Below are positions 1 to 64,000 of a stretch of 64,000 nt of DNA, piece by piece (the first letter of the stretch is position 1; every line of letters starts with the position of its first letter). Source of the stretch: Candidatus Arcticimaribacter sp. (GTDB lineage Bacteria > Bacteroidota > Bacteroidia > Flavobacteriales > Flavobacteriaceae); NCBI GenBank assembly GCA_965662875.1, contig CBFIJA010000002.1:5921-69920 (forward strand), in the 5' to 3' direction. The notes beneath the pieces were generated by a model, which saw only the letters and a list, made by a program, of their open reading frames with translations, was not told the DNA's origin and did not search any database. Made by a program: the position numbers and the translations under genes.

Positions 1-550
1 AAAGATGAGACACATAGGCCATATGTTTATCATGATCTGCAGCCTCCATAAAACGCAGATACATGCCCATTGATCTAAAGGTTGTTTTTGCCCAATTCAA
101 TAAATCGAGTCTTGTTTTTTTGGGTTCACACAAAATTTGTGGCTTCCCCTTAAATAGGCCTTTATGTGCCGCCTTGGGGCCTGAAAATTCCGTTCCTGCG
201 ATCGGATGTGCAGCCAGATACTGATCTCGTTTTGGGTGATCTTTAACCTGCATACACAATTTTTCTTTTGTTGACCCAACATCCCACAACAGCGCATCGC
301 TGTGCAGCTTTTCCAAAAGTTTGGGCAGCAACACCAAACTGGCTTTAACAGGAGTACTCATAATCACTCTATCTGCCTGTGAAATAGCATCAAAAGTATC
401 TATTTTATCAATGACGCCTAATGCCAATGCTTCTTCTAAATGAGTTGGATTTTCATCTACACCATGTATTTGAATGCTAGAATCCATGCCTTTTAGATCC
501 AATGCCATGGATCCCCCAATTAAACCTACACCGACAACAAATACTTTCAT
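1..550 (-). CDS. tyrA: prephenate dehydrogenase, N-terminal ~183 codons (C-terminus runs off window start)
   Basis: Not in the ORF track because it is open at the window edge. My translation from the ATG at 550 gives MKVFVVGVGLIGGSMALDLK (Rossmann GxGxxG) ... AAHPIAGTEFSG. ATGA overlap with the stop of the upstream aminotransferase. Lies in an aromatic amino acid operon. Confidence 0.75.
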   Translation of the reverse strand, partial: MKVFVVGVGLIGGSMALDLKGMDSSIQIHGVDENPTHLEEALALGVIDKIDTFDAISQADRVIMSTPVKASLVLLPKLLEKLHSDALLWDVGSTKEKLCMQVKDHPKRDQYLAAHPIAGTEFSGPKAAHKGLFKGKPQILCEPKKTRLDLLNWAKTTFRSMGMYLRFMEAADHDKHMAYVSHL

Positions 551-1701
551 TTTTTTAAACGTTGAATTGCGGTTTCAATTTTTTGTTCCTCTATACAGAG
601 TGAAAAACGAATGTAGCCTTCGCCTTGTGAGCCAAAAATGGTACCCGGCGTAATGAAGAGATCGTTCTTATAGAGAATCTGATCAATAAAGGCTTCTGCA
701 TTTGGGCTTCCCTCTGGAAGCTTACACCACAAAAACATCCCTACACTGTTAGGATCAAATGTAGTTCCCAGTGTTCTGGCAAGTTCTTCCACTTTTAATC
801 TACGTTTTCTATAGATTGTATTGAGTTCGTCTTGCCAAGATTTTTCTACCCCTAAAGCTGCAATAGCCCCTTGCTGAATTCCGTAAAACATACCCGAATC
901 CATATTGCTTTTTACCTTTAAAACAGCATGAATCAATTTTTCTTCCCCCAACAACATGCCTACACGCCATCCGGCCATATTAAATGATTTACTGAGAGAA
1001 TTGAGTTCCAATGCCACTTCTTTTGCGCCATCAACAGCTAAAATACTGCTGGGCCGATCGTTAAGAATAAAACTGTAAGGGTTATCGTTTATCAAAAGAA
1101 TATCGTTCTTTTTAGCCCATTCTATCAATTGCATGAATCTAAGTTCACTCGCCTGAGCTCCAGTAGGCATATTCGGATAATTGAGCCACATCAGTTTTAT
1201 GTTCGTGGTGTCTAATCTTTCTAGTGCTTCAAAATCTGGCTGCCAATTTTTTTCTTCCTTCAGTTCATAGAAAACGGGTTTTGCTTGGACCAATTCTGTC
1301 ACTGCGCTATAAGTTGGGTATCCAGGATTAGGAATCAATACTCCATCGCCAGGATTTAAAAAAGCCATGGATATGTGCATGATGCCTTCTTTTGATCCCA
1401 TCAACGGAAGTACTTCCTTGTCAGAATTCAGGCTTACACCGTATGCTCGTTGATAAAAATCCGCAATCGATTGGCGTAACTCAGGAAGTCCTTGATAACT
1501 TTGGTACATATGAGCTCTAGGATGTGCCATACCCTTGTCCAAGGCTTCTACTACTGCAGGATGGGGAGGCAAATCTGGACTTCCGATTCCCATATTGAGT
1601 ATAGGCTTTCCTTGCTGCTGAAGTTGAGCTACTTCACGCAACTTTTTTGAAAAGTAATATTCTTTGACACTCGCTAATCTGTCAGCTGTTGGAACATTCA
1701 T
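547..1701 (-). CDS. class I/II PLP-dependent aminotransferase
   Basis: 384 aa. NSLSKSFNMAGWRVG PLP-lysine motif and NPGYPTY motif. Translationally coupled between pheA and tyrA. Confidence 0.85.
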   Translation of the reverse strand: MNVPTADRLASVKEYYFSKKLREVAQLQQQGKPILNMGIGSPDLPPHPAVVEALDKGMAHPRAHMYQSYQGLPELRQSIADFYQRAYGVSLNSDKEVLPLMGSKEGIMHISMAFLNPGDGVLIPNPGYPTYSAVTELVQAKPVFYELKEEKNWQPDFEALERLDTTNIKLMWLNYPNMPTGAQASELRFMQLIEWAKKNDILLINDNPYSFILNDRPSSILAVDGAKEVALELNSLSKSFNMAGWRVGMLLGEEKLIHAVLKVKSNMDSGMFYGIQQGAIAALGVEKSWQDELNTIYRKRRLKVEELARTLGTTFDPNSVGMFLWCKLPEGSPNAEAFIDQILYKNDLFITPGTIFGSQGEGYIRFSLCIEEQKIETAIQRLKK

Positions 1702-2534
1702 TTTTTTGCGTTTTGGTATTCCCCTAATATTTTAAATTCAAGCGCCATGATCTTTAAAATGGAATGGGCTTTTTGATAATTACTGTACTCTTCAAAAGTA
1801 ACGTCTACAAAAAAAGCATACTTCCCCGGTGTTTCTATAACGGGTAAAGATTGAATTTTTGTGAGATTCAACAAACAATCACTCATCACGTTTAAAACGG
1901 TTGCCAGGCTACCGCGTTGATGATCTAAAACGAATTTCATGGAAGCTTTGTTGATTGCCTGATTTGTTTCTTCAATTGATCGCTTTTTTATAATCACAAA
2001 TCGAGTAACGTTGTTTTTAATCGTTTGGATAGAGCTTCCTAGGGTCTTTAAACCATAAATTTCAGCGGCTTTTGAACTGGCAATCGCAGCAATACCCTTT
2101 GCATTTTCTAGAGCAATTTTCTGCGCAACAGCAGCAGTATCCTCTGCCTCTACCAAGCGAATATGAGGGTAAGCCTTGAAGTAATTTTTACATTGAAGTA
2201 AAGCCATTGGATGTGAATGCACCTCCTGGATATCCATTACAGTTTGACCCGACAAGGCCATAAAATCATGATCAATGGAAAGATGATACTCTCCAACAAT
2301 GGCAAGATTGTTCTGATCGAGCAAAGCATAATTAGGAATAATAGACCCTGCGATTGAGTTTTCTATGGCCATAACCGCCTGTTGTGCATTGCCCTGCAGC
2401 AACTGCTCTACTAAAACATCAAAGCTAGAACACTCAACCAATTCAATTGCATCACCAAAGTAGTCTAACGCTACTTGATGATGAAAAGAGCCTTTGATCC
2501 CCTGAATTGCTATATGTTGTTTTTTTTGCATCAT
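1698..2534 (-). CDS. pheA: prephenate dehydratase
   Basis: 278 aa. PDT domain (IAIQGIKGSFHH, ENSIAGSI) plus a C-terminal ACT-like region. 4-nt overlap with the next gene. Confidence 0.85.
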   Translation of the reverse strand: MMQKKQHIAIQGIKGSFHHQVALDYFGDAIELVECSSFDVLVEQLLQGNAQQAVMAIENSIAGSIIPNYALLDQNNLAIVGEYHLSIDHDFMALSGQTVMDIQEVHSHPMALLQCKNYFKAYPHIRLVEAEDTAAVAQKIALENAKGIAAIASSKAAEIYGLKTLGSSIQTIKNNVTRFVIIKKRSIEETNQAINKASMKFVLDHQRGSLATVLNVMSDCLLNLTKIQSLPVIETPGKYAFFVDVTFEEYSNYQKAHSILKIMALEFKILGEYQNAKK

Positions 2535-2537
2535 ACC

Positions 2538-2570
2538 AAAAAAAAAGTCCTGAAAAACATTCAGGACTTT
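2538..2570 (-). terminator. intrinsic terminator (attenuator) 3 nt upstream of the pheA start codon
   Basis: Minus-strand RNA AAAGUCCUGAA-UGUUU-UUCAGGACUUU forms an 11-bp stem and runs into a U9 tract of which the last three stem U are part. Sequence then continues GGU-AUG. Confidence 0.7.
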
Positions 2571-2599
2571 AAATTGCTTGCTTTATACCACAAAAGTCC

Positions 2600-2689
2600 T
2601 TACTGCTCCTGAAAGAAGTAGTAAAAATTGTTGTAATAAAAGAAGCGTGTGTTCATTTGCTTAATAATTGGTACAAAAGTAAACTTCAT
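2600..2689 (-). CDS. candidate Phe/Tyr-rich leader peptide (29 aa) of the pheA operon
   Basis: Hand translation gives MKFTFVPIIKQMNTRFFYYNNFYYFFQEQ*. The stop codon abuts AGGACUUU, which can pair with the 5' arm of the downstream terminator. Confidence 0.6.
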   Translation of the reverse strand: MKFTFVPIIKQMNTRFFYYNNFYYFFQEQ

Positions 2690-2766
2690 TTGGATAAAAA
2701 CAAATTATTAAGAAACTTTTGTCCTTTTGTAAAATATGCTCTACCTTTTGGATAAAGACCAAACCG

Positions 2767-4344
2767 ATGAAATATTACATCCCTATTGTTGCCCTTCTTC
2801 TCGTTTTTTCATGTGCACAAGAAAACCAAAAATCAACAACCGATTGGAACGATTTCCCCTTACTGGAAACTGACATTAAAAGTCTTCAAGAAAGCTATGA
2901 AAACGGAACCAAAACCATTGAAGAAGTTACACAGCTGTATTTAAATCGAATCGAAGAAATTGATCAGAATGGGCCAGCACTACGCTCAATCATTTACATC
3001 AACCCCAATGCACTTGGCATTGCCAAAAAACTAGATCAAGAACTGAAGGAGGGAAAATCCAGAGGGCCACTCCACGGTATTCCTGTAGTACTAAAAGACA
3101 ATATAAACACCTATGATCAACCCACCACTGCCGGTTCTAGAGCACTTGCAGGTTCTATCCCTGAATTAGACAGCGAAGTGGCGAAAAAACTTAGAATTGC
3201 AGGAGCAGTGATTTTAGGAAAAGCCAACTTAAGTGAATGGGCAAATTTTAGGGGTCAAAACTCCAGTAGCGGCTGGAGTGGTATCCAAGGGCAAACCAAA
3301 AATCCATACGTTTTAACCCGTAATCCCTGCGGTTCAAGTTCTGGATCTGGGGTTGCTGTTTCAGCCAACCTAACCCTTTTGGCCATAGGAACTGAAACCA
3401 ATGGATCTATAGTTTGTCCTTCGCACGCCAATGGGGTTGTGGGAATAAAACCTACAGTAGGCTTGATCAGTAGAAGCGGTATCATCCCAATTTCATTTAC
3501 TCAAGACACTGCAGGTCCAATGGCCAGAAGCGTTACAGATGCAAGCATAGCCCTAGGTCTTATGGTAGGGGTAGATTCCACAGACCTTAAAACCCTTGCC
3601 AGTGCTGAAAAGTACAGTACTGACTACAGTGTGTTTTTAAACAAAAACGGACTAGAAGGCAAACGAATTGGGATTTACACTCCCCCCTTTGGTCAAAACA
3701 AAGATGTAGATAACCTCAGCAATAAAGCCATCGCCTTGATGAAAGAAAAGGGGGCTATATTGATTGAAATTGACAAGATCGCTCCAACCGGAACAGGAAG
3801 ACATTCTTTTCAAGTCATGCTGCACGAATACAAAGCTGGACTCAATGAATATTTTGCAGCCTTGGGGGAAAATGCACCTATAAAAACCTTAGAAGAACTG
3901 ATTGCATTCAATGCAAAAGACAGTATTGAATTAAAATACTTTAATCAAGCTTACCTCAAAATGGCTGCCGAGAAAGAAGGCCTGGACAGTGATGCCTATA
4001 AAACAGCATTGGAAAACCTTGAGCGCATGAGTCAACAAGAGGGAATTGACCGGGTGATGAAAGAACACAGCTTAGATGCCTTTATTGCGCCAACAGGGAG
4101 TCCTGCATGGAGTACTGATTGGTTGAATGGAGATAATTTTCACTTGGGGAGCTCATCTCCAGCAGCTTGGGCAGGATACCCAAACATTACCGTTCCTATG
4201 GGCAATGTTCATGGATTACCGGTCGGGCTATCAATATTTGGAACGGCTTGGTCCGAAGGAAAATTAATTGAAATTGCCTATGCTTTTGAGCAAGCAAGTC
4301 AAGCCCGTATCGTTCCCAGCTTTCGAAAAAATGATGCGGAATAA
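2767..4344 (+). CDS. amidase (amidase-signature family), lipoprotein-type signal
   Basis: Amidase signature GSSSGSGVAVS. The start was moved to MKYYIPIVALLLVFSCAQ (signal peptide plus lipobox Cys). The ORF-track start at 2719 looks like an N-terminal over-extension. Confidence 0.85.
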   Translation: MKYYIPIVALLLVFSCAQENQKSTTDWNDFPLLETDIKSLQESYENGTKTIEEVTQLYLNRIEEIDQNGPALRSIIYINPNALGIAKKLDQELKEGKSRGPLHGIPVVLKDNINTYDQPTTAGSRALAGSIPELDSEVAKKLRIAGAVILGKANLSEWANFRGQNSSSGWSGIQGQTKNPYVLTRNPCGSSSGSGVAVSANLTLLAIGTETNGSIVCPSHANGVVGIKPTVGLISRSGIIPISFTQDTAGPMARSVTDASIALGLMVGVDSTDLKTLASAEKYSTDYSVFLNKNGLEGKRIGIYTPPFGQNKDVDNLSNKAIALMKEKGAILIEIDKIAPTGTGRHSFQVMLHEYKAGLNEYFAALGENAPIKTLEELIAFNAKDSIELKYFNQAYLKMAAEKEGLDSDAYKTALENLERMSQQEGIDRVMKEHSLDAFIAPTGSPAWSTDWLNGDNFHLGSSSPAAWAGYPNITVPMGNVHGLPVGLSIFGTAWSEGKLIEIAYAFEQASQARIVPSFRKNDAE

Positions 4345-4397
4345 AACCCAACCAAACTTCATAAAACACGAAAACTCTTATCTTTAAATCAAAAAAA

Positions 4398-5294
4398 GTG
4401 AGCTTAAATTTAGTAGAAGTAAACAAATCCTATGGAGAAGTTCAGGCCCTAAAAGCCGTAACATTCAACTTGAAGAAAGGGGAAATTGTAGGCTTATTGG
4501 GTCCTAACGGTGCTGGGAAATCTACCTTGATGAAAATATTAACCGGCGCTTTGCACCAATGGGAAGGCACAATCACATATGATCAAAAAAACCTACAAGA
4601 AAACTTAGCTTTTGTACAAGCCAAGACAGGCTATCTCGCAGAAAATAATCCGTTGTACAAAGAAAAAAATGTACAAGAATACCTTTCTTTCATTGCATCT
4701 TTATACAAAATAAAAAATACTACCCTAGACCAGACGCTTGCTGAAGTAGGCCTACAAGAAAAAAAGCACGCTAAAATAGCAACGCTTTCTAAAGGCTACC
4801 AACAAAGGGTAGGTCTTGCAGCTGCACTATTGCACAATCCTTCTTTATTAATTTTGGATGAACCCAGCACAGGGCTTGACCCGAACCAGATGGTCGAAAT
4901 TAGAGCTTTGATTCGGAAATTAGGAAAAGATAGGATGGTCTTGTTTTCTACTCACATTTTATCAGAAGTAGAAAGTGTTTGTGATAGGGTCATCATCATC
5001 AACAAAGGAGAAGTAGTTGCAAATCAGTCAATGGAAGAATTACGAAAAAATCAGCGGCAAATTATTGAAGTAGAATTTGACTATCGCGTAGAAACAGAAG
5101 CAATAGCAAGAATGGAAGGCATTGAGAAAGTTGTAAATACCTTTGACTTCAAATACGAGATTCACTGCAAAAGTGATTTTGATTTACGCCCTAAAATCTT
5201 TGACTTTGCGCACGACAATCAGCTGAAAATTTTAACACTACAACAAAAAAACATCAAGCTAGAACAACTGTTTCAATCTTTGACCGAGAATTAA
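4398..5294 (+). CDS. gldA: ABC transporter ATP-binding protein, GldA-like (gliding motility)
   Basis: 298 aa. Walker A GPNGAGKST, signature LSKGYQQR, Walker B LLILDEP. The C-terminal region (EVEFDY ... FDFAHDN-LK) resembles Flavobacterium GldA as I recall it. GTG start. Confidence 0.65.
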   Translation: MSLNLVEVNKSYGEVQALKAVTFNLKKGEIVGLLGPNGAGKSTLMKILTGALHQWEGTITYDQKNLQENLAFVQAKTGYLAENNPLYKEKNVQEYLSFIASLYKIKNTTLDQTLAEVGLQEKKHAKIATLSKGYQQRVGLAAALLHNPSLLILDEPSTGLDPNQMVEIRALIRKLGKDRMVLFSTHILSEVESVCDRVIIINKGEVVANQSMEELRKNQRQIIEVEFDYRVETEAIARMEGIEKVVNTFDFKYEIHCKSDFDLRPKIFDFAHDNQLKILTLQQKNIKLEQLFQSLTEN

Positions 5295-6277
5295 AAAACA
5301 GCCTGCGCAATGGCTTTTATGTTGTCAGATTTCCCCATTGAGTAATAATGTAAAAAGGGAACTCTAGCAGCTTTTAATTCTTTGCTTTGTTCGATGCACC
5401 ATTCTATTCCAACTTGCCTAACTTGGGAATTGTCTTTACATTCCAATACCGCTTTTATAAGATCATCCGGGAGATCTACATGGAAACGATGTGGCAGGGC
5501 ATTCAATTGTTTTTTTGTTGCTAGTGGTTTTAAACCGGGGATAATGGGAACATCAATTCCAGCATCCTTGCATTTGTCTTGAAATTCAAAGAACTTTTTG
5601 TTGTCAAAAAACATTTGTGTAATGATATAATCTGCGCCTGCATCAATTTTCTTTTTCAAGAAATGCAAATCGCTTTCCAAGCTTGGAGCTTCCATATGCT
5701 TTTCTGGATAACCAGACACGCCAATGCAAAAGTCTGTTTTAGACGTATTTTGAATTTCGTCATCCAAATATTTCCCTTGATTTAAATCTGTTATTTGCCC
5801 AACGAGTTCATTGGCATAGGTATGACCGTCTTTATGGGGTTTGAAATACACTTCAGATTTTACAGCATCACCACGAAGGGCTACAACATTGTCGATCCCT
5901 AAAAAATCTAAGTCAATTAAGAAATTTTCTGTATCCTCTTTTGTAAATCCACCACATAATATATGAGGAATGGCATCTACATTGTATTTATTTTGCAAGG
6001 CTGCACAAATCCCCACTGTCCCAGGTCGTTTTCGAATGACATGTTTTTCCAGTAACCCATTTTCCAACTCCTTGTAAACGTATTCTTCTCGATGATAGGT
6101 AACATCAATAAAAGGGGGATTGAATTCCATCAACGGGTCAATCGCAGAATAAATAGACGCTATGTTTTGCCCTTTTAACGGAGGGAGAATCTCAAAGGTG
6201 AATTGAGTGTTGTTCTTTGCTTTGGCAATGTGCTCTGTTACTTTCACGAGGTTTATTTTAGGTTGGGCCTGAGCCAT
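5291..6277 (-). CDS. metF: methylenetetrahydrofolate reductase
   Basis: 328 aa. Motifs FEILPP, VALRGD and ITQMFFD are typical of MetF. Last gene of the methionine cluster. Confidence 0.85.
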
Positions 6278-8934
6278 TTTTCGGCTTCTTGGCGCGTAAT
6301 GTTTTTTCTTTTTGAATAGCTTTCAACTTGATCTTTGGTGATTTTTCCAACCCCAAAATAATGTGCTTCCGGTTGGGCAAAATAATATCCTGAAACAGAT
6401 GCCGCAGGCCACATGGCTAAACTTTCTGTCAAGGTTACACCAATATTTTCTTCCACCTGCAAGAGCTTCCAAATGGTTTCTTTTTCCAAATGATCTGGGC
6501 AAGCTGGATAACCAGGGGCTGGTCTAATTCCTTTGTATTTTTCTTTAATCAAAGCGTTGTTATCCAAAGCTTCATCAGCAGCATACCCCCAATGCTTTTT
6601 TCTTACTTCCTGGTGCAGGTATTCCGCAAAGGCTTCCGCAAGACGATCTGCCAAGGCTTTAACCATAATGGCATTGTAATCGTCATTTTCGGCCTCATAC
6701 TTTTCAGCTAACGCCTTGGTTCCAAATCCTGTTGTAACACAAAAACAGCCCATATGATCTGGAATGTTTGTGGATTTTGGTGCAACAAAATCTGCTAGCG
6801 CCACATTGGTTTTTCCTTCTCGCTTTTTTAGCTGCTGGCGTAATGTGATGAATTTTGCTGCAGCAACCGTTCTACTTTCATCTTCATAAATTTCAATGTC
6901 ATCTTCTTCAATGCTATTGGCTGGAAATAGACCAAATACGGCTTTGGCTTTTAATGATTTTTTGTCTAAAATTTCAGACAATATCACTTGTGCATCCGCA
7001 AAAAGCTCAGTGGCTTGCTCGCCAACGATTTCATCGTTTAATATTTCGGGGTAATGCCCATGCAAATCCCAAGAACGGAAAAAAGGACTCCAATCTATAT
7101 AGGGCACCAATTCATCTAAATTTTGATTTTCAATGACTTGAACGCCTAAAGCATTCGGCTTCGCCGGGAGATAGCTTTCCCAATTGCATCTGTATTTTTT
7201 TTCTCTTGCCGCAGGCAGTGAAATGTATTCTTTGCTGCTAGAGCGATCTAAAAACTTTTCGCGAAACTGTGTGTATTCTTCATGTATAGACTTGGTGTAA
7301 TCGTCTGATAGGTCTTTGTGTAGTAAATTTCCCACAACGGTTACCGCTCTCGAAGCATCGTTTACATGAACAACCGTGCTATTGAGCTCAGGGGCAATTT
7401 TTACAGCCGTATGCGCTTTTGAGGTTGTGGCTCCGCCTATGAGAAGGGGAATGTGTAAATCTTGTCTTTTTAGCTCCTGGGCGATGTAAATCATTTCATC
7501 CAAAGAAGGAGTGATTAAGCCGGACAAACCGATAATATCGACTTGCTGCTCTACAGCAGTTTGGATGATTTTTTCTGGCGGCACCATGACCCCAAGGTCA
7601 ATGATTTCATAATTGTTACAGGCCAGAACTACACCCACTATATTTTTTCCAATGTCGTGGACATCTCCTTTTACGGTGGCCATAAGAATTTTACCCGCTG
7701 CTTCTTGCTTCCCGTCTTTTTCGGCTTCGATGTAAGGGAGTAAATAGGCTACCGCTTTTTTCATGACCCGAGCCGATTTTACGACCTGAGGAAGAAACAT
7801 TTTTCCTGCTCCAAAGAGATCACCAACCACGTTCATGCCGTTCATTAAATGTCCTTCAATTACTTGAATCGGAGCATTTACACTTTGTCTGGCTGTTTCA
7901 ACGTCTTCTTCAATAAACTCATCAATGCCTTTTACTAGCGCATGGGTGATGCGGGATTGCAAATCTTCATTTCGCCAAAGTTTTACAGCTACCTTTTTGT
8001 CTTTGGTGTCTTGTACAATGCTTTCGGCATACTCCAATAGGCGCTCGGTAGCGTCCTCTTTTCGGTCTAAAAGAACGTCTTCCACAAAGGTTAAAAGCTC
8101 TTTCGGAATCTCATCGTATACTTCTAAAAGGCTGGGGTTTACGATACCCATCGTCATTCCGTGTTGAATCCCGTGGTATAAAAAAGCGGAATGCATGGCT
8201 TCGCGTACAGGGGTATTTCCGCGGAAAGAAAAGGAAACATTACTCACTCCACCGCTGATGTGGGCGTGGGGAAGATTTTCTTTGATCCATTTTGTGGTTT
8301 TGAAAAAATCAATTGCATTGGTACGGTGTTCTTCCATCCCTGTTGCTACAGGAAACACATTGGGATCAAAAATAATATCCTCTGGCGGGAAATTTACCTT
8401 TTGCGTAAGCACCTCATAAGAGCGTTTGCAAATTTCTATTCTACGCTCTAGCGTATCTGCCTGGCCTTGTTCATCAAATGCCATGATGATCACAGCGGCT
8501 CCGTATCTTCGGATGGTTTGGGCTTGCGCAATAAAATTTTCTTCTCCTTCTTTTAAGCTTATTGAATTAACAACACACTTGCCCTGAACTACTTTTAGTC
8601 CCGCTTCTATGATTTCCCATTTAGAACTATCAATCATAATAGGGATACGCGAAATATCGGGTTCTGCAGCAATAAGATTAAGAAAAGTAGTCATGGCTTT
8701 TACCCCATCGATCATTCCCTCGTCCATGTTAACGTCTAGAATTTGTGCTCCCCCTTCTACTTGCTCTCGTGCTACTTCTATAGCGGTATTGTAATCTCCT
8801 TGTTCAATAAGGCGTAAAAACTTTCGTGATCCGGTGACATTGGTCCGTTCTCCGACATTGACAAAATTGGTCTCCGGAGAAATCACCAAGGGCTCTAAAC
8901 CCGATAAACGAAGTGGTCTAAAGTTATCTTTCAT
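6253..8934 (-). CDS. metH: cobalamin-dependent methionine synthase: pterin-binding, B12-binding and AdoMet-activation modules
   Basis: B12 motif [10 protein letters not shown], a pterin-binding barrel and a C-terminal activation domain. Start set to [16 protein letters not shown] (ATG 8934) rather than the ORF-track start at 9012. Confidence 0.9.
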
Positions 8935-9931
8935 CGTGTAACACCGTTTTTCTGGGAGAATATTTTTGCGCCACTTCTGCAATAAGGGCAATGTGTTCTG
9001 GCGTAGAACCACAACAGCCTCCTATAATGTTTACAAGATTTTCAGCTAAATACTTTTCAATTAGATCGCTCATTTCTTCAGGGGTTTGATCATAGGCACC
9101 AAAAGCATTGGGTAAACCGGCATTTGGATGAGCAGAAGTCAAGTATTCTGTTGCCATAGAGAGTCTTCTTAAATAGGGTAAAAGCTGATCTGCTCCCAAG
9201 GCACAGTTAAAGCCTACACTCAATAAGGGTATGTGAGAAATGGACACTACAAACGCTTCAACCGTTTGCCCTGAAAGGGTCCTTCCACTGGCATCTGTAA
9301 TGGTACCGCTAATCATAACAGGAATGTCCCAGTTGTTATCTTGCTTAAGCTGATCTATTGCAAAGAGTGCGGCTTTGGCATTCAGGGTATCAAAAACCGT
9401 TTCTACCAGCAAAACATCTGCCCCACCCGCAACAAGAGCTCGGGTTTGTTCTGCGTACGCTTCGACCAGCTGATCAAATGTAACCGCTCTATAGCCTGGA
9501 TCATTAACATCCGGAGACATACTGGCTGTTCGGTTGGTTGGACCAATAGAACCGGCTACAAATCGTGGCTTAGCAGGATTTTTGGCCGTTGTTGCATCGG
9601 CAACTTCCCGCGCGATTTTTGCCGACTGGAAATTGAGCTCATATACCCAATCCTCCATTTGGTAATCTGCCATACCTATAGAAGTGGAAGAAAAAGTATT
9701 GGTTTCAACGATATCCGCTCCTGCGTCAAAATATTTTTGATGAACGGCTTTGATGGCCTCGGGCTGGGTAATGGACAACATATCATTATTCCCTTGAACA
9801 GGACAGGGGTGATCTTTGAAGGTTTCTCCCCTAAAATCGTCTTCCGAAAAAGAATAGGCCTGCAACATGGTCCCCATGGCGCCATCCAAAACAAGAATTC
9901 TTTCCTTTAAGATTTCTTCGATTCTAGTCAT
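8924..9931 (-). CDS. metH: homocysteine S-methyltransferase module (separate N-terminal MetH polypeptide)
   Basis: 335 aa. Hcy-binding domain with the zinc-ligand context FNCALG and [13 protein letters not shown]. The stop overlaps the next metH ORF by 11 nt. Confidence 0.85.
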
Positions 9932-11100
9932 GCATTCTTTGTTAGGGCTTGATTGATGTCCTCAAAAATATCTTCATGGTGTTCTAATCCTACCGATAAA
10001 CGAATCATCCCGTCCGTTATTCCAACTTCAAGCCGATCCTCTTCCGACAATTTGCTATGGGTTGTAGAAGCAGGATGTGTTACAATGGTTCTAGAGTCGC
10101 CTAAGTTTGAAGAAAGGGACAACCACTGGATTGCGTTTAAAAAATTACGGCCAGCGTCTAAGCCGCCTTTTATCTCAAAAGAAACTATGCTACCCCCTTG
10201 GGACATTTGTTTTTTGGCAATCTCATACTGCGGGTGCGACGGTAAAAAAGGATATTTTACCCACTCTACCTGCGGATGACGCTCCAGTTCCTGCGCAATT
10301 TTTAAAGCAGTGGAGCAATGGCGGTCTACACGTACAGGCAAGGTTTCTAAACTTTTTGAAAGCACCCAAGCATTGAAGGGTGATAATGCAGATCCGGTAT
10401 TGCGAGCGAATAAATATATTTCGCGAATCAAGTCTTTCTTCCCTACAGTGATTCCTCCTAAGACACGCCCTTGACCGTCCATTAGTTTTGTAGCGGAATG
10501 AATGACTAAATCGGCTCCGTATTTTATAGGTTGCTGCAGGTATGGGGTTGCGAAACAATTGTCGATGACTAAAATCAAATTATGTTTTTTTGCAATCTCC
10601 CCCAGGTACTCTAAATCCAAAACATCTACGCCAGGATTGGTAGGCGTTTCCGCGTATATTATTTTTGTATTGGGCTGAATCAATTCTTCTATACCTTCAG
10701 GATTCTCTATCTTAAAATAAGACGTGCTGATGTTCCACTTTGGTAAATACTTGGTAAATAAAGTATGTGTAGAACCAAAAATAGAACGCGCTGAAACGAT
10801 ATGGTCTCCGCTGTCTAATAAAGCTGAAAATGTACCAAAAATAGCCCCCATCCCTGAAGCAAAGGCTACGCCATCTTCTGCAGCTTCCATTTGAACAACT
10901 TTTGAAATAAATTCAGAGGTGTTTGGGTTTGTAAAACGCGAATAAATGTTCCGTTCTTTTTCCTCGGCAAAAGAAGCGCGCATGTCTTCTGCATCTTCAA
11001 ATACAAAACTTGACGTTAAATGCAAAGGGGTAGAATGCTCTAAAAAAGAAGAACGCTCCATTTGTGTCCGAACCGCTTTGGTTTCTAATTTATGGTTCAT
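9928..11100 (-). CDS. PLP-dependent trans-sulfuration enzyme (O-acyl-homoserine sulfhydrylase / cystathionine gamma-synthase family)
   Basis: 390 aa. Cys/Met-metabolism PLP family with [10 protein letters not shown] (PLP Lys). Lies in the methionine cluster. Confidence 0.8.
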
Positions 11101-11525
11101 ACCGGTAAACCGTTTAAAATAATTTTGAATTGAATGTTTGCGACGCTGTCAATCATTTTAGAGACTGAACAATATTTTTCGTAAGATAACTTGGCCGCAC
11201 GATTGGCTTTTTCAGGGGTAATGTCTTCTCCTTCTAAATGGATGACAATGTCTATGGTGTGAAAAAGTGCGGGCACCTCTCCTTCTTTTCGTAGCCCGTG
11301 AACTTCCATTTTCAAGGCTTTGGGGTTTATTTTTTGTTTTCCTAAAATAGCGACAATATCAATGCTGCTGCATCCTGCAACGCCCATTAACAGAAGTTCC
11401 ATGGGACTTATACCTTCTACTGTTCCAACCGATTTTGATTTGTTGTCTAAACGAACACTGCGCCCGTCTTGATTTTTTACTTCAAATAAATAATCCTCAT
11501 TGATGCGTTCCAATACAACTTTCAT
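11097..11525 (-). CDS. OsmC family protein
   Basis: 142 aa. OsmC-like motifs PMELLLMGVAGCSSIDI and a second Cys in YEKYCSVS. Confidence 0.7.
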   Translation of the reverse strand: MKVVLERINEDYLFEVKNQDGRSVRLDNKSKSVGTVEGISPMELLLMGVAGCSSIDIVAILGKQKINPKALKMEVHGLRKEGEVPALFHTIDIVIHLEGEDITPEKANRAAKLSYEKYCSVSKMIDSVANIQFKIILNGLPV

Positions 11526-11527
11526 AG

Positions 11528-12475
11528 CTAGTCTATTATTTGTTCTAAAATTTCAATCACTTTATCGTATTCCATCAAAAAAGCATCGTGCCCAAAATCT
11601 GATGAGATGATGTGGTGGTGTATTTTTCGACCTATCCCCTCTGCTCTCTCCACCGTTTCGTAATCCTCATCCACAGGGAAAAACAAATCACTGTCAATGG
11701 AAAGGATATGAATATCTGCCGAAATTGTTTGAAGCAGCTCTTCAAGAGATTTCCCATCGCTGGTTATGTCTATAGTGCCTAAAATATGGTTCATGTTTTT
11801 ATAGGCTTGCAATGAAAAGCGTTGGGCTAATTTCTCTCCATGATGCGCCATCCACGATTGAACGTTAAACATGTTTTTATCTCCATTCCACGAACGGTTA
11901 AAACGCAATTTAAAGGACTGTGGTGTTCTGTAGCACAACATTGCATGCATACGCGCAATTTCAAGCGGTTGGGGGTTTGTTTCTAAAATTTGCTTTTGAA
12001 GAAAAACATTCGCCAACATCCAATCTGTAGCTTTCCAATCCCCTGAAACAGGAATGAGCTTTTCTGTAATGTTTGGAAATTGAGCAGCCATTTCCCAAGC
12101 AATCCCCGCACCGATAGACCCACCGATTATTGCATAGAGTTTTTCAATCCCCAACAACTGTATTCCATCGTGAAACACTTTAGCAATGTCTTTTGCTGAC
12201 AAAGGTTTGGGTAGATTTACAGCTCCCCCTTCATAGCCGTTTCCCGGAATGTTAAAGGCCAGTACTGCGTACTTCTTTGTATCGATGACTCTGCCCTCTC
12301 CAATAACGCAATTCCACCATCCTGTTTCTCCTGCAACATTTGAATCCCCAGTCAATGGATGATTGATCAAAATGACAGGAGCCTGGGTGTAGGATTGCCC
12401 AAAATGTTGATAGCTAAGTTCTATCCCACTTTGGAGCTTTAAGATTTGCAATACGTTTGTTTTAACCGTTGCCAT
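11528..12475 (-). CDS. metX: homoserine O-acetyltransferase (alpha/beta hydrolase)
   Basis: 315 aa. Nucleophile elbow GGSIGAG, the INHPLTGDSNVAG...WW pattern, and methionine-operon context. Confidence 0.75.
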   Translation of the reverse strand: MATVKTNVLQILKLQSGIELSYQHFGQSYTQAPVILINHPLTGDSNVAGETGWWNCVIGEGRVIDTKKYAVLAFNIPGNGYEGGAVNLPKPLSAKDIAKVFHDGIQLLGIEKLYAIIGGSIGAGIAWEMAAQFPNITEKLIPVSGDWKATDWMLANVFLQKQILETNPQPLEIARMHAMLCYRTPQSFKLRFNRSWNGDKNMFNVQSWMAHHGEKLAQRFSLQAYKNMNHILGTIDITSDGKSLEELLQTISADIHILSIDSDLFFPVDEDYETVERAEGIGRKIHHHIISSDFGHDAFLMEYDKVIEILEQIID

Positions 12476-12495
12476 TTATACCGATTTGATGCAGT

Positions 12496-13752
12496 CTAAA
12501 GATTAAATTTTGCTTTCACCTTTTCTACATGGTCTAACTTTTCCCATGTAAAAAGCTCTACTTCTTTTGTGATTTCTCCGTTGTAAGGAGAATGGAATTT
12601 TTTTGTTACCGTTTCAGGCTGTCTTCCCATATGACCGTAAGCAGCCGTTTCCGTATAAATTGGGTTACGAAGTTTTAGGCGTTGCTCTATGGCGTAAGGA
12701 GTTAAATCAAATAGGTCATGCACTTGATTCGCAATTTCGCCATCAGTTAGCTGAACTTTAGCTGTTCCGTAAGTGTTTACAGCAATAGAGGTAGGCTTGG
12801 CTACTCCAATAGCGTAGCTGAGTTGTACTACAATCTCGTCAGCTACGCCTGCAGCGACAAGGTTTTTGGCAATATGGCGTGCCGCATAGGCTGCGCTTCG
12901 GTCTACTTTACTAGGATCTTTTCCACTAAAAGCACCACCACCGTGGCCGCCTTTCCCGCCATAGGTATCGACAATTATTTTTCTTCCAGTCAGTCCTGTA
13001 TCCCCATGGGGTCCTCCAATAACGAATTTCCCTGTCGGATTTACGTGATAGGTAATGTTCTCATCGAAAAGTGCCTGAATGTCCTTCGACAATTTGTTTT
13101 TCACCCTTGGAATTAGGATCTCGATTACATCTTCTTTGATCTTTGCGAGCATGGCTTGGTCGTCTTGATCAAAAGCATCGTGCTGAGTGGATAAGACAAT
13201 GGTATCAATGCGAACAGGTTTACCCGCTTCGTTGTATTCTAGTGTTACCTGGGATTTAGCATCTGGACGCAAATAACGCACCGCTTTATTTTCTCTACGC
13301 AAAGCAGCCAGTTCTATGAGTAGTTTATGTGAAAGATCCAATGCCAAAGGCATATAGTTTTCCGTTTCGCTAGAAGCATAGCCAAACATGATTCCTTGAT
13401 CCCCAGCTCCTTGACTTTCTTTACTTTCACGATCTACCCCTTGGTTGATGTCTTGTGACTGTTCATGAATCAAGGAAATTACCCCACAAGAATCTCCACT
13501 AAATTGATATTCGCCCTTGGTATACCCAATGGTATTAATGGTGTCACGTGCGATTTGTTGCACGTCTAAATAGGTATTGCTTTTTACTTCCCCTGCTAAA
13601 ACTACCTGACCTGTGGTAACCAGAGTTTCACATGCTACTTTACTTTCGGGATCAAAAGCTAGAAAATTATCCAATAATGCATCACTAATCTGATCCGAAA
13701 CTTTATCGGGATGTCCTTCGCTAACGGACTCTGAGGTAAAAAAATATGACAT
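12496..13752 (-). CDS. metK: S-adenosylmethionine synthetase
   Basis: 418 aa. [25 protein letters not shown] and [16 protein letters not shown] are canonical MetK motifs. Confidence 0.95.
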
Positions 13753-13860
13753 TTAAATAAGTTGCTTTGGGGAAGGATTTGATGATACATCTTGAAAGCA
13801 ACACTGCTTTAGCATTTTTTTTTCGAGGTTTGCAATCAGTCAAATCCTTCCTCGTTTGTG
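13753..13860 (-). promoter_or_regulatory. structured 5' leader of the metK operon (candidate SAM-responsive riboswitch, class unassigned)
   Basis: RNA GGAAGGAUUUGA (13782-13771) and UCAAAUCCUUCC can form a 12-bp helix. An inner hairpin is AAAGCA-GUGU-UGCUUU. GUUGCUUU can instead pair with AAAGCAAC just upstream of the AUG. Confidence 0.4.
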
Positions 13861-13864
13861 GTTA

Positions 13865-13872
13865 CAAATTTA
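13865..13872 (-). promoter_or_regulatory. Bacteroidetes -7 box TAAATTTG for the metK operon
   Basis: Exact TAnnTTTG on the minus strand. A TTTG lies 20 nt further upstream (GTTTTGCC). Confidence 0.45.
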
Positions 13873-13999
13873 AAGCCTTTATCCCATTTGGCAAAACTTT
13901 AGCTGAAAGAAAAAACTTTTTTACGTTGGGCCTTTCCTTTCATCTTAATAAAAATGATAGTATTTTAGTGCTTGTAGATTTGAAAATACTATAATCATT

Positions 14000-14617
14000 A
14001 TGCACATTGCCATTGCAGGAAACATCGGCTCCGGTAAAACCAGTTTAACAGAATCATTGTCCAAGCATTACAAATGGAATGCACATTATGAGGAAGTATT
14101 AGAAAACCCTTATTTAGATGACTTTTACCATCAGATGGAACGCTGGTCTTTTAACCTTCAAGTGTATTTTCTAAAAAGTCGTTTTGGTCAATTATTGGAA
14201 ATCCAAAAAAGCAATGCGAATATCATTCAAGACAGAACGATCTATGAAGATGCTTATATTTTCGCTCCCAACCTCCACGCCATGGGATTAATGTCTCAGC
14301 GCGATTTTCAAAACTACTCTTCTTTATTTGAATTGATGCAAACCTTGGTAAAGGGTCCAGACCTTATGATCTACCTTAGAAGCAGCATTCCCAATCTGGT
14401 GAAGAACATTCATAAACGCGGAAGGGAATTTGAAAACTCAATCAGCATAGAATACCTCAGCCGATTAAATGAACGTTATGAAGCTTGGATTGAAGGCTAT
14501 ACGCACGGAAAACTACTCATCATTGATGTTGACGAGGTAAACTTTGTCGACAATCAGGAAGATTTGGGCACCATTATCGAACGTATTGATTCTGAAATCA
14601 ACGGTTTATTTGAATAA
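14000..14617 (+). CDS. deoxynucleoside kinase
   Basis: 205 aa. P-loop IAGNIGSGKTS and the dNK-family pattern (ERS-like FNLQVYFL, DR-IYED). Confidence 0.85.
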   Translation: MHIAIAGNIGSGKTSLTESLSKHYKWNAHYEEVLENPYLDDFYHQMERWSFNLQVYFLKSRFGQLLEIQKSNANIIQDRTIYEDAYIFAPNLHAMGLMSQRDFQNYSSLFELMQTLVKGPDLMIYLRSSIPNLVKNIHKRGREFENSISIEYLSRLNERYEAWIEGYTHGKLLIIDVDEVNFVDNQEDLGTIIERIDSEINGLFE

Positions 14618-14620
14618 AAA

Positions 14621-14650
14621 AAGGCCAGCAATGGCTGACCTTTTTGTTTT
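14621..14650. terminator. bidirectional intrinsic terminator between the dNK gene and hppA
   Basis: Imperfect hairpin AGGCCAGC-AAT-GGCTGACCT, flanked by an A-run upstream and a T-run downstream. Confidence 0.55.
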
Positions 14651-14674
14651 ATTAAACAACTCTAAGTATCTATA

Positions 14675-17044
14675 CTATTTGTCTTTACTTAGATTTACCT
14701 CTACATCACTCATTTCTTTTAAGGCAGCTTCTACTTCTTCTTGAGTTCCGGAAATCACTTTTTCTTCTACAACCGATTCACCATTTTCAAAGGTTGTTTT
14801 CTCAATCGTTGCTTCCATCAATCCATCTTCTGAGGCTTGAACTTCAACACGGATTTCTTTTTTTACTTCTTGCGAAGAACTAGCGTCAGTAGCGTGACCT
14901 GCACCTAAGAGTGGAGCAATCACAAGGCCAACCAAGCAAGTAAGCTTTATCAATATATTCATGGAAGGACCAGAAGTGTCTTTAAACGGATCCCCAACAG
15001 TATCTCCTGTTACAGCAGCTTTATGTGCGTCTGATCCTTTAAATGTCATTTCTCCATTTATCTCAACTCCTGCTTCAAAAGATTTTTTAGCGTTGTCCCA
15101 AGCTCCACCAGCATTGTTTTGGAAGATGGCCCACATAACTCCGCTTACACATACCCCTGCCATATACCCCCCGAGTGGCTCTGCACCAAAGAAAAGACCA
15201 ATGATGATTGGTGTAATGATGGTGATTAAACCGGGTAAAAGCATTTCTTTTAAGGCCGCTTTGGTAGAAATATCAACACATTTTGCGTATTCAGGCGTTC
15301 CCTTTCCTTCCATGATTCCAGGAATTTCACGGAATTGTCGACGCACTTCTTCCACCATTTCCATCGCAGCTTTTCCAACAGATTCCATTGCCAAAGCAGA
15401 GAATACAACGGGGATCATTGCCCCGACAAACAACATGGCTAAAACATCTGCTTTAAAAATATTGATCCCATCAATTCCTGTAAACGTAACGTAGGCAGCA
15501 AATAATGCCAAAGCGGTTAATGCGGCAGATGCAATGGCAAATCCTTTTCCTACTGCAGCCGTAGTATTTCCTACAGAATCTAAAATATCTGTACGTTCTC
15601 TAACTTCAGGTGCTAGTTCACTCATTTCAGCTACACCTCCTGCATTATCAGCAATAGGACCAAAAGCATCAATGGCCAACTGCATTGCTGTAGTAGCCAT
15701 CATGGCGGATGCAGCAAGTGCTACCCCGTAAAACCCTGCAAGGGCATACGATCCAAATATTGCTGCAGCAAACAAAATCACTGACAAGAAAGTAGATTTC
15801 ATTCCAACCGCTAAACCGGCGATAATATTGGTAGCAGCTCCAGTAGAACTATTTTGGACGATGTCCAAAACAGGTTTCTTTCCTAAACTTGTATAATATG
15901 ACGTAACAGAAGAAATCAACGCACCAACTGCCAAACCAATACAGGCTGCGTAAAATACATTCATCGCAGGTATGGCTTTACTTCCTTCTCCAAAGAAATT
16001 CATTGTCAGCGTTTCAGGCAACATCCATCGAATTAAGAAAAAACTTGCAACTAATGTAATGGCTATAGACATCCAGTTTCCTAAATCTAGAGCTGCTTGC
16101 ACCTTTGCTTCTTTCGCATCATTGCTTGAAATCTTTACAAAGAAAGTTCCAATAATGGACGCCAAAATACCAACCCCTGCAATAACCACAGGTAGTAAAA
16201 TAGGTCCCATATTATTAAAAGCATCTGTATATTGTTCATTGACGGACATGTCTCTAATGACATAATTCCCAAGAACCATTGCTGCAAGAACAGTAGCTAC
16301 ATAAGAACCAAACAAATCTGCACCCATTCCGGCAACATCTCCAACATTATCCCCTACGTTATCTGCAATCGTAGCGGGGTTACGGGGATCATCTTCTGGA
16401 ATACCGGCTTCTACTTTCCCTACCAGGTCTGCACCTACATCTGCCGCTTTGGTATATATTCCACCGCCTACACGGGCGAAAAGTGCAATGGATTCTGCAC
16501 CAAGAGAAAAGCCTGCAAGGGTTTCCAACACAATTGTCATGTTGGTATAAAACGTTCCTTCTTGCCCCATAAATTGCCCTACAAAGAACATAAAGAACAA
16601 GGTCAATCCAAGTACTGCCAAACCGGCAACACCGAGTCCCATAACAGTACCTCCACCAAAAGACACTTGAAGTGCTTTTGGTAAACTTGTTTTTGCGGCT
16701 TCCGCAGTTCTAGCGTTGGCTTCCGTCGCAATTCTCATTCCAATATTTCCGGCAAAGGCAGAAAATACCGCTCCAAAGATAAATGCGGGAACTATCATCC
16801 AACTGGTTGTTTCTACTGCCAAAGAGATTCCGTACAAGGCAGCAGAAGCTACCACTACAAAAATCAATAGCAAACGGTACTCTGCATTTAGAAATGCAAG
16901 TGCTCCTTCTTTAATCGCAGTTGAGATCTCAACCATTCGTTCATTGCCAGCATCTTGCTTACGTACCCAATTGGCACGAATTAACATGTAAATTAACCCT
17001 ACCAATGAGAGTACTAAAGGGACATAAATGATATTAGTTTCCAT
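14675..17044 (-). CDS. hppA: membrane-integral pyrophosphatase (H+/Na+-translocating) with a C-terminal acidic tail
   Basis: 789 aa, polytopic. Motifs [27 protein letters not shown] and [10 protein letters not shown]. Confidence 0.92.
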
Positions 17045-17086
17045 AAAATTTCTAGTTAATAATCAGAAAATCAAACACTGAATTTC

Positions 17087-18070
17087 TTATTTTTTTTGGT
17101 ACATTACTTTTTTGACAGACTTCACTACATCTTGGCTGTTGGGCAACCACTCTTCTAAAAGTACTGGAGAGAAAGGTGCAGGTGTATCTGCTGTATTTAT
17201 TTTTTCGACAGGGGCATCTAGGTAGTCAAACAACTCGTTTTGCACTTGAAAGGTGATTTCTGTAGCCACATTTCCAAATGGCCATGCTTCTTCAAGAATC
17301 ACAAGACGATTGGTCTTTTTCACGGATTCAAAAACAGTAGCATAGTCCAAGGGACGAACGGTTCTAAGGTCAATAATTTCGCATTGAATGCCTTCTTTTT
17401 CCAGAACTTCAGCTGCTTTAAATGCCTCTTTGATGATTTTTCCGAAGGATACGATAGTTACATCATCGCCTTTACGCTTTACATCTGCAACTCCTATAGG
17501 AAGGATGTACTCTTCTTCTGGCACTTCTCCTTTATCGCCATACATCTGTTCTGATTCCATAAAAATCACGGGATCATCATCACGGATGGCTGCTTTTAAG
17601 AGTCCTTTAGCATCGTATGGATTTGAAGGCACAATCACTTTTAGACCGGGACAATTGGCGTACCAGCTTTCAAAGGCCTGAGAGTGGGTCGCAGCCAACT
17701 GACCAGCAGAAGCGGTTGGACCTCTAAAGACGATTGGGCAAGGAAATTGACCTCCAGACATTTGTCTGATCTTTGCGGCATTGTTGATGATCTGATCGAT
17801 TCCGACCAAAGCAAAGTTAAAGGTCATGAATTCAATGATCGGACGATTTCCAGTCATGGTAGACCCTACACCAATTCCTGCAAAGCCCAATTCAGATATA
17901 GGAGTATCTAAAACACGCTTTTCTCCAAATTCATCCAGCATTCCTTTTGAGGCTTTGTATGCTCCATTGTATTCAGCTACTTCTTCCCCCATGAGATATA
18001 TACTCTCGTCTCGGCGCATTTCCTCTGACATGGCTTGTGCAATGGCCTCTCTAAATTGAATGGTTTTCAT
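17087..18070 (-). CDS. pdhB: pyruvate/2-oxoacid dehydrogenase E1 component beta subunit
   Basis: 327 aa. Transketolase-like pyrimidine-binding and C-terminal domains (VLDTPISELGFAG, RPLD). Confidence 0.8.
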   Translation of the reverse strand: MKTIQFREAIAQAMSEEMRRDESIYLMGEEVAEYNGAYKASKGMLDEFGEKRVLDTPISELGFAGIGVGSTMTGNRPIIEFMTFNFALVGIDQIINNAAKIRQMSGGQFPCPIVFRGPTASAGQLAATHSQAFESWYANCPGLKVIVPSNPYDAKGLLKAAIRDDDPVIFMESEQMYGDKGEVPEEEYILPIGVADVKRKGDDVTIVSFGKIIKEAFKAAEVLEKEGIQCEIIDLRTVRPLDYATVFESVKKTNRLVILEEAWPFGNVATEITFQVQNELFDYLDAPVEKINTADTPAPFSPVLLEEWLPNSQDVVKSVKKVMYQKK

Positions 18071-18243
18071 GTGTTATTAGTTCAAATCGACTGCAAATTT
18101 AAAATTTTCGACGGACTTAATTTCATTTTTCGAAACTTTTCGTTTTATAAAATTGAGGCTGCTGGATTCTATTTCATTGAACTTATAATTTTAGACAAAA
18201 AACATCAACCAAAAACAGTATCTTTGGTTTAAGGAATTTAGAC

Positions 18244-18864
18244 ATGGTTTTGGTAGAACTCTCCATAAGCGGCATCTCATACAGTCAAGCGCAGACCGGT
18301 GCCTACGCACTTATTTTAACGGAAAAAAAAGGGGTGCGAAATTTACCCATCATCATTGGATCATTTGAAGCACAGTCCATTGCCATAGGATTGGAGAAAG
18401 AAATCAATCCTCCACGGCCTTTGACCCATGATTTATTAAAAAATTGTTTTGATCGGTTTGATGTTCACGTCAAGCAAGTGATCATTCACAAATTGGTTGA
18501 CGGAGTATTTTATTCCAGTTTAATCTGTGAACGAGACGAAATAGAGGAAATTATCGATGCCAGAACATCAGACGCTGTAGCCCTTGCCATTCGTTATCAA
18601 GCGCCTATTTTTACCTATGAAAATATCCTTGCAAAAGCTGGGTATACAAAAGAACCGGGGTCCGATAAAAAAAATCCAGAAAAAGAAGATTGGATTAAGA
18701 CCTTTATAGAAGAACAAAAACCTTTAAAAAACATTCCTGCAGACCTTAGCAGTGTGAGCACTGGAGAATTAACCAAACTGTTGGAAAAATTGGTGAAAAG
18801 CGAAGATTACGAAGCCGCAGTGAGAGTACGTGATGAATTGACTAAACGTGAAAATTCAAAATAA
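18244..18864 (+). CDS. bifunctional nuclease (DUF151) family protein with a C-terminal UVR motif
   Basis: 206 aa. LPIIIGSFEAQSIA...RPLTHDL...IDARTSDAVALA, plus the UVR-like EDYEAAVRVRDEL. Confidence 0.7.
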   Translation: MVLVELSISGISYSQAQTGAYALILTEKKGVRNLPIIIGSFEAQSIAIGLEKEINPPRPLTHDLLKNCFDRFDVHVKQVIIHKLVDGVFYSSLICERDEIEEIIDARTSDAVALAIRYQAPIFTYENILAKAGYTKEPGSDKKNPEKEDWIKTFIEEQKPLKNIPADLSSVSTGELTKLLEKLVKSEDYEAAVRVRDELTKRENSK

Positions 18865-18949
18865 TTATCAACGACCGGATTGAATAACTATTTGAAAATT
18901 TGACGCTTCCGCCCTTCTACATTTTTTACTTTTACAAAAAGCCATTTAG

Positions 18950-19774
18950 ATGAAACAATACCTAGATCTAATACGTCACATTCAAGAAAACGGAGTAGAA
19001 AAAACAGATCGTACCGGAACCGGGACCAAGAGTGTGTTTGGTTACCAAATGCGATTTGATCTTAGCAAGGGTTTTCCTATGGTGACGACTAAAAAACTCC
19101 ATTTAAAATCGATCATCCATGAGCTATTATGGTTTTTAAAAGGAGACACCAATATTGAATATCTTAAACAAAACGGGGTTAGAATCTGGAACGAATGGGC
19201 CGATGAAAACGGTAATTTAGGTCCCGTTTATGGATATCAATGGAGAAATTGGAATGGCGAGGAAATTGACCAAATCAAAGCTATTTTACACAGCTTAAAA
19301 ACCAATCCAGACAGCAGAAGAATGTTGGTTTCCGCATGGAATCCTAGCGTACTTCCTGATACTTCAAAAAGTTTTGCGGAAAATGTTGCCAACAACAAAG
19401 CGGCTTTGCCCCCTTGTCACGCTTTCTTTCAATTTTATGTAGCTGACGGAAAATTATCTTGTCAGCTCTATCAAAGAAGTGCAGACGTTTTTCTTGGCGT
19501 TCCTTTCAATATTGCTTCTTATGCCCTGCTCACCCTCATGATGGCACAAGTTTGTGCATTAGAAGCAGGAGAATTTATTCATACCCTCGGAGATGCTCAT
19601 ATTTATGCAAACCACAAAGAACAAATAGAACTTCAACTAACGCGGGAGCCTAAAAGTCTTCCAAGCATGAAAATGAATCCGGAAATAAAAGACTTATTCG
19701 CCTTCACCTACGATGATTTTGAATTGATGGATTATCATCCGCACCCCTTGATTAAAGGAGCGGTTTCAGTCTAA
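18950..19774 (+). CDS. thyA: thymidylate synthase
   Basis: 274 aa. DRTGTGT, the LPPCH active-site Cys and DAHIYANH. Confidence 0.95.
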
Positions 19775-20805
19775 TCCAATTGTGATAAAATCGCGATAAA
19801 AGCATCTACATCAGATATAGTATTGTAGTGATGAACCCCAATGCGTACTCCCTTTCCGCGTTGTATACAATCCACTTTGTTTTTCAACAATTCGCGATAG
19901 GCTGTTTCGTTTAGACTTAAATTATAAAAAGAGGCGTGTTGTTTCCTTTTTGCAGCAAAAGCAGGCAATCTGTCAAGGTCTTTCAATTGACTGCAAAGGT
20001 ATTCATTGACTTGTTTTTTTTGGTGCATTAAAGCTTCAAAACCTGAGGTCTCTATTTGATGAAGTGCTGTCCTAAGCGCTGCTATACTCTGAAGTGCCAA
20101 ATGCCCACGATCGTATCTGTCGTCAAAAGCATTGGGATTTATACCTAGGGCTGAAAATACAGAAGAACGAATACAAGCCAGCCCGGTGCCATACCCTGCC
20201 AAAAACCATTTGTAAGTACTCGCAAAAATAGCATCTGCAACGCAATCATCACACGAATACTGCTCTGCAGCTAGAAACTGCGTCCCATCTAGAAGAATTA
20301 AAACCTCTGGGTATAGCACTTTTATTTTTTTCAACACCTCCAAGTCAAAATACAAGCCTGAGGCGTATTGTACAACACTAAATGCCAACACCTGATAGTT
20401 TTCTTCAGCCAGTTTCTTGATCAACTGTTCCTCTACATTAATGGTGATTTTAAGGGTGTCAGAATTAAACCCATGGTCTGCAACCAAGGTGCTTAGAGAA
20501 GGATAATCGTCTTCGAGAAGCAGGAATTTATAGGTTTTGGGAAGCGCAAAAAGAAAGTTTGAAAACCCACTTGAAAAGCTTTGTGTCAGGTAAACACGCG
20601 CTTTTTTGGCATCTAAAAATTCACCTAATGCTTTTTCGGTTTCTGTTTGAAATGTAGAGATGTATTGTTTCTTGTACGCATCTCCACTTGAAAAATAGCG
20701 CTCCAATTGTTGGTCAATAGCTGCTTTTACAGGAGTAGACAACAAGCCTGTATACGGAGTGTTTAAATAAATTCTCTCCTCCAAGATTGGAAATTGTTCT
20801 CTCAC
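19771..20805 (-). CDS. class V-fold PLP-dependent aminotransferase / desulfurase-like protein
   Basis: 344 aa. Weak class V aminotransferase resemblance (ASTYKW Lys region). Function unclear. Confidence 0.6.
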
Positions 20806-20992
20806 GTTAGTTGTTTTACTAAAGTTACAAAAACCTATGCAAGGCTTTTCAAAAAAGTAAGAGCAAGTCCCATATTAAATTTTATTTTTGCAATAGAAAT
20901 TAGAATTACAGCTCTTGACTGCGCAAATTATCCGAAAGAAAAACGAAGCCTTGCTTCTAGAAAAAGACGAATCGATAAAAATCTCAAATAAT

Positions 20993-21496
20993 ATGCCCAC
21001 ACAACGTACTCTGACTATGATTGCTGCTGCGGCAGAAAACAATGCTCTTGGCAAAGACAATGATTTAATATGGCATATCTCTGAAGATTTGAAACGGTTC
21101 AAGCGCTTGACTACCGGTCATGCCATCATCATGGGAAGAAAAACTTTTGAGTCGATGCCAAAAGCTTTACCCAACCGGACAAACATTGTATTGACCCAAA
21201 AGAAAGACTATACTGCTGAAGGGGCAGAAGTAGTGCATACCCTAGAGGACGCCCTTGCTTTGGTCAAAAATGACATGCAGCCTTTTATTATAGGAGGGGG
21301 GCAAATTTATTCTCTTTTTATGCCCCTTTGTGATCGAATAGAGCTGACGCGGGTACATCATGAATTTGATGCCGATGTGTTTTTTCCCGAAATAGATACG
21401 ACAGCTTTTGAAATTATTTCAGAAGAACGTATTGAACAATCCGAAAACCAACCATACAATTACACTTATTTAACGTACCAAAAAATAAAAAAATGA
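20993..21496 (+). CDS. folA: dihydrofolate reductase
   Basis: IAAAAENNALGKDNDLIWH...DLKRFK..T.GH.IIMGRKTFES is a canonical DHFR N-terminus. Start moved to ATG 20993 (ATG 21017 is also possible) from the ORF-track start at 20915. Confidence 0.85.
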   Translation: MPTQRTLTMIAAAAENNALGKDNDLIWHISEDLKRFKRLTTGHAIIMGRKTFESMPKALPNRTNIVLTQKKDYTAEGAEVVHTLEDALALVKNDMQPFIIGGGQIYSLFMPLCDRIELTRVHHEFDADVFFPEIDTTAFEIISEERIEQSENQPYNYTYLTYQKIKK

Positions 21497-22374
21497 AAGC
21501 CTTTATTTTTCCTGGCCAAGGGGCCCAATTCCCTGGAATGGGACAAGACTTATACGAATCTTCTTCCGTAGCCAAAGCACTTTTTGACACTGCAGATGAT
21601 ATCTTGGGATTTAAAATTACAGCGGTAATGTTTGGAGAAGATGCAGAAGCACTAAAACAAACGCAGGTAACCCAACCGGCTATTTTTCTACATTCTGTAA
21701 TCTTAAGCAAATGCCTTGGGGAAGAATTTCAGCCCAATGCTGTAGCGGGTCATTCATTAGGGGAGTTCTCTGCCTTGGTTGCAGCAAACTCACTTTCCTT
21801 TGAAGATGGTTTGCGTTTGGTTCATCAAAGAGCTTTGGCAATGCAAACGGCTTGTGACCAAGTTCCTGGGACCATGGCTGCTGTTTTAGGCTTGGAAGAT
21901 GCGCAAGTAGAAGAGGTATGCAAAAACACGCCCGGTACAGTAGTAGCAGCAAATTATAATTGTCCTGGTCAGTTGGTTATTTCAGGGGAGAAAAATGCTA
22001 TTGCAACAGCTTGTGAAGGCATGAAAGAAGCGGGTGCAAGAAGAGCCCTTCCCTTGCCTGTAGGAGGCGCATTCCACTCGCCTTTAATGGAGCCTGCTCG
22101 GGAACAATTGGCAGAAGCCATCTCCAAAACTCCCTTTAAAAACCCCATTTGCCCCGTTTATCAAAACGTGGTAGCAAAAGGAATCAGCACTAAAGAAGAC
22201 ATTCAAAAAAATCTAATTGCGCAATTGACTGCACCCGTTAGGTGGACGCAAAGTGTACAACAAATGGCGCAAGATGGCGTTACTGATTTTATAGAACTAG
22301 GTCCAGGAAAGGTGCTTCAAGGGTTGGTCAAAAAAATTGATCGCTCTCTGAATACGACTTCCGGAAGTCTTTAA
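21493..22374 (+). CDS. fabD: malonyl-CoA:ACP transacylase
   Basis: 293 aa. FPGQGAQ, the GHSLGEFSA active-site Ser, and GGAFHS. Confidence 0.92.
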   Translation: MKAFIFPGQGAQFPGMGQDLYESSSVAKALFDTADDILGFKITAVMFGEDAEALKQTQVTQPAIFLHSVILSKCLGEEFQPNAVAGHSLGEFSALVAANSLSFEDGLRLVHQRALAMQTACDQVPGTMAAVLGLEDAQVEEVCKNTPGTVVAANYNCPGQLVISGEKNAIATACEGMKEAGARRALPLPVGGAFHSPLMEPAREQLAEAISKTPFKNPICPVYQNVVAKGISTKEDIQKNLIAQLTAPVRWTQSVQQMAQDGVTDFIELGPGKVLQGLVKKIDRSLNTTSGSL

Positions 22375-22378
22375 GCCC

Positions 22379-23653
22379 CTATTGTTTTTCAACAACTCCG
22401 TTCTTCATTACAAAACTAATGCCTTCTAATGTATGGATGTTTTCTAAAGCATTTTCATCTGAGGCGACTATGTCTGCGTAAAAACCAGGAGCCAGTTGAC
22501 CCAAGTTATTCTCTTCTTCTAATATTTTAGCATTGACTACGGTTGCCGCTTGGATCGCCTCTACTGCTGGCATTCCTACCGCTGTCATGAACCCAAATTC
22601 CTTTGCGTTTTCACCATGGGGAGATACCCCTGCGTCTGTTCCAAAAGCAATGGGAACCCCTGCCTTATAGGCATTGGCAAAAGTAGCCTGTATTTGTGCC
22701 CCAATTTTTTTCGCCTTTGGGACAATAACCTCGGGGTAATATCCTTTTATTTTGGCTTTTTCTGCAACAAATTTTCCAGCGCTAATGGTGGGAACCAAAT
22801 ACGCATTTTTTTGGATCATTAAATTCATTGTTCGTGCAGAAATAAGTGTCCCATGTTCAATGGTTTTTACTCCGTTGGCTACTGCACGAAACATGCCTTC
22901 ATCTCCGTGTGCGTGCGCAGCAACTTGCATCCCATAATCTTTTGCAGTTTGCGCGATGACCCGAATTTCTTCATTGGTGAATTGAGGGTTTTCCCCACTC
23001 TTTGCAACACTTAGCACACCACCTGTGGCAGTAATTTTAATCCAATCTGCTCCGTTCTTATAACGTTGACGTACTGCCTTTCTAGCATCATCTATGGAAT
23101 TCACAACGCCTTCTTTAGGTCCAGGATCTCCCTGTATTGATGCTTTATTTCCATTGGTAGGATCTCCATGTCCTCCGGTTGACGATAATATTTTACCCGC
23201 AGTATAAATTCTTGGACCTTTTACCTTACCCGCCTGAATTGCATTGCGTAAAGCAATATTAACTCCTGAACCGCCCAAATCACGAACCGTTGTAAATCCC
23301 CCTAACAATGTACGCTGAGCAAAGACCTGTGCATCGTAAGCTATATCAGCATCGTTTAAACGATATCGGTCCAAGTATTTTTGAGGATTACTTTCACTTT
23401 CTATATGAACATGCAAATCTATAAAACCAGGATACACCGTTTTATCTTTTAAGTTTATTACTCTATCCTCAGCGCCAGGGGTGATGTAACCTGGAACAAC
23501 ATCTTTTATTCTTTCTCCTTCAACGATAATGGTTTGCTGATTTTTAATTTGGCCGGATGTGCTGTCAAATAGTTTCCCACAATGAAGATATGTGTTCTGT
23601 GCCGTAAGGCTGAGCGTAAAGAGAGTAACTAAAAGGCTAAGCTTATTTTTCAT
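22379..23653 (-). CDS. secreted metal-dependent amidohydrolase
   Basis: 424 aa. Signal peptide, the FIDLHVHIE metal-binding motif and the AHAHG region. Confidence 0.8.
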   Translation of the reverse strand: MKNKLSLLVTLFTLSLTAQNTYLHCGKLFDSTSGQIKNQQTIIVEGERIKDVVPGYITPGAEDRVINLKDKTVYPGFIDLHVHIESESNPQKYLDRYRLNDADIAYDAQVFAQRTLLGGFTTVRDLGGSGVNIALRNAIQAGKVKGPRIYTAGKILSSTGGHGDPTNGNKASIQGDPGPKEGVVNSIDDARKAVRQRYKNGADWIKITATGGVLSVAKSGENPQFTNEEIRVIAQTAKDYGMQVAAHAHGDEGMFRAVANGVKTIEHGTLISARTMNLMIQKNAYLVPTISAGKFVAEKAKIKGYYPEVIVPKAKKIGAQIQATFANAYKAGVPIAFGTDAGVSPHGENAKEFGFMTAVGMPAVEAIQAATVVNAKILEEENNLGQLAPGFYADIVASDENALENIHTLEGISFVMKNGVVEKQ

Positions 23654-23715
23654 TGTTTAAATTTTCCGTGGAAGATAACATTTTCTTGTAGCTTTGCCCT
23701 TAAACCATTCCTCTT

Positions 23716-24528
23716 TTGAAGAAAAAAATATTGAATCTGTTTGCACGATTGTTTCCCAATCTATTCATTAACAGAGCCTATAAAGCCCTAACAACACCTC
23801 GAAGCTTCCCTTTAAAATCCCATGAAAAAGAACTTTTAGAAAAATCCGAATGCCGTCGTTTTTCCTTTGAAGAATTTGACATTCAAACCTACCGCTGGGG
23901 AAAAGGTAAAAAAACCATTCTCTTGGTACACGGCTGGGAAGGCAATGCAGGAAACTTTGCGTATTTAATTCCGCTTTTGGTAGATAATGGCTTTACTGTA
24001 ATTGCGTTTGATGGGCCATCACATGGAAATAGCAGTAAAGGAAGTACGAGTTTATATGCTTTTATTCAGCTGACGAGACAGTTGTTAAAAAGTGAAAAGA
24101 TTCATCACGTTATCAGTCACTCCTTTGGCAGTGTGGCAGCTCTAATTTCTTTGGGGGGAGCACCTGAAATAAAAATCGAAAAATATGTTGGCATAACCGT
24201 CCCCAACAAATTCAAGGAACGAATGGAAGAAGTTGTTCAGTTTTTAGGATTGCCTTATCGTATTGTTACTGGATTGATAGCGAGAATCGAAGCCAACGGA
24301 AACATTGTTGTTGACGACATTAATGTTGCCGATTATGCCCCGAGATCTTCTGTAAAAAAAGCGCTGTTACTTCACGATGTAGATGATCGCGTCCTTCCCA
24401 TAAAAAAAACAGAAGAAGTAGCAAAAGCCTGGCCCATTGCAAAGCTTATTCGCATTAAAAACACCGGGCACTTTAAAATTTTAAAATCCGCAGAAGTAGG
24501 ACAACACATTATTGACTTCCTTCTTTAA
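23716..24528 (+). CDS. alpha/beta hydrolase
   Basis: 270 aa. HGWEGN oxyanion region and the SHSFGS nucleophile elbow. Confidence 0.7.
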   Translation: MKKKILNLFARLFPNLFINRAYKALTTPRSFPLKSHEKELLEKSECRRFSFEEFDIQTYRWGKGKKTILLVHGWEGNAGNFAYLIPLLVDNGFTVIAFDGPSHGNSSKGSTSLYAFIQLTRQLLKSEKIHHVISHSFGSVAALISLGGAPEIKIEKYVGITVPNKFKERMEEVVQFLGLPYRIVTGLIARIEANGNIVVDDINVADYAPRSSVKKALLLHDVDDRVLPIKKTEEVAKAWPIAKLIRIKNTGHFKILKSAEVGQHIIDFLL

Positions 24529-25658
24529 TGCGCTAAAAAGTCTAAGATATTTTGCGCTATACATTCAATTTGCTCAACCTCTAACTCCGAATGCATGGGC
24601 AATGAAATCACTTCTTTCACCAATTGATTTGTTACGGTAAAATTCTCTTCTTTAAAGCGTTCGTCTTGGTAGGCTTTTTGTGCATGCAAAGGAACAGGAT
24701 AATAAATTCCACACGGAATTTTTCGTTCATTTAAGTACTGTACCAATCCATCACGATCATGATTAATGATGCGTAAAGTGTATTGATGAAATACATGGGC
24801 GTCACAGTCCCAAGCGCGGTAAGGGGTGATGATATTTGGGTGACCTTCTAAAAGAGCAGTATAGCGAAGCGCTGCCTCTTTTCTTCGTTCATTGTAAAAG
24901 TCCAAATAGTTTAGTTTCACCTTTAAAACCGCAGCTTGCAAGCTATCTAAACGCGAATTTACTCCGACAACATCGTGGTAATAACGCTTGTACATGCCAT
25001 GGTTTACAATCCCCCGAATGTAATGCGCTAAATCATCATCTTGGGTGAAAATAGCGCCACCGTCTCCGTAAGCGCCTAAATTTTTTGAAGGGAAAAAAGA
25101 AGTTGCAGCTACATGGCCAAGCGTTCCTGTTTTTGCTTTTCTTCCGTCCTTAAAGGTATAGGTAGACCCGATGCCCTGCGCGTTGTCTTCTACCACATAT
25201 AAATTGTGTCTTTCAGCGATGTCTAAAATTGTTTCCATGTCCGCAACTTGTCCAAAGAGATGGACCGGTATAATGGCCTTTGTTTTGGGGGTAATGGCTT
25301 CTTCAATTTTTTTAGGATCAATATTAAACGTTTTGGGATCAACATCTACTAAAATCGGTTTTAACCTAAGTAGAGCAATAACTTCAACGGTGGCTGCAAA
25401 AGTAAAATCTGCAGTAATCACCTCATCACCTGGCTGAAGCCCCAAGCCCATCAATGCAATTTGAAGGGCATCCGTACCGTTGGCACAAGGAATTACATGC
25501 GCTACATCCAAGTATTTTTCCAAATCCTCCTGAAAGGCTTTGACAGCTGGGCCATTGATGAAACTTGTTGTTTCCAAGACTTTATTCATCTCTTCTGTGA
25601 CCTGAGGCTGGATAAAATCATACTGCCCCTTTAAGTCCACCATTCGGATTTCTTTCAT
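24525..25658 (-). CDS. DegT/DnrJ/EryC1/StrS family sugar aminotransferase
   Basis: Family pattern FE..L..Y...H.I.CANGTDAL and the SFFPSKNLG PLP Lys. Start set at MKEIRMVDLKGQY (ATG 25658). Confidence 0.85.
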   Translation of the reverse strand: MKEIRMVDLKGQYDFIQPQVTEEMNKVLETTSFINGPAVKAFQEDLEKYLDVAHVIPCANGTDALQIALMGLGLQPGDEVITADFTFAATVEVIALLRLKPILVDVDPKTFNIDPKKIEEAITPKTKAIIPVHLFGQVADMETILDIAERHNLYVVEDNAQGIGSTYTFKDGRKAKTGTLGHVAATSFFPSKNLGAYGDGGAIFTQDDDLAHYIRGIVNHGMYKRYYHDVVGVNSRLDSLQAAVLKVKLNYLDFYNERRKEAALRYTALLEGHPNIITPYRAWDCDAHVFHQYTLRIINHDRDGLVQYLNERKIPCGIYYPVPLHAQKAYQDERFKEENFTVTNQLVKEVISLPMHSELEVEQIECIAQNILDFLAH

Positions 25659-25734
25659 TGTAGAATCTTTTTGAACAAATTTAAAAAAAGGAAATCGCTT
25701 TTTCAGTCGAAGAGGAAAAACTATTTTTGTTACG

Positions 25735-26970
25735 ATGTTCCTCACCCTCTACTCCATTGTTTACGAGTTCGCCTTTCGCTTGGCACAAATCGCCTCTGTT
25801 TTTTCACCAAAAGTGAAGGAGTTTTTAAACCAGCGCAATCAATGGAAATCCAGCCTCTTTTTTCCTGAAAAATCAAAATACAATAAGACTGTTTTTTGGT
25901 TTCATACAGCCTCTCTTGGGGAGTTTGAACAAGCCCGCCCCTTGATTGAGAAATACCGGAAAACCTACCCAAATGCTTTTATTGCCCTCACTTTTTTTTC
26001 TGCTTCGGGCTACTCGGTTCAGCAAAAATATTCTGAAGTAGATTGGGTCGGCTACCTTCCCTTGGACCGAAAAAAAGATGCATCTGAATTTATTGATCGA
26101 TTGAATCCCAATGCCTTATTTTTAGTGAAATATGAATTTTGGCCACGTCTCATTTTAAGCCTCAAACAGAAAAACATCCCAGTCTATTCCATCTCTAGTA
26201 TTTTTCGACCCGCCCAACTTTTTTTTAAACCTTGGCATTTTGGAATGCGAAAAGTACTTAAAGCCATTGATCATTTTTTTGTACAGAATAAGACTTCCGT
26301 TCAATTACTTAATGGCATTGATATAGACAAGGTGACCCTAAGCGGTGATACACGTTTTGATCGTGTTTTGGACATTGCCGATCAAAAAATAGATTTACCC
26401 AAAATCAAAGCCTTTATACAGGGAGATTTTTGTTTTGTCGCTGGAAGCACTTGGCCAGAGGATCACGCTGTGATTTTACCTCCTGTACAAAAAGAGGAAA
26501 TTAAAATCATCATTGCCCCCCACAAAATTGATGAAAACACCCTTACAAACATTGAAGAAAAACTAATTCTTCCTTTCACCCGGTGGAGTAAATTCCAAGC
26601 ATCAGATTCAGCTAAAAATATTTTAATACTGGATTGCATAGGCCTTTTAAGCAAGGTATATGCATATGCAGATGCCGTTTATGTAGGGGGTGGATTGGGA
26701 AACAGTGGTTTACACAACACCTTAGAACCTGCTGTTTTTGGTATCCCATTAATTATAGGACCAAACTATGATAAATTTGACGAGGCTATTGCCTTGGTCA
26801 ATAATAAAGGAACTTTTAGCATCAACAACAGCAAAGATTTTGAAATTATCCTAAAAGAACTTTTGAGCTCAGGTGCCCAATGCAAAGCAATAGGAGAACG
26901 AAACATAAACCTTGTAAAAAAACGAGCTGGTGCGGTCAATCAGATATTTTCCGCCTTAAATCAAAAGTAA
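25735..26970 (+). CDS. waaA: 3-deoxy-D-manno-octulosonic acid (Kdo) transferase
   Basis: 411 aa. WFHTASLGEFEQARPLIE is the typical KdtA N-terminal domain, followed by a C-terminal GT-B fold region. Confidence 0.8.
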   Translation: MFLTLYSIVYEFAFRLAQIASVFSPKVKEFLNQRNQWKSSLFFPEKSKYNKTVFWFHTASLGEFEQARPLIEKYRKTYPNAFIALTFFSASGYSVQQKYSEVDWVGYLPLDRKKDASEFIDRLNPNALFLVKYEFWPRLILSLKQKNIPVYSISSIFRPAQLFFKPWHFGMRKVLKAIDHFFVQNKTSVQLLNGIDIDKVTLSGDTRFDRVLDIADQKIDLPKIKAFIQGDFCFVAGSTWPEDHAVILPPVQKEEIKIIIAPHKIDENTLTNIEEKLILPFTRWSKFQASDSAKNILILDCIGLLSKVYAYADAVYVGGGLGNSGLHNTLEPAVFGIPLIIGPNYDKFDEAIALVNNKGTFSINNSKDFEIILKELLSSGAQCKAIGERNINLVKKRAGAVNQIFSALNQK

Positions 26971-27012
26971 AGTTGAACTTATTGCGTATTTTGCAGTTAT
27001 AATTTTTTTATA

Positions 27013-28059
27013 ATGAATAAAGTAGCATTTTTTTCCTTTTTTCTTCTTAGCATTTCCATTTTATTTGGGCAAGATAAATCGCCTAATATTATTTTCATGA
27101 TCGGGGACGGAACCGGTCTATCTCAGATAACTGCAGGAATGTATGCCAACGGAAATCAAACTGCTTTAGAAGCTTTTGATGTCATTGGTCTTTCCAAAAC
27201 ACATTCGGCAAATAACCTAGTTACTGACTCTGCCGCAAGTGGTACAGCAATGGCTTGTGGAATAAAAACATTCAATGGTGTAATTGGAATAGATTTAAAA
27301 AACAAAAAGCAACCTTCCATTTTAGAAATTGCCACTGAAAAAGGATATTCCTCTGGACTCATAGCAACTTCTAGTATAGTGCACGCTACTCCTGCTTCTT
27401 TTTATGCTAAAGTAACTTCTAGAAGAAAATACCAAGAAATTGCGCGACAGCTGAGTGAAAGCGATGTTGATTTTTTTATCGGAGGTGGTAAAAAACATTT
27501 TATACGCAGAGACGACAAAAGAAATATTTTGGATGAGATGCCTTCTTTTGATTTTGTTGACCGCCTTGAAGATTTTGAAAAAAGTACCGCCGATAAAATT
27601 GGTCTTTTTACCAATATGGATGAACCTTTACCCGTTGTGGAAGGAAGAAAACCAGCACTGAAAGATGCGGTTAGCGCAATGCTAAAAAAATTAGATCAGC
27701 AGGAACAACCCTTTTTCTTGCTGGTAGAAGGATCTCAAATTGATTGGGGAGGACACGCAAACGATTTAAATTACATCCTATCTGAATTCAAGGATTTTGA
27801 TGGTGCAATTCAAGAAGTATTAAACTATTTAAAAGAGCACCCCAACACGCTTCTTGTGGTTACAGCAGATCACGAGACGGGTGGATTAGGCATCGACAGT
27901 GGGAACATAAAAAATTTTAAACCACGAGGTGGTTTCGTCACCAAAGGACATACTGCCACTATGGTTCCTGTGTTTGCTATTGGTGTAGGGGCAAAAAAAT
28001 ATAGCGGCATTTATGACAACACCGCTATATTTTCTAAAATGAAAGAAGTTCTAGAATAG
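27013..28059 (+). CDS. alkaline phosphatase family protein (secreted)
   Basis: 348 aa. Signal peptide, MIGDGTGLSQ, the DSAASGTAMA active-site Ser region and TADHETGG. Confidence 0.85.
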   Translation: MNKVAFFSFFLLSISILFGQDKSPNIIFMIGDGTGLSQITAGMYANGNQTALEAFDVIGLSKTHSANNLVTDSAASGTAMACGIKTFNGVIGIDLKNKKQPSILEIATEKGYSSGLIATSSIVHATPASFYAKVTSRRKYQEIARQLSESDVDFFIGGGKKHFIRRDDKRNILDEMPSFDFVDRLEDFEKSTADKIGLFTNMDEPLPVVEGRKPALKDAVSAMLKKLDQQEQPFFLLVEGSQIDWGGHANDLNYILSEFKDFDGAIQEVLNYLKEHPNTLLVVTADHETGGLGIDSGNIKNFKPRGGFVTKGHTATMVPVFAIGVGAKKYSGIYDNTAIFSKMKEVLE

Positions 28060-28062
28060 AAC

Positions 28063-29070
28063 TTATTTTGTTCTGGCTTCGCTAATCACTTTTTTCTTGA
28101 AGGAAGCTTCATTTTCAATGACCTCGTAAAAACTTTCAATGTAAGCATAAGCATCATTGAACTCTTTGGGATCATCAAAATCGCTTTCATAGCCTTTTAT
28201 AATGCCTAACATTTCTTCTTTTTTATCCAAAAAGAGTTGACGCACCGCCATAAAGTCTGCTTCATCTCTAGCAAAACCTCTATACTGGCGGTCGGTAATT
28301 TTTGTGATTTTCAATGTAGGATTTACGACAGCATAACTAGGATTGATAAATCCAGTCATATCAAAATCATACGGCAAAGGAATAATTTTCTTCCCGATAT
28401 ACAACAATTTCCCATTGTGCTGATAAGCCACTGAAAAGTCTGTATTCCCAACCATGTATTGAAATAAAGCATTTTTTATAGAAGACTGACTGTCCATTGC
28501 CAAAGGATGAATAAAACGCTCAAATACTTTTCCATCATGAGTTTTCGCAACATTTTTATCGTCTTCAATCAAAAAACCAACCAATTGTGAAGTCACTGGT
28601 TTTTTCTTATTCAAATCAGTAAATTCAATCGCTACTCTTCTTGTTCTAAAGTGATATGGGTTGATCAAAGCATACATTTTGTAAATCATCAACTCTTTAA
28701 GAATGTTGTCATTCTTATCTTTTTGCTGTAAACAAGGGAGCACTAATTTTAGTTTTTTCTGTCCTTTAAAAATAGTACCGCTTCGCTGATCTTTTTTAAT
28801 TTCGACTTTTATAGGAGGATAATAACAAGTGGAACGTCTGAAGTTTCCTCGAGCGCGAATTCCAATCTTAATGGAATTCCAATCCTCTCCAGATTCTTTG
28901 TACTCCATCTGAGCGTCATAAAATAAAGTATCTACTTTACTCTTCTTTAACTTTTTGGGTGAGAATGCCAGTTTTACCTCTAAAGGCTCGTTTGAGGAGA
29001 ATAATGCCGGAGTTTCCTTTTGCGCAAAGATTATTGCAGAACAAAAGAATAGGATTATAAATTGTTTCAT
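28063..29070 (-). CDS. secreted hypothetical protein (possibly CotH-like)
   Basis: Signal peptide MKQFIILFFCSAIIFAQ. The IRARGNFRR...KKLKLVL...LKE.MIYKMY pattern loosely resembles CotH. Low certainty. Confidence 0.45.
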   Translation of the reverse strand: MKQFIILFFCSAIIFAQKETPALFSSNEPLEVKLAFSPKKLKKSKVDTLFYDAQMEYKESGEDWNSIKIGIRARGNFRRSTCYYPPIKVEIKKDQRSGTIFKGQKKLKLVLPCLQQKDKNDNILKELMIYKMYALINPYHFRTRRVAIEFTDLNKKKPVTSQLVGFLIEDDKNVAKTHDGKVFERFIHPLAMDSQSSIKNALFQYMVGNTDFSVAYQHNGKLLYIGKKIIPLPYDFDMTGFINPSYAVVNPTLKITKITDRQYRGFARDEADFMAVRQLFLDKKEEMLGIIKGYESDFDDPKEFNDAYAYIESFYEVIENEASFKKKVISEARTK

Positions 29071-29077
29071 ATATTGC

Positions 29078-29857
29078 ATGTATATAGTTAATAAAGTTAA
29101 ATATACTAAATCTACATATAAAGTGAATCAGTATTTCTCGATTATAAACCACAGAACATTAATTACCCTTTTCATTTCGTTAGTTGTTCCTTATATCTGT
29201 TACCACTTTAAAATTGTCTATAACATTGACCTAACCCTAATTTCCATTGCCATTATTTTTCCCTTGGTTTTTGCGATTCGCGGTGCTTTTAAAAGAAGAG
29301 AAAAAGGTTTGGAACACATGAGTAAGTTTAGAAGTGCGTTAATCTCCATGCAGTACACTATAAATGGTTCTAAACTCATTGAAGAACAAAAAGCGGAAAT
29401 GAATAATATCGTTTTAAACATCAGCAAAACTTTATTGTCATACCTAAAGGGAGAAATCGAAAACCAATCAGCTGTTGACTTAGCCTTTCGTAAACTAGAA
29501 AGCTATTTATTGACAAATGAAGAAACCGTTTCCAACAGTACAAAAGGGAAACTCTATGGGTTTCTTCAAAAAGCACATGAAGGCGCGGAAAATTGCATGG
29601 CCATTCATATCCATAGAACACCCATCAGCTTAAAAGCCTATTGTAAAGTTTTTATTTATATATTTCCAATGATATATACCCCCACCATCATCAATAAAAT
29701 TGGGTTTGACAATCCTGAATGGCTCACCTATTTTGTTGTAATTTTAAGTGAATTTATTCTCATATCACTCTACAATATCCAAGATGACATGGAATATCCT
29801 TTTGATGATCAAGGGCTAGATGACATCAAATTAGATGAATTTAAATTGGAAAGATAA
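29078..29857 (+). CDS. membrane protein, bestrophin/UPF0187-like
   Basis: About 259 aa from ATG 29078. TM helices, the HRTPISLKAY region and the C-terminal EYPFDDQGLDDIKLD resemble bestrophin-family channels. The ORF-track start at 28955 overlaps the divergent gene. Confidence 0.45.
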   Translation: MYIVNKVKYTKSTYKVNQYFSIINHRTLITLFISLVVPYICYHFKIVYNIDLTLISIAIIFPLVFAIRGAFKRREKGLEHMSKFRSALISMQYTINGSKLIEEQKAEMNNIVLNISKTLLSYLKGEIENQSAVDLAFRKLESYLLTNEETVSNSTKGKLYGFLQKAHEGAENCMAIHIHRTPISLKAYCKVFIYIFPMIYTPTIINKIGFDNPEWLTYFVVILSEFILISLYNIQDDMEYPFDDQGLDDIKLDEFKLER

Positions 29858-29865
29858 GGCATCAC

Positions 29866-29890
29866 CCTTTAGCGTGCTAAAGGTTTTTTT
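29866..29890 (+). terminator. intrinsic terminator
   Basis: CCTTTAG-CGTG-CTAAAGG followed by T7. Confidence 0.6.
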
Positions 29891-30033
29891 ATTCTCTACC
29901 GACAATTTTTAGTGTTCTTGGACAATACGTAGCCCTCTTCATGCCCCATAAAATGTCCAATTTCAAGCATCAAGACTGCGGGAAAACAAGCGTTCATATA
30001 ACTTGCAATAGCTATATCCTTAAACTTATATTT

Positions 30034-30066
30034 AAATAAAAAAACCTCAGCTTTCACTGAGGTTTT
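30034..30066 (-). terminator. intrinsic terminator after tRNA-Leu
   Basis: Hairpin ACCTCAG-CTTTCA-CTGAGGT. On the minus strand it is followed by TTTTTTTATTT. Confidence 0.6.
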
Positions 30067-30067
30067 G

Positions 30068-30149
30068 TGCGGGTGAAGGGACTCGAACCCCCACGCCGTG
30101 AAGCACTAGATCCTAAATCTAGCGTGTCTACCAATTTCACCACACCCGC
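30068..30149 (-). tRNA. tRNA-Leu (anticodon TAG)
   Basis: Hand-folded sequence GCGGGTG-TG-GTGAAATTGGTAGACAC-G-CTAGA-TTTAGGA-TCTAG-long variable arm-GGGGGTTCGAGTCCCTT-CACCCGC-A. The acceptor and anticodon stems pair perfectly. Confidence 0.9.
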
Positions 30150-30257
30150 GTGTTTTATAGACGGGCACAAATATAAAGAAGTTTTTATTAAAAAAATTTT
30201 TTACTCTCTAAAAAACTCAAATATTTGTTGTGTAAAGATAATTTATACATTTTCTAT

Positions 30258-31649
30258 ATGGTACACCTGAATAAAGATGAAAAAGAGCGCTACTTGGCCG
30301 AACTGATTGCATTGTTAAAAATCCCTTCGATTAGTGCAGATTCACACTATACCCCACAGATCAGAGAAACAGCTGAATGGGTAGAAAAAGCCTTACAAAA
30401 AGCTGGCTGTACCACCACTGAAATCATCGAAACCAAAGGTCATCCTATTGTTTATGGAGAGCGTATTTTTGATCCCTCTGCTCCTACTGTTTTGGTCTAT
30501 GGTCATTATGACGTACAACCCCCAGATCCACTTGACCTATGGGACAGTGCACCCTTTGAACCAGTGGTAAAACCGACAGCATTGCATCCGGAAGGTGCAC
30601 TATTTGCACGTGGCGCATGCGATGATAAAGGACAAATGTATATGCACATCAAGGCGTTTGAATGGATGGTGAAAAACAATCAGCTTCCTTGCAATGTGAA
30701 ATTTATGATCGAAGGTGAAGAAGAGGTCGGAAGCGACAACTTGGAAACCTTTATCGTTGATGCAAAAGAAAAACTCACCAATGATGTTATTCTGATTTCG
30801 GATACCGGAATGATCAGCAATGATCAACCCTCTATAACAACGGGCTTGCGCGGGCTAACCTACATGGAAGTAACCCTTACAGGACCCAACAGAGACCTTC
30901 ACTCCGGCTTGTATGGAGGTGCAGTTGCCAACCCAATCAATATTTTGAGTAAAATGATCGCTCAATTGCATGACGAAGACAACCACATTACAATTCCAGG
31001 GTTCTATGAAGGTGTCACTGAACTTTCATTGCAAGAGCGAAAAGAAATGGCCCAAGCCCCTTTTGATCTTGAACACTATAAAAATGAAATTGGCTTAGGC
31101 GATATATGGGGAGAGAAAGGATACACCACGGCAGAACACACCTCAATACGTCCTAGCTTAGATGTCAATGGCATTTGGGGAGGATATACTGGGGAAGGCG
31201 CTAAAACGGTTATTCCAAGTAAAGCCCATGCAAAAATATCAATGCGCTTGGTACCGGGACAAGACTGGGAAAAAATTGCCGATCTTTTTGAAGCACATTT
31301 TAAAGCAATAGCTCCTAAAAGTGTAAAGGTAGAGATTACCCGTCACCATGGAGGAGAACCCTATGTTACACCCATTGACAATATCGGTTATCAAGCAGCA
31401 CATAAAGCCTATAGCGATACCTTTAGCACAGCTCCTATCCCTGTCCGAGGGGGTGGAAGTATTCCGATTGTTCCTTTATTTGAAAAAGTACTGGGCAGTA
31501 AAAGTGTATTGATGGGTTTCGGACTGGACAGTGATGCCATCCACTCGCCCAATGAACACTTTGGGCTTTTTAACTTTTACAAAGGCATAGAAACCATTCC
31601 TTTGTTTTACAAATACTTTTCCGCCCTAAAATCAGAAACTAAAGATTAA
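30258..31649 (+). CDS. M20 family dipeptidase / metallohydrolase
   Basis: HYDVQP and the GACDDKGQ metal-binding motifs, plus EGEEEVGS. Start set at MVHLNKDEK (ATG 30258). Confidence 0.85.
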   Translation: MVHLNKDEKERYLAELIALLKIPSISADSHYTPQIRETAEWVEKALQKAGCTTTEIIETKGHPIVYGERIFDPSAPTVLVYGHYDVQPPDPLDLWDSAPFEPVVKPTALHPEGALFARGACDDKGQMYMHIKAFEWMVKNNQLPCNVKFMIEGEEEVGSDNLETFIVDAKEKLTNDVILISDTGMISNDQPSITTGLRGLTYMEVTLTGPNRDLHSGLYGGAVANPINILSKMIAQLHDEDNHITIPGFYEGVTELSLQERKEMAQAPFDLEHYKNEIGLGDIWGEKGYTTAEHTSIRPSLDVNGIWGGYTGEGAKTVIPSKAHAKISMRLVPGQDWEKIADLFEAHFKAIAPKSVKVEITRHHGGEPYVTPIDNIGYQAAHKAYSDTFSTAPIPVRGGGSIPIVPLFEKVLGSKSVLMGFGLDSDAIHSPNEHFGLFNFYKGIETIPLFYKYFSALKSETKD

Positions 31650-32769
31650 TCAAAAATAAATCTGAAGCCAAGCCGTCAACCAAAAATTTCCCTTGACGGC
31701 TAACCCGCAAGAAATCGCCATCCCAAAAAAGAAAACGGTTTTGGACTCCTTCTTGAGCCATTTCTTCAAGTAGAGCCCCGTAACGCACTCCAAATTTTGA
31801 GTTTATTTCAGCCAAAGAAACTCCTGCTTGCGTCCTTAAACGTGTCATTATGTATTCGTTATAGTGGTCAATTAGACTGAGGTTTTCTCTTGTAATGGGT
31901 AAGGTGTCAGCGTTTATGGATTTGATGTATTTAGGATTATTGGAAACATTCCAACTCCTTTGATCCCCATCAAAACTATGCGCGGAAGGGCCAATCCCCA
32001 AATAAGGTTCTCCCTTCCAATAAGAAGAATTATTAACAGAATGAAAATTAGGTTTTCCAAAATTTGAAAGCTCATAATGCTCATAACCCGCTTTTTCCAA
32101 TACATCAACCATACGGTCAAATTGTTCTGCAACTTTTTCTTCTTCCAAAAGTGTGATGTCTTTTTTATCAACTTTATGCGCCAGAAGCGTTTTCGGTTCT
32201 ACCGTCAAAGCATAACTGGAAATATGAGGGGGTGCATAGGATAGTGCACGTGCTAAATTCTCTGTCCATGAATGCAGACTGCTTTGCGGCATGCCATAAA
32301 TAAGATCCAATGAGAAATTTTCAAAATGCGATGTCGCTGCTTTTAAAACTTCATGACACTGACTAACACTGTGCGCACGATTCATCATGTTCAATTCTTC
32401 TTCAAAAAAGGACTGCACTCCGATGCTTAAACGATTTACTCCCACCGTTTTCAGCTGGGAAAAATACCCTGACACATAATCGTCGGGATTCATCTCAAGG
32501 GATATTTCGGGGTTTGGAACAACAATAAAAAACTGATTAACAGCTTCAATAAATTCAGCAATCTCCTTGGGGGATAACAAAGACGGTGTACCGCCTCCAA
32601 AATAGATGCTCTCGATTTTGTGGTGTCGTAATTCATCTTTTCGCAAATCCAACTCTTTGAGCATACTCAAAAGCAGTTCCCGTTTATTTTTCATTTGCGT
32701 AGAGAAATGAAAATTACAATAGTCGCAAGCTTGTTTGCAAAAAGGAATGTGAAAATAAATACCGGCCAT
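31639..32769 (-). CDS. hemW: radical SAM heme chaperone HemW (HemN-like, oxygen-independent coproporphyrinogen oxidase family)
   Basis: 376 aa. The N-terminal IYFHIPFCKQACDYCNF contains a CxxxCxxC cluster motif. Confidence 0.85.
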   Translation of the reverse strand: MAGIYFHIPFCKQACDYCNFHFSTQMKNKRELLLSMLKELDLRKDELRHHKIESIYFGGGTPSLLSPKEIAEFIEAVNQFFIVVPNPEISLEMNPDDYVSGYFSQLKTVGVNRLSIGVQSFFEEELNMMNRAHSVSQCHEVLKAATSHFENFSLDLIYGMPQSSLHSWTENLARALSYAPPHISSYALTVEPKTLLAHKVDKKDITLLEEEKVAEQFDRMVDVLEKAGYEHYELSNFGKPNFHSVNNSSYWKGEPYLGIGPSAHSFDGDQRSWNVSNNPKYIKSINADTLPITRENLSLIDHYNEYIMTRLRTQAGVSLAEINSKFGVRYGALLEEMAQEGVQNRFLFWDGDFLRVSRQGKFLVDGLASDLFLINL

Positions 32770-32781
32770 ACGAATTTCCGT

Positions 32782-33330
32782 TTATTTCACTTTAGAGGGG
32801 TTTTGTGTGACAAAAGCTTTCCAACCCGTATATTTTTTATCTGGCCCGCCCTTACCAGCATTATAAAAATGACATACTGCAGCTGCCAAGCCATCTGTAG
32901 AATCTAAATTCTTTGGCAAGGTTTTTATTCCCAGTAAACTTTGTAACATCTTTGCTACCTGCTCTTTACTAGCGTTTCCGTTTCCGGTAATGGCCATTTT
33001 AATTTTTTTAGGCGAGTATTCTGTGATGGGAATGTCACGCGACAACCCGGCCGCCATAGCTACCCCCTGTGCTCTACCCAACTTTAGCATGGATTGTACG
33101 TTTTTCCCAAAAAAGGGTGCTTCAATCGCAATTTCATCGGGATGATAATTGTCGATCAACTCAAGAGTACGGTTGAATATGTGTTTTAGTTTCAAGTAAT
33201 GATGATCGTATTTAGAGAGTTGTAACTCATTGAGCATCATAAACTCCATGTTGTTGTTCACCACTTTAATCAATCCGAATCCCATGATGGTGGTTCCGGG
33301 GTCGATTCCTAAGATGATGCGTTCTGACAT
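32782..33330 (-). CDS. ruvC: crossover junction endodeoxyribonuclease RuvC
   Basis: 182 aa. [24 protein letters not shown] and the [11 protein letters not shown] catalytic acidic residues. Confidence 0.92.
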
Positions 33331-33331
33331 G

Positions 33332-33820
33332 TTATGTTTGTGGTGTAGCGATGATCCTTATGGGAACCTTAATGCTTGTTTTTACTTTTACTCCAACATT
33401 GGTTTTTGTAGCAGGCAAAGCCAAAGGCAATTGAGCAACAGCATTTGTCAGGATATTTTCAAGATCATTTACCGCATCAAACACCGTTGAAGCTCCTTCG
33501 GTATCGGTAAGACGAATGGCGCCATCAGTATCGATGAGAAGCGTTAAAATAATTTCTCTATCTATCTCTTGATTAGACACTAAAGGTTCTGCATAAAGTC
33601 CTTCTTCTAAAGAGGTGCGCAAAGTGTCTTTAAAACAGTTAAATTGTTCGTCCGATTCTAAATCTCCACACCCTTCAAAGCTTGGAGCTTGATCATTATC
33701 GGACCAAGACGAAGCTTGTTTTATTTGCTGTGGCGTATGGGTTGTGGTTTCAAAATATTCACAACTGACCATCGTTAAAGCGCAAATTGTAATGGACAAA
33801 AAAGAAAAGGATGATCTCAT
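33332..33820 (-). CDS. hypothetical lipoprotein
   Basis: 162 aa. Signal plus lipobox (LTMVSC). The C-terminal half is vaguely TonB-C-like. Confidence 0.45.
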
Positions 33821-33906
33821 GATATGTGTTTATTGTTCGGGTATTTATAATCATAAAATTACGACTTTTTTTTATATTTAGCTTCAAACCAAAAAACAAC
33901 AACTCC

Positions 33907-34386
33907 ATGGATCTTATTTATGAAATCGCGGGAATTATCCTTTTACTTTTAGGGGTTATTGGAAGTTTTTTACCGGTACTCCCAGGCCCACTAAGCGGAT
34001 GGCTTGGGCTATTTATAGCCAATCAAAGCACCCGAGTGGATTTTGAAACGTCTTTTATAATTACCACTTTTTGTATCGCCCTTGCTGTTTTTCTATTGGA
34101 TTATATCATTCCTGCCTTGGGAACAAAAAAATTCGGGGGATCCAAAAAAGGGGTTATAGGTTCTACAATTGGATTGGTTTTAGGCTTGCTTTTTTTAGGT
34201 CCCTTGGGTATTATTTTAGGTCCTTTTATAGGTGCATTTTCAGGAGAACTCCTAAATGAACCCGATAAAAAAGTGGCTTTTAAAGCCGCAATTGGCTCTT
34301 TTTTAGGTTTTATCACCGGGGTGATTCTAAAATGCCTTGTTGCTTTAGCCTTTTTGTTTTTGGGGATTTCAGAATATATGAACTAA
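33907..34386 (+). CDS. DUF456-family membrane protein
   Basis: About 159 aa from MDLIYEIAGIILLLLGVIGSFLPVLPGP. Gly-rich TM helices. The ORF-track start at 33826 looks over-extended. Confidence 0.65.
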   Translation: MDLIYEIAGIILLLLGVIGSFLPVLPGPLSGWLGLFIANQSTRVDFETSFIITTFCIALAVFLLDYIIPALGTKKFGGSKKGVIGSTIGLVLGLLFLGPLGIILGPFIGAFSGELLNEPDKKVAFKAAIGSFLGFITGVILKCLVALAFLFLGISEYMN

Positions 34387-34422
34387 TTTTTTTGCCTTTA
34401 AAGAAACCGCTTTTTCGTAACC

Positions 34423-34439
34423 TTCAATCAAACCACAAC
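34423..34439 (-). repeat. solitary CRISPR-repeat-like element (5' GTTGTGGTTTGATTGAA), complementary to the anti-repeat at 37934-37950
   Basis: Pairing with TTCAATCTTATCACAAT gives 13 Watson-Crick pairs, 2 G:U pairs and a 2-nt internal mismatch over 17 nt. It lies 68 nt downstream of the Cas9-like stop on the same strand. Only one copy was seen. The true 3' extent is unknown and could run to about 34404. Confidence 0.5.
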
Positions 34440-34506
34440 ACTATATTTATTTATGAAATCGTAATGGGTTAGGTAGTGTACAAAGCGAACAATGCACAAT
34501 GATGTT

Positions 34507-37500
34507 TTACGCGAAAAAACGGTTCTTTTCTAAAGCATAATCTGTTTTTTTTATTTGACCGATACAGTCTACCTCTACTTTGATGGGATTGTAATTAAAC
34601 CATCCTGTTTTTTTATCGCCAAAATTATTTATCCTTATGTAGTCCGGAAATTCTGTGCTATTGGATGTGGGTTTATAAGCCAATCGAAATTCATAGTATT
34701 TACTGGATAATTTTTGTACTCGGTATAAAATCTTCATCAAATAAGCGTTAGACTCTAAGGCTATGTTTTCCTCCAAACGATCTGCACCCATCAGAAATAA
34801 ATCGTTGGTTTTTAATACCGTAATCAAGGCGTTTTGTTCCGGTTGGGGCACCTCGACAATGGGTTTTCCTTTTGTCATTCTTTGAACTACTTCCCAAAAA
34901 CTGACTACATCTTCATGCAGCTGTCCAGCTATATCCTCATAAATCAATACATGGTGATTGTTTCTAGGGATAACAAATTGATTTTTATGGGCCTTTAATT
35001 TTACTTCCGTATTGAACGCTTCACGAATACGCACCTTTTTAATGGGAACAGGATCTCCCTTTGTGTTAGGCAAAAATAATTTGGGCTTCACCCTTCCTGC
35101 TTTATCTTTTTTGAAAAAAGTGTTTGGCGGGATTTGTTGTTTCCCGTCAAAGTTTTTTATGACCGCTTCTTGCACTAGTTTTTTAACTACTGGATCAACA
35201 ATTTTATCAACTTGATTGATTGATTTGATTTGATTTAAGGGTTTACGAATGTGAAGTGCAGTGACCTTGTTGGGGGAAGTTCGTTTTCCGTAAAAACTCT
35301 CTTTATGCAACATACCACGAACAGAGACATTGTTACTAAACACCTTGATGTCCTCTTTTTTAATCCATTTTTTTCGTGTTGAAAGGATTCTTTTTTGGCT
35401 TTTATAAGAGACTAAAATTTCGTTGAAATGCTTTGTGAAATCTTCAAAATAGTTGTTGTAAGGCCTAGGGAAACTCGTTTTATTTTGGGGCCATTTGTAT
35501 TTATTTCGCTGCTTCAAGCTTTCCAAATGCTCGGTTGTTTTAACTGCGTTGACAAAAGAACGCATAGCGCTCTGACGATAATCCAATGCTTTTGACTTTT
35601 CTTTGTATGAATTCAAAAGCAACCATTGCTCTATCAAATGCTGGGTGGTATTTCCCATAGAAATATTGACTTCTTGAAAAACAATGGACAACACACTTTC
35701 TAAACTTCTAGATATAATGTGCGGATCATTAAACTGTTGTTGTATGATATTGCGTTTGTTGTATTTTTTCACAAAACGCTGAAATTTTGTAAAACTTGCT
35801 GGATGCTGTCTAGTATTGGAGAATTGATACATCAACCGTTTTTTTATTTCCCCCCAATTTTCCATTTGAGTGTTCATAAAATATTCGTGTGGGGTTCTTC
35901 CCTCTAACTCTTCTGCGACTTCGGCAAAACAAAGAACTTTATTGAGGTGGCTGTCGTTCAAGGAAAACTCCCATGGATTGATGTATACAATTCTAATCTC
36001 TTGAGTAAAAAGGGAGGCAATTGGTATGGGTTTGTTTGTGAAAGGGCAAACTTTTTTACACTCTTCAAAGAGGTCGTATTTTAGGATATTCATAGGAGTG
36101 AGGTTCACACCTAATTTTTTGATGATATTGAAATATCGATCTCGGTTTCCTTTTATTCTTTTTTGATCAATTTTATAGATAAAGCGCTGCATCCGATTTA
36201 CTTTTAGGTCCACAGAAAGTTCACAATTGATACTGGATATTGATCCGTACTTTTTAAGCAAAGCATTCAAGACCTTTCGAAGTTCAAAAACACTTTGTAT
36301 TACAATGTTCTTATCTAATTTATGTATCAGTTTGTCCGTTTCTTTGGAAACCTCAAAATACTTTTCAAGGTTCTTATCCCTTTTTTTTGGGGGTATACCA
36401 TAAACTTTCTTGGATTTAAATTGCAATTCTGGACATGAAGCATCGAACCATGACTGAAGTTTTGAAAGTACTTCTTTGGTACTGTTTTCCTTTTTTATCT
36501 TCAATGCTGCAGTTGCAATTTCTGCTTTATTTTCTGCTGAAAGTGTCTCCCAATGGGGCGCAATAGCATTTTTTATACCGCCCAAAAAAACAGCGGTCTT
36601 GTATCGATACCCCTGACGTAAAAAAGGAAGTAAATTTCTACACGCCTTTTTACTCAACAAGGCATACGTTTTATCTAGACTAATTTTCGAAAACTGCTCT
36701 GCACAATATTCATCAAGACCAAACTTTTCTTCTGCATGTTGTTTTAACTTTTCAAGATCGTCAAAAAAATAAAGCGCATGAAAAACATCTTCTTTAAGTT
36801 TTGAATCCATGTTGAACCAATCGGTTCCAAAAAATTTATTTTTTGACATTTCATAGTCGATGAATATTCCTTTAAATATTTCATCATCTCTATAGTTGAA
36901 TGCCTTTTTATCTGGCAGTTGCAGTCTGTTTTTAAGATCTGAAAATTTAAATTTGTAGTTGGATCGTAAAAAAGCAAAAGTCACCCGTCTTTCTTCTTCT
37001 TCAAGGGGTTGGTTATTGTACTGTATTGAATTGATCCATTTCCAGGCTTCTACCTCTTGGCATTCAAAAGAAGATACACAAGCTCTTGTTTTATTTGGTT
37101 CAAGTGAACAATTGCCGACTTTGTGCTTTTGAGACTTTAAGCGCCTAAGAAAAAACACAGCCCCTTTTGGGGTTCTGTCATTTGGATTTCCGATCAGACG
37201 TTCCCTTAAACCCTCTTGGAAATGATAAAATCGAGATTGTATTTCCCATATTTTATGAATTTCATCAAAATACATTTGGGTAGAACAGATACGGTTTCGA
37301 ACCCGTTCCAACTGGTGTGTATAGCTCTTATTCTCTCTCGGCAATAGCTGAAATAAATACTCCCCTAAAGTGTTTTCTTTCACCGATCGTTGAGTTTGTT
37401 CGTAGCCAATTTTACCGTCTTCTTGACTTCCTTTATAGAGCACACTTCCTTTTAGTCTTGAATGGCGTTCGCCAAAACGATACCCCCTACGCTGTGTTAT

Positions 37501-37908
37501 TTGATAAAGTATTCGTCCCAATTCATTCAAGGAAAGCTTATCTGAAACGCCCTTTTTTCGAAGCGCATAGGGATTCATGGACAGCCATTGATCTAACTCA
37601 TCATGCGGAAAATGTTTTTTTTGTTTCCATTGTTTTAGACTTTCTAGAGCTACAGGACACATATTGTGCTGGGCTAAAATTCTAAGTAAATAATACTTCC
37701 TTGATCGAATCCTTGCATGACGGATTCTATGGAGTCGGTAATTTCGTTTACTCTTTTTTTTGGATTGTTCGCGCTTACCCCAACCGAAATTTTCACAGTC
37801 TGGATTGAACCGGTGCACTCCCATTCCCAAAATCTTCTTTCGATCGGTTTCATAAAGGGTCCAGCCGACAGCACTTGCATCCAAATAAATTCCTAGCTTT
37901 TTTGACAT
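34507..37908 (-). CDS. Cas9-like protein (type II-C-like architecture) with substituted HNH and RuvC-III catalytic residues
   Basis: 1133 aa. GIYLDASAVGW (RuvC-I), Arg-rich bridge helix RNYRLHRIRHARIRSRKYYLL, PYALRKK..LGRILYQITQRRGY, NCSLEPNKTRAC...AWKWIN, LSKKACRNLLPFLRQGYRY and INCELSVD (RuvC-II). The HNH-shaped segment is RIVYINPWEFSLNDSHLNKVL...GRTPHEYF. The RuvC-III-shaped segment is DYRQSAMRSFVNAV. Confidence 0.85.
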   Translation of the reverse strand: MSKKLGIYLDASAVGWTLYETDRKKILGMGVHRFNPDCENFGWGKREQSKKKSKRNYRLHRIRHARIRSRKYYLLRILAQHNMCPVALESLKQWKQKKHFPHDELDQWLSMNPYALRKKGVSDKLSLNELGRILYQITQRRGYRFGERHSRLKGSVLYKGSQEDGKIGYEQTQRSVKENTLGEYLFQLLPRENKSYTHQLERVRNRICSTQMYFDEIHKIWEIQSRFYHFQEGLRERLIGNPNDRTPKGAVFFLRRLKSQKHKVGNCSLEPNKTRACVSSFECQEVEAWKWINSIQYNNQPLEEEERRVTFAFLRSNYKFKFSDLKNRLQLPDKKAFNYRDDEIFKGIFIDYEMSKNKFFGTDWFNMDSKLKEDVFHALYFFDDLEKLKQHAEEKFGLDEYCAEQFSKISLDKTYALLSKKACRNLLPFLRQGYRYKTAVFLGGIKNAIAPHWETLSAENKAEIATAALKIKKENSTKEVLSKLQSWFDASCPELQFKSKKVYGIPPKKRDKNLEKYFEVSKETDKLIHKLDKNIVIQSVFELRKVLNALLKKYGSISSINCELSVDLKVNRMQRFIYKIDQKRIKGNRDRYFNIIKKLGVNLTPMNILKYDLFEECKKVCPFTNKPIPIASLFTQEIRIVYINPWEFSLNDSHLNKVLCFAEVAEELEGRTPHEYFMNTQMENWGEIKKRLMYQFSNTRQHPASFTKFQRFVKKYNKRNIIQQQFNDPHIISRSLESVLSIVFQEVNISMGNTTQHLIEQWLLLNSYKEKSKALDYRQSAMRSFVNAVKTTEHLESLKQRNKYKWPQNKTSFPRPYNNYFEDFTKHFNEILVSYKSQKRILSTRKKWIKKEDIKVFSNNVSVRGMLHKESFYGKRTSPNKVTALHIRKPLNQIKSINQVDKIVDPVVKKLVQEAVIKNFDGKQQIPPNTFFKKDKAGRVKPKLFLPNTKGDPVPIKKVRIREAFNTEVKLKAHKNQFVIPRNNHHVLIYEDIAGQLHEDVVSFWEVVQRMTKGKPIVEVPQPEQNALITVLKTNDLFLMGADRLEENIALESNAYLMKILYRVQKLSSKYYEFRLAYKPTSNSTEFPDYIRINNFGDKKTGWFNYNPIKVEVDCIGQIKKTDYALEKNRFFA

Positions 37909-37931
37909 TTGTATATTTTTTTATACATTTG
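37901..37931 (+). promoter_or_regulatory. Bacteroidetes-type promoter for the tracrRNA-like gene (TTTG-N19-TACATTTG)
   Basis: TTTG at 37901-37904, a 19-nt spacer, then an exact TAnnTTTG at 37924-37931. It overlaps the Cas9-like start codon on the opposite strand. Confidence 0.5.
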
Positions 37932-37933
37932 AA

Positions 37934-38004
37934 TTCAATCTTATCACAATAAGGCTTTATGCCGTAGATAAAATTCTTAAATCCCGCTTCGGTGGGATTT
38001 TTTT
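37934..38004 (+). ncRNA. tracrRNA-like small RNA (anti-repeat, nexus hairpin, UUCG-capped terminator)
   Basis: UUCAAUCUUAUCACAAU-AAGGCUUUAUGCCGU-AGAUAAAAUUCUU-AAAUCCCGC-UUCG-GUGGGAUUU-UUUU. The CACAAU-AAGGC..GCCGU module parallels the SpCas9 AAAAU-AAGGCUAGUCCGU nexus. The 5' end is inferred from the promoter only. Confidence 0.6.
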
Positions 38005-38413
38005 ATAAATTTTCATTGATTTTTCTCTCTTCCTCGCCCAGCATACCATAATGGTATTTTAATAACAAGGGGTAAAACCTCCATATTGAATTTCCTGTCA
38101 CTTCTTTGGCTTTGTGGAAGGCCAATTCGTTTTTTTCTAAAAAATCTAAAGTTTTACTTTTTACAGTCTCTTCCATATAATTTATGGGATCCAATAGACG
38201 TAATCTAAACCCTTTACGAACGGCTGTATACATATTTTGAGCGTCTAATTTTTGCAATAAAGAATGTTTCACTTTGTAAAATTTGGGAGAATTAACTTCT
38301 AATAACTTTTGCAATTGTTGTTCACTCATTCCTAAAGCATAGGAACGCAACATTAGAAACTCTTTTGTAGTTAATTTTTTTGAGTCATTTTGGGTCGGTA
38401 TATTTTTACTCAT
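38003..38413 (-). CDS. small LuxR/FixJ-type HTH protein
   Basis: 136 aa. LTTKEFLMLRSYALGMSEQQLQKLLEVNSPKFYKVKHSLLQKLDAQNMYTAVRKGF fits the LuxR C-terminal HTH pattern (LT.RE..vL.l.a.G.s..eia..L..s..TV..h...i..KL...n...av). No receiver domain. Confidence 0.65.
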   Translation of the reverse strand: MSKNIPTQNDSKKLTTKEFLMLRSYALGMSEQQLQKLLEVNSPKFYKVKHSLLQKLDAQNMYTAVRKGFRLRLLDPINYMEETVKSKTLDFLEKNELAFHKAKEVTGNSIWRFYPLLLKYHYGMLGEEERKINENL

Positions 38414-38608
38414 AAGTAGTGATATATATAGTGTTATAGCATCAAAAATGACACTCTTACCAAAACTTTCAATGCTACTTGTAAGGGCCGGTTGGTTTAA
38501 ATGGTTATCTGGTCAAATCGTGTTCTAGGTGGTTATAATTTTTTGTAAGCGTTGTTTCTTGTCGTATTTTGCATTTCGTTATCGTATTTTTTGGTGTATT
38601 TTAGCACC

Positions 38609-38812
38609 ATGGAACTTTTTCTAATCTCATTTGTTTTAATCGGTCTTGCTTTTGCGGGAATTGCCATCAAGATTTTGGTAAAGAAAGAAGGTAAGTTTGC
38701 AGGTACGTGTGCCAGTCAAAGCCCTTTTCTCAATAAGGACAATGAACCTTGTGGTTTCTGCGGAAAGCTCCCAGATGAACAGGAATGCCGAAATCCTGAA
38801 GTGATAAAATAA
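38609..38812 (+). CDS. small membrane protein with a Cys-rich tail (NqrM/DUF539-like?)
   Basis: 67 aa from MELFLISFVLIGLAFAGIAI. One TM helix, then GTCAS..x14..CGFCG..x8..C. The family assignment is tentative. Confidence 0.4.
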   Translation: MELFLISFVLIGLAFAGIAIKILVKKEGKFAGTCASQSPFLNKDNEPCGFCGKLPDEQECRNPEVIK

Positions 38813-38852
38813 AGCGGCATTCCACAAAAAAATCTCTATCTTCGGTTTAGGT

Positions 38853-39416
38853 ATGGAGGATAAAGCCATTGCGAACGCCATTTTACTTGCCAAAAAAAAC
38901 AATCAAAAAGCTTTTGCTCTGCTTTATGATGCCTATTGGGAGTATTTGTTTTCTTATTTGCTCAAAAAAAATATCCCTGAAGATCTAGCAGAAGACCTTG
39001 CCATTAAAACCTTTTCTAAAGCATTTGATAAAATAGCGACTTACGACGCTAAGTATACATTCAAAACTTGGCTCGTTACCATTTCCAAAAATCTTCACAT
39101 TGACCAACACCGAAAAGACAAAAAGCAAATTCAATCTAGAAATGAATCGCTAGAAATCAGTCAAATTCACAATGTGATGGATGAAAACCCTTCGCCAGAA
39201 GATTTGTTGATTACAACGCAAAACCTCAAAGGTTTACTAAAACAAATAAAAGGATTAAAACCGGTATACAGCAAGGTAATCAAGCTTCGCTATCTACAAC
39301 AGTTAAGCTATAAAGAAATAAGTGATGAGATGAATTTACCGCTCAACACAGTGAAAGTAACACTTCTAAGGGCCAAAAAAATATTGGCTGAAAAAATCAT
39401 CAATGAAAAAATTTAA
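38853..39416 (+). CDS. ECF-type RNA polymerase sigma-70 family factor
   Basis: 187 aa. Region 2 (DLAEDLAIKTF...FKTWLVTISKNLHIDQHRK) and region 4 (KLRYLQQLSYKEISDEMNLPLNTVKVTLLRAKK). Confidence 0.85.
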   Translation: MEDKAIANAILLAKKNNQKAFALLYDAYWEYLFSYLLKKNIPEDLAEDLAIKTFSKAFDKIATYDAKYTFKTWLVTISKNLHIDQHRKDKKQIQSRNESLEISQIHNVMDENPSPEDLLITTQNLKGLLKQIKGLKPVYSKVIKLRYLQQLSYKEISDEMNLPLNTVKVTLLRAKKILAEKIINEKI

Positions 39417-40614
39417 TCTTCAAAAACTGGGTCCAGGCTTACTCTTTGCTGGTGCGGCCATTGGGGTTTCGCATTTGGTACAATCAACACGGGCTGGAGC
39501 TGATTTTGGCTGGGGTTTGTTGTGGGCTTTAGTGTTGTCCAACCTTTTCAAGTATCCCTTTTTTCAATTTGGCCCACGGTTTGCCTTGGCGACAAATAAA
39601 AATTTACTGGAAGGGTATTTTCACCTCGGAAAGCATTATCTGTGGCTCTATTTTTTTCTAAACATGGCTACAATGTTTACCATTCAAACTGCGGTAACCA
39701 TTGTTACTGCAGGACTTGCCTCTTCCATTTTTGGAATAACGGCTGACTTGGTTGCATGGAGTGCATTAATTACCGCTCTTTGCCTAATTCTTTTACTTCT
39801 TGGGAAATATAAACTCTTGGACAAGGCCATAAAAGCCATTATTTTACTTTTGACCCTATGCACCCTAATCGCTGTAGTTTGGGCAGGACACAAAAACACA
39901 TCCCCTTTAGAATTTTCACAAATAATTCCTCACGGAAACGAACTTCTTTTTTTAATTGCATTTATGGGATGGATGCCTGCTCCTCTGGACATTTCCATAT
40001 GGCAATCTTTATGGGCTTTGGAAAAGAAAAAAACGGAAAAGCTCAGCTATAAAGAGGCTTTATTTGACTTTAATGTTGGCTATATCGTTACGGTAGTACT
40101 TGGAGTTTGTTTTGTTGGACTGGGTGCTTTTGTCATGTATGGATCGGGGACTCGTTTTTCTAACTCAGGAGGAGAATTTGCCAATCAGTTGGTTGCATTG
40201 TATACCCAAACACTTGGCGAAGAACTTTATGTTTTTATTGCCATCGCTGCCTTTACAACCATGTTTAGTACGACTTTGACAACGCTGGACGCCTCTCCCA
40301 GAGCAATGGAGAAAACCATGAATTTACTATTGCCAAAAATTAATTTTTTCACTTATCGCTTTTGGATTTTAGTTTTGGCCAGCGGAACCCTCTTTATTTT
40401 TGCTTTTTTAGCATCAGAAATGGGGAGATTAGTAGCTATAGCTACAACCTTGTCTTTTATCACTGCACCCTTGTATGCTTTTTTAAATTTCCGCTTGGTA
40501 ACAGGAGATCAAATGCCCCTAGATGCACGTCCTAAAAAAGGCTTATTGGTTTTAAGCTTAGTAGGTTTACTCTTTTTAAGCGGCTTTGCGATTGGCTTTC
40601 TCTTCACCCTATAA
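39403..40614 (+). CDS. polytopic membrane transporter, NRAMP-like divalent cation transporter family (tentative)
   Basis: 403 aa with about 11 TM segments. The N-terminal [25 protein letters not shown] resembles short Bacteroidetes Nramp-family proteins. Overlaps the sigma gene by 14 nt. Confidence 0.55.
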
Positions 40615-40651
40615 AATTGTTCGTATATTTGCGATAGAAAAAGAAGGATTT

Positions 40652-41530
40652 ATGGCTGTAGAGACTCCCGAAAAAAAACAAAACCCCATTACAGGAAAAC
40701 CCAAGTGGCTTCGCGTTAAATTGCCCACTGGAAAGAAGTATACGGAACTGAGAGGCTTAGTCGATCAGTATAAACTCAATACCATCTGTACATCAGGAAG
40801 CTGCCCAAATATGGGAGAATGCTGGGGAGAGGGGACGGCTACTTTTATGATCCTTGGAAATATCTGTACCCGTTCTTGTGGGTTTTGCGGTGTAAAAACC
40901 GGAAGACCCGAACAAGTAGATTGGGATGAACCCGAAAAAGTGGCTCGTTCCATAAAAATCATGAAAATTAAACATGCCGTTTTAACCTCCGTAGATCGTG
41001 ACGATCTAAAAGACGGAGGCTCTATTATATGGCAAGAAACCATCAAGGCGGTGCGAAGAATGAATCCCAATACCACCATGGAAACATTAATCCCCGACTT
41101 TCAAGGAAATACCCGTAATCTAGACCGAATTGTTGCGGCTGCCCCTGAAGTGGTTTCACACAATGTGGAAACGGTAAGGAGACTTACGCGTGAAGTACGC
41201 ATACAAGCCAAATACGACCAAAGCCTAGAGGTACTTCGCTATTTAAAACAAGAGGGTGTCAGAAGAACCAAATCCGGTATAATGCTGGGGCTGGGAGAAC
41301 AAGAGGATGAAGTAATCCAAACTTTACACGATTTAAGAGCAGCCGATGTAGATGTCGTTACCATTGGACAATATTTACAACCTAGCAAAAAGCATTTGGG
41401 TGTAAAAACCTTTATAACCCCAGATCAATTTGCTAAATACGAAGCCATTGGTAAAGATCTAGGCTTCCGGCATGTAGAAAGTGGTGCTTTGGTTCGTTCT
41501 TCCTACAAGGCACACAAACACGTTGACTAA
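40652..41530 (+). CDS. lipA: lipoyl synthase
   Basis: [13 protein letters not shown] and [10 protein letters not shown] are the two LipA cluster motifs. Start set at ATG 40652. Confidence 0.93.
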
Positions 41531-42546
41531 TGGGCTAAAGCTTCGGTTATTGCCAGATCAAAGGTCTGTTTGTCATCGCCATCAAATCCAAGAGTAATGG
41601 GGATGTAAAACAGTAAATCCGTTTTCATCAAGGGATAAAGGCGAGCGTAATCTTTCTCCGTGGTCAAAATCATATTCCCCTGGCTTTCTCTGCGGATTTT
41701 GGCCAAATCTTTAGAAGTGAAATTGTGATGGTCGCTGTAGTTTAAATGCTTAAATTTTAGAAATTTGCGCTTTAAAAATTCAACCAACAGCTCGGGTTGA
41801 GCAATGCCTGTCACCAATACAAAATTTATCTTATCCAAAACAGACAAGGAGAGTTCGCGTTGTGCATTTCGCATTTTTGTGGCGTATTGTATGTTGGCAA
41901 AACAAAGGGTTTGATGAGGAAGTAAGCCCAATTGTATCCCCATTGTTTTCCGTTGAGTAGCTGTTAACTTTTGTGGACATTTTGTAACCAGAACAAGCTG
42001 AGCTCTTTCTTTTGCACTAGAAAATTCGCGTAAGTCCCCCGTTGGCAAAAGGTAATCATCAAAATAAGGATTTTGAAATGTAGTCAATAGAATGTAAAAA
42101 TGGGCTTTTAATTTCCGGTGTTGATAACAGTCGTCTAATACAACCAAATTAGGGGAGTGCTCTGATTCTAACAAGGCATCAATTCCTTTGCTTCTATTTT
42201 CAGATACCGCTACTTTTATTTCTGGATGTTTATTAAAAAACATCAAAGGCTCGTCCCCAACATCCAGGGCTGTACTCTCTGCATTCGCAAAATAGAACCC
42301 CTTCGTTTTTCTCCCATACCCCCTACTTAAAGTAGCAAGCTTGTAGTTGGATTTTAGCATACCAATCAGATAATCTGCCACGACAGATTTTCCAGTCCCT
42401 CCGACAGATAGGTTGCCGATGCCGATTGTCTTTACCGCTGGTATTGTAGAATTAAGGACTCCTAAATTGTAGACTAAATTTCGGAAAGAAATGCCTAAAG
42501 CGTAAAGGATCGTCAAGGGAAAGAGCAGAAATCGAAAGAATCGCAT
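41527..42546 (-). CDS. lpxK: tetraacyldisaccharide 4'-kinase
   Basis: 339 aa. [12 protein letters not shown]-loop, LSRGYGR and LDDCYQH. Confidence 0.85.
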
Positions 42547-42608
42547 GTGTCGATTTAATAATTATCTTCGTAAAGATAAAGGAAGAAAAAAAGTAAGCTT
42601 CATATTTT

Positions 42609-43715
42609 ATGAAAATATCAAAAACATTTGGAGAGATCTCAGCCATCATGGACCAATGGGCTCCTACTTTTTATGCTGAAGATTTTGATAATGTTGGACT
42701 TTTAGTAGGAAGAAAATCAAGTGAATGCAACCGCGTACTTGTTACACACGATGTGACCGAAGCCGTTGTTGAAGAAGCCATAGCAAAGTCGTGTCAGTTG
42801 ATCATTTGTTTTCATCCCATAATTTTTTCGGGTTTAAAAAAAATCACAGGAGCCAACTACGTAGAAAAAACAGTGCTAAAGGCGATTGAAAATAAAATTG
42901 GAATCTATGCCACCCATACTGCCTTGGACAATCACAACAAAGGAATCAGTTATATCCTTGGGAAAGCTTTGGGGCTAAAAAATCAAAGCATTCTTGTCCC
43001 CAAAAAAAATACCTTAAGTTTATTGAGTACTTATGTTCCTAAAGAAGCGTCTGAGAAAGTATTGGCTGCGTTACATAAAGCAGGTGCAGGACAGTTAGGC
43101 AATTACGCGGAATGTAGTTTTACACATGCTGGGGAAGGACAATTCGTAGGCAATAAAAAGAGTACTCCGAGTGTAGGGGAAAAAGAAAAACGCACAAAAC
43201 TAGAAGAACATCACATCCAGGTCGTGTTTAAAAAACATTTGCAAAACAAACTTATCGCTGCATTGAAGGATGCGCATCCTTATGAAGAAATTGCACACGA
43301 AATCATTGCATTGGATAACAGCCAAAATGATATTGGATTGGGCAGCATTGGGATATTATCCACCCCTATGGAAACCTCTTCTTTTTTATCGCATGTAAAA
43401 AAAGAATTGAACCTTATATTTCTTCGACATTCAGGGGAAATGGATAAAAAAATAGAAAGAGTTGCAGTCTTGGGAGGCTCAGGAAGCTTTGCCATCGGTG
43501 CAGCAATCGCTAATGGAGCGGATGCCTATGTTACGGCAGATCTTAAATATCACGACTTTTTTCAGGCAGAAAATCAACTACTTCTGGTCGATGCAGGCCA
43601 CTATGAAACCGAACAGGGCACAAAAAAGTTAATCGTAGATTATCTCTCGAAAAAAATCCCTAATTTTGCAATCACTTTATCGGAAGTTAATACCAACCCT
43701 GTTAAGTATTTCTAA
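42609..43715 (+). CDS. Nif3-like dinuclear metal center protein
   Basis: 368 aa. DNVGLLVG, FHPIIF and YATHTALD, with an insertion domain and a C-terminal GHYETE. Confidence 0.85.
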   Translation: MKISKTFGEISAIMDQWAPTFYAEDFDNVGLLVGRKSSECNRVLVTHDVTEAVVEEAIAKSCQLIICFHPIIFSGLKKITGANYVEKTVLKAIENKIGIYATHTALDNHNKGISYILGKALGLKNQSILVPKKNTLSLLSTYVPKEASEKVLAALHKAGAGQLGNYAECSFTHAGEGQFVGNKKSTPSVGEKEKRTKLEEHHIQVVFKKHLQNKLIAALKDAHPYEEIAHEIIALDNSQNDIGLGSIGILSTPMETSSFLSHVKKELNLIFLRHSGEMDKKIERVAVLGGSGSFAIGAAIANGADAYVTADLKYHDFFQAENQLLLVDAGHYETEQGTKKLIVDYLSKKIPNFAITLSEVNTNPVKYF

Positions 43716-43717
43716 AT

Positions 43718-44497
43718 ATGGCAAAAAAGAAAGAAATTTCCATTGAAGAGAAGCTAAGAGCGCTTTACGATCTTCAAATTATTGACTCAAGAATTGATGA
43801 AATCCGAAACGTTAGAGGAGAACTTCCACTTGAGGTTGAGGATTTAGATCACGAAATTCAGGGTCTCAATAAGAAAAACAAAGAACTTCAGGCAGATTTA
43901 TCAGAATTTGATGCCAGCATCAAAGAGCATAAAAATGTAATTGAGCAAGCCAATGACTTGATCAAGAAGTATGCTGAAAAGCTTAAAAATGTCCGCAACA
44001 ATAGAGAATACAATTCTATTGTTAAAGAAGAAGAATACCAACAATTGGAAATCCAATTGGCTGAAAAGAAAATCAAAGGATTAAAAGCGCAAATTGAACA
44101 AAAAAAGGAAACCATAGGTTTACTTGAAGAGCGCATTGCCGAAAAGCAAAATCACTTGGATGCCAAAAAAGAGGAATTGGATTCTATCATGAAAGAGACT
44201 GAAAAAGAAGAACAACTCTTATTGGATCAGTCGACAAAATTTGAAAAGAAAATTGAAGATCGCTTAATCACTGCTTACAAACGCATTCGTGGCAGTGTAA
44301 AGAATGGTTTAGCCATTGTACCCATTGAAAGAGGGGCTTCTGGAGGTTCTTATTTTACCATTCCTCCACAAGTGCAAATGGAAATCGCTTCGCGTCAAAA
44401 AATCATCACTGACGAGTACAGCGGACGTATACTTGTTGACGCTGAGTTGGCAGAAGAAGAACGTGCAAAAATCAATAAATTGATCGGAGCCGTTTAA
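43718..44497 (+). CDS. coiled-coil protein of the COG1579 family usually paired with Nif3
   Basis: 259 aa, long heptad-rich, immediately downstream of Nif3. The C-terminal zinc-ribbon cysteines are not evident here. Confidence 0.55.
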   Translation: MAKKKEISIEEKLRALYDLQIIDSRIDEIRNVRGELPLEVEDLDHEIQGLNKKNKELQADLSEFDASIKEHKNVIEQANDLIKKYAEKLKNVRNNREYNSIVKEEEYQQLEIQLAEKKIKGLKAQIEQKKETIGLLEERIAEKQNHLDAKKEELDSIMKETEKEEQLLLDQSTKFEKKIEDRLITAYKRIRGSVKNGLAIVPIERGASGGSYFTIPPQVQMEIASRQKIITDEYSGRILVDAELAEEERAKINKLIGAV

Positions 44498-44521
44498 TCG
44501 ATTAAGAAATGTATAAAATTA

Positions 44522-44548
44522 AGGTGCGTTGATCGCACCTTTTTTTTT
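44522..44548 (+). terminator. intrinsic terminator
   Basis: AGGTGCG-TTGAT-CGCACCT followed by T8. Confidence 0.7.
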
Positions 44549-44586
44549 GCCCTAATGCCAATGCAAAGGCTTAGAACTTAAACGAA

Positions 44587-46281
44587 TTAGTCATCGCTTA
44601 CCGGAATACGGATGCTTTCTACCAATTCTTGAACATGAGGAGGCACAGGATTGGTAAACCGATGAACTGCCAATGCTACCGCAAAATTGGCCCACATGGC
44701 TATAAACCCAAATCCTTCTGGAGAAATCCCAAACCACCAGTGGGATTGTAAGGCTCCCACTGCGGTTTTACCCCCATCAAAAATACCAAACTTAAACTTT
44801 AGCATATAATAGAGCATTAGGAAAATCCCTACTAACATTCCTGCAATAGCCCCTTCTTTATTCATCTTTTTATAGAATATTCCCATTATTATCGCTGGAA
44901 AAATAGATGCTGCTGCTAAGCCAAAAGCGAGGGCTACAACTGCAGCAACAAACCCCGGTGGATGAATTCCAAAATACCCAGCAACAACAACTGCACCCGT
45001 TGCAGATAAACGAGCAGCAATCAATTCTTGCTTTTCTGTAATTTTTGGATGGAATACATTTTTAATTAAATCATGCGAAACAGATGAGGAGATAACCAGC
45101 AGCAATCCAGCTGCAGTAGACAAAGCCGCTGCTAAACTCCCGGCGGCTACCAAAGCAATCACCCATGCAGGTAAATCTGCAATCTCCGGATTGGCTAACA
45201 CCATAATGTCCCGGTCAACCGTTAATTCGTTTAATTGGCTGTCAGCGACGTATTGAATTATTCCATCTTCATTTTTATCCTCAAAGGTCAATAATCCTGT
45301 TTTTTCCCAATTAGAGAACCACACAGGCACATTAGCATACGACTGATGGCTAACGGTATTGATCAGGTTGGTTCGTGCAAAAACTGCGACTGCAGGCGCA
45401 GTAGTGTACAATATAGCGATGAACAACAAGGCTAGGCCTGCAGATTTTCGTGCATCACGCACACGCTTTACCGTAAAAAAACGAACAATTACATGAGGGA
45501 GTCCTGCTGTACCTACCATCAGTGCTGCAGTAATGGCAAAAATATCCAAGGTAGATTTTGTCCCTTTTGTATATTCCGCAAAACCCAGTTGTGTAGACAA
45601 CCCATTTAACTTTTCTAATAAATAAACGCCGTCAGCCCCCTTTGATCCCATTCCCAATTGCGGAATTGGGTTTCCAGTCATTTGAATGGAAATAAAAATC
45701 GCAGGTACCATAAAAGCAAAAATCAACACACAATATTGAGCCACTTGGGTATAGGTTATTCCTTTCATTCCGCCCAAAACAGCATAAAATAAAACGATGA
45801 CCATTCCGATGACAACACCTGTATTGATATCCACTTCTAAGAATCTTGAAAACACGACCCCAACACCGCGCATCTGTCCAGCTACATAGGTAAAGGAAAC
45901 TAGAAGCGCACAAAAGACCGCAACGATTCTTGCCGTTTTAGAGTAATACCGCTCCCCAATAAAGTCAGGCACCGTAAACTTGCCAAATTTCCTGAGATAA
46001 GGAGCCAATAAAAGAGCCAACAAGACATACCCTCCTGTCCATCCCATTAAATAAACTGAACCGTCAAACCCCATAAAAGAAATTAATCCGGCCATGGAGA
46101 TAAAAGAGGCCGCTGACATCCAATCGGCTGCCGTAGCCATCCCATTTGCTAATGGAGAAACACCCCCACCAGCAACATAAAACTCTTTGGTCGAGCCAGC
46201 GCGAGACCAAATTGCAATCCCTATATACAGGGCGAAGGTAATTCCTACCAATAAATAAGTCCATATTTGTACTGTCATCAT
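44587..46281 (-). CDS. sodium:solute symporter family transporter (large subunit)
   Basis: 564 aa, 13-14 TM, SSF family pattern. Paired with an upstream DUF4212 small subunit. Confidence 0.85.
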   Translation of the reverse strand: MMTVQIWTYLLVGITFALYIGIAIWSRAGSTKEFYVAGGGVSPLANGMATAADWMSAASFISMAGLISFMGFDGSVYLMGWTGGYVLLALLLAPYLRKFGKFTVPDFIGERYYSKTARIVAVFCALLVSFTYVAGQMRGVGVVFSRFLEVDINTGVVIGMVIVLFYAVLGGMKGITYTQVAQYCVLIFAFMVPAIFISIQMTGNPIPQLGMGSKGADGVYLLEKLNGLSTQLGFAEYTKGTKSTLDIFAITAALMVGTAGLPHVIVRFFTVKRVRDARKSAGLALLFIAILYTTAPAVAVFARTNLINTVSHQSYANVPVWFSNWEKTGLLTFEDKNEDGIIQYVADSQLNELTVDRDIMVLANPEIADLPAWVIALVAAGSLAAALSTAAGLLLVISSSVSHDLIKNVFHPKITEKQELIAARLSATGAVVVAGYFGIHPPGFVAAVVALAFGLAAASIFPAIIMGIFYKKMNKEGAIAGMLVGIFLMLYYMLKFKFGIFDGGKTAVGALQSHWWFGISPEGFGFIAMWANFAVALAVHRFTNPVPPHVQELVESIRIPVSDD

Positions 46282-46294
46282 CTAAATTGTTTGG

Positions 46295-46561
46295 TCATTC
46301 CCCCGCGTCATAACCGTATTTCTTATCCAGCCGATTCATCCAGAACACATAAACGAAGATTAAAATCACAAAAACATAAATGGCGCCTTGTTGTGCAAAC
46401 CAAAATCCCAAAGGGAAGCCTGCAATGTAAAATTGATCTAAAAAATCACGGAATAAAATCCCAGCGCCGTAAGACACCATAAACCAAATGGACAATAAAA
46501 GAATCAAACTCCTTAGGTTTTCCTTCCAATACTCCCGGGCTTTTTTCTCATTGTCTGTCAT
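46295..46561 (-). CDS. DUF4212 sodium:solute symporter small subunit
   Basis: 88 aa, two TM. YWKENLRSLILLL...GFPLGFWFAQQGAIYVFV is typical of DUF4212. Confidence 0.75.
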   Translation of the reverse strand: MTDNEKKAREYWKENLRSLILLLSIWFMVSYGAGILFRDFLDQFYIAGFPLGFWFAQQGAIYVFVILIFVYVFWMNRLDKKYGYDAGE

Positions 46562-46736
46562 GCGAATTTCATTCTATTGTTTAATGCTGTAGACTATACC
46601 TCAAGATAGAAAAAAATAAAGACTGTAGAACTAAGCATTCCGATCAACAAGTAAACTATGAAACAAAAAAATGTAACTTTTAGGTTACATATTAAGTTTT
46701 TTTGGTAAGTTTGCGTTACATTAAAAGAATTAAACC

Positions 46737-47132
46737 ATGGATCAACATCTTATTATCCCCATTTTCGGTATGCTCATTGGACTCATCATACCCATTGCTG
46801 TCTTCATCTGGCTCTATTTCGAAGGAAAGGGCAAGAGAGAAACAGTTTTAGAAATTTCAAAACACCTAGACGACCCGGCTAAATTAGAAGAGCTATTGAA
46901 CATCTTTGAAGAAAGAAAAAAAGCGCCTATTGATTATCGAAGAAATGGCGTGATTACCCTTTTTGTAGGCATCGGTCTCTATTTGCTTGGAAACATTGCA
47001 CTTGGGTTTATTCTCGAGGGTGTTGGGCTTTTAGTCGGAACGATTGGTATTGGAACATTGATTGCTGGATACCTTTACCCCAATACCGGAAAGGAATTGA
47101 CTGATGCGGTAGAACAATATGAAAAAAAATAA
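46737..47132 (+). CDS. small membrane protein (hypothetical)
   Basis: 131 aa with three predicted TM helices. Precedes and nearly abuts an XRE regulator. Confidence 0.5.
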   Translation: MDQHLIIPIFGMLIGLIIPIAVFIWLYFEGKGKRETVLEISKHLDDPAKLEELLNIFEERKKAPIDYRRNGVITLFVGIGLYLLGNIALGFILEGVGLLVGTIGIGTLIAGYLYPNTGKELTDAVEQYEKK

Positions 47133-47134
47133 TC

Positions 47135-47368
47135 TTGGGGAAGCACCACAAAAAACTTTTAAATAATCTGGAGGACCTGAGGAAATCTGCCGGACTCACC
47201 CAACAGGAATTATCAAAACACGCAGAAGTCTCAAGAAAAAGCATCAATGCCATTGAAAATGGCATTTACATTCCTTCAACTGTTTTGGCTTTAAAAATTG
47301 CTGAAACATTGGACTGTCATGTAGAGGAACTATTTCAACTGCCTTCGTTAGACAAAAAAGCCACCTAG
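47135..47368 (+). CDS. XRE-family helix-turn-helix transcriptional regulator
   Basis: 77 aa with a TTG start. LRKSAGLTQQELSKHAEVSRKSINAIENGIYIPSTVLALKIAETL is a classic Cro/C1 HTH. Confidence 0.8.
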   Translation: MGKHHKKLLNNLEDLRKSAGLTQQELSKHAEVSRKSINAIENGIYIPSTVLALKIAETLDCHVEELFQLPSLDKKAT

Positions 47369-47390
47369 TCCAGAAAGTATTGGGTGGGCT

Positions 47391-47423
47391 AAAAAAAAAC
47401 CTCACTAAAAAGTGAGGTTTTTT
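47391..47423. terminator. bidirectional intrinsic terminator (XRE operon / tRNA-Val)
   Basis: A9-ACCTCACT-AAAA-AGTGAGGT-T6. Confidence 0.65.
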
Positions 47424-47426
47424 CTG

Positions 47427-47501
47427 TGGGCGCTGAGGGATTCGAACCCCCGACCCCCTCGGTGTAAACGAGGTGCTCTGAACCAACTGAGCTAAGCGCC
47501 C
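47427..47501 (-). tRNA. tRNA-Val (anticodon TAC)
   Basis: Hand-folded sequence GGGCGCT-TA-GCTCAGTTGGTTCAGAGC-A-CCTCG-TTTACAC-CGAGG-GGGTC-GGGGGTTCGAATCCCTC-AGCGCCC-A. Confidence 0.9.
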
Positions 47502-47546
47502 TTGCGGGTGCAAAGATAAGCTACTTTTTTTATTTACAAAGGATAT

Positions 47547-48761
47547 TTAAAGAATTTCAGCAACAACAAAGGTGCTGCCACCAACATAAATCGTGTCTTG
47601 TTTTGCTGCGCTATTTTTGGCTGCAGCATAAGCCATGGTAACTTCCTCATAACATGCAAACTGCAGTTTATACGTAGAGGCTAAAGACATTAATTTTTCC
47701 AATTCCATCGCTCTATCGTTTTTTGCTTTACAAAAATAATACTGCCCCTCTTTTGGCAGTAACGCAAAAACAGCTTCAACAGCTTTGTCTTGAACAAAAC
47801 CAAGAACCATGTGTAAACTGCCTTTCGTTTTGTCTTTTAGCTGAGGGATTACCTCTTGAAAGCCTTCCAAATTGTGTGTAACGTCCGCTATAATCTTAGG
47901 TGCAGTGGCGAGTTGCTGCCATCGTCCTAAAAAATTAGTTTGTACCTGTACCTTTGAAAATCCTTCTTGTATATGTGCATCCGTTACCTTAAAACGCTTT
48001 AAAACCTTTAGGGCATGATATGCTGTATTCAAATTATAGCGTTGGTAGTAGCCCAACAAATCTGAAGTGAAGGAACGAAAACCTCCTTTATCTGCAAAGG
48101 AAATGGGGGCATTGCACCCTTTTGCTTTTTCTAAGAACACCCCTTTTGTTTCTGGATGGGTCTGTCCAATAATGACCGGAACTTCTTTTTTTATGATTCC
48201 TGCTTTTTCTCCAGCTATGGATGCCAGTGTAGTGCCTAAAAATTTGGTATGGTCTAATCCTATATTTGTGATGACACTCAATTCCGGTAAAATCACATTG
48301 GTAGCGTCTAAACGCCCCCCCAATCCAACTTCTATAATGGCTAGGTCTACCTTTTGTTTTGCAAAATAATGAAATGCCAATGCAACGGTCATTTCAAAAA
48401 ACGAAAGTGTTTCTGCTTCAAAATAGGATTTGTTTTCGCCTACAAACAAAATGACACTTTCTTGATCTATCGGAGCTCCATTTATTTTTATTCGTTCAGA
48501 AAAATCCTTTAAGTGTGGGGAAGTATACAACCCAACTGTATAGCCCGCCGTTTGCAAAACAGAAGCCATGGCATGCGCTGTAGATCCTTTTCCATTGGTG
48601 CCGGCGATGTGTACTGCTGGAAAATCATGATGTGGATTTTGAAGATGCGCCAATACATCTTTCATTTTTTCCAAACCCGGTTTATATGCCTTTTCCCCTT
48701 TGTTTTGGTACATCGGGAACCGCTGAAACATCCACTGTGTAACGGAAGTATAGGACTTCAT
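47547..48761 (-). CDS. folC: folylpolyglutamate synthase / dihydrofolate synthase
   Basis: 404 aa. IAGTNGKGST P-loop and the Mur ligase family pattern. Confidence 0.85.
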   Translation of the reverse strand: MKSYTSVTQWMFQRFPMYQNKGEKAYKPGLEKMKDVLAHLQNPHHDFPAVHIAGTNGKGSTAHAMASVLQTAGYTVGLYTSPHLKDFSERIKINGAPIDQESVILFVGENKSYFEAETLSFFEMTVALAFHYFAKQKVDLAIIEVGLGGRLDATNVILPELSVITNIGLDHTKFLGTTLASIAGEKAGIIKKEVPVIIGQTHPETKGVFLEKAKGCNAPISFADKGGFRSFTSDLLGYYQRYNLNTAYHALKVLKRFKVTDAHIQEGFSKVQVQTNFLGRWQQLATAPKIIADVTHNLEGFQEVIPQLKDKTKGSLHMVLGFVQDKAVEAVFALLPKEGQYYFCKAKNDRAMELEKLMSLASTYKLQFACYEEVTMAYAAAKNSAAKQDTIYVGGSTFVVAEIL

Positions 48762-49616
48762 TTACTCGCCCAATTTAAAGTTGATCACCACAAAGCCTAC
48801 TTGTTTCGATGGAGCGTTTGCATCGGGTGACCAGCGGTGTAAGAAAGCGGTTTTTCGGGCCGGTTCTAAAAGGCAGGGATGAACATTGGTACTCCCTTTT
48901 ACCCCAGGATTCGCTTCTATGACCTGACCGTCATTGTTTACAACAATGCGCACTACTACCACCCCTTCTTGATTGCATTCCTGGGTTACAGAACCGTTAG
49001 ACTGTAGATTTCTTCCGTTTAAACCATAGCCAGAACCGTTTCCTCCCAATCCCGCAGAACCGTAATAACTGCTTGCGTATGGGTTCCCTTCCTGTTTTCC
49101 TTTATCTCCAGATTCACGGTCGTCCCCTTCTCCTTCTATTGCAGGAGTTGGTTGCGTTTTCCCTTTTAGCAAATTGGACAACACATTCTTTGTTGCAGCA
49201 TCTACCTTAGGTTTTGGTGGAACAGGTTTGGGCTTCGGCGTTTCTTTGGGTTGTTCTTTCTGCTGTACTTTTTTGGGCGTTTCTTTCGGTTTTTCTTTTC
49301 TGACTTCCTTTTTCTTTACCACCGGAACATCAGCATTTTCCTGGGTTAAAATCTTTGAGGAAGACACATTTGGCTTTGCTGTTGATGTGGGGGGAGAAAC
49401 TTTTTGTTGTGCTTTGGGCGGAGGCGTTACCTTTACTTTGGGCTGCACCTTACCACTACCAACCGCTGAACTCCCAAAATTCACTTCCATCCCATAACTT
49501 ATTGGAGGATCGAAATAAGATAAACCTAACCATGAGAAAAAAAGCAAAAGCAGCAGGGTAATGATGCTTGTTAGCACAGCTGATTTTCGTTCATGTGGGG
49601 TTTTAAAGAATTTCAT
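48762..49616 (-). CDS. tonB: energy transducer TonB
   Basis: 284 aa. N-terminal TM, a Pro/Lys-rich spacer (KPKETPKKVQQKEQPKETPKPKPVPPKPK) and a C-terminal TonB domain. Downstream of exbB-exbD. Confidence 0.7.
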   Translation of the reverse strand: MKFFKTPHERKSAVLTSIITLLLLLFFSWLGLSYFDPPISYGMEVNFGSSAVGSGKVQPKVKVTPPPKAQQKVSPPTSTAKPNVSSSKILTQENADVPVVKKKEVRKEKPKETPKKVQQKEQPKETPKPKPVPPKPKVDAATKNVLSNLLKGKTQPTPAIEGEGDDRESGDKGKQEGNPYASSYYGSAGLGGNGSGYGLNGRNLQSNGSVTQECNQEGVVVVRIVVNNDGQVIEANPGVKGSTNVHPCLLEPARKTAFLHRWSPDANAPSKQVGFVVINFKLGE

Positions 49617-49621
49617 TTGAA

Positions 49622-50017
49622 TTATTGAGCATCGACGGCCAGCACAACCTTGATGGAGTTTTGATTGGCAATGTCCATAACATAGACCACTTGCTCTATG
49701 TCTACAGACTTTTCTGCACGTAAAATAATTACCCGTTTATTCTCTTTCTTCAGTTCTGAGAGCAAGGTGTTTTTTACATTTCTTTTTGACACGGCATTTC
49801 CGTCGATATAAAATCGATTGTTTTCATTTATCGTTACGGCAACCGCAGTTCTATTCTCAGTTTTCCCTTTGGCCTGTGGTAACTTTACATCTATAGTGTC
49901 AAGTTGCTTGGCCAAAGTGGATGCGATCATAAAAAAGATCAGCAACAAAAAGACAATGTCCGTCATGGAGGACATGTTAAATTCTGGCGATATTTTATTG
50001 CGTCCTTTTAAATTCAT
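49622..50017 (-). CDS. exbD: biopolymer transporter ExbD
   Basis: 131 aa. MSSMTDIVFLLLIFFM TM segment followed by the ExbD periplasmic fold pattern. Confidence 0.85.
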   Translation of the reverse strand: MNLKGRNKISPEFNMSSMTDIVFLLLIFFMIASTLAKQLDTIDVKLPQAKGKTENRTAVAVTINENNRFYIDGNAVSKRNVKNTLLSELKKENKRVIILRAEKSVDIEQVVYVMDIANQNSIKVVLAVDAQ

Positions 50018-50709
50018 CAGGCCGCAGGTTCGTTTAATAAGTCTAAAAATGCAAAAGAAGTGGCTTCCATTTGGTACACTACTTTACTTGTTTTTACCAC
50101 CAAGTGATTGTAAGTAATATACCCCAGAATCCCGACGATTAGCCCAGCTACTGTCGTCGTCATTGCAGTATATAAACCGTCTGACAAAAGCTTCATATCG
50201 ATGTTTCCACCAGCATTAGAAATTTCAAAAATGGACAATATCATACCAATAACTGTTCCGAGGAAGCCGATCATTGGTGCTGCCCCTGCAATGGTAGCTA
50301 AGACACTTACATTTTTTTCCAGCTTATAGACTTCCAGTCTTCCGGCGTTCTCTATGGTGGTATTGATGTCCTCTAATGGTTTTCCAATTCGGGTAATGCC
50401 TTTAGCGATCAATCGGGCCACAGGAACGTCTTCTTTTATGCACAAAGCTTGTGCAGCTTCCATTTTCCCTTGAGAAACGTAATGCTTGATCTGATCCATA
50501 AACCCTTTGTCTATTTTTGAGGCTGCACGAATGGCAAACCATCGCTCAAAATAAATGTATAAGGCCACTATCATCAGTAAAAAAAGCAACGCTATAATGA
50601 TCTGGCCACCCAAACCTCCATTTTGAATCAACTCAATGAGAGAGAGTGTTTTTTTAGCTTGTAAGGCTGGGGTTTCTTGCACCCCATAAAGGAAAAGAAC
50701 TTCGAACAT
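50017..50709 (-). CDS. exbB: MotA/TolQ/ExbB proton channel protein
   Basis: 230 aa. The APMIGFLGTVIGMI and TTVAGLIVGI motifs of ExbB. Confidence 0.85.
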   Translation of the reverse strand: MFEVLFLYGVQETPALQAKKTLSLIELIQNGGLGGQIIIALLFLLMIVALYIYFERWFAIRAASKIDKGFMDQIKHYVSQGKMEAAQALCIKEDVPVARLIAKGITRIGKPLEDINTTIENAGRLEVYKLEKNVSVLATIAGAAPMIGFLGTVIGMILSIFEISNAGGNIDMKLLSDGLYTAMTTTVAGLIVGILGYITYNHLVVKTSKVVYQMEATSFAFLDLLNEPAA

Positions 50710-50758
50710 ATTAAAAGGCTTTTTAATAGAACGAAATTAATCAAAAATAAGTATGTCG

Positions 50759-52087
50759 CTATGCGATATACGAACGTAAAAGCATAAAGACAATCGATCC
50801 GGAAAGAAATCCGAGGAAGGCCAACCAAGAAATCTTCTTTAAGTACCAAAAGAAGTCAATCTTTTCCATTCCCATCGCCACTACTCCAGCTGCAGATCCG
50901 ATGATTAACATACTCCCGCCTGTTCCCGCTGAAAAAGCAATAAAGTGCCACAAGGGATCGTCCGTAACTTGGGAAAACATCCCCATAGAGGCTGCTACTA
51001 GTGGGACATTATCAATGACAGCCGATCCTATCCCCAACAACATTACGACAATGTCTGTATTTGGTATTGCGGCATTAAGTCCGTCGGCAAATTCAAAAAG
51101 TAGTCCCAGCGACTCAAGTGCGGCAACCGCCAGTAAAATCCCTAAAAAGAAAAGAATACTGGGCAATTCAATTTTTGATAACGATTTATGAACAGGACTG
51201 TGATGCGCTGCGGCCTCACTTTCTGCATCAATGGATGTAATGTTGATTTTTGCTGCAGAATAGATTTCCGCAAAAGTTGCTACAATGGCTAGAGAGAACA
51301 TCATGCCTACATAAGGAGGAAGATGCGTTACCGTTTTAAAAACAGGTACAAACACAATGGCACCAAGTCCTAAAAACAACATTGTCCCGCCCCTTTTGTG
51401 TGTGGATTCTTCATCTGCTTCTACCGCCTCAGGGATATCCCCCTTAAACGCGGGTAAAAGAGAAGCGATAAAAACCGGAACTACTACACATACAATTGAA
51501 GGAATCAAAAGATAAGAGATGAGTTTGAGGGTTGTTACCTTATTCCCTATCCACAACATGGTTGTTGTAACGTCTCCAATGGGTGACCATGCCCCTCCAG
51601 CGTTTGCCGCTACAATAATCAATCCGGCAAACCACAGTCGGGATTCTTTATCAGAAATTACTTTTTGTAATATGGTAATCAATACGATCGTGGCCGTTAG
51701 ATTGTCTATAATAGCGGATAAAATGAACGCTAAAACAGCAAAGATCCACAGCAAGGATTTTTTGGATTTGGTTTTTATAAACGATTTAATGGTGGCAAAG
51801 CCATTGAAATAATCAATGATTTCTACAATGGTCATTGCTCCCAACAGGAAAATGATAATTTCTGCTGTTTTCCCTAAATGGTGTAGAAGTATTTCTTCAA
51901 TATGCGTGGGAACCAATTGTTTTAGAGCCGTATCAACCTCAAATACAGGAAGGTGCCACAAGGCAATTATCGCCCATAAAAGTGCCATCATTGCCAATGC
52001 AGGAATGAGTTTGTCTACTTTTAGATTGTGTTCTAAAGTAATGGCCAAATAGCCTAAAACAAATATCGAGATTAATACAATTTCCAT
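50759..52087 (-). CDS. NhaD/ArsB-family Na+/H+ antiporter
   Basis: 442 aa, polytopic. IDNLTATIV and the repeated VIDNVPLVAA motif are typical of NhaD. Confidence 0.7.
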   Translation of the reverse strand: MEIVLISIFVLGYLAITLEHNLKVDKLIPALAMMALLWAIIALWHLPVFEVDTALKQLVPTHIEEILLHHLGKTAEIIIFLLGAMTIVEIIDYFNGFATIKSFIKTKSKKSLLWIFAVLAFILSAIIDNLTATIVLITILQKVISDKESRLWFAGLIIVAANAGGAWSPIGDVTTTMLWIGNKVTTLKLISYLLIPSIVCVVVPVFIASLLPAFKGDIPEAVEADEESTHKRGGTMLFLGLGAIVFVPVFKTVTHLPPYVGMMFSLAIVATFAEIYSAAKINITSIDAESEAAAHHSPVHKSLSKIELPSILFFLGILLAVAALESLGLLFEFADGLNAAIPNTDIVVMLLGIGSAVIDNVPLVAASMGMFSQVTDDPLWHFIAFSAGTGGSMLIIGSAAGVVAMGMEKIDFFWYLKKISWLAFLGFLSGSIVFMLLRSYIA

Positions 52088-52162
52088 AATTAATTAGTTG
52101 ATCTACCCTAAAGGATTTGGTTTCTGAAAAACGAAAATATAAATTCTTATCAAATAAGCCCG

Positions 52163-53224
52163 TTAAAATGTGAAAATCTTACCACTAGAATGATCGCAAG
52201 AAGCACCTGTAACACTAGACAAACAATTGTTTTCTTCTCGTAACCGGAGCACACCTAAAAAAGCAAAAATTAAGGCTTCTTTAAAGTCAATTAAGGTTGC
52301 TGAAGGCACAACCAATTGACATAGGGTATTTTGATTTAAACAGTCCAATAAAAAGCTGTGATAAGTTCCTCCGCCGGTGACTAATGTTTTTTCATTTTTT
52401 GGCAAATGCTCTTTTATAATCCCGGCAGCATGAACAACATAGGTATGCAGGAGATTGGGAATTCCTTCAGAAGCATACTGTTCCATTAACGGCAATACAT
52501 CCGAAAGAACCCACTCTTTTCCTAAAGATTTTGGGGGCGCTTGTGCATAAAAAGGAAGCCGATCCAGTTTCGCTTTCAACTCTGGAATCAATTTTCCTTT
52601 TCGAGCGATCTCTCCCTTATTATCGTATAAAAGCCCAAGTTTGTTTGCCCAATGATTCAAAACAATATTTACACCACATAGGTCATAGGCTTGAATCGGG
52701 TTTTTGTCTAAACGCGTAATGTTGGCAAAACCGCCTAAATTCAAACAGGCAGCATGGGTAGAAAACAGATGCACTTCACCTCCTGGAACCAAAGGAGCCC
52801 CCTGGCCACCCAATGCAACATCCGCTACCCGAAAGTCACAGATCACTTTTGTTTTAAGGGCTGCTGCCAAGGAGGGTAAATTTCCGATTTGTAAAGTCAC
52901 TCCCCGCTCGGGTTTATGAAAAAGGGTATGCCCATGCGAACTCACAAAATTTACTTTTGGATGTACAGACGACTGGGTATAGGGACGCAAAAGTTTCGCT
53001 AAAAAAGCAGTATAATCCTCGTTTAATAAGGATATTTTTTCCTCAGATAAATCCATTGCATTGGAAAGTCTTCTTTCCCACTCCTTTGGATACGGATGCG
53101 TAGCAGCTTCCAATATTTTATACGTCCAACACTCCCTTAAATTAAATTCTACACGCACAACATCTACCCCATCAAGAGAAGTGCCCGACATAACGCCCAA
53201 AACAATGTGTTTTTTTAAAGACAA
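52163..53224 (-). CDS. anmK: anhydro-N-acetylmuramic acid kinase
   Basis: 353 aa. GVMSGTSLDGVD and NLGGFANI motifs. Confidence 0.85.
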   Translation of the reverse strand: MSLKKHIVLGVMSGTSLDGVDVVRVEFNLRECWTYKILEAATHPYPKEWERRLSNAMDLSEEKISLLNEDYTAFLAKLLRPYTQSSVHPKVNFVSSHGHTLFHKPERGVTLQIGNLPSLAAALKTKVICDFRVADVALGGQGAPLVPGGEVHLFSTHAACLNLGGFANITRLDKNPIQAYDLCGVNIVLNHWANKLGLLYDNKGEIARKGKLIPELKAKLDRLPFYAQAPPKSLGKEWVLSDVLPLMEQYASEGIPNLLHTYVVHAAGIIKEHLPKNEKTLVTGGGTYHSFLLDCLNQNTLCQLVVPSATLIDFKEALIFAFLGVLRLREENNCLSSVTGASCDHSSGKIFTF

Positions 53225-53415
53225 CCTGAAATTTTTCCTAAAAATAGACTCAAAATTACACTTATCGCAAGGATCAAAACAAATATTTGTGAATTTTAAA
53301 ACAAATGGCTTTTAGAAATCGAAAGGCAACAAAAACTAAAAGATTTGAGCCAAAAGGGAGGGATTCTAGCACACAATTCCTATATTTTTGTGTTTCCTAA
53401 AAAAAGAACGAGAAT

Positions 53416-56400
53416 ATGCTACCTGAAAAACAAGGACTTTACTCCCCTGATTTTGAACACGATAACTGTGGCGCAGGATTTATCTGTAGTCTGCAAGGCA
53501 AGAAAACCAATGACATCATTGGAAAAGCCCTAGACATCTTGGTAAAACTTGAACACCGCGGTGCAGTAAGTTCAGATGGCAAAACGGGTGACGGAGCTGG
53601 AATTTTAATTGAAATTCCCCACGATTTTTTAGTCAAAAACGTATCCTTCGACCTTCCAGAAGTGCATCAATACGCTGTTGGGATGACCTTTTTACCTCAA
53701 AAAGAAAATCAACGTCAGTTTTGTGTTAATGTCTTTGAAGAAGAAGTTAAAAAGCAAGGATTATCTCTTTTAGGATGGAGAAAAGTTCCTGTCAATAAAT
53801 CCGTAGTAGGTCGCATTGCCGGACAAACAGAGCCCTACATTGCTCAGGTCTTTGTTGGAAAAGGAGAAAAAGAGATCTCGGATCATGAATTTAACGTAAA
53901 GCTTTTTATCGCCCGTAAAATCGCCGAACACAAGGTCATCGAATCAAAATTATCTGAAAGTAAATATTTCTATTTCCCATCCTTATCGACGCATACCCTC
54001 ATTTATAAAGGACTTCTGGTCCCCGAAGACATTGAACCGTATTACACCGATCTCTCAGATCCTTCTGTAGTGACACGTTTGGCTTTGGTGCACCAACGTT
54101 TTTCCACCAACACCTTCCCTACATGGGATTTGGCTCAACCTTTCCGCTACATGTGCCACAACGGCGAAATAAACACTTTCCGCGGCAACTACAGCAGAAT
54201 GCAAGCGCGGGAAGAGTTATTCAAAAGTGATTTGTTTGGCGAAGACATTAAAAAAATACTCCCTGTTATCTTAAAAGGGAAATCCGATTCTTCTTCCATG
54301 GACATGGCTGTAGAATTATTATTGGCTACCGGTCGTTCCCTCCCAGAGGTCATGATGATGATGGTGCCAGAGGCTTGGGAAAAACACAAGTCAATGGATC
54401 CTGCTAAAAAAGCTTTCTATCAATACAATGCATGCATCATGGAGCCTTGGGACGGTCCTGCATCCATCCCCTTTACGGATGGAAAATACATCGGTGCGTT
54501 ATTGGACAGAAACGGTTTGCGCCCTTCACGTTATACGGTAACCAAAGACGGTTATGTCGTGATGTCTTCTGAAGTTGGTGTTTTGGATATTGCTCCAGAA
54601 AATGTAGAAAAACACGGTCGTCTAGAGCCCGGAAGAATGTTCTTGGTAAACATGGACGAAGGACGCATTATAGAAGATGAAGAAATCAAAAGCCAAGTGG
54701 TCAACGCACGCCCTTACCAAGAGTGGTTAGACAATAACTTGCTCCCGCTGAAAGACGTTCCTTATACCGGAAATCACTTGCCGGTTGAATCTGAAGATTT
54801 TGAAACACGCTTGCGTGTTTTTGGGTACACCCAAGAAGACTTTAAAACACTAATACTCCCAATGAGTATCCAAGGAAAAGAAGCCATTGGATCCATGGGA
54901 ACAGACACCCCTTTAGCGATTTTATCAGATCGCCCTCAATTATTATTCAACTACTTTAAGCAACTTTTTGCTCAGGTTACCAACCCTCCCTTGGATGGAA
55001 TTCGCGAGGAAATTGTTACCGACACCTCTTTGAGCATCGGAAACGACCTTAACGTTTTTGAAATCAGTGAGAATCATGCTAAGAAATTAATGATTCAAAA
55101 TCCTGTGATTTCAAATGAGGATTTAGATAAGATCAAACACCTAAAGCACAAAGATTTTAAAGCCATCACCATTCCAACCTTGTACGAGGTGCATAAAGGT
55201 GTAAACGGCTTGGAAAGCGCTTTGGATCAAATGATCAAAAGCATAGAAAAGGAAGTAGATAACGGAGCAAACATTGTGATTTTATCTGACCGTGGTGTAT
55301 CAAATTTCTTTGCACCCATCCCAATTCTGTTGGCTTGTGCTCATACACACAATGCGCTGAAACGTTTGAAAAAACGTTCCGATTTTGGGATTGTAATCGA
55401 ATCTGCAGAACCGCGTGAACCCCACCACTTCTCTTGTTTATTTGGTTATGGCGCCAGTGCAATCAATCCTTACATGGTGAATGAGATCATCGAAAAACAA
55501 GTTGAAAACGGAAGCATTACGGGTATTGACGCCAACGCTGCCATTGAAAATTTCAACCAAGCCATTGCCAAAGGCATCATCAAGGTGATGAACAAAATTG
55601 GTATTTCTACGCTTCACTCTTATCGTGGTGCTCAAATTTTTGAAGCACTCGGTCTGAGCGAGCAGTTTGTCGACACCTTCTTCTGTGACACGGCCACTCG
55701 AATTGAAGGGATTGGACTTTACGAAATTGAAAAAGAAATTTCAAGACGTTACGACAAGGCCTTTAGCAAAGAAGGACTTGCAGGTCTTGATTTAGAAATT
55801 GGTGGAGAATACCGCTGGAGAAGAGATGGAGAAGCGCATATGCTAAACCCAACAACCATTGCCAAACTGCAGCAAGCAGTAAAGCAAAACAACTGGGAAA
55901 GCTACGATGTGTATTCAAAAATGATCAACGAACAGACAGAGAAATTAATGACCATTCGTGGGTTGTTTGAGTTTTCAAGTTATGATCCAATTCCTATCGA
56001 AGAGGTGGAACCTTGGACAGAAATTGTAAAGCGCTTTAAAACCGGGGCGATGTCATTGGGATCCATTTCCGCCGAAGCACACGAAAATCTGGCCATTGCC
56101 ATGAACCGTATAGGAGGAAAAAGCAACTCTGGCGAAGGAGGAGAAGACCCACAACGTTTCCAACCGGACAACAATGGAAACTGGAGAAACTCTGCCATTA
56201 AACAAGTGGCCTCTGGACGTTTTGGTGTCTCTAGCCACTATTTGAGTTCAGCCAAAGAAATACAAATTAAAATGGCCCAAGGAGCCAAGCCTGGAGAGGG
56301 AGGACAACTCCCAGGACCCAAGGTAAATCCATACATCGCATCGGTTAGAAACTCTACACCTTATGTAGGGCTAATTTCCCCACCGCCGCACCACGATATT

Positions 56401-57924
56401 TATTCAATCGAGGATTTAGCACAGCTCATTTATGACTTGAAAAATGCCAACCGCGAAGCGAGAGTCAATGTGAAACTCGTTTCAGAAGTAGGCGTTGGAA
56501 CCATTGCTGCTGGAGTTGCAAAAGCAAAAGCAGATGTTATTTTGGTTTCCGGTTTTGATGGAGGAACAGGAGCATCTCCACTAACATCCTTGAAACACGC
56601 CGGTCTTCCTTGGGAATTAGGTATTGCAGAAGCGCAACAAACCTTGGTTATGAATGACCTTCGTAACCGCATCGTATTGGAATGTGACGGACAAATGAAA
56701 ACAGGTAGAGATGTAGCCATCGCTTGTTTGTTGGGGGCAGAAGAATTTGGATTCTCTACTGCACCATTAGTGGCCTCTGGATGTATCATGATGCGTGCTT
56801 GTCACCTCAACACCTGTCCAGTAGGTATTGCAACGCAAGATCCTGAATTGCGTAAAAACTTTAAGGGACAACCCGAACACGTCATCAACTTCATGTATTT
56901 TGTTGCAGAAGAGTTGCGTCAAATCATGGCACAACTCGGTTTCCGTACCGTAAATGAAATGGTCGGTCAATCGCAAAAAATCAACATGAAAAAAGCGGTA
57001 GACCACTTTAAGGCACAAGGAATTGATTTATCAAAAATCCTTTACAAGCCTGAAGTTAGTCCTAAAACAAAGCTTTACAATACAACAAAACAAGACCACG
57101 GACTGGAAAAAGTGATTGACTTTAAAATTATTGAAGCAGCCCACCCAGCCATCTACAGAAAAGAGGAACAACATCTTGAGTTTCCGATCAAAAATACAGA
57201 CCGTACGGTTGGAGCCATTTTATCCAATGAAATTTCTAAAATGCACGGTGCGCCTGGATTACCAGAAGACACGTTGAGTCTTAAGTTTACAGGTACGGCA
57301 GGACAAAGTTTTGGCGCATTTGCTGCAAAAGGACTCTTCATGAAAGTATCCGGTACCTGTAATGACTATTTTGGAAAAGGATTGTCTGGTGCGAAATTAA
57401 TTGCCCAGGTCCCTGAGGAAGCAACGTTTAAAGCACACGAAAACATCATTGTTGGAAATGTTGCCTTGTACGGTGCGACTTCCGGAGAGGCTTACATCAA
57501 TGGTATTGCAGGAGAGCGATTCTGTGTACGTAACTCAGGTGCAACTGCCGTAGTAGAGGGAATTGGAGATCACGGTTGCGAATACATGACCGGAGGAATT
57601 GCTGTTGTCTTAGGAGAAACAGGAAGAAACTTTGCTGCAGGAATGAGCGGGGGTATTGCCTACCTCTACAGCCCTGACGGAACGTTTGATGAGAAAAAAT
57701 TCAATCTGGAAATGGTAGAATTAGAAGACCTCACAGAGCAAGATAGAGAAACGGTTTTTGGATTACTCAACAACCACAAAGACTATACGAAAAGTGAAAA
57801 AGCTGCAAGCATTCTTAAAGACTGGCCAGACAGTTCAAAGAACTTCATTAAAGTAATGCCAACGGACTATAAAAAAGCATTGGCGATGTTAGCAGCACAA
57901 AAAGAAAACGAATTAAAAGCATAA
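53416..57924 (+). CDS. gltB: glutamate synthase large subunit
   Basis: 1502 aa. N-terminal Cys after Met-processing context (HDNCGAGF), followed by FMN/Fe-S and GXGXG domains. A candidate -7 box TATTTTTG lies at 53383-53390. Confidence 0.95.
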   Translation: MLPEKQGLYSPDFEHDNCGAGFICSLQGKKTNDIIGKALDILVKLEHRGAVSSDGKTGDGAGILIEIPHDFLVKNVSFDLPEVHQYAVGMTFLPQKENQRQFCVNVFEEEVKKQGLSLLGWRKVPVNKSVVGRIAGQTEPYIAQVFVGKGEKEISDHEFNVKLFIARKIAEHKVIESKLSESKYFYFPSLSTHTLIYKGLLVPEDIEPYYTDLSDPSVVTRLALVHQRFSTNTFPTWDLAQPFRYMCHNGEINTFRGNYSRMQAREELFKSDLFGEDIKKILPVILKGKSDSSSMDMAVELLLATGRSLPEVMMMMVPEAWEKHKSMDPAKKAFYQYNACIMEPWDGPASIPFTDGKYIGALLDRNGLRPSRYTVTKDGYVVMSSEVGVLDIAPENVEKHGRLEPGRMFLVNMDEGRIIEDEEIKSQVVNARPYQEWLDNNLLPLKDVPYTGNHLPVESEDFETRLRVFGYTQEDFKTLILPMSIQGKEAIGSMGTDTPLAILSDRPQLLFNYFKQLFAQVTNPPLDGIREEIVTDTSLSIGNDLNVFEISENHAKKLMIQNPVISNEDLDKIKHLKHKDFKAITIPTLYEVHKGVNGLESALDQMIKSIEKEVDNGANIVILSDRGVSNFFAPIPILLACAHTHNALKRLKKRSDFGIVIESAEPREPHHFSCLFGYGASAINPYMVNEIIEKQVENGSITGIDANAAIENFNQAIAKGIIKVMNKIGISTLHSYRGAQIFEALGLSEQFVDTFFCDTATRIEGIGLYEIEKEISRRYDKAFSKEGLAGLDLEIGGEYRWRRDGEAHMLNPTTIAKLQQAVKQNNWESYDVYSKMINEQTEKLMTIRGLFEFSSYDPIPIEEVEPWTEIVKRFKTGAMSLGSISAEAHENLAIAMNRIGGKSNSGEGGEDPQRFQPDNNGNWRNSAIKQVASGRFGVSSHYLSSAKEIQIKMAQGAKPGEGGQLPGPKVNPYIASVRNSTPYVGLISPPPHHDIYSIEDLAQLIYDLKNANREARVNVKLVSEVGVGTIAAGVAKAKADVILVSGFDGGTGASPLTSLKHAGLPWELGIAEAQQTLVMNDLRNRIVLECDGQMKTGRDVAIACLLGAEEFGFSTAPLVASGCIMMRACHLNTCPVGIATQDPELRKNFKGQPEHVINFMYFVAEELRQIMAQLGFRTVNEMVGQSQKINMKKAVDHFKAQGIDLSKILYKPEVSPKTKLYNTTKQDHGLEKVIDFKIIEAAHPAIYRKEEQHLEFPIKNTDRTVGAILSNEISKMHGAPGLPEDTLSLKFTGTAGQSFGAFAAKGLFMKVSGTCNDYFGKGLSGAKLIAQVPEEATFKAHENIIVGNVALYGATSGEAYINGIAGERFCVRNSGATAVVEGIGDHGCEYMTGGIAVVLGETGRNFAAGMSGGIAYLYSPDGTFDEKKFNLEMVELEDLTEQDRETVFGLLNNHKDYTKSEKAASILKDWPDSSKNFIKVMPTDYKKALAMLAAQKENELKA

Positions 57925-57928
57925 AGCC

Positions 57929-59395
57929 ATGGGAAAATTAAGAGGATTTATGGAATACGATCGCGTCAATGAAAAAGCGATCGACCCAAAAGAGCGGATT
58001 GAAAATTACAAAGAGTTTACCCTAGCTCCAAAAACAGAAGTGTTGCAAGAACAAGGAGGACGATGCATGGATTGCGGTGTTCCTTTTTGTCACAGTGGAT
58101 GTCCCTTAGGAAATTTGATCCCTGACTTTAACGATGCTGTATACAAAAACGAATGGGAAAAAGCTTTACACATTCTTCATTCCACCAATAACTTCCCAGA
58201 ATTTACCGGACGTTTGTGCCCAGCACCATGCGAGGAAGCGTGCGTTTTGGGAATTGTAAACCCCCCAGTATCCATTGAAATGATCGAAAAATACATCGTA
58301 GAACGTGGGTTTTCTGAAGGATGGATTAAAGCGAATCCCCCAGAACAACGTACCGGTAAAAAAGTTGCCGTGGTTGGATCTGGACCTGCAGGATTGGCGG
58401 CTGCACAGCAGTTGAACCGTGCAGGACACAAAGTGACTGTATACGAAAGAGACAATAAAATTGGCGGTCTATTGCGTTACGGCATTCCTGATTTTAAGAT
58501 GGAAAAAAATGTCATTGATCGACGTTTGGCACAACTTGAAGAGGAAGGCATTGAATTTGTCATAAATACTGAAATCGGTAAAGACATTTCAGCAGCACAA
58601 TTGGAAGCGGATAACGATGCTGTACTTTTGTGTATGGGGGCTACCGTTCGTAGAGGATTGCCTATCCCAGGAGCAGATCTCAACGGCGTAGTTCAAGCGA
58701 TGGATTTCTTGCCACACAACAACAAAGCCGTTGATGGACAGCACGATAGAGAAGCTAAATATTTGGCGACCGATAAGAACGTGATTGTAATCGGGGGTGG
58801 AGATACAGGATCTGACTGTATAGGAACTTCTAACCGACACGGTGCAAAGAGCGTGACTAACTTTGAAATCATGCCAAAACCCGCTGACGGAAGAACAGAA
58901 GATAACCCTTGGCCCTATTGGCCCTTTAAACTAAAGACGTCTTCTTCTCATGAAGAAGGAAGCCACCGTGAATGGTCTATCTTGACCAAAGAGTTTATTG
59001 GCGATGGAAAAGGAAATCTTAAAGCCTTGAAAACAGTAGAGGTGCAATGGAAAAAAATTCCAGGAGAGCGTCCACAACTTATTGAAAGAGAGGGAAGTGA
59101 AAAAGAATGGCCGTGTGAACTTGCCCTTTTGGCGCTTGGGTTTACTGGACCAGAATTGACCATTCCTGAACAACTGGGGCTTACCTATGACAACAGAGGG
59201 AACATTAAAGGTGAAAATAAATACCAGACGACCAAGCCAAATATATTTGCTGCAGGAGATGTTCGTAGAGGCCAATCCTTGATCGTATGGGCCATCTCTG
59301 AAGGTAGAGAAGCTGCACATCAAGTGGATACGCATTTGATGGGACATTCCACTTTACCACAGAAAAACACAGCAGGAGATTTAATCTCGGTTTAA
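57929..59395 (+). CDS. gltD: glutamate synthase small subunit (NADPH)
   Basis: 488 aa. CxxCGxPFC...C Fe-S motifs and VAVVGSGPAGLAAA. Confidence 0.93.
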   Translation: MGKLRGFMEYDRVNEKAIDPKERIENYKEFTLAPKTEVLQEQGGRCMDCGVPFCHSGCPLGNLIPDFNDAVYKNEWEKALHILHSTNNFPEFTGRLCPAPCEEACVLGIVNPPVSIEMIEKYIVERGFSEGWIKANPPEQRTGKKVAVVGSGPAGLAAAQQLNRAGHKVTVYERDNKIGGLLRYGIPDFKMEKNVIDRRLAQLEEEGIEFVINTEIGKDISAAQLEADNDAVLLCMGATVRRGLPIPGADLNGVVQAMDFLPHNNKAVDGQHDREAKYLATDKNVIVIGGGDTGSDCIGTSNRHGAKSVTNFEIMPKPADGRTEDNPWPYWPFKLKTSSSHEEGSHREWSILTKEFIGDGKGNLKALKTVEVQWKKIPGERPQLIEREGSEKEWPCELALLALGFTGPELTIPEQLGLTYDNRGNIKGENKYQTTKPNIFAAGDVRRGQSLIVWAISEGREAAHQVDTHLMGHSTLPQKNTAGDLISV

Positions 59396-59415
59396 AGCTA
59401 TTTTACAAAAGAAAA

Positions 59416-59440
59416 AGCCCGCTAAATGCGGGCTTTTTTT
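59416..59440. terminator. bidirectional intrinsic terminator
   Basis: AGCCCGC-TAAAT-GCGGGCT with an A-run upstream and T7 downstream, between convergent genes. Confidence 0.75.
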
Positions 59441-59455
59441 ATGATCTTACTTTAT

Positions 59456-60058
59456 TTATTCTTCATTCAATGCACGATCAATCAGATCAGCAACATTGAT
59501 TCTTGCTCCTTTAGAAATGGTATCCGTTACCGTTAAAATAAGGAGGTCTTTCCCTTTGGCATTTAGATAGATCTTTTGCCCTATTGCCAAATCCACACCA
59601 CTTTTTGAGTAAGGAGAAAGGTTGGGATTCATGACCCCTGGGATACGAAGGGGTAAACTTTGGTTGGTGGTATTCACCAAATAAAATCCACGCTGCGGAG
59701 TTAACTCCCCAGGTTTTTTCTTTCCTTTTGGCGTTTTATAAATGATGTATTCAATTTTTTGAGGAGCTAAAAAACGATTTTCCAATTGCAAGTACATGTT
59801 TGAAGGAACACTCAAAATTGCATTGGCGCCTTTGGCTAAACCAAAACCTTTTTTCAGGGAATCCGTTTCATGCATACGCGCAGAAACGCCCAGGTCAAAC
59901 TTAGACTTGTTCCATAATTTAACTGTAAACCCCTTAAAATAAGGATAATCAATTTGAACGACTTGCTTCGGCGGAATGACAAGGGTAGATTTTTCCCATT
60001 TGCCCTGGGCAGTCATTGCAGTAGAAAAAAGCACAAGAAGTAATAGAATATGTTTCAT
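59456..60058 (-). CDS. secreted hypothetical protein
   Basis: 200 aa. Signal peptide MKHILLLLVLFSTAMTAQG. No recognisable motifs. Confidence 0.5.
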   Translation of the reverse strand: MKHILLLLVLFSTAMTAQGKWEKSTLVIPPKQVVQIDYPYFKGFTVKLWNKSKFDLGVSARMHETDSLKKGFGLAKGANAILSVPSNMYLQLENRFLAPQKIEYIIYKTPKGKKKPGELTPQRGFYLVNTTNQSLPLRIPGVMNPNLSPYSKSGVDLAIGQKIYLNAKGKDLLILTVTDTISKGARINVADLIDRALNEE

Positions 60059-60081
60059 GACCTAAAAATACAATCCTATCT

Positions 60082-61320
60082 TTGAATGCCATGAAAAAAG
60101 AGAAAAAAGTAGCAATTATTGGTGCAGGAGCAGCAGGGTATTTCGCAGCGCTATCCGTTGCCAAGCATCATCCAGAGGCGAATATAAGCGTGTTTGAAAA
60201 ATCCAGTAAAGTACTTGCTAAAGTAAAAATTTCTGGCGGTGGGCGATGCAATGTCACCCACAATTGCGGGGATCCCAACACCTTGATGAAAGCCTACCCT
60301 AGGGGAGGAAGAAAACTAAAACATCTCTTTCATCAATTTGCCCCAAACGATACCGTACAATGGTTTGAAGCCCGTGGAGTACCCTTAAAGACCGAAGAGG
60401 ACGGACGTATGTTTCCTACTTCAGATGATTCGCAAAGCATCATCGATTGTTTACAAAATGAAATTCAAAAATACAGGATAAAGTGTGTATTGGCTTCGGG
60501 GGTTAAAGCCTTAAAACCTGAATCAGATCAGTGGCGCATTGTGTTAGAGGATTCCGAAATCCTCTTTGATAGCGTTATTGTCACAACTGGAGGAAGTCCA
60601 AAACGCAAAGGCTTTGATTGGCTTGCCAATTTAGACCATGAAATCGTCTCCCCGGTCCCCTCTTTATTCACCTTTAACATGCCCAACCATCCCATTACCG
60701 CTTTAATGGGTGTGGTTGCAGAAAATGCAAAAGTGAGTCTTTCCGGAACAAACATTAAAACAGAAGGTCCTATTTTAATCACCCACTGGGGCATGAGCGG
60801 TCCCGCAATTCTAAAAGCCTCAGCGTTTGGTGCACGGATTTTGGCAGAAAAAAAATATCAGTTTTCCATTCAAGTAGCATGGATAACCACAGGAGTCCAT
60901 GCACTTCAACAGGAGCTGGACAAAACCGTTTTAGAGCACCCACATAAAAAAATAAACAACCACAATCCACTAAAAATTCCCAATCGCCTTTGGCGTTATC
61001 TCTTGGAACAACTTTCTATACCCCAGGAAAGACGTTGGAATGAAGTGGGACAAAAAAACCTAAGGCGTCTGGTGGAACGCCTCACCAATGACCGTTATGA
61101 AGTCAACGGAAAAACCACCTTTAAAGAAGAATTTGTAACCTGTGGCGGTATCGCACTAAGCGATGTGAATTTAAAAACCATGGAAAGCAAAAAACACAAA
61201 GGACTTTTCTTTGCTGGAGAAGTACTTGATGTCGATGCCATTACAGGAGGATACAACTTCCAAGCCGCTTGGAGCGGTGGCCATGTCGCCGGAAAACTTG
61301 GAACGGGTGGCACCCTTTGA
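60082..61320 (+). CDS. HI0933/BaiN-family FAD-dependent oxidoreductase
   Basis: 412 aa. VAIIGAGAAGYFAA, SGGGRCNVTH and ITGGYNFQ. Confidence 0.85.
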   Translation: MNAMKKEKKVAIIGAGAAGYFAALSVAKHHPEANISVFEKSSKVLAKVKISGGGRCNVTHNCGDPNTLMKAYPRGGRKLKHLFHQFAPNDTVQWFEARGVPLKTEEDGRMFPTSDDSQSIIDCLQNEIQKYRIKCVLASGVKALKPESDQWRIVLEDSEILFDSVIVTTGGSPKRKGFDWLANLDHEIVSPVPSLFTFNMPNHPITALMGVVAENAKVSLSGTNIKTEGPILITHWGMSGPAILKASAFGARILAEKKYQFSIQVAWITTGVHALQQELDKTVLEHPHKKINNHNPLKIPNRLWRYLLEQLSIPQERRWNEVGQKNLRRLVERLTNDRYEVNGKTTFKEEFVTCGGIALSDVNLKTMESKKHKGLFFAGEVLDVDAITGGYNFQAAWSGGHVAGKLGTGGTL

Positions 61321-61381
61321 TATCGTTTTAATTTTCCTATTTTAGTAGAGCATCCAGAACATAAGTTGAGTATAAAATCAT

Positions 61382-62782
61382 ATGCAGTCCCAGAAAGGCA
61401 GTGCCCACAGTAATCAAAACGTAGAACTTTTTCCAAAACTCCTACTCTTTTTGGGCCTCTTTCTTTTGGGGGGAAGTTTTAGCTACTTTCAACTTAAACT
61501 TCAACCTTTTACAACGCTGGACACCCTTGTGGTAAGAACTTCCTCCTTATTGGCCATAAGCCTCCTGCATTTTGTCCTACTCCTACGTCCTTTATCCAAA
61601 ATACACTCAGCCTTTTCTGTACTTCTCCCTTTGCGTAGCTCCGCAGAGGTTCTCCTTTTAATCTTTGGATCCTTACACGGTTTTTATAGTCTGATTCATT
61701 TTCATGGCGGTGGGAATAAATCGGCATTGACCAGTTTATTCTTATCAAATACTCAATACGGAAGCTTAACAGAATTCCCTTTTCAGACCTTAGGGTTTTT
61801 AGGGCTCTTGTTGCTGCTTACCTTTGGGGGGATTAGAATGTACGAGAAGAGTATAGGAAAGACATTGCGTTTTAAAAAGCAACTTCATCTTCTTGTCCAG
61901 ATCCTCTATGGGATCATCCTATTGCATGTTGCACTTGGGATTTTACAATACGACGCACATCCTTTTTATTGGACAGGACTTTGCCTTGGAGCCGTTCTGG
62001 TTTTTGGCACTATCGCCGTCGCACGGTTTATTCCAGCCCCCTTTTCCACAAAAACACCCTCCCCGTGGTGGATTCGAATGGGTACTTTGGCTGCATTGGT
62101 CAGTTTTCCGTTTATGACCTACGGGATTGTCTATTGGCAAAAACCCTTTTCTGCGCATGTCTATGAAAAAGAATACGAAAGAACCTTTGAAGGGTTTTAT
62201 TTTGATTATCCCGTACCATTGGTTCAGTTGGATTTCGGGTATTATGATCCTGCGCTCGACCCAGAAGCGCTCTTGGTAGGTCCCGAAAAAAGAGGACCCC
62301 AAGAAATGGTGAAAAAAGCAGAAGAAAAATGGGGAAGCCTAAACGGAAAAAAAGTACGCGTTACGGGAAAATTACTTTACGGAGACCGCAAGCAACTGAT
62401 TGAGTTAAGCGATACTGAAATGTCCATTGAAGTCATCTTAAACAGCAGCTACCCGATCACGCAGACCCGCCCAAAAACAAAAGTTTTACAAGGCGAAATC
62501 ATTGCGTCAAAATCCTGGTTTGGATACATGCAGCCCGCAGAAGGGAAAGCCCATAAAAGCACTGCCATTCGAAGCATTGAAAGCGGCATTCCCCCCGTAC
62601 TTCGAATTCAAAAAGACGGGCGCAATAACTATTACATTCTACAAGACAAAACACATAAAAACTTTGCGCGTTTTTTATCGCCCTATGTCGCTCAAGAAGT
62701 CGAAATCACAGGCGAAACCTTTTACCAAAACGGATGGAATGTATTGACCTTTAAAAAAGAAAATATTCGATTGTTAAACTAA
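61382..62782 (+). CDS. membrane protein: N-terminal polytopic His-containing domain plus a soluble C-terminal domain (hypothetical)
   Basis: 466 aa with about 6 TM helices containing conserved-looking His residues (ferric-reductase-like?). The C-terminal roughly 200 aa are unassigned. Confidence 0.45.
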   Translation: MQSQKGSAHSNQNVELFPKLLLFLGLFLLGGSFSYFQLKLQPFTTLDTLVVRTSSLLAISLLHFVLLLRPLSKIHSAFSVLLPLRSSAEVLLLIFGSLHGFYSLIHFHGGGNKSALTSLFLSNTQYGSLTEFPFQTLGFLGLLLLLTFGGIRMYEKSIGKTLRFKKQLHLLVQILYGIILLHVALGILQYDAHPFYWTGLCLGAVLVFGTIAVARFIPAPFSTKTPSPWWIRMGTLAALVSFPFMTYGIVYWQKPFSAHVYEKEYERTFEGFYFDYPVPLVQLDFGYYDPALDPEALLVGPEKRGPQEMVKKAEEKWGSLNGKKVRVTGKLLYGDRKQLIELSDTEMSIEVILNSSYPITQTRPKTKVLQGEIIASKSWFGYMQPAEGKAHKSTAIRSIESGIPPVLRIQKDGRNNYYILQDKTHKNFARFLSPYVAQEVEITGETFYQNGWNVLTFKKENIRLLN

Positions 62783-62788
62783 ACCCTC

Positions 62789-63751
62789 ATGAACAAATTT
62801 TTTATCCCCCTAGTCCTTTTCACACTTTTACTTCTTTCCAGTTGCAGCCCAACAAAATCATTTGACCAAGCTAGTGTACGGGAATACATTTCAGCGGCAG
62901 AAACCCAAGACATTATCTCTACTTTGGCCAGTGATGAAATGAAGGGAAGAGACAGTAAAAATGGAGGGTATTATGATGCCGCAAACTATGTTGTCGACTA
63001 TTTTAAAACCCACAACATCCAAGCGTTTTACCCCAAATACAGAGATAGCCTAGTCACAGACAGTCTGTTGTCCTACAATATCGTAGGCCAAATTGGGTCC
63101 TATGATCCCGACCGAAAAACCGTTTTGATTGGTGCACACCTTGACCATATCGGAATCCGTGGAACTGAAGGTGACACGATCTACAACGGTGCCAATGACA
63201 ACGCCTCTGGCAGTACTGCCGTATTGCAAATAAGTTCATTTCTAGCGCAATATCAGTGGGAACAAAACATAATCGTCGCCTTGTTTGCCGACGAAGAAAA
63301 AGGGTTAAAAGGAGCGGAGCACCTGGCCCAGCGCATGAAACGTGAGAACGTAAAGCTGGAATATCTGGTGAATTTTGAAATGCTTGGCACGGCTTTAACC
63401 ACAGGAGAAAATCAAGTTTATTTAACGGGCTATGAACACTCCAATATGGCCGATGTCTTTAACGCGGTCTCGCCAAATTTTGTGCAATTTCTTCCGGAAG
63501 CGAAAGAATACAATCTCTTTAAACGCTCTGACAATTATCCTTTTGCCGAAACCTTTGGTGTAGCGGCACAAACCTTCGCCACTTTTGATTTTAAAAACTA
63601 TGAACACTACCACGGGGCAGAAGACGAAGTAGAAAATTTGGACCTTGAAAACCTAAATAAGGTGATTGGGACAGCCGCCTATACCCTGGCAAGGGTATTG
63701 CAAAACAAAACCGCCATAGTTTGGGAAAAGAAAGAAGAAAAGAAAGACTAA
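62789..63751 (+). CDS. M28 family metallopeptidase lipoprotein
   Basis: 320 aa. Lipobox LLSSC, GAHLDHIG, GANDNASG and the DEEKGLKG metal ligand motifs. Confidence 0.8.
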   Translation: MNKFFIPLVLFTLLLLSSCSPTKSFDQASVREYISAAETQDIISTLASDEMKGRDSKNGGYYDAANYVVDYFKTHNIQAFYPKYRDSLVTDSLLSYNIVGQIGSYDPDRKTVLIGAHLDHIGIRGTEGDTIYNGANDNASGSTAVLQISSFLAQYQWEQNIIVALFADEEKGLKGAEHLAQRMKRENVKLEYLVNFEMLGTALTTGENQVYLTGYEHSNMADVFNAVSPNFVQFLPEAKEYNLFKRSDNYPFAETFGVAAQTFATFDFKNYEHYHGAEDEVENLDLENLNKVIGTAAYTLARVLQNKTAIVWEKKEEKKD

Positions 63752-64000
63752 CTAATCGCGTTGGGTTTGTTCGCGAAAAGTACTCTCAAAAATTTTGTCT
63801 GCATTTCCGGCTTCAAACCCCTCTCTTCTGTGCTCTCGGGTCAATGCTGTGGCAGGCAAATGCTTAAATTCTGGAAGCGGCAAGCGCTCTGCAAACTCAA
63901 CATAACTCCCGGGTATTTCCAGTTCTGTGCCGCAGGAAAAACGGGCTGTAATCATCTCCGCCACGGAACTCGACTGACGTAATAATCCATCTGGACTTAC
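63752..64000 (-). CDS. C-terminal fragment of an unidentified protein (frame open to window end)
   Basis: The frame of the 63752..63964 ORF stays open upstream to position 64000 (..VSPDGLLRQSSSV-AEMITARF..). No motif recognised. Confidence 0.35.
   Translation of the reverse strand, partial: VSPDGLLRQSSSVAEMITARFSCGTELEIPGSYVEFAERLPLPEFKHLPATALTREHRREGFEAGNADKIFESTFREQTQRD

Follow-up and report, generated by a model that had tools for sequence, protein, structure and literature searches.

Which sequence is recognised by a Cas9 whose nuclease motifs have decayed and whose single guide is hard-wired? The question is raised by a locus in the window, by which we mean the whole 64,000-nucleotide stretch of Candidatus Arcticimaribacter DNA analysed here, where a dead Cas9 (dCas9) is encoded just downstream of a small HTH gene. 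The original prediction had drawn attention to a short resemblance between the guide and the 5' region of the HTH gene, and had read it either as an autoregulatory operator or as inverted repeats at the ends of an inserted cassette. Here, we compare this resemblance with chance, follow it through orthologous loci and suggest that the operon leader may be where the dead-Cas9 system regulates itself.

A dead Cas9 with a fixed guide

The Cas9 homologue (1133 aa; 34507-37908, minus strand) matches TIGR01865 with an E value of 2.4e-103, as well as Pfam HNH_4, and is a natural dead Cas9: substitutions read from the protein sequence leave both its HNH and its RuvC-III motifs degenerate. Across the dead clade the RuvC-I residue is D, N, G, S, Y or E, the Asp having been lost in many members; the active relatives of dCas9 retain RuvC-I GLDLGTNS. 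The C-terminal region, in which the PAM-interacting domain of Cas9 is located, is well conserved in dCas9. The Cas9 architecture, the tracrRNA anti-repeat and a repeat in crRNA orientation are all type II-C traits, and beside cas9 there is a single repeat, with no spacer array and no cas1 or cas2 ORF. No earlier description of a natural dead Cas9 in Flavobacteria was returned by a literature search with limited terms.

The first gene upstream of cas9, and co-oriented with it, is a LuxR/GerE-type HTH gene, an ORF of 136 aa (38003-38413, minus strand) whose start codon is the CAT at 38411-38413; cas9 starts 94 nt downstream of this gene. Its orthologues precede dCas9 in all group-1 loci bar one (L037), and 12 of 17 of them match Pfam GerE (PF00196; best E value 2.7e-8). 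The window's own HTH protein is below the Pfam threshold, yet it aligns throughout with the GerE-matching orthologues. Between the HTH stop and the cas9 start, on the plus strand, lies a conserved putative tracrRNA gene (37934-38004) with the anti-repeat CTTATCACAATAAGG.

Beyond the 3' end of cas9 are a single CRISPR repeat remnant that begins GTTGTGGTTTGATTGAAGG (34404-34439, minus strand), which starts as the 36-nt repeat in the arrays of active relatives does and is oriented like it, and a guide in the spacer position (34440-34473, minus strand). The 5' part of the guide is variable and its 12 repeat-adjacent nt are invariant: AATAAATATAGT (34440-34451) is the same, with GTTGTGG immediately after it, in about 30 dead-Cas9 loci, the Cas9 proteins of which share only 35-49% identity. 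In active relatives this position is taken by ordinary variable spacers. A dCas9 clade without the HTH gene has the related guide end GTATAGT (ACTATAC on the complement), with TATAGT retained beside the repeat.

A DUF456-like membrane protein gene (a putative label; 33907-34386, plus strand), convergent with cas9, is a constant neighbour of each dead-Cas9 locus examined, and all HTH-bearing loci examined are flanked by DUF456 on one side and by small membrane-protein/ECF-sigma genes on the other. The ECF sigma gene that adjoins the window's locus (38853-39416) is divergent; this gene is not found beside the HTH-less dCas9 clade.

The match in the window and its chance level

Read directly from the sequence, the two blocks that resemble each other are CATAAATAAATATAGTGTTGTGG on the minus strand (34455-34433) and CATAAGTAGTGATATATATAGTGTTATAGC on the plus strand (38411-38440). 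As originally predicted, 15 of 18 positions are identical between 34433-34450 and 38422-38439, and an exact 10-mer, ATATAGTGTT, is shared (34437-34446 and 38426-38435) that has no further copy in the window. We could also confirm the match of the repeat-proximal guide end just before the LuxR-like start: the guide's last 11 nt, ATAAATATAGT, are identical to 38422-38432 at 10 of 11 positions, the start codon at 38411-38413 places this site 9-19 nt upstream of the HTH gene, and the guide would pair with the non-template strand of that gene and with its mRNA. In the sense of the gene (minus strand) the site reads ACTATATATAT, ends 8 nt before the ATG and is the reverse complement of the guide end save for a mismatch at position 8 from the repeat junction. 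The PAM position is occupied by GTTATAGC (38433-38440, plus strand), whose first 3 nt prolong the match into the repeat and thereby complete the exact 10-mer. This repeat-side GTT is not conserved at the homologous site in relatives.

A composition-matched shuffle, proposed with the original prediction as a control, gave a divided answer. The 10-mer is expected only 0.07 times per shuffle of the window, but seed-like sites and upstream matches of at least 10 nt are common. Five other sites in the window match the 11-nt seed at 10 or more of its positions, against 1.9 expected from shuffles, and the whole genome holds 56 other sites of this quality, plus 6 exact 11-mers. An exact word of at least 10 nt in common with the 67-nt guide/repeat unit is present in 6.4% of the genome's 195-nt upstream regions, a figure that rises to 8.6% when the AT-rich upstream regions alone are considered. 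An inverted-repeat search of 5.2 kb around the locus returned 85 pairs; by length, the block pair falls outside the top 25. Judged within this one genome, the match of the blocks is not clearly more than chance.

The inverted orientation of the blocks on either side of the cas9 and HTH genes is the one feature that speaks for terminal inverted repeats of a mobile or inserted cassette of about 4 kb (34.43-38.44 kb). The synteny of relatives without dCas9 places the junctions elsewhere. In a complete genome of the same genus (G136), dCas9 and the tracrRNA are missing, but the guide/repeat unit is still there, at 93.5% identity over 62 nt, together with the leader motif and an N-terminal remnant of the HTH gene. 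A second, independent internal deletion, in G184, has joined the HTH gene with the final ~50 codons of cas9, and again both blocks are kept. Endpoints of the deletions fall within the HTH gene and shortly beyond the guide; the missing segment lies inside the two blocks and, since G136 retains both of them, they are not its junctions. Moreover, in at least five genera the locus has the same neighbours, DUF456 on one side and the small membrane-protein/ECF-sigma genes on the other, a survey of long ORFs found only cas9 and the HTH gene in the 4 kb, and in relatives the match amounts to only 7-11 nt. That the blocks are the ends of a cassette is extremely improbable.

A conserved motif in the operon leader

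Our comparison set consists of 18 distinct orthologous HTH-gene loci from several genera. In 16 of these, ACTAnAT (usually ACTAAATTTAT) stands 0-12 nt before the ATG of the HTH gene, that is, at the 5' end of the co-oriented HTH-cas9 pair and before its first gene; the fuller form on the gene-sense strand is ACTAnAT(T/C)TAT, of which the window's site is an instance. The same word was recovered by a search that was blind to the guide, in which ACTA.AT came first for conservation among the gapped words from the 45-nt regions ahead of the 18 HTH genes (again 16/18), and the first runner-up that was not a shifted ACTA.AT was present in 6 of the 18 upstream regions. The word occurs in 2.2% of this genome's upstream regions, with no general enrichment there (rank 20 of 60 permutations), and the leader flanks around it are not alignable between genera. 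On these sequence grounds, we take 38422-38432 to be a real cis-element, conserved in the HTH-dCas9 operon leader, and not a chance repeat or the end of a cassette.

The 7 nt with which the guide ends, immediately against the repeat junction, have ACTA.AT as their reverse complement. The leader matches the guide's 11 nt at 10 positions in the window and in 8 of the 18 distinct loci, and at 7-9 positions in the remainder, apart from one leader (L046) whose only motif copy is shifted, with one base deleted. Among 2310 composition-preserving permutations of the seed the true sequence ranks second (P about 0.001), and it is second of 4620 when both strands are considered. The mismatch within the seed is fixed per clade, being at position 5 (T or G for A) in most genera and at position 8 from the junction in the window's genus. 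Because one seed mismatch is fixed in this manner, the invariant part of the target is only ACTA-AT, and the fully conserved part of the match comprises 6 of the guide's last 7 nt.

Beyond this core the resemblance vanishes. On the PAM side of the leader site no base is conserved at any of 12 positions in 16 loci, and past 11 nt there is no complementarity, the identity of 30% being that of random sequence. The variable 5' part of the guide shows no covariation with the leader, and nothing in the leader corresponds to guide positions 12-19, which genera other than the window's conserve; the guide is thus far more conserved than the site. The expectation that the match would be kept in orthologous loci therefore holds for the ACTAnAT core, but not for the GTT, the PAM-side bases or anything beyond 11 nt.

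In all six RNA leaders that were folded, all of them from genera other than the window's, the motif and the AUG are predicted to be unpaired; small hairpins and inverted repeats upstream of the motif are individually not significant. Two leaders have two direct copies, ACTAAAT and ACTATAC in L005 and ACTAGAT and ACTATAA in L055. In G395 the junction-proximal base has changed from A to G, the sole change there, which would still wobble-pair with the guide's terminal U; this wobble-compatible change is a single case and weak evidence.

Promoter element or protein-binding site

The motif might have a function of its own, either as the -7 box of a very short leader or as a translation-initiation or leader element, and its likeness to the guide might be a coincidence that is helped by AT-richness and by the -7-box-like character of both. 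The commonest leader form does hold TAAATTTA and the guide complement TATATTTA, both of them similar to the -7 box of Bacteroidetes; in this genome TAnnTTTA is, like TAnnTTTG, most frequent 15-25 nt ahead of start codons and so behaves as a -7 box. A conditional calculation in which both are taken to be -7 boxes in register leaves the residual agreement of guide and leader with a P of only about 0.1. In addition, sites that match the guide complement at 10 or more of 11 positions are enriched upstream of ORFs (13/1808, 3 of them exact), the orthologues of one such gene keep the box regardless of dCas9, one phage contig family has a 19-mer of the guide about 24 nt upstream of a gene start, and the 10-mer in the window is not significant by itself.

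Nonetheless, the invariant core is ACTAnAT and not TAnnTTTG, its AC is foreign to the general -7 context, and the window's genus, with TATATCTA or TATATATA, no longer has the TTT. The gap between motif and ATG is 0-12 nt, as compared with the usual 15-25 for a -7 box, and in L003, L038, G136 and L045 it is reduced to 0-1 nt, too close for the -7 box of that gene. By eye, no consistent -33 TTG is found upstream of the motif. The lack of a general enrichment of ACTA.AT in upstream regions (2.2%, rank 20/60) and the rank of the true seed (2/2310) count against this explanation as well. An independent promoter or leader element is a possibility that we consider doubtful.

A different explanation would make the leader motif and the guide end two sites for one protein, the simplest candidate being the LuxR/GerE-type HTH protein. 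In that case ACTAnAT would be a heptamer half-site by which the HTH protein autoregulates and also binds the crRNA gene, and no RNA guidance would be involved. Six fixed bases round one free position are typical of a protein half-site, and the free position coincides with the guide mismatch; the absence of a conserved PAM and of any match outside the core, and the two direct motif copies in the L005 and L055 leaders, fit as well. The guide end of the HTH-less clade, ACTATAC, deviates from ACTAnAT at its last base, and at dCas12f loci the HTH protein binds DNA immediately 5' of its own gene (PMC13472631). But the crRNA gene shows neither a dyad nor a second half-site, and it is not obvious what a protein bound at the spacer-repeat junction would regulate. 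Furthermore, the HTH-less clade still keeps TATAGT beside its repeat, and L037, where the HTH gene and the motif are both absent, has dCas9 and keeps the invariant guide end. A shared protein-binding site is, in our estimation, unlikely.

Searches for other targets

Apart from the leader motif, the searches brought up no conserved orthologous site that is complementary to the invariant guide end. For the two guides of the HTH-less dCas9 clade, no complementary site was detected upstream of cas9 (P 0.47 and 0.91), nor any conserved site in flanks of about 1.5-3 kb. In five genomes the 13-mer AAATAAATATAGT, with at most one mismatch, is no commoner than a reversed control, and the genes that adjoin its sites are unrelated and not orthologous between the five. 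The best 20- and 24-nt genome matches were rejected as targets since their number, 2 as against about 3 expected, is at the level of chance; one of them (C15) is at the start codon of an 82-aa XRE-like ORF, the other (C6) within a gene. The DUF456 gene, which has a 15-nt identity to the guide (33914-33928), was also rejected: G395 shares 10 nt of it and other genera none, and the identity falls in the PAM-distal part of the guide, with no seed match.

A regulon of genes preceded by the guide complement was considered and dropped, because the enrichment is explained by -7-box-like sequence and the box of the antiporter orthologues is independent of dCas9, being carried by them with or without dCas9 in the genome. 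As for a phage or virus protospacer, the 19-mer has 9 matches in 4 distinct viral sequences, which is roughly chance (a rough estimate is about 10). One of these matches has a promoter-like context.

A predicted autoregulatory loop

Of the readings considered, we favour the one in which the guide and the leader are functionally connected. Seed-only, RNA-guided autoregulation of the HTH-dCas9 operon is a plausible, if tentative, prediction from the sequences. We infer that the HTH gene and cas9 are co-transcribed, and that a single fixed crRNA would be produced and, with the tracrRNA, load into the nuclease-dead Cas9. The loaded dCas9 would recognise the leader element through the 7-11 repeat-proximal nt only, pairing in vivo despite one mismatch, and the sign of the effect would be repression, that is, the operon for the HTH protein and dCas9 would be under negative feedback. 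Its target could be RNA, in which case binding to the transcript just 5' of the AUG would block translation initiation, or DNA, in which case a very PAM-relaxed binding would stop RNA polymerase just past the promoter. The geometry, with the guide on the non-template strand or mRNA and at most 12 nt from the first start codon, is suited to a dCas9 roadblock or to antisense control. Because no PAM-like base is conserved, binding to the transcript or PAM-relaxed binding fits better than canonical PAM-dependent targeting.

Several observations count against this prediction and against a canonical Cas9 DNA target. The PAM-side bases are unconserved, though the C-terminal region of dCas9 is well conserved, a mismatch is fixed, the match stops at 11 nt, the element resembles a -7 box and the HTH-less clade lacks a site. 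Also against the prediction are the far stronger conservation of the guide, the lack of the motif in L037 and a guide-leader duplex that is nearly all A-U, with one G-C. The operator that was originally predicted finds partial support in that ACTAnAT(T/C)TAT is found in 16/18 loci and can pair, on paper, with the guide's invariant 3' end; it is weakened by the unconserved PAM, the fixed mismatch, the absence of a match past 11 nt and of an HTH-less counterpart. The more specific proposal of a PAM-independent natural CRISPRi loop, in which 7-11 nt of a hard-wired crRNA would let dCas9 set the level of the HTH protein as the output of the system, is possible but on the doubtful side.

The leader motif gives the fixed-guide dead Cas9 a concrete target hypothesis. 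If it is true, a Cas9 would have been exapted as a self-regulating RNA-guided repressor that is wired to a transcription factor, in parallel to TldR and dCas12f, and recognition by a dead Cas9 without a PAM, or at the level of RNA, would be indicated. If it is false, the motif is probably the operator or a promoter element of the HTH gene, and the real target of the guide would have to be sought elsewhere.

Comparison with known systems

A close precedent is tracr-L of Streptococcus pyogenes, where an 11-nt match lets Cas9 repress its own promoter (Workman et al. 2021; 10.1101/2020.05.21.102756). Both cases involve a natural non-array guide with a short match in the regulatory region of its own operon, and tracr-L represses without cleavage. 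In contrast, the Cas9 here is constitutively nuclease-dead and its guide is a one-spacer crRNA remnant and not a tracrRNA isoform; the putative target has one fixed mismatch and no conserved PAM, and the operon opens with an HTH regulator gene.

The Flavobacteria also have dCas12f loci with an HTH gene, whose guides are predicted to autoregulate their own operon (PMC13472631). The dCas12f-sigmaE-HTH system activates transcription via sigmaE recruitment and requires a 5'-G target-adjacent motif (Nature 2026, PMC13472631). The likeness extends to the phylum, the nuclease-dead effector, the conserved guide and the small HTH gene; there, too, the guide seeds resemble hth-adjacent sequence and autoregulation in cis is predicted, and an ECF sigma gene adjoins the locus here as well. 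The effector here, however, is a Cas9 and not a Cas12f, and the ECF sigma gene is divergent and is also present in relatives without dCas9.

Two further comparisons are with catalytically active Cas9s. The sole conserved candidate site here is in the system's own operon and is PAM-less, whereas the Cas9 of Francisella novicida targets other genes. That enzyme, reported on by Ratner and colleagues in 2019 in a study that PMC13472631 cites, is said to repress endogenous promoters together with scaRNA and tracrRNA by partial complementarity; it is reportedly catalytically active and PAM-dependent and acts on a lipoprotein operon. The two have in common a non-array CRISPR RNA with a partial match (about 11-15 nt) in a 5' UTR or promoter, which in Francisella reportedly results in transcriptional interference. 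The type II-C Cas9s of Campylobacter jejuni and Neisseria meningitidis, which are active enzymes, bind and cleave RNA independently of a PAM. They belong to the same lineage as the dead Cas9, whose guide is likewise complementary to an endogenous mRNA at a site where a PAM would be unneeded, and PAM-free RNA binding would explain why the leader site has no conserved PAM. Those Cas9s cleave their RNA, whereas this dead Cas9 would simply bind it, a suggestion made purely by analogy.

The Dead-Cas9 Locus and Its Relatives

Within the window, a Cas9 homologue of 1133 aa (34507-37908, minus strand; TIGR01865, E 2.4e-103) is preceded, in the same orientation, by a 136-aa ORF (38003-38413, minus strand) whose start codon is the CAT at 38411-38413. 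Downstream of cas9 and on its strand, a single repeat begins with GTTGTGGTTTGATTGAAGG at 34439 and is preceded by ...CGATTTCATAAATAAATATAGT; the sequences also show the anti-repeat and how the repeat is oriented and, across related dead-Cas9 loci, that the guide (the fixed segment at the spacer position) is conserved. Divergent from the 136-aa gene lie a small Cys-rich membrane protein, an ECF sigma and an NRAMP-like gene (38609-40614), which are conserved neighbors of such loci (group 1, below) and are still present in the congeneric genome G136, where the nuclease-dead Cas9 (dCas9) is missing. Elsewhere in the window, an Rfam scan found a SAM-II riboswitch (13799-13859; 75.6 bits) and two tRNA genes (30068-30149 and 47427-47501), all on the minus strand.

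A search of 401 family genomes and a scan of public genomes yielded about 100 Cas9 loci, and the window's genus bears the name Candidatus Arcticimaribacter in this survey. The active relatives retain the RuvC-I sequence GLDLGTNS and carry arrays in which ordinary variable spacers separate copies of the repeat GTTGTGGTTTGATTAAAGATTAGA...; separate from them are two dead-Cas9 clades. Group 1, with some 30 loci including that of the window, has one repeat, directly preceded by 12 nt, AATAAATATAGT, that are the same in every locus, despite Cas9 proteins that are only 35-49% identical. Every complete group 1 locus except L037 has the small ORF upstream; it encodes a LuxR/GerE-type HTH protein, with a PF00196 match in 12 of 17 orthologues and none in the window's own copy. 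In one Arcticimaribacter MAG (L038), the guide-plus-repeat unit, single in its relatives, is present as two identical copies 185 nt apart (98 and 283 nt past the cas9 stop). Group 2 is without the HTH ORF and has, downstream of cas9, two truncated repeats (ATTGTGATTTGAT) preceded by the conserved AGTTAAAATTT and (A/G)GTATAGT (L006, L017-L020, L079-L110).

The Guide/Leader Match in One Genome and in Many

The original prediction compared a block at the guide/repeat junction with a block before the HTH gene, and its description stands on re-reading of the sequence: 15 of 18 positions are identical, the 10-mer ATATAGTGTT is common to both, the matched stretch lies 9-19 nt upstream of the 136-aa ORF, and an RNA of the guide sequence would pair with the non-template strand of that gene and with its mRNA. 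When this genome is taken alone, the match is not clearly more than chance. The 10-mer is unique in the window besides the guide itself, against 0.07 expected, but many words were open to the reader's choice. Of the genome's 195-nt upstream regions, 6.4% overall and 8.6% of the AT-rich ones contain a word of at least 10 nt in common with the 67-nt guide/repeat unit. The seed, the last 11 nt of the guide, has five further matches at ≥10/11 in the window (1.9 expected) and, genome-wide, 56 such matches plus 6 perfect ones. The 5.2 kb around the two blocks holds 85 inverted pairs, and the block pair is not among the 25 longest.

We then compared the leaders, the sequences just before the ATG, of 18 distinct HTH genes. 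They are not alignable between genera, and ACTA.AT stands within about 25 nt of the ATG in 16 of them. No other gapped word comes close to it in conservation (setting aside shifted readings of this motif, the runner-up is found in 6), and ACTA.AT occurs in only 2.2% of this genome's upstream regions; ACTA is not enriched before genes here. In full, the consensus reads ACTAAATTTAT for most genera and ACTATAT(C/A)TAT for the genus of the window, and its end lies 0-12 nt ahead of the ATG. It corresponds, as a reverse complement, to the final 11 nt of the guide, directly abutting the repeat junction; 8 of the 18 loci match at 10/11. Among all 2310 composition-preserving permutations, the true 11-mer ranks second (summed best score; loci at ≥10/11), with P ~9e-4 on one strand and 4e-4 on both. 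Judged by this comparison, the conserved element is real and part of the HTH gene's leader; its conservation and the permutation rank together indicate that the site is selected and that chance is an unlikely source of its relation to the guide, at a level of ~0.001-0.01 when the analyst's choices are allowed for.

In several loci (L003, L016, L039, L060, L076), the motif is preceded at 2-7 nt by short inverted repeats of differing sequence, such as GAGGAA-N4-TTCCTC, GGGA-N4-TCCC, and TTTTC-N4-GAAAA. As in dCas12f loci, the HTH protein could use them as operators. None is significant on its own as an RNA hairpin: in these five loci, 8-32 of 200 shuffled sequences fold equally well, and L045 has no convincing inverted repeat (73 of 200). 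That the motif and the guide end share one protein operator, with ACTAnAT a half-site of the HTH protein, we consider improbable.

A Promoter Element?

An independent leader or promoter element would make the likeness to the guide coincidental. Before the start codons of this genome, TAnnTTTA has its peak at 15-25 nt, as does TAnnTTTG, and so behaves like a -7 box. A -7-box-like sequence stands in both elements: TATATTTA in the guide's complement and TAAATTTA in the commonest leader form. The -7-box behavior accounts for the enrichment of ≥10/11 matches to the guide complement upstream of ORFs (13/1808, three exact), and for the presence of the box in orthologues of one gene with such a site, whether or not the genome has dCas9. 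On the assumption that the two elements are in-register boxes, enumeration shows that only 3 of the 30 possible arrangements of the remaining letters agree as well (P ~0.1). However, the invariant core is ACTAnAT and not TAnnTTT, its AC is foreign to the general -7 context, the TTT is missing in the window's genus, and the motif abuts the ATG in four leaders. We hold this explanation to be somewhat unlikely.

ACTATATTT(AT)ATG-like leaders, identical to the guide complement, open several genes of the window's genome (C25:16754, minus; C84:3141, plus; C17:9907, plus; C15:14460-14483). A cation-antiporter-like gene is among them, as is an 82-aa XRE-like ORF (19/24 identical to the guide complement across the start codon); these leaders probably reflect -7-box-like promoters rather than a regulon.

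Deletions in Related Genomes

The two blocks had also been read as inverted repeats at the ends of an inserted cassette. G136, a complete genome of the window's genus without Cas9, has in order DUF456, the guide/repeat unit (93.5% identical over 62 nt), an N-terminal HTH remnant with its leader, the small membrane-protein gene, and the ECF-sigma gene (L033; C1:713585-713857). A different deletion in the related genome G184 (L152; C19, 1486-2160) fused the HTH ORF in frame to the last ~50 cas9 codons and retained the guide unit and leader. These independent internal deletions took out dCas9 and the tracrRNA and left both blocks outside the deleted segments; the junctions fall inside the pair of blocks, not at them. 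Since, moreover, the dead-Cas9 locus occupies the same genomic place in at least five genera, the cassette reading is ruled out and keeps practically no credence. To judge from these loci, the small marine genomes of this group are evidently losing dead Cas9 again and again.

Other Candidate Targets

Across five genomes, sites matching a 13-mer of the guide with ≤1 mismatch do not outnumber those of a reversed control, and they adjoin non-orthologous genes. The 5' part of the guide (34447-34461) is identical over 15 nt to DUF456 codons 3-8 (33914-33928); this candidate target was rejected, the identity being down to 10 nt in the congener G395 and absent in other genera. As no seed match goes with it, it is probably a chance identity confined to the genus, or at best an antisense contact. 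Scanning viral contigs with a 19-mer turned up four distinct sequences, roughly the number estimated for chance. One contig family from four samples (IMG/VR contigs L236, L237, L241, L243) carries the 19-mer TTCATTAAATAAATATAGT; there it is intergenic (e.g., L237:7993-8011), ~24 nt upstream of a 280-aa gene and just after the preceding 633-aa ORF, and is likely a promoter, at chance level for the collection.

Proposed Seed-Only Recognition

The conserved guide-complementary motif in the HTH leaders speaks for the autoregulatory self-targeting first proposed; several observations speak against a canonical Cas9 target. On the PAM side, 0 of 12 positions are conserved, nor is the GTT that completes the window's 10-mer, despite high conservation of the dCas9 C-terminal region, where the Cas9 PAM-interacting domain lies. 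In every clade one seed mismatch is fixed: counted from the junction, it falls at position 5 in most genera and at position 8 in that of the window. Of the last seven positions, guide and motif truly have just six in common. Beyond 11 nt, guide-leader identity is 30%, as at random; guide positions 12-19 are conserved outside the window's genus and have no leader counterpart. Group 2 has no complementary site upstream of cas9 (P 0.47, 0.91) or in ~1.5-3 kb of flanks. In L037 (OZ255841.1, a Candidatus Arcticimaribacter chromosome; 2800-3000), dCas9, tracrRNA, and the guide end TAAATAAATATAGT are intact, with neither HTH gene nor ACTA.AT motif upstream, so at least one genome retains the guide end while lacking the proposed cis target.

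The reading that we tentatively rank first is that the dCas9-crRNA complex might recognize the leader element through the seed only, and that this recognition would exert feedback on the putative HTH-dCas9 operon; a small part of the probability falls to none of the readings weighed here. With no PAM conserved, and with a guide whose antisense match to the mRNA sits directly at the AUG, RNA-level or PAM-relaxed DNA binding would fit better than classical targeting. There is precedent in tracr-L of S. pyogenes (10.1101/2020.05.21.102756) and in the cis autoregulation predicted for flavobacterial dCas12f-HTH loci (PMC13472631). In its position, the ECF sigma gene near the HTH-dCas9 locus recalls dCas12f-sigmaE loci.
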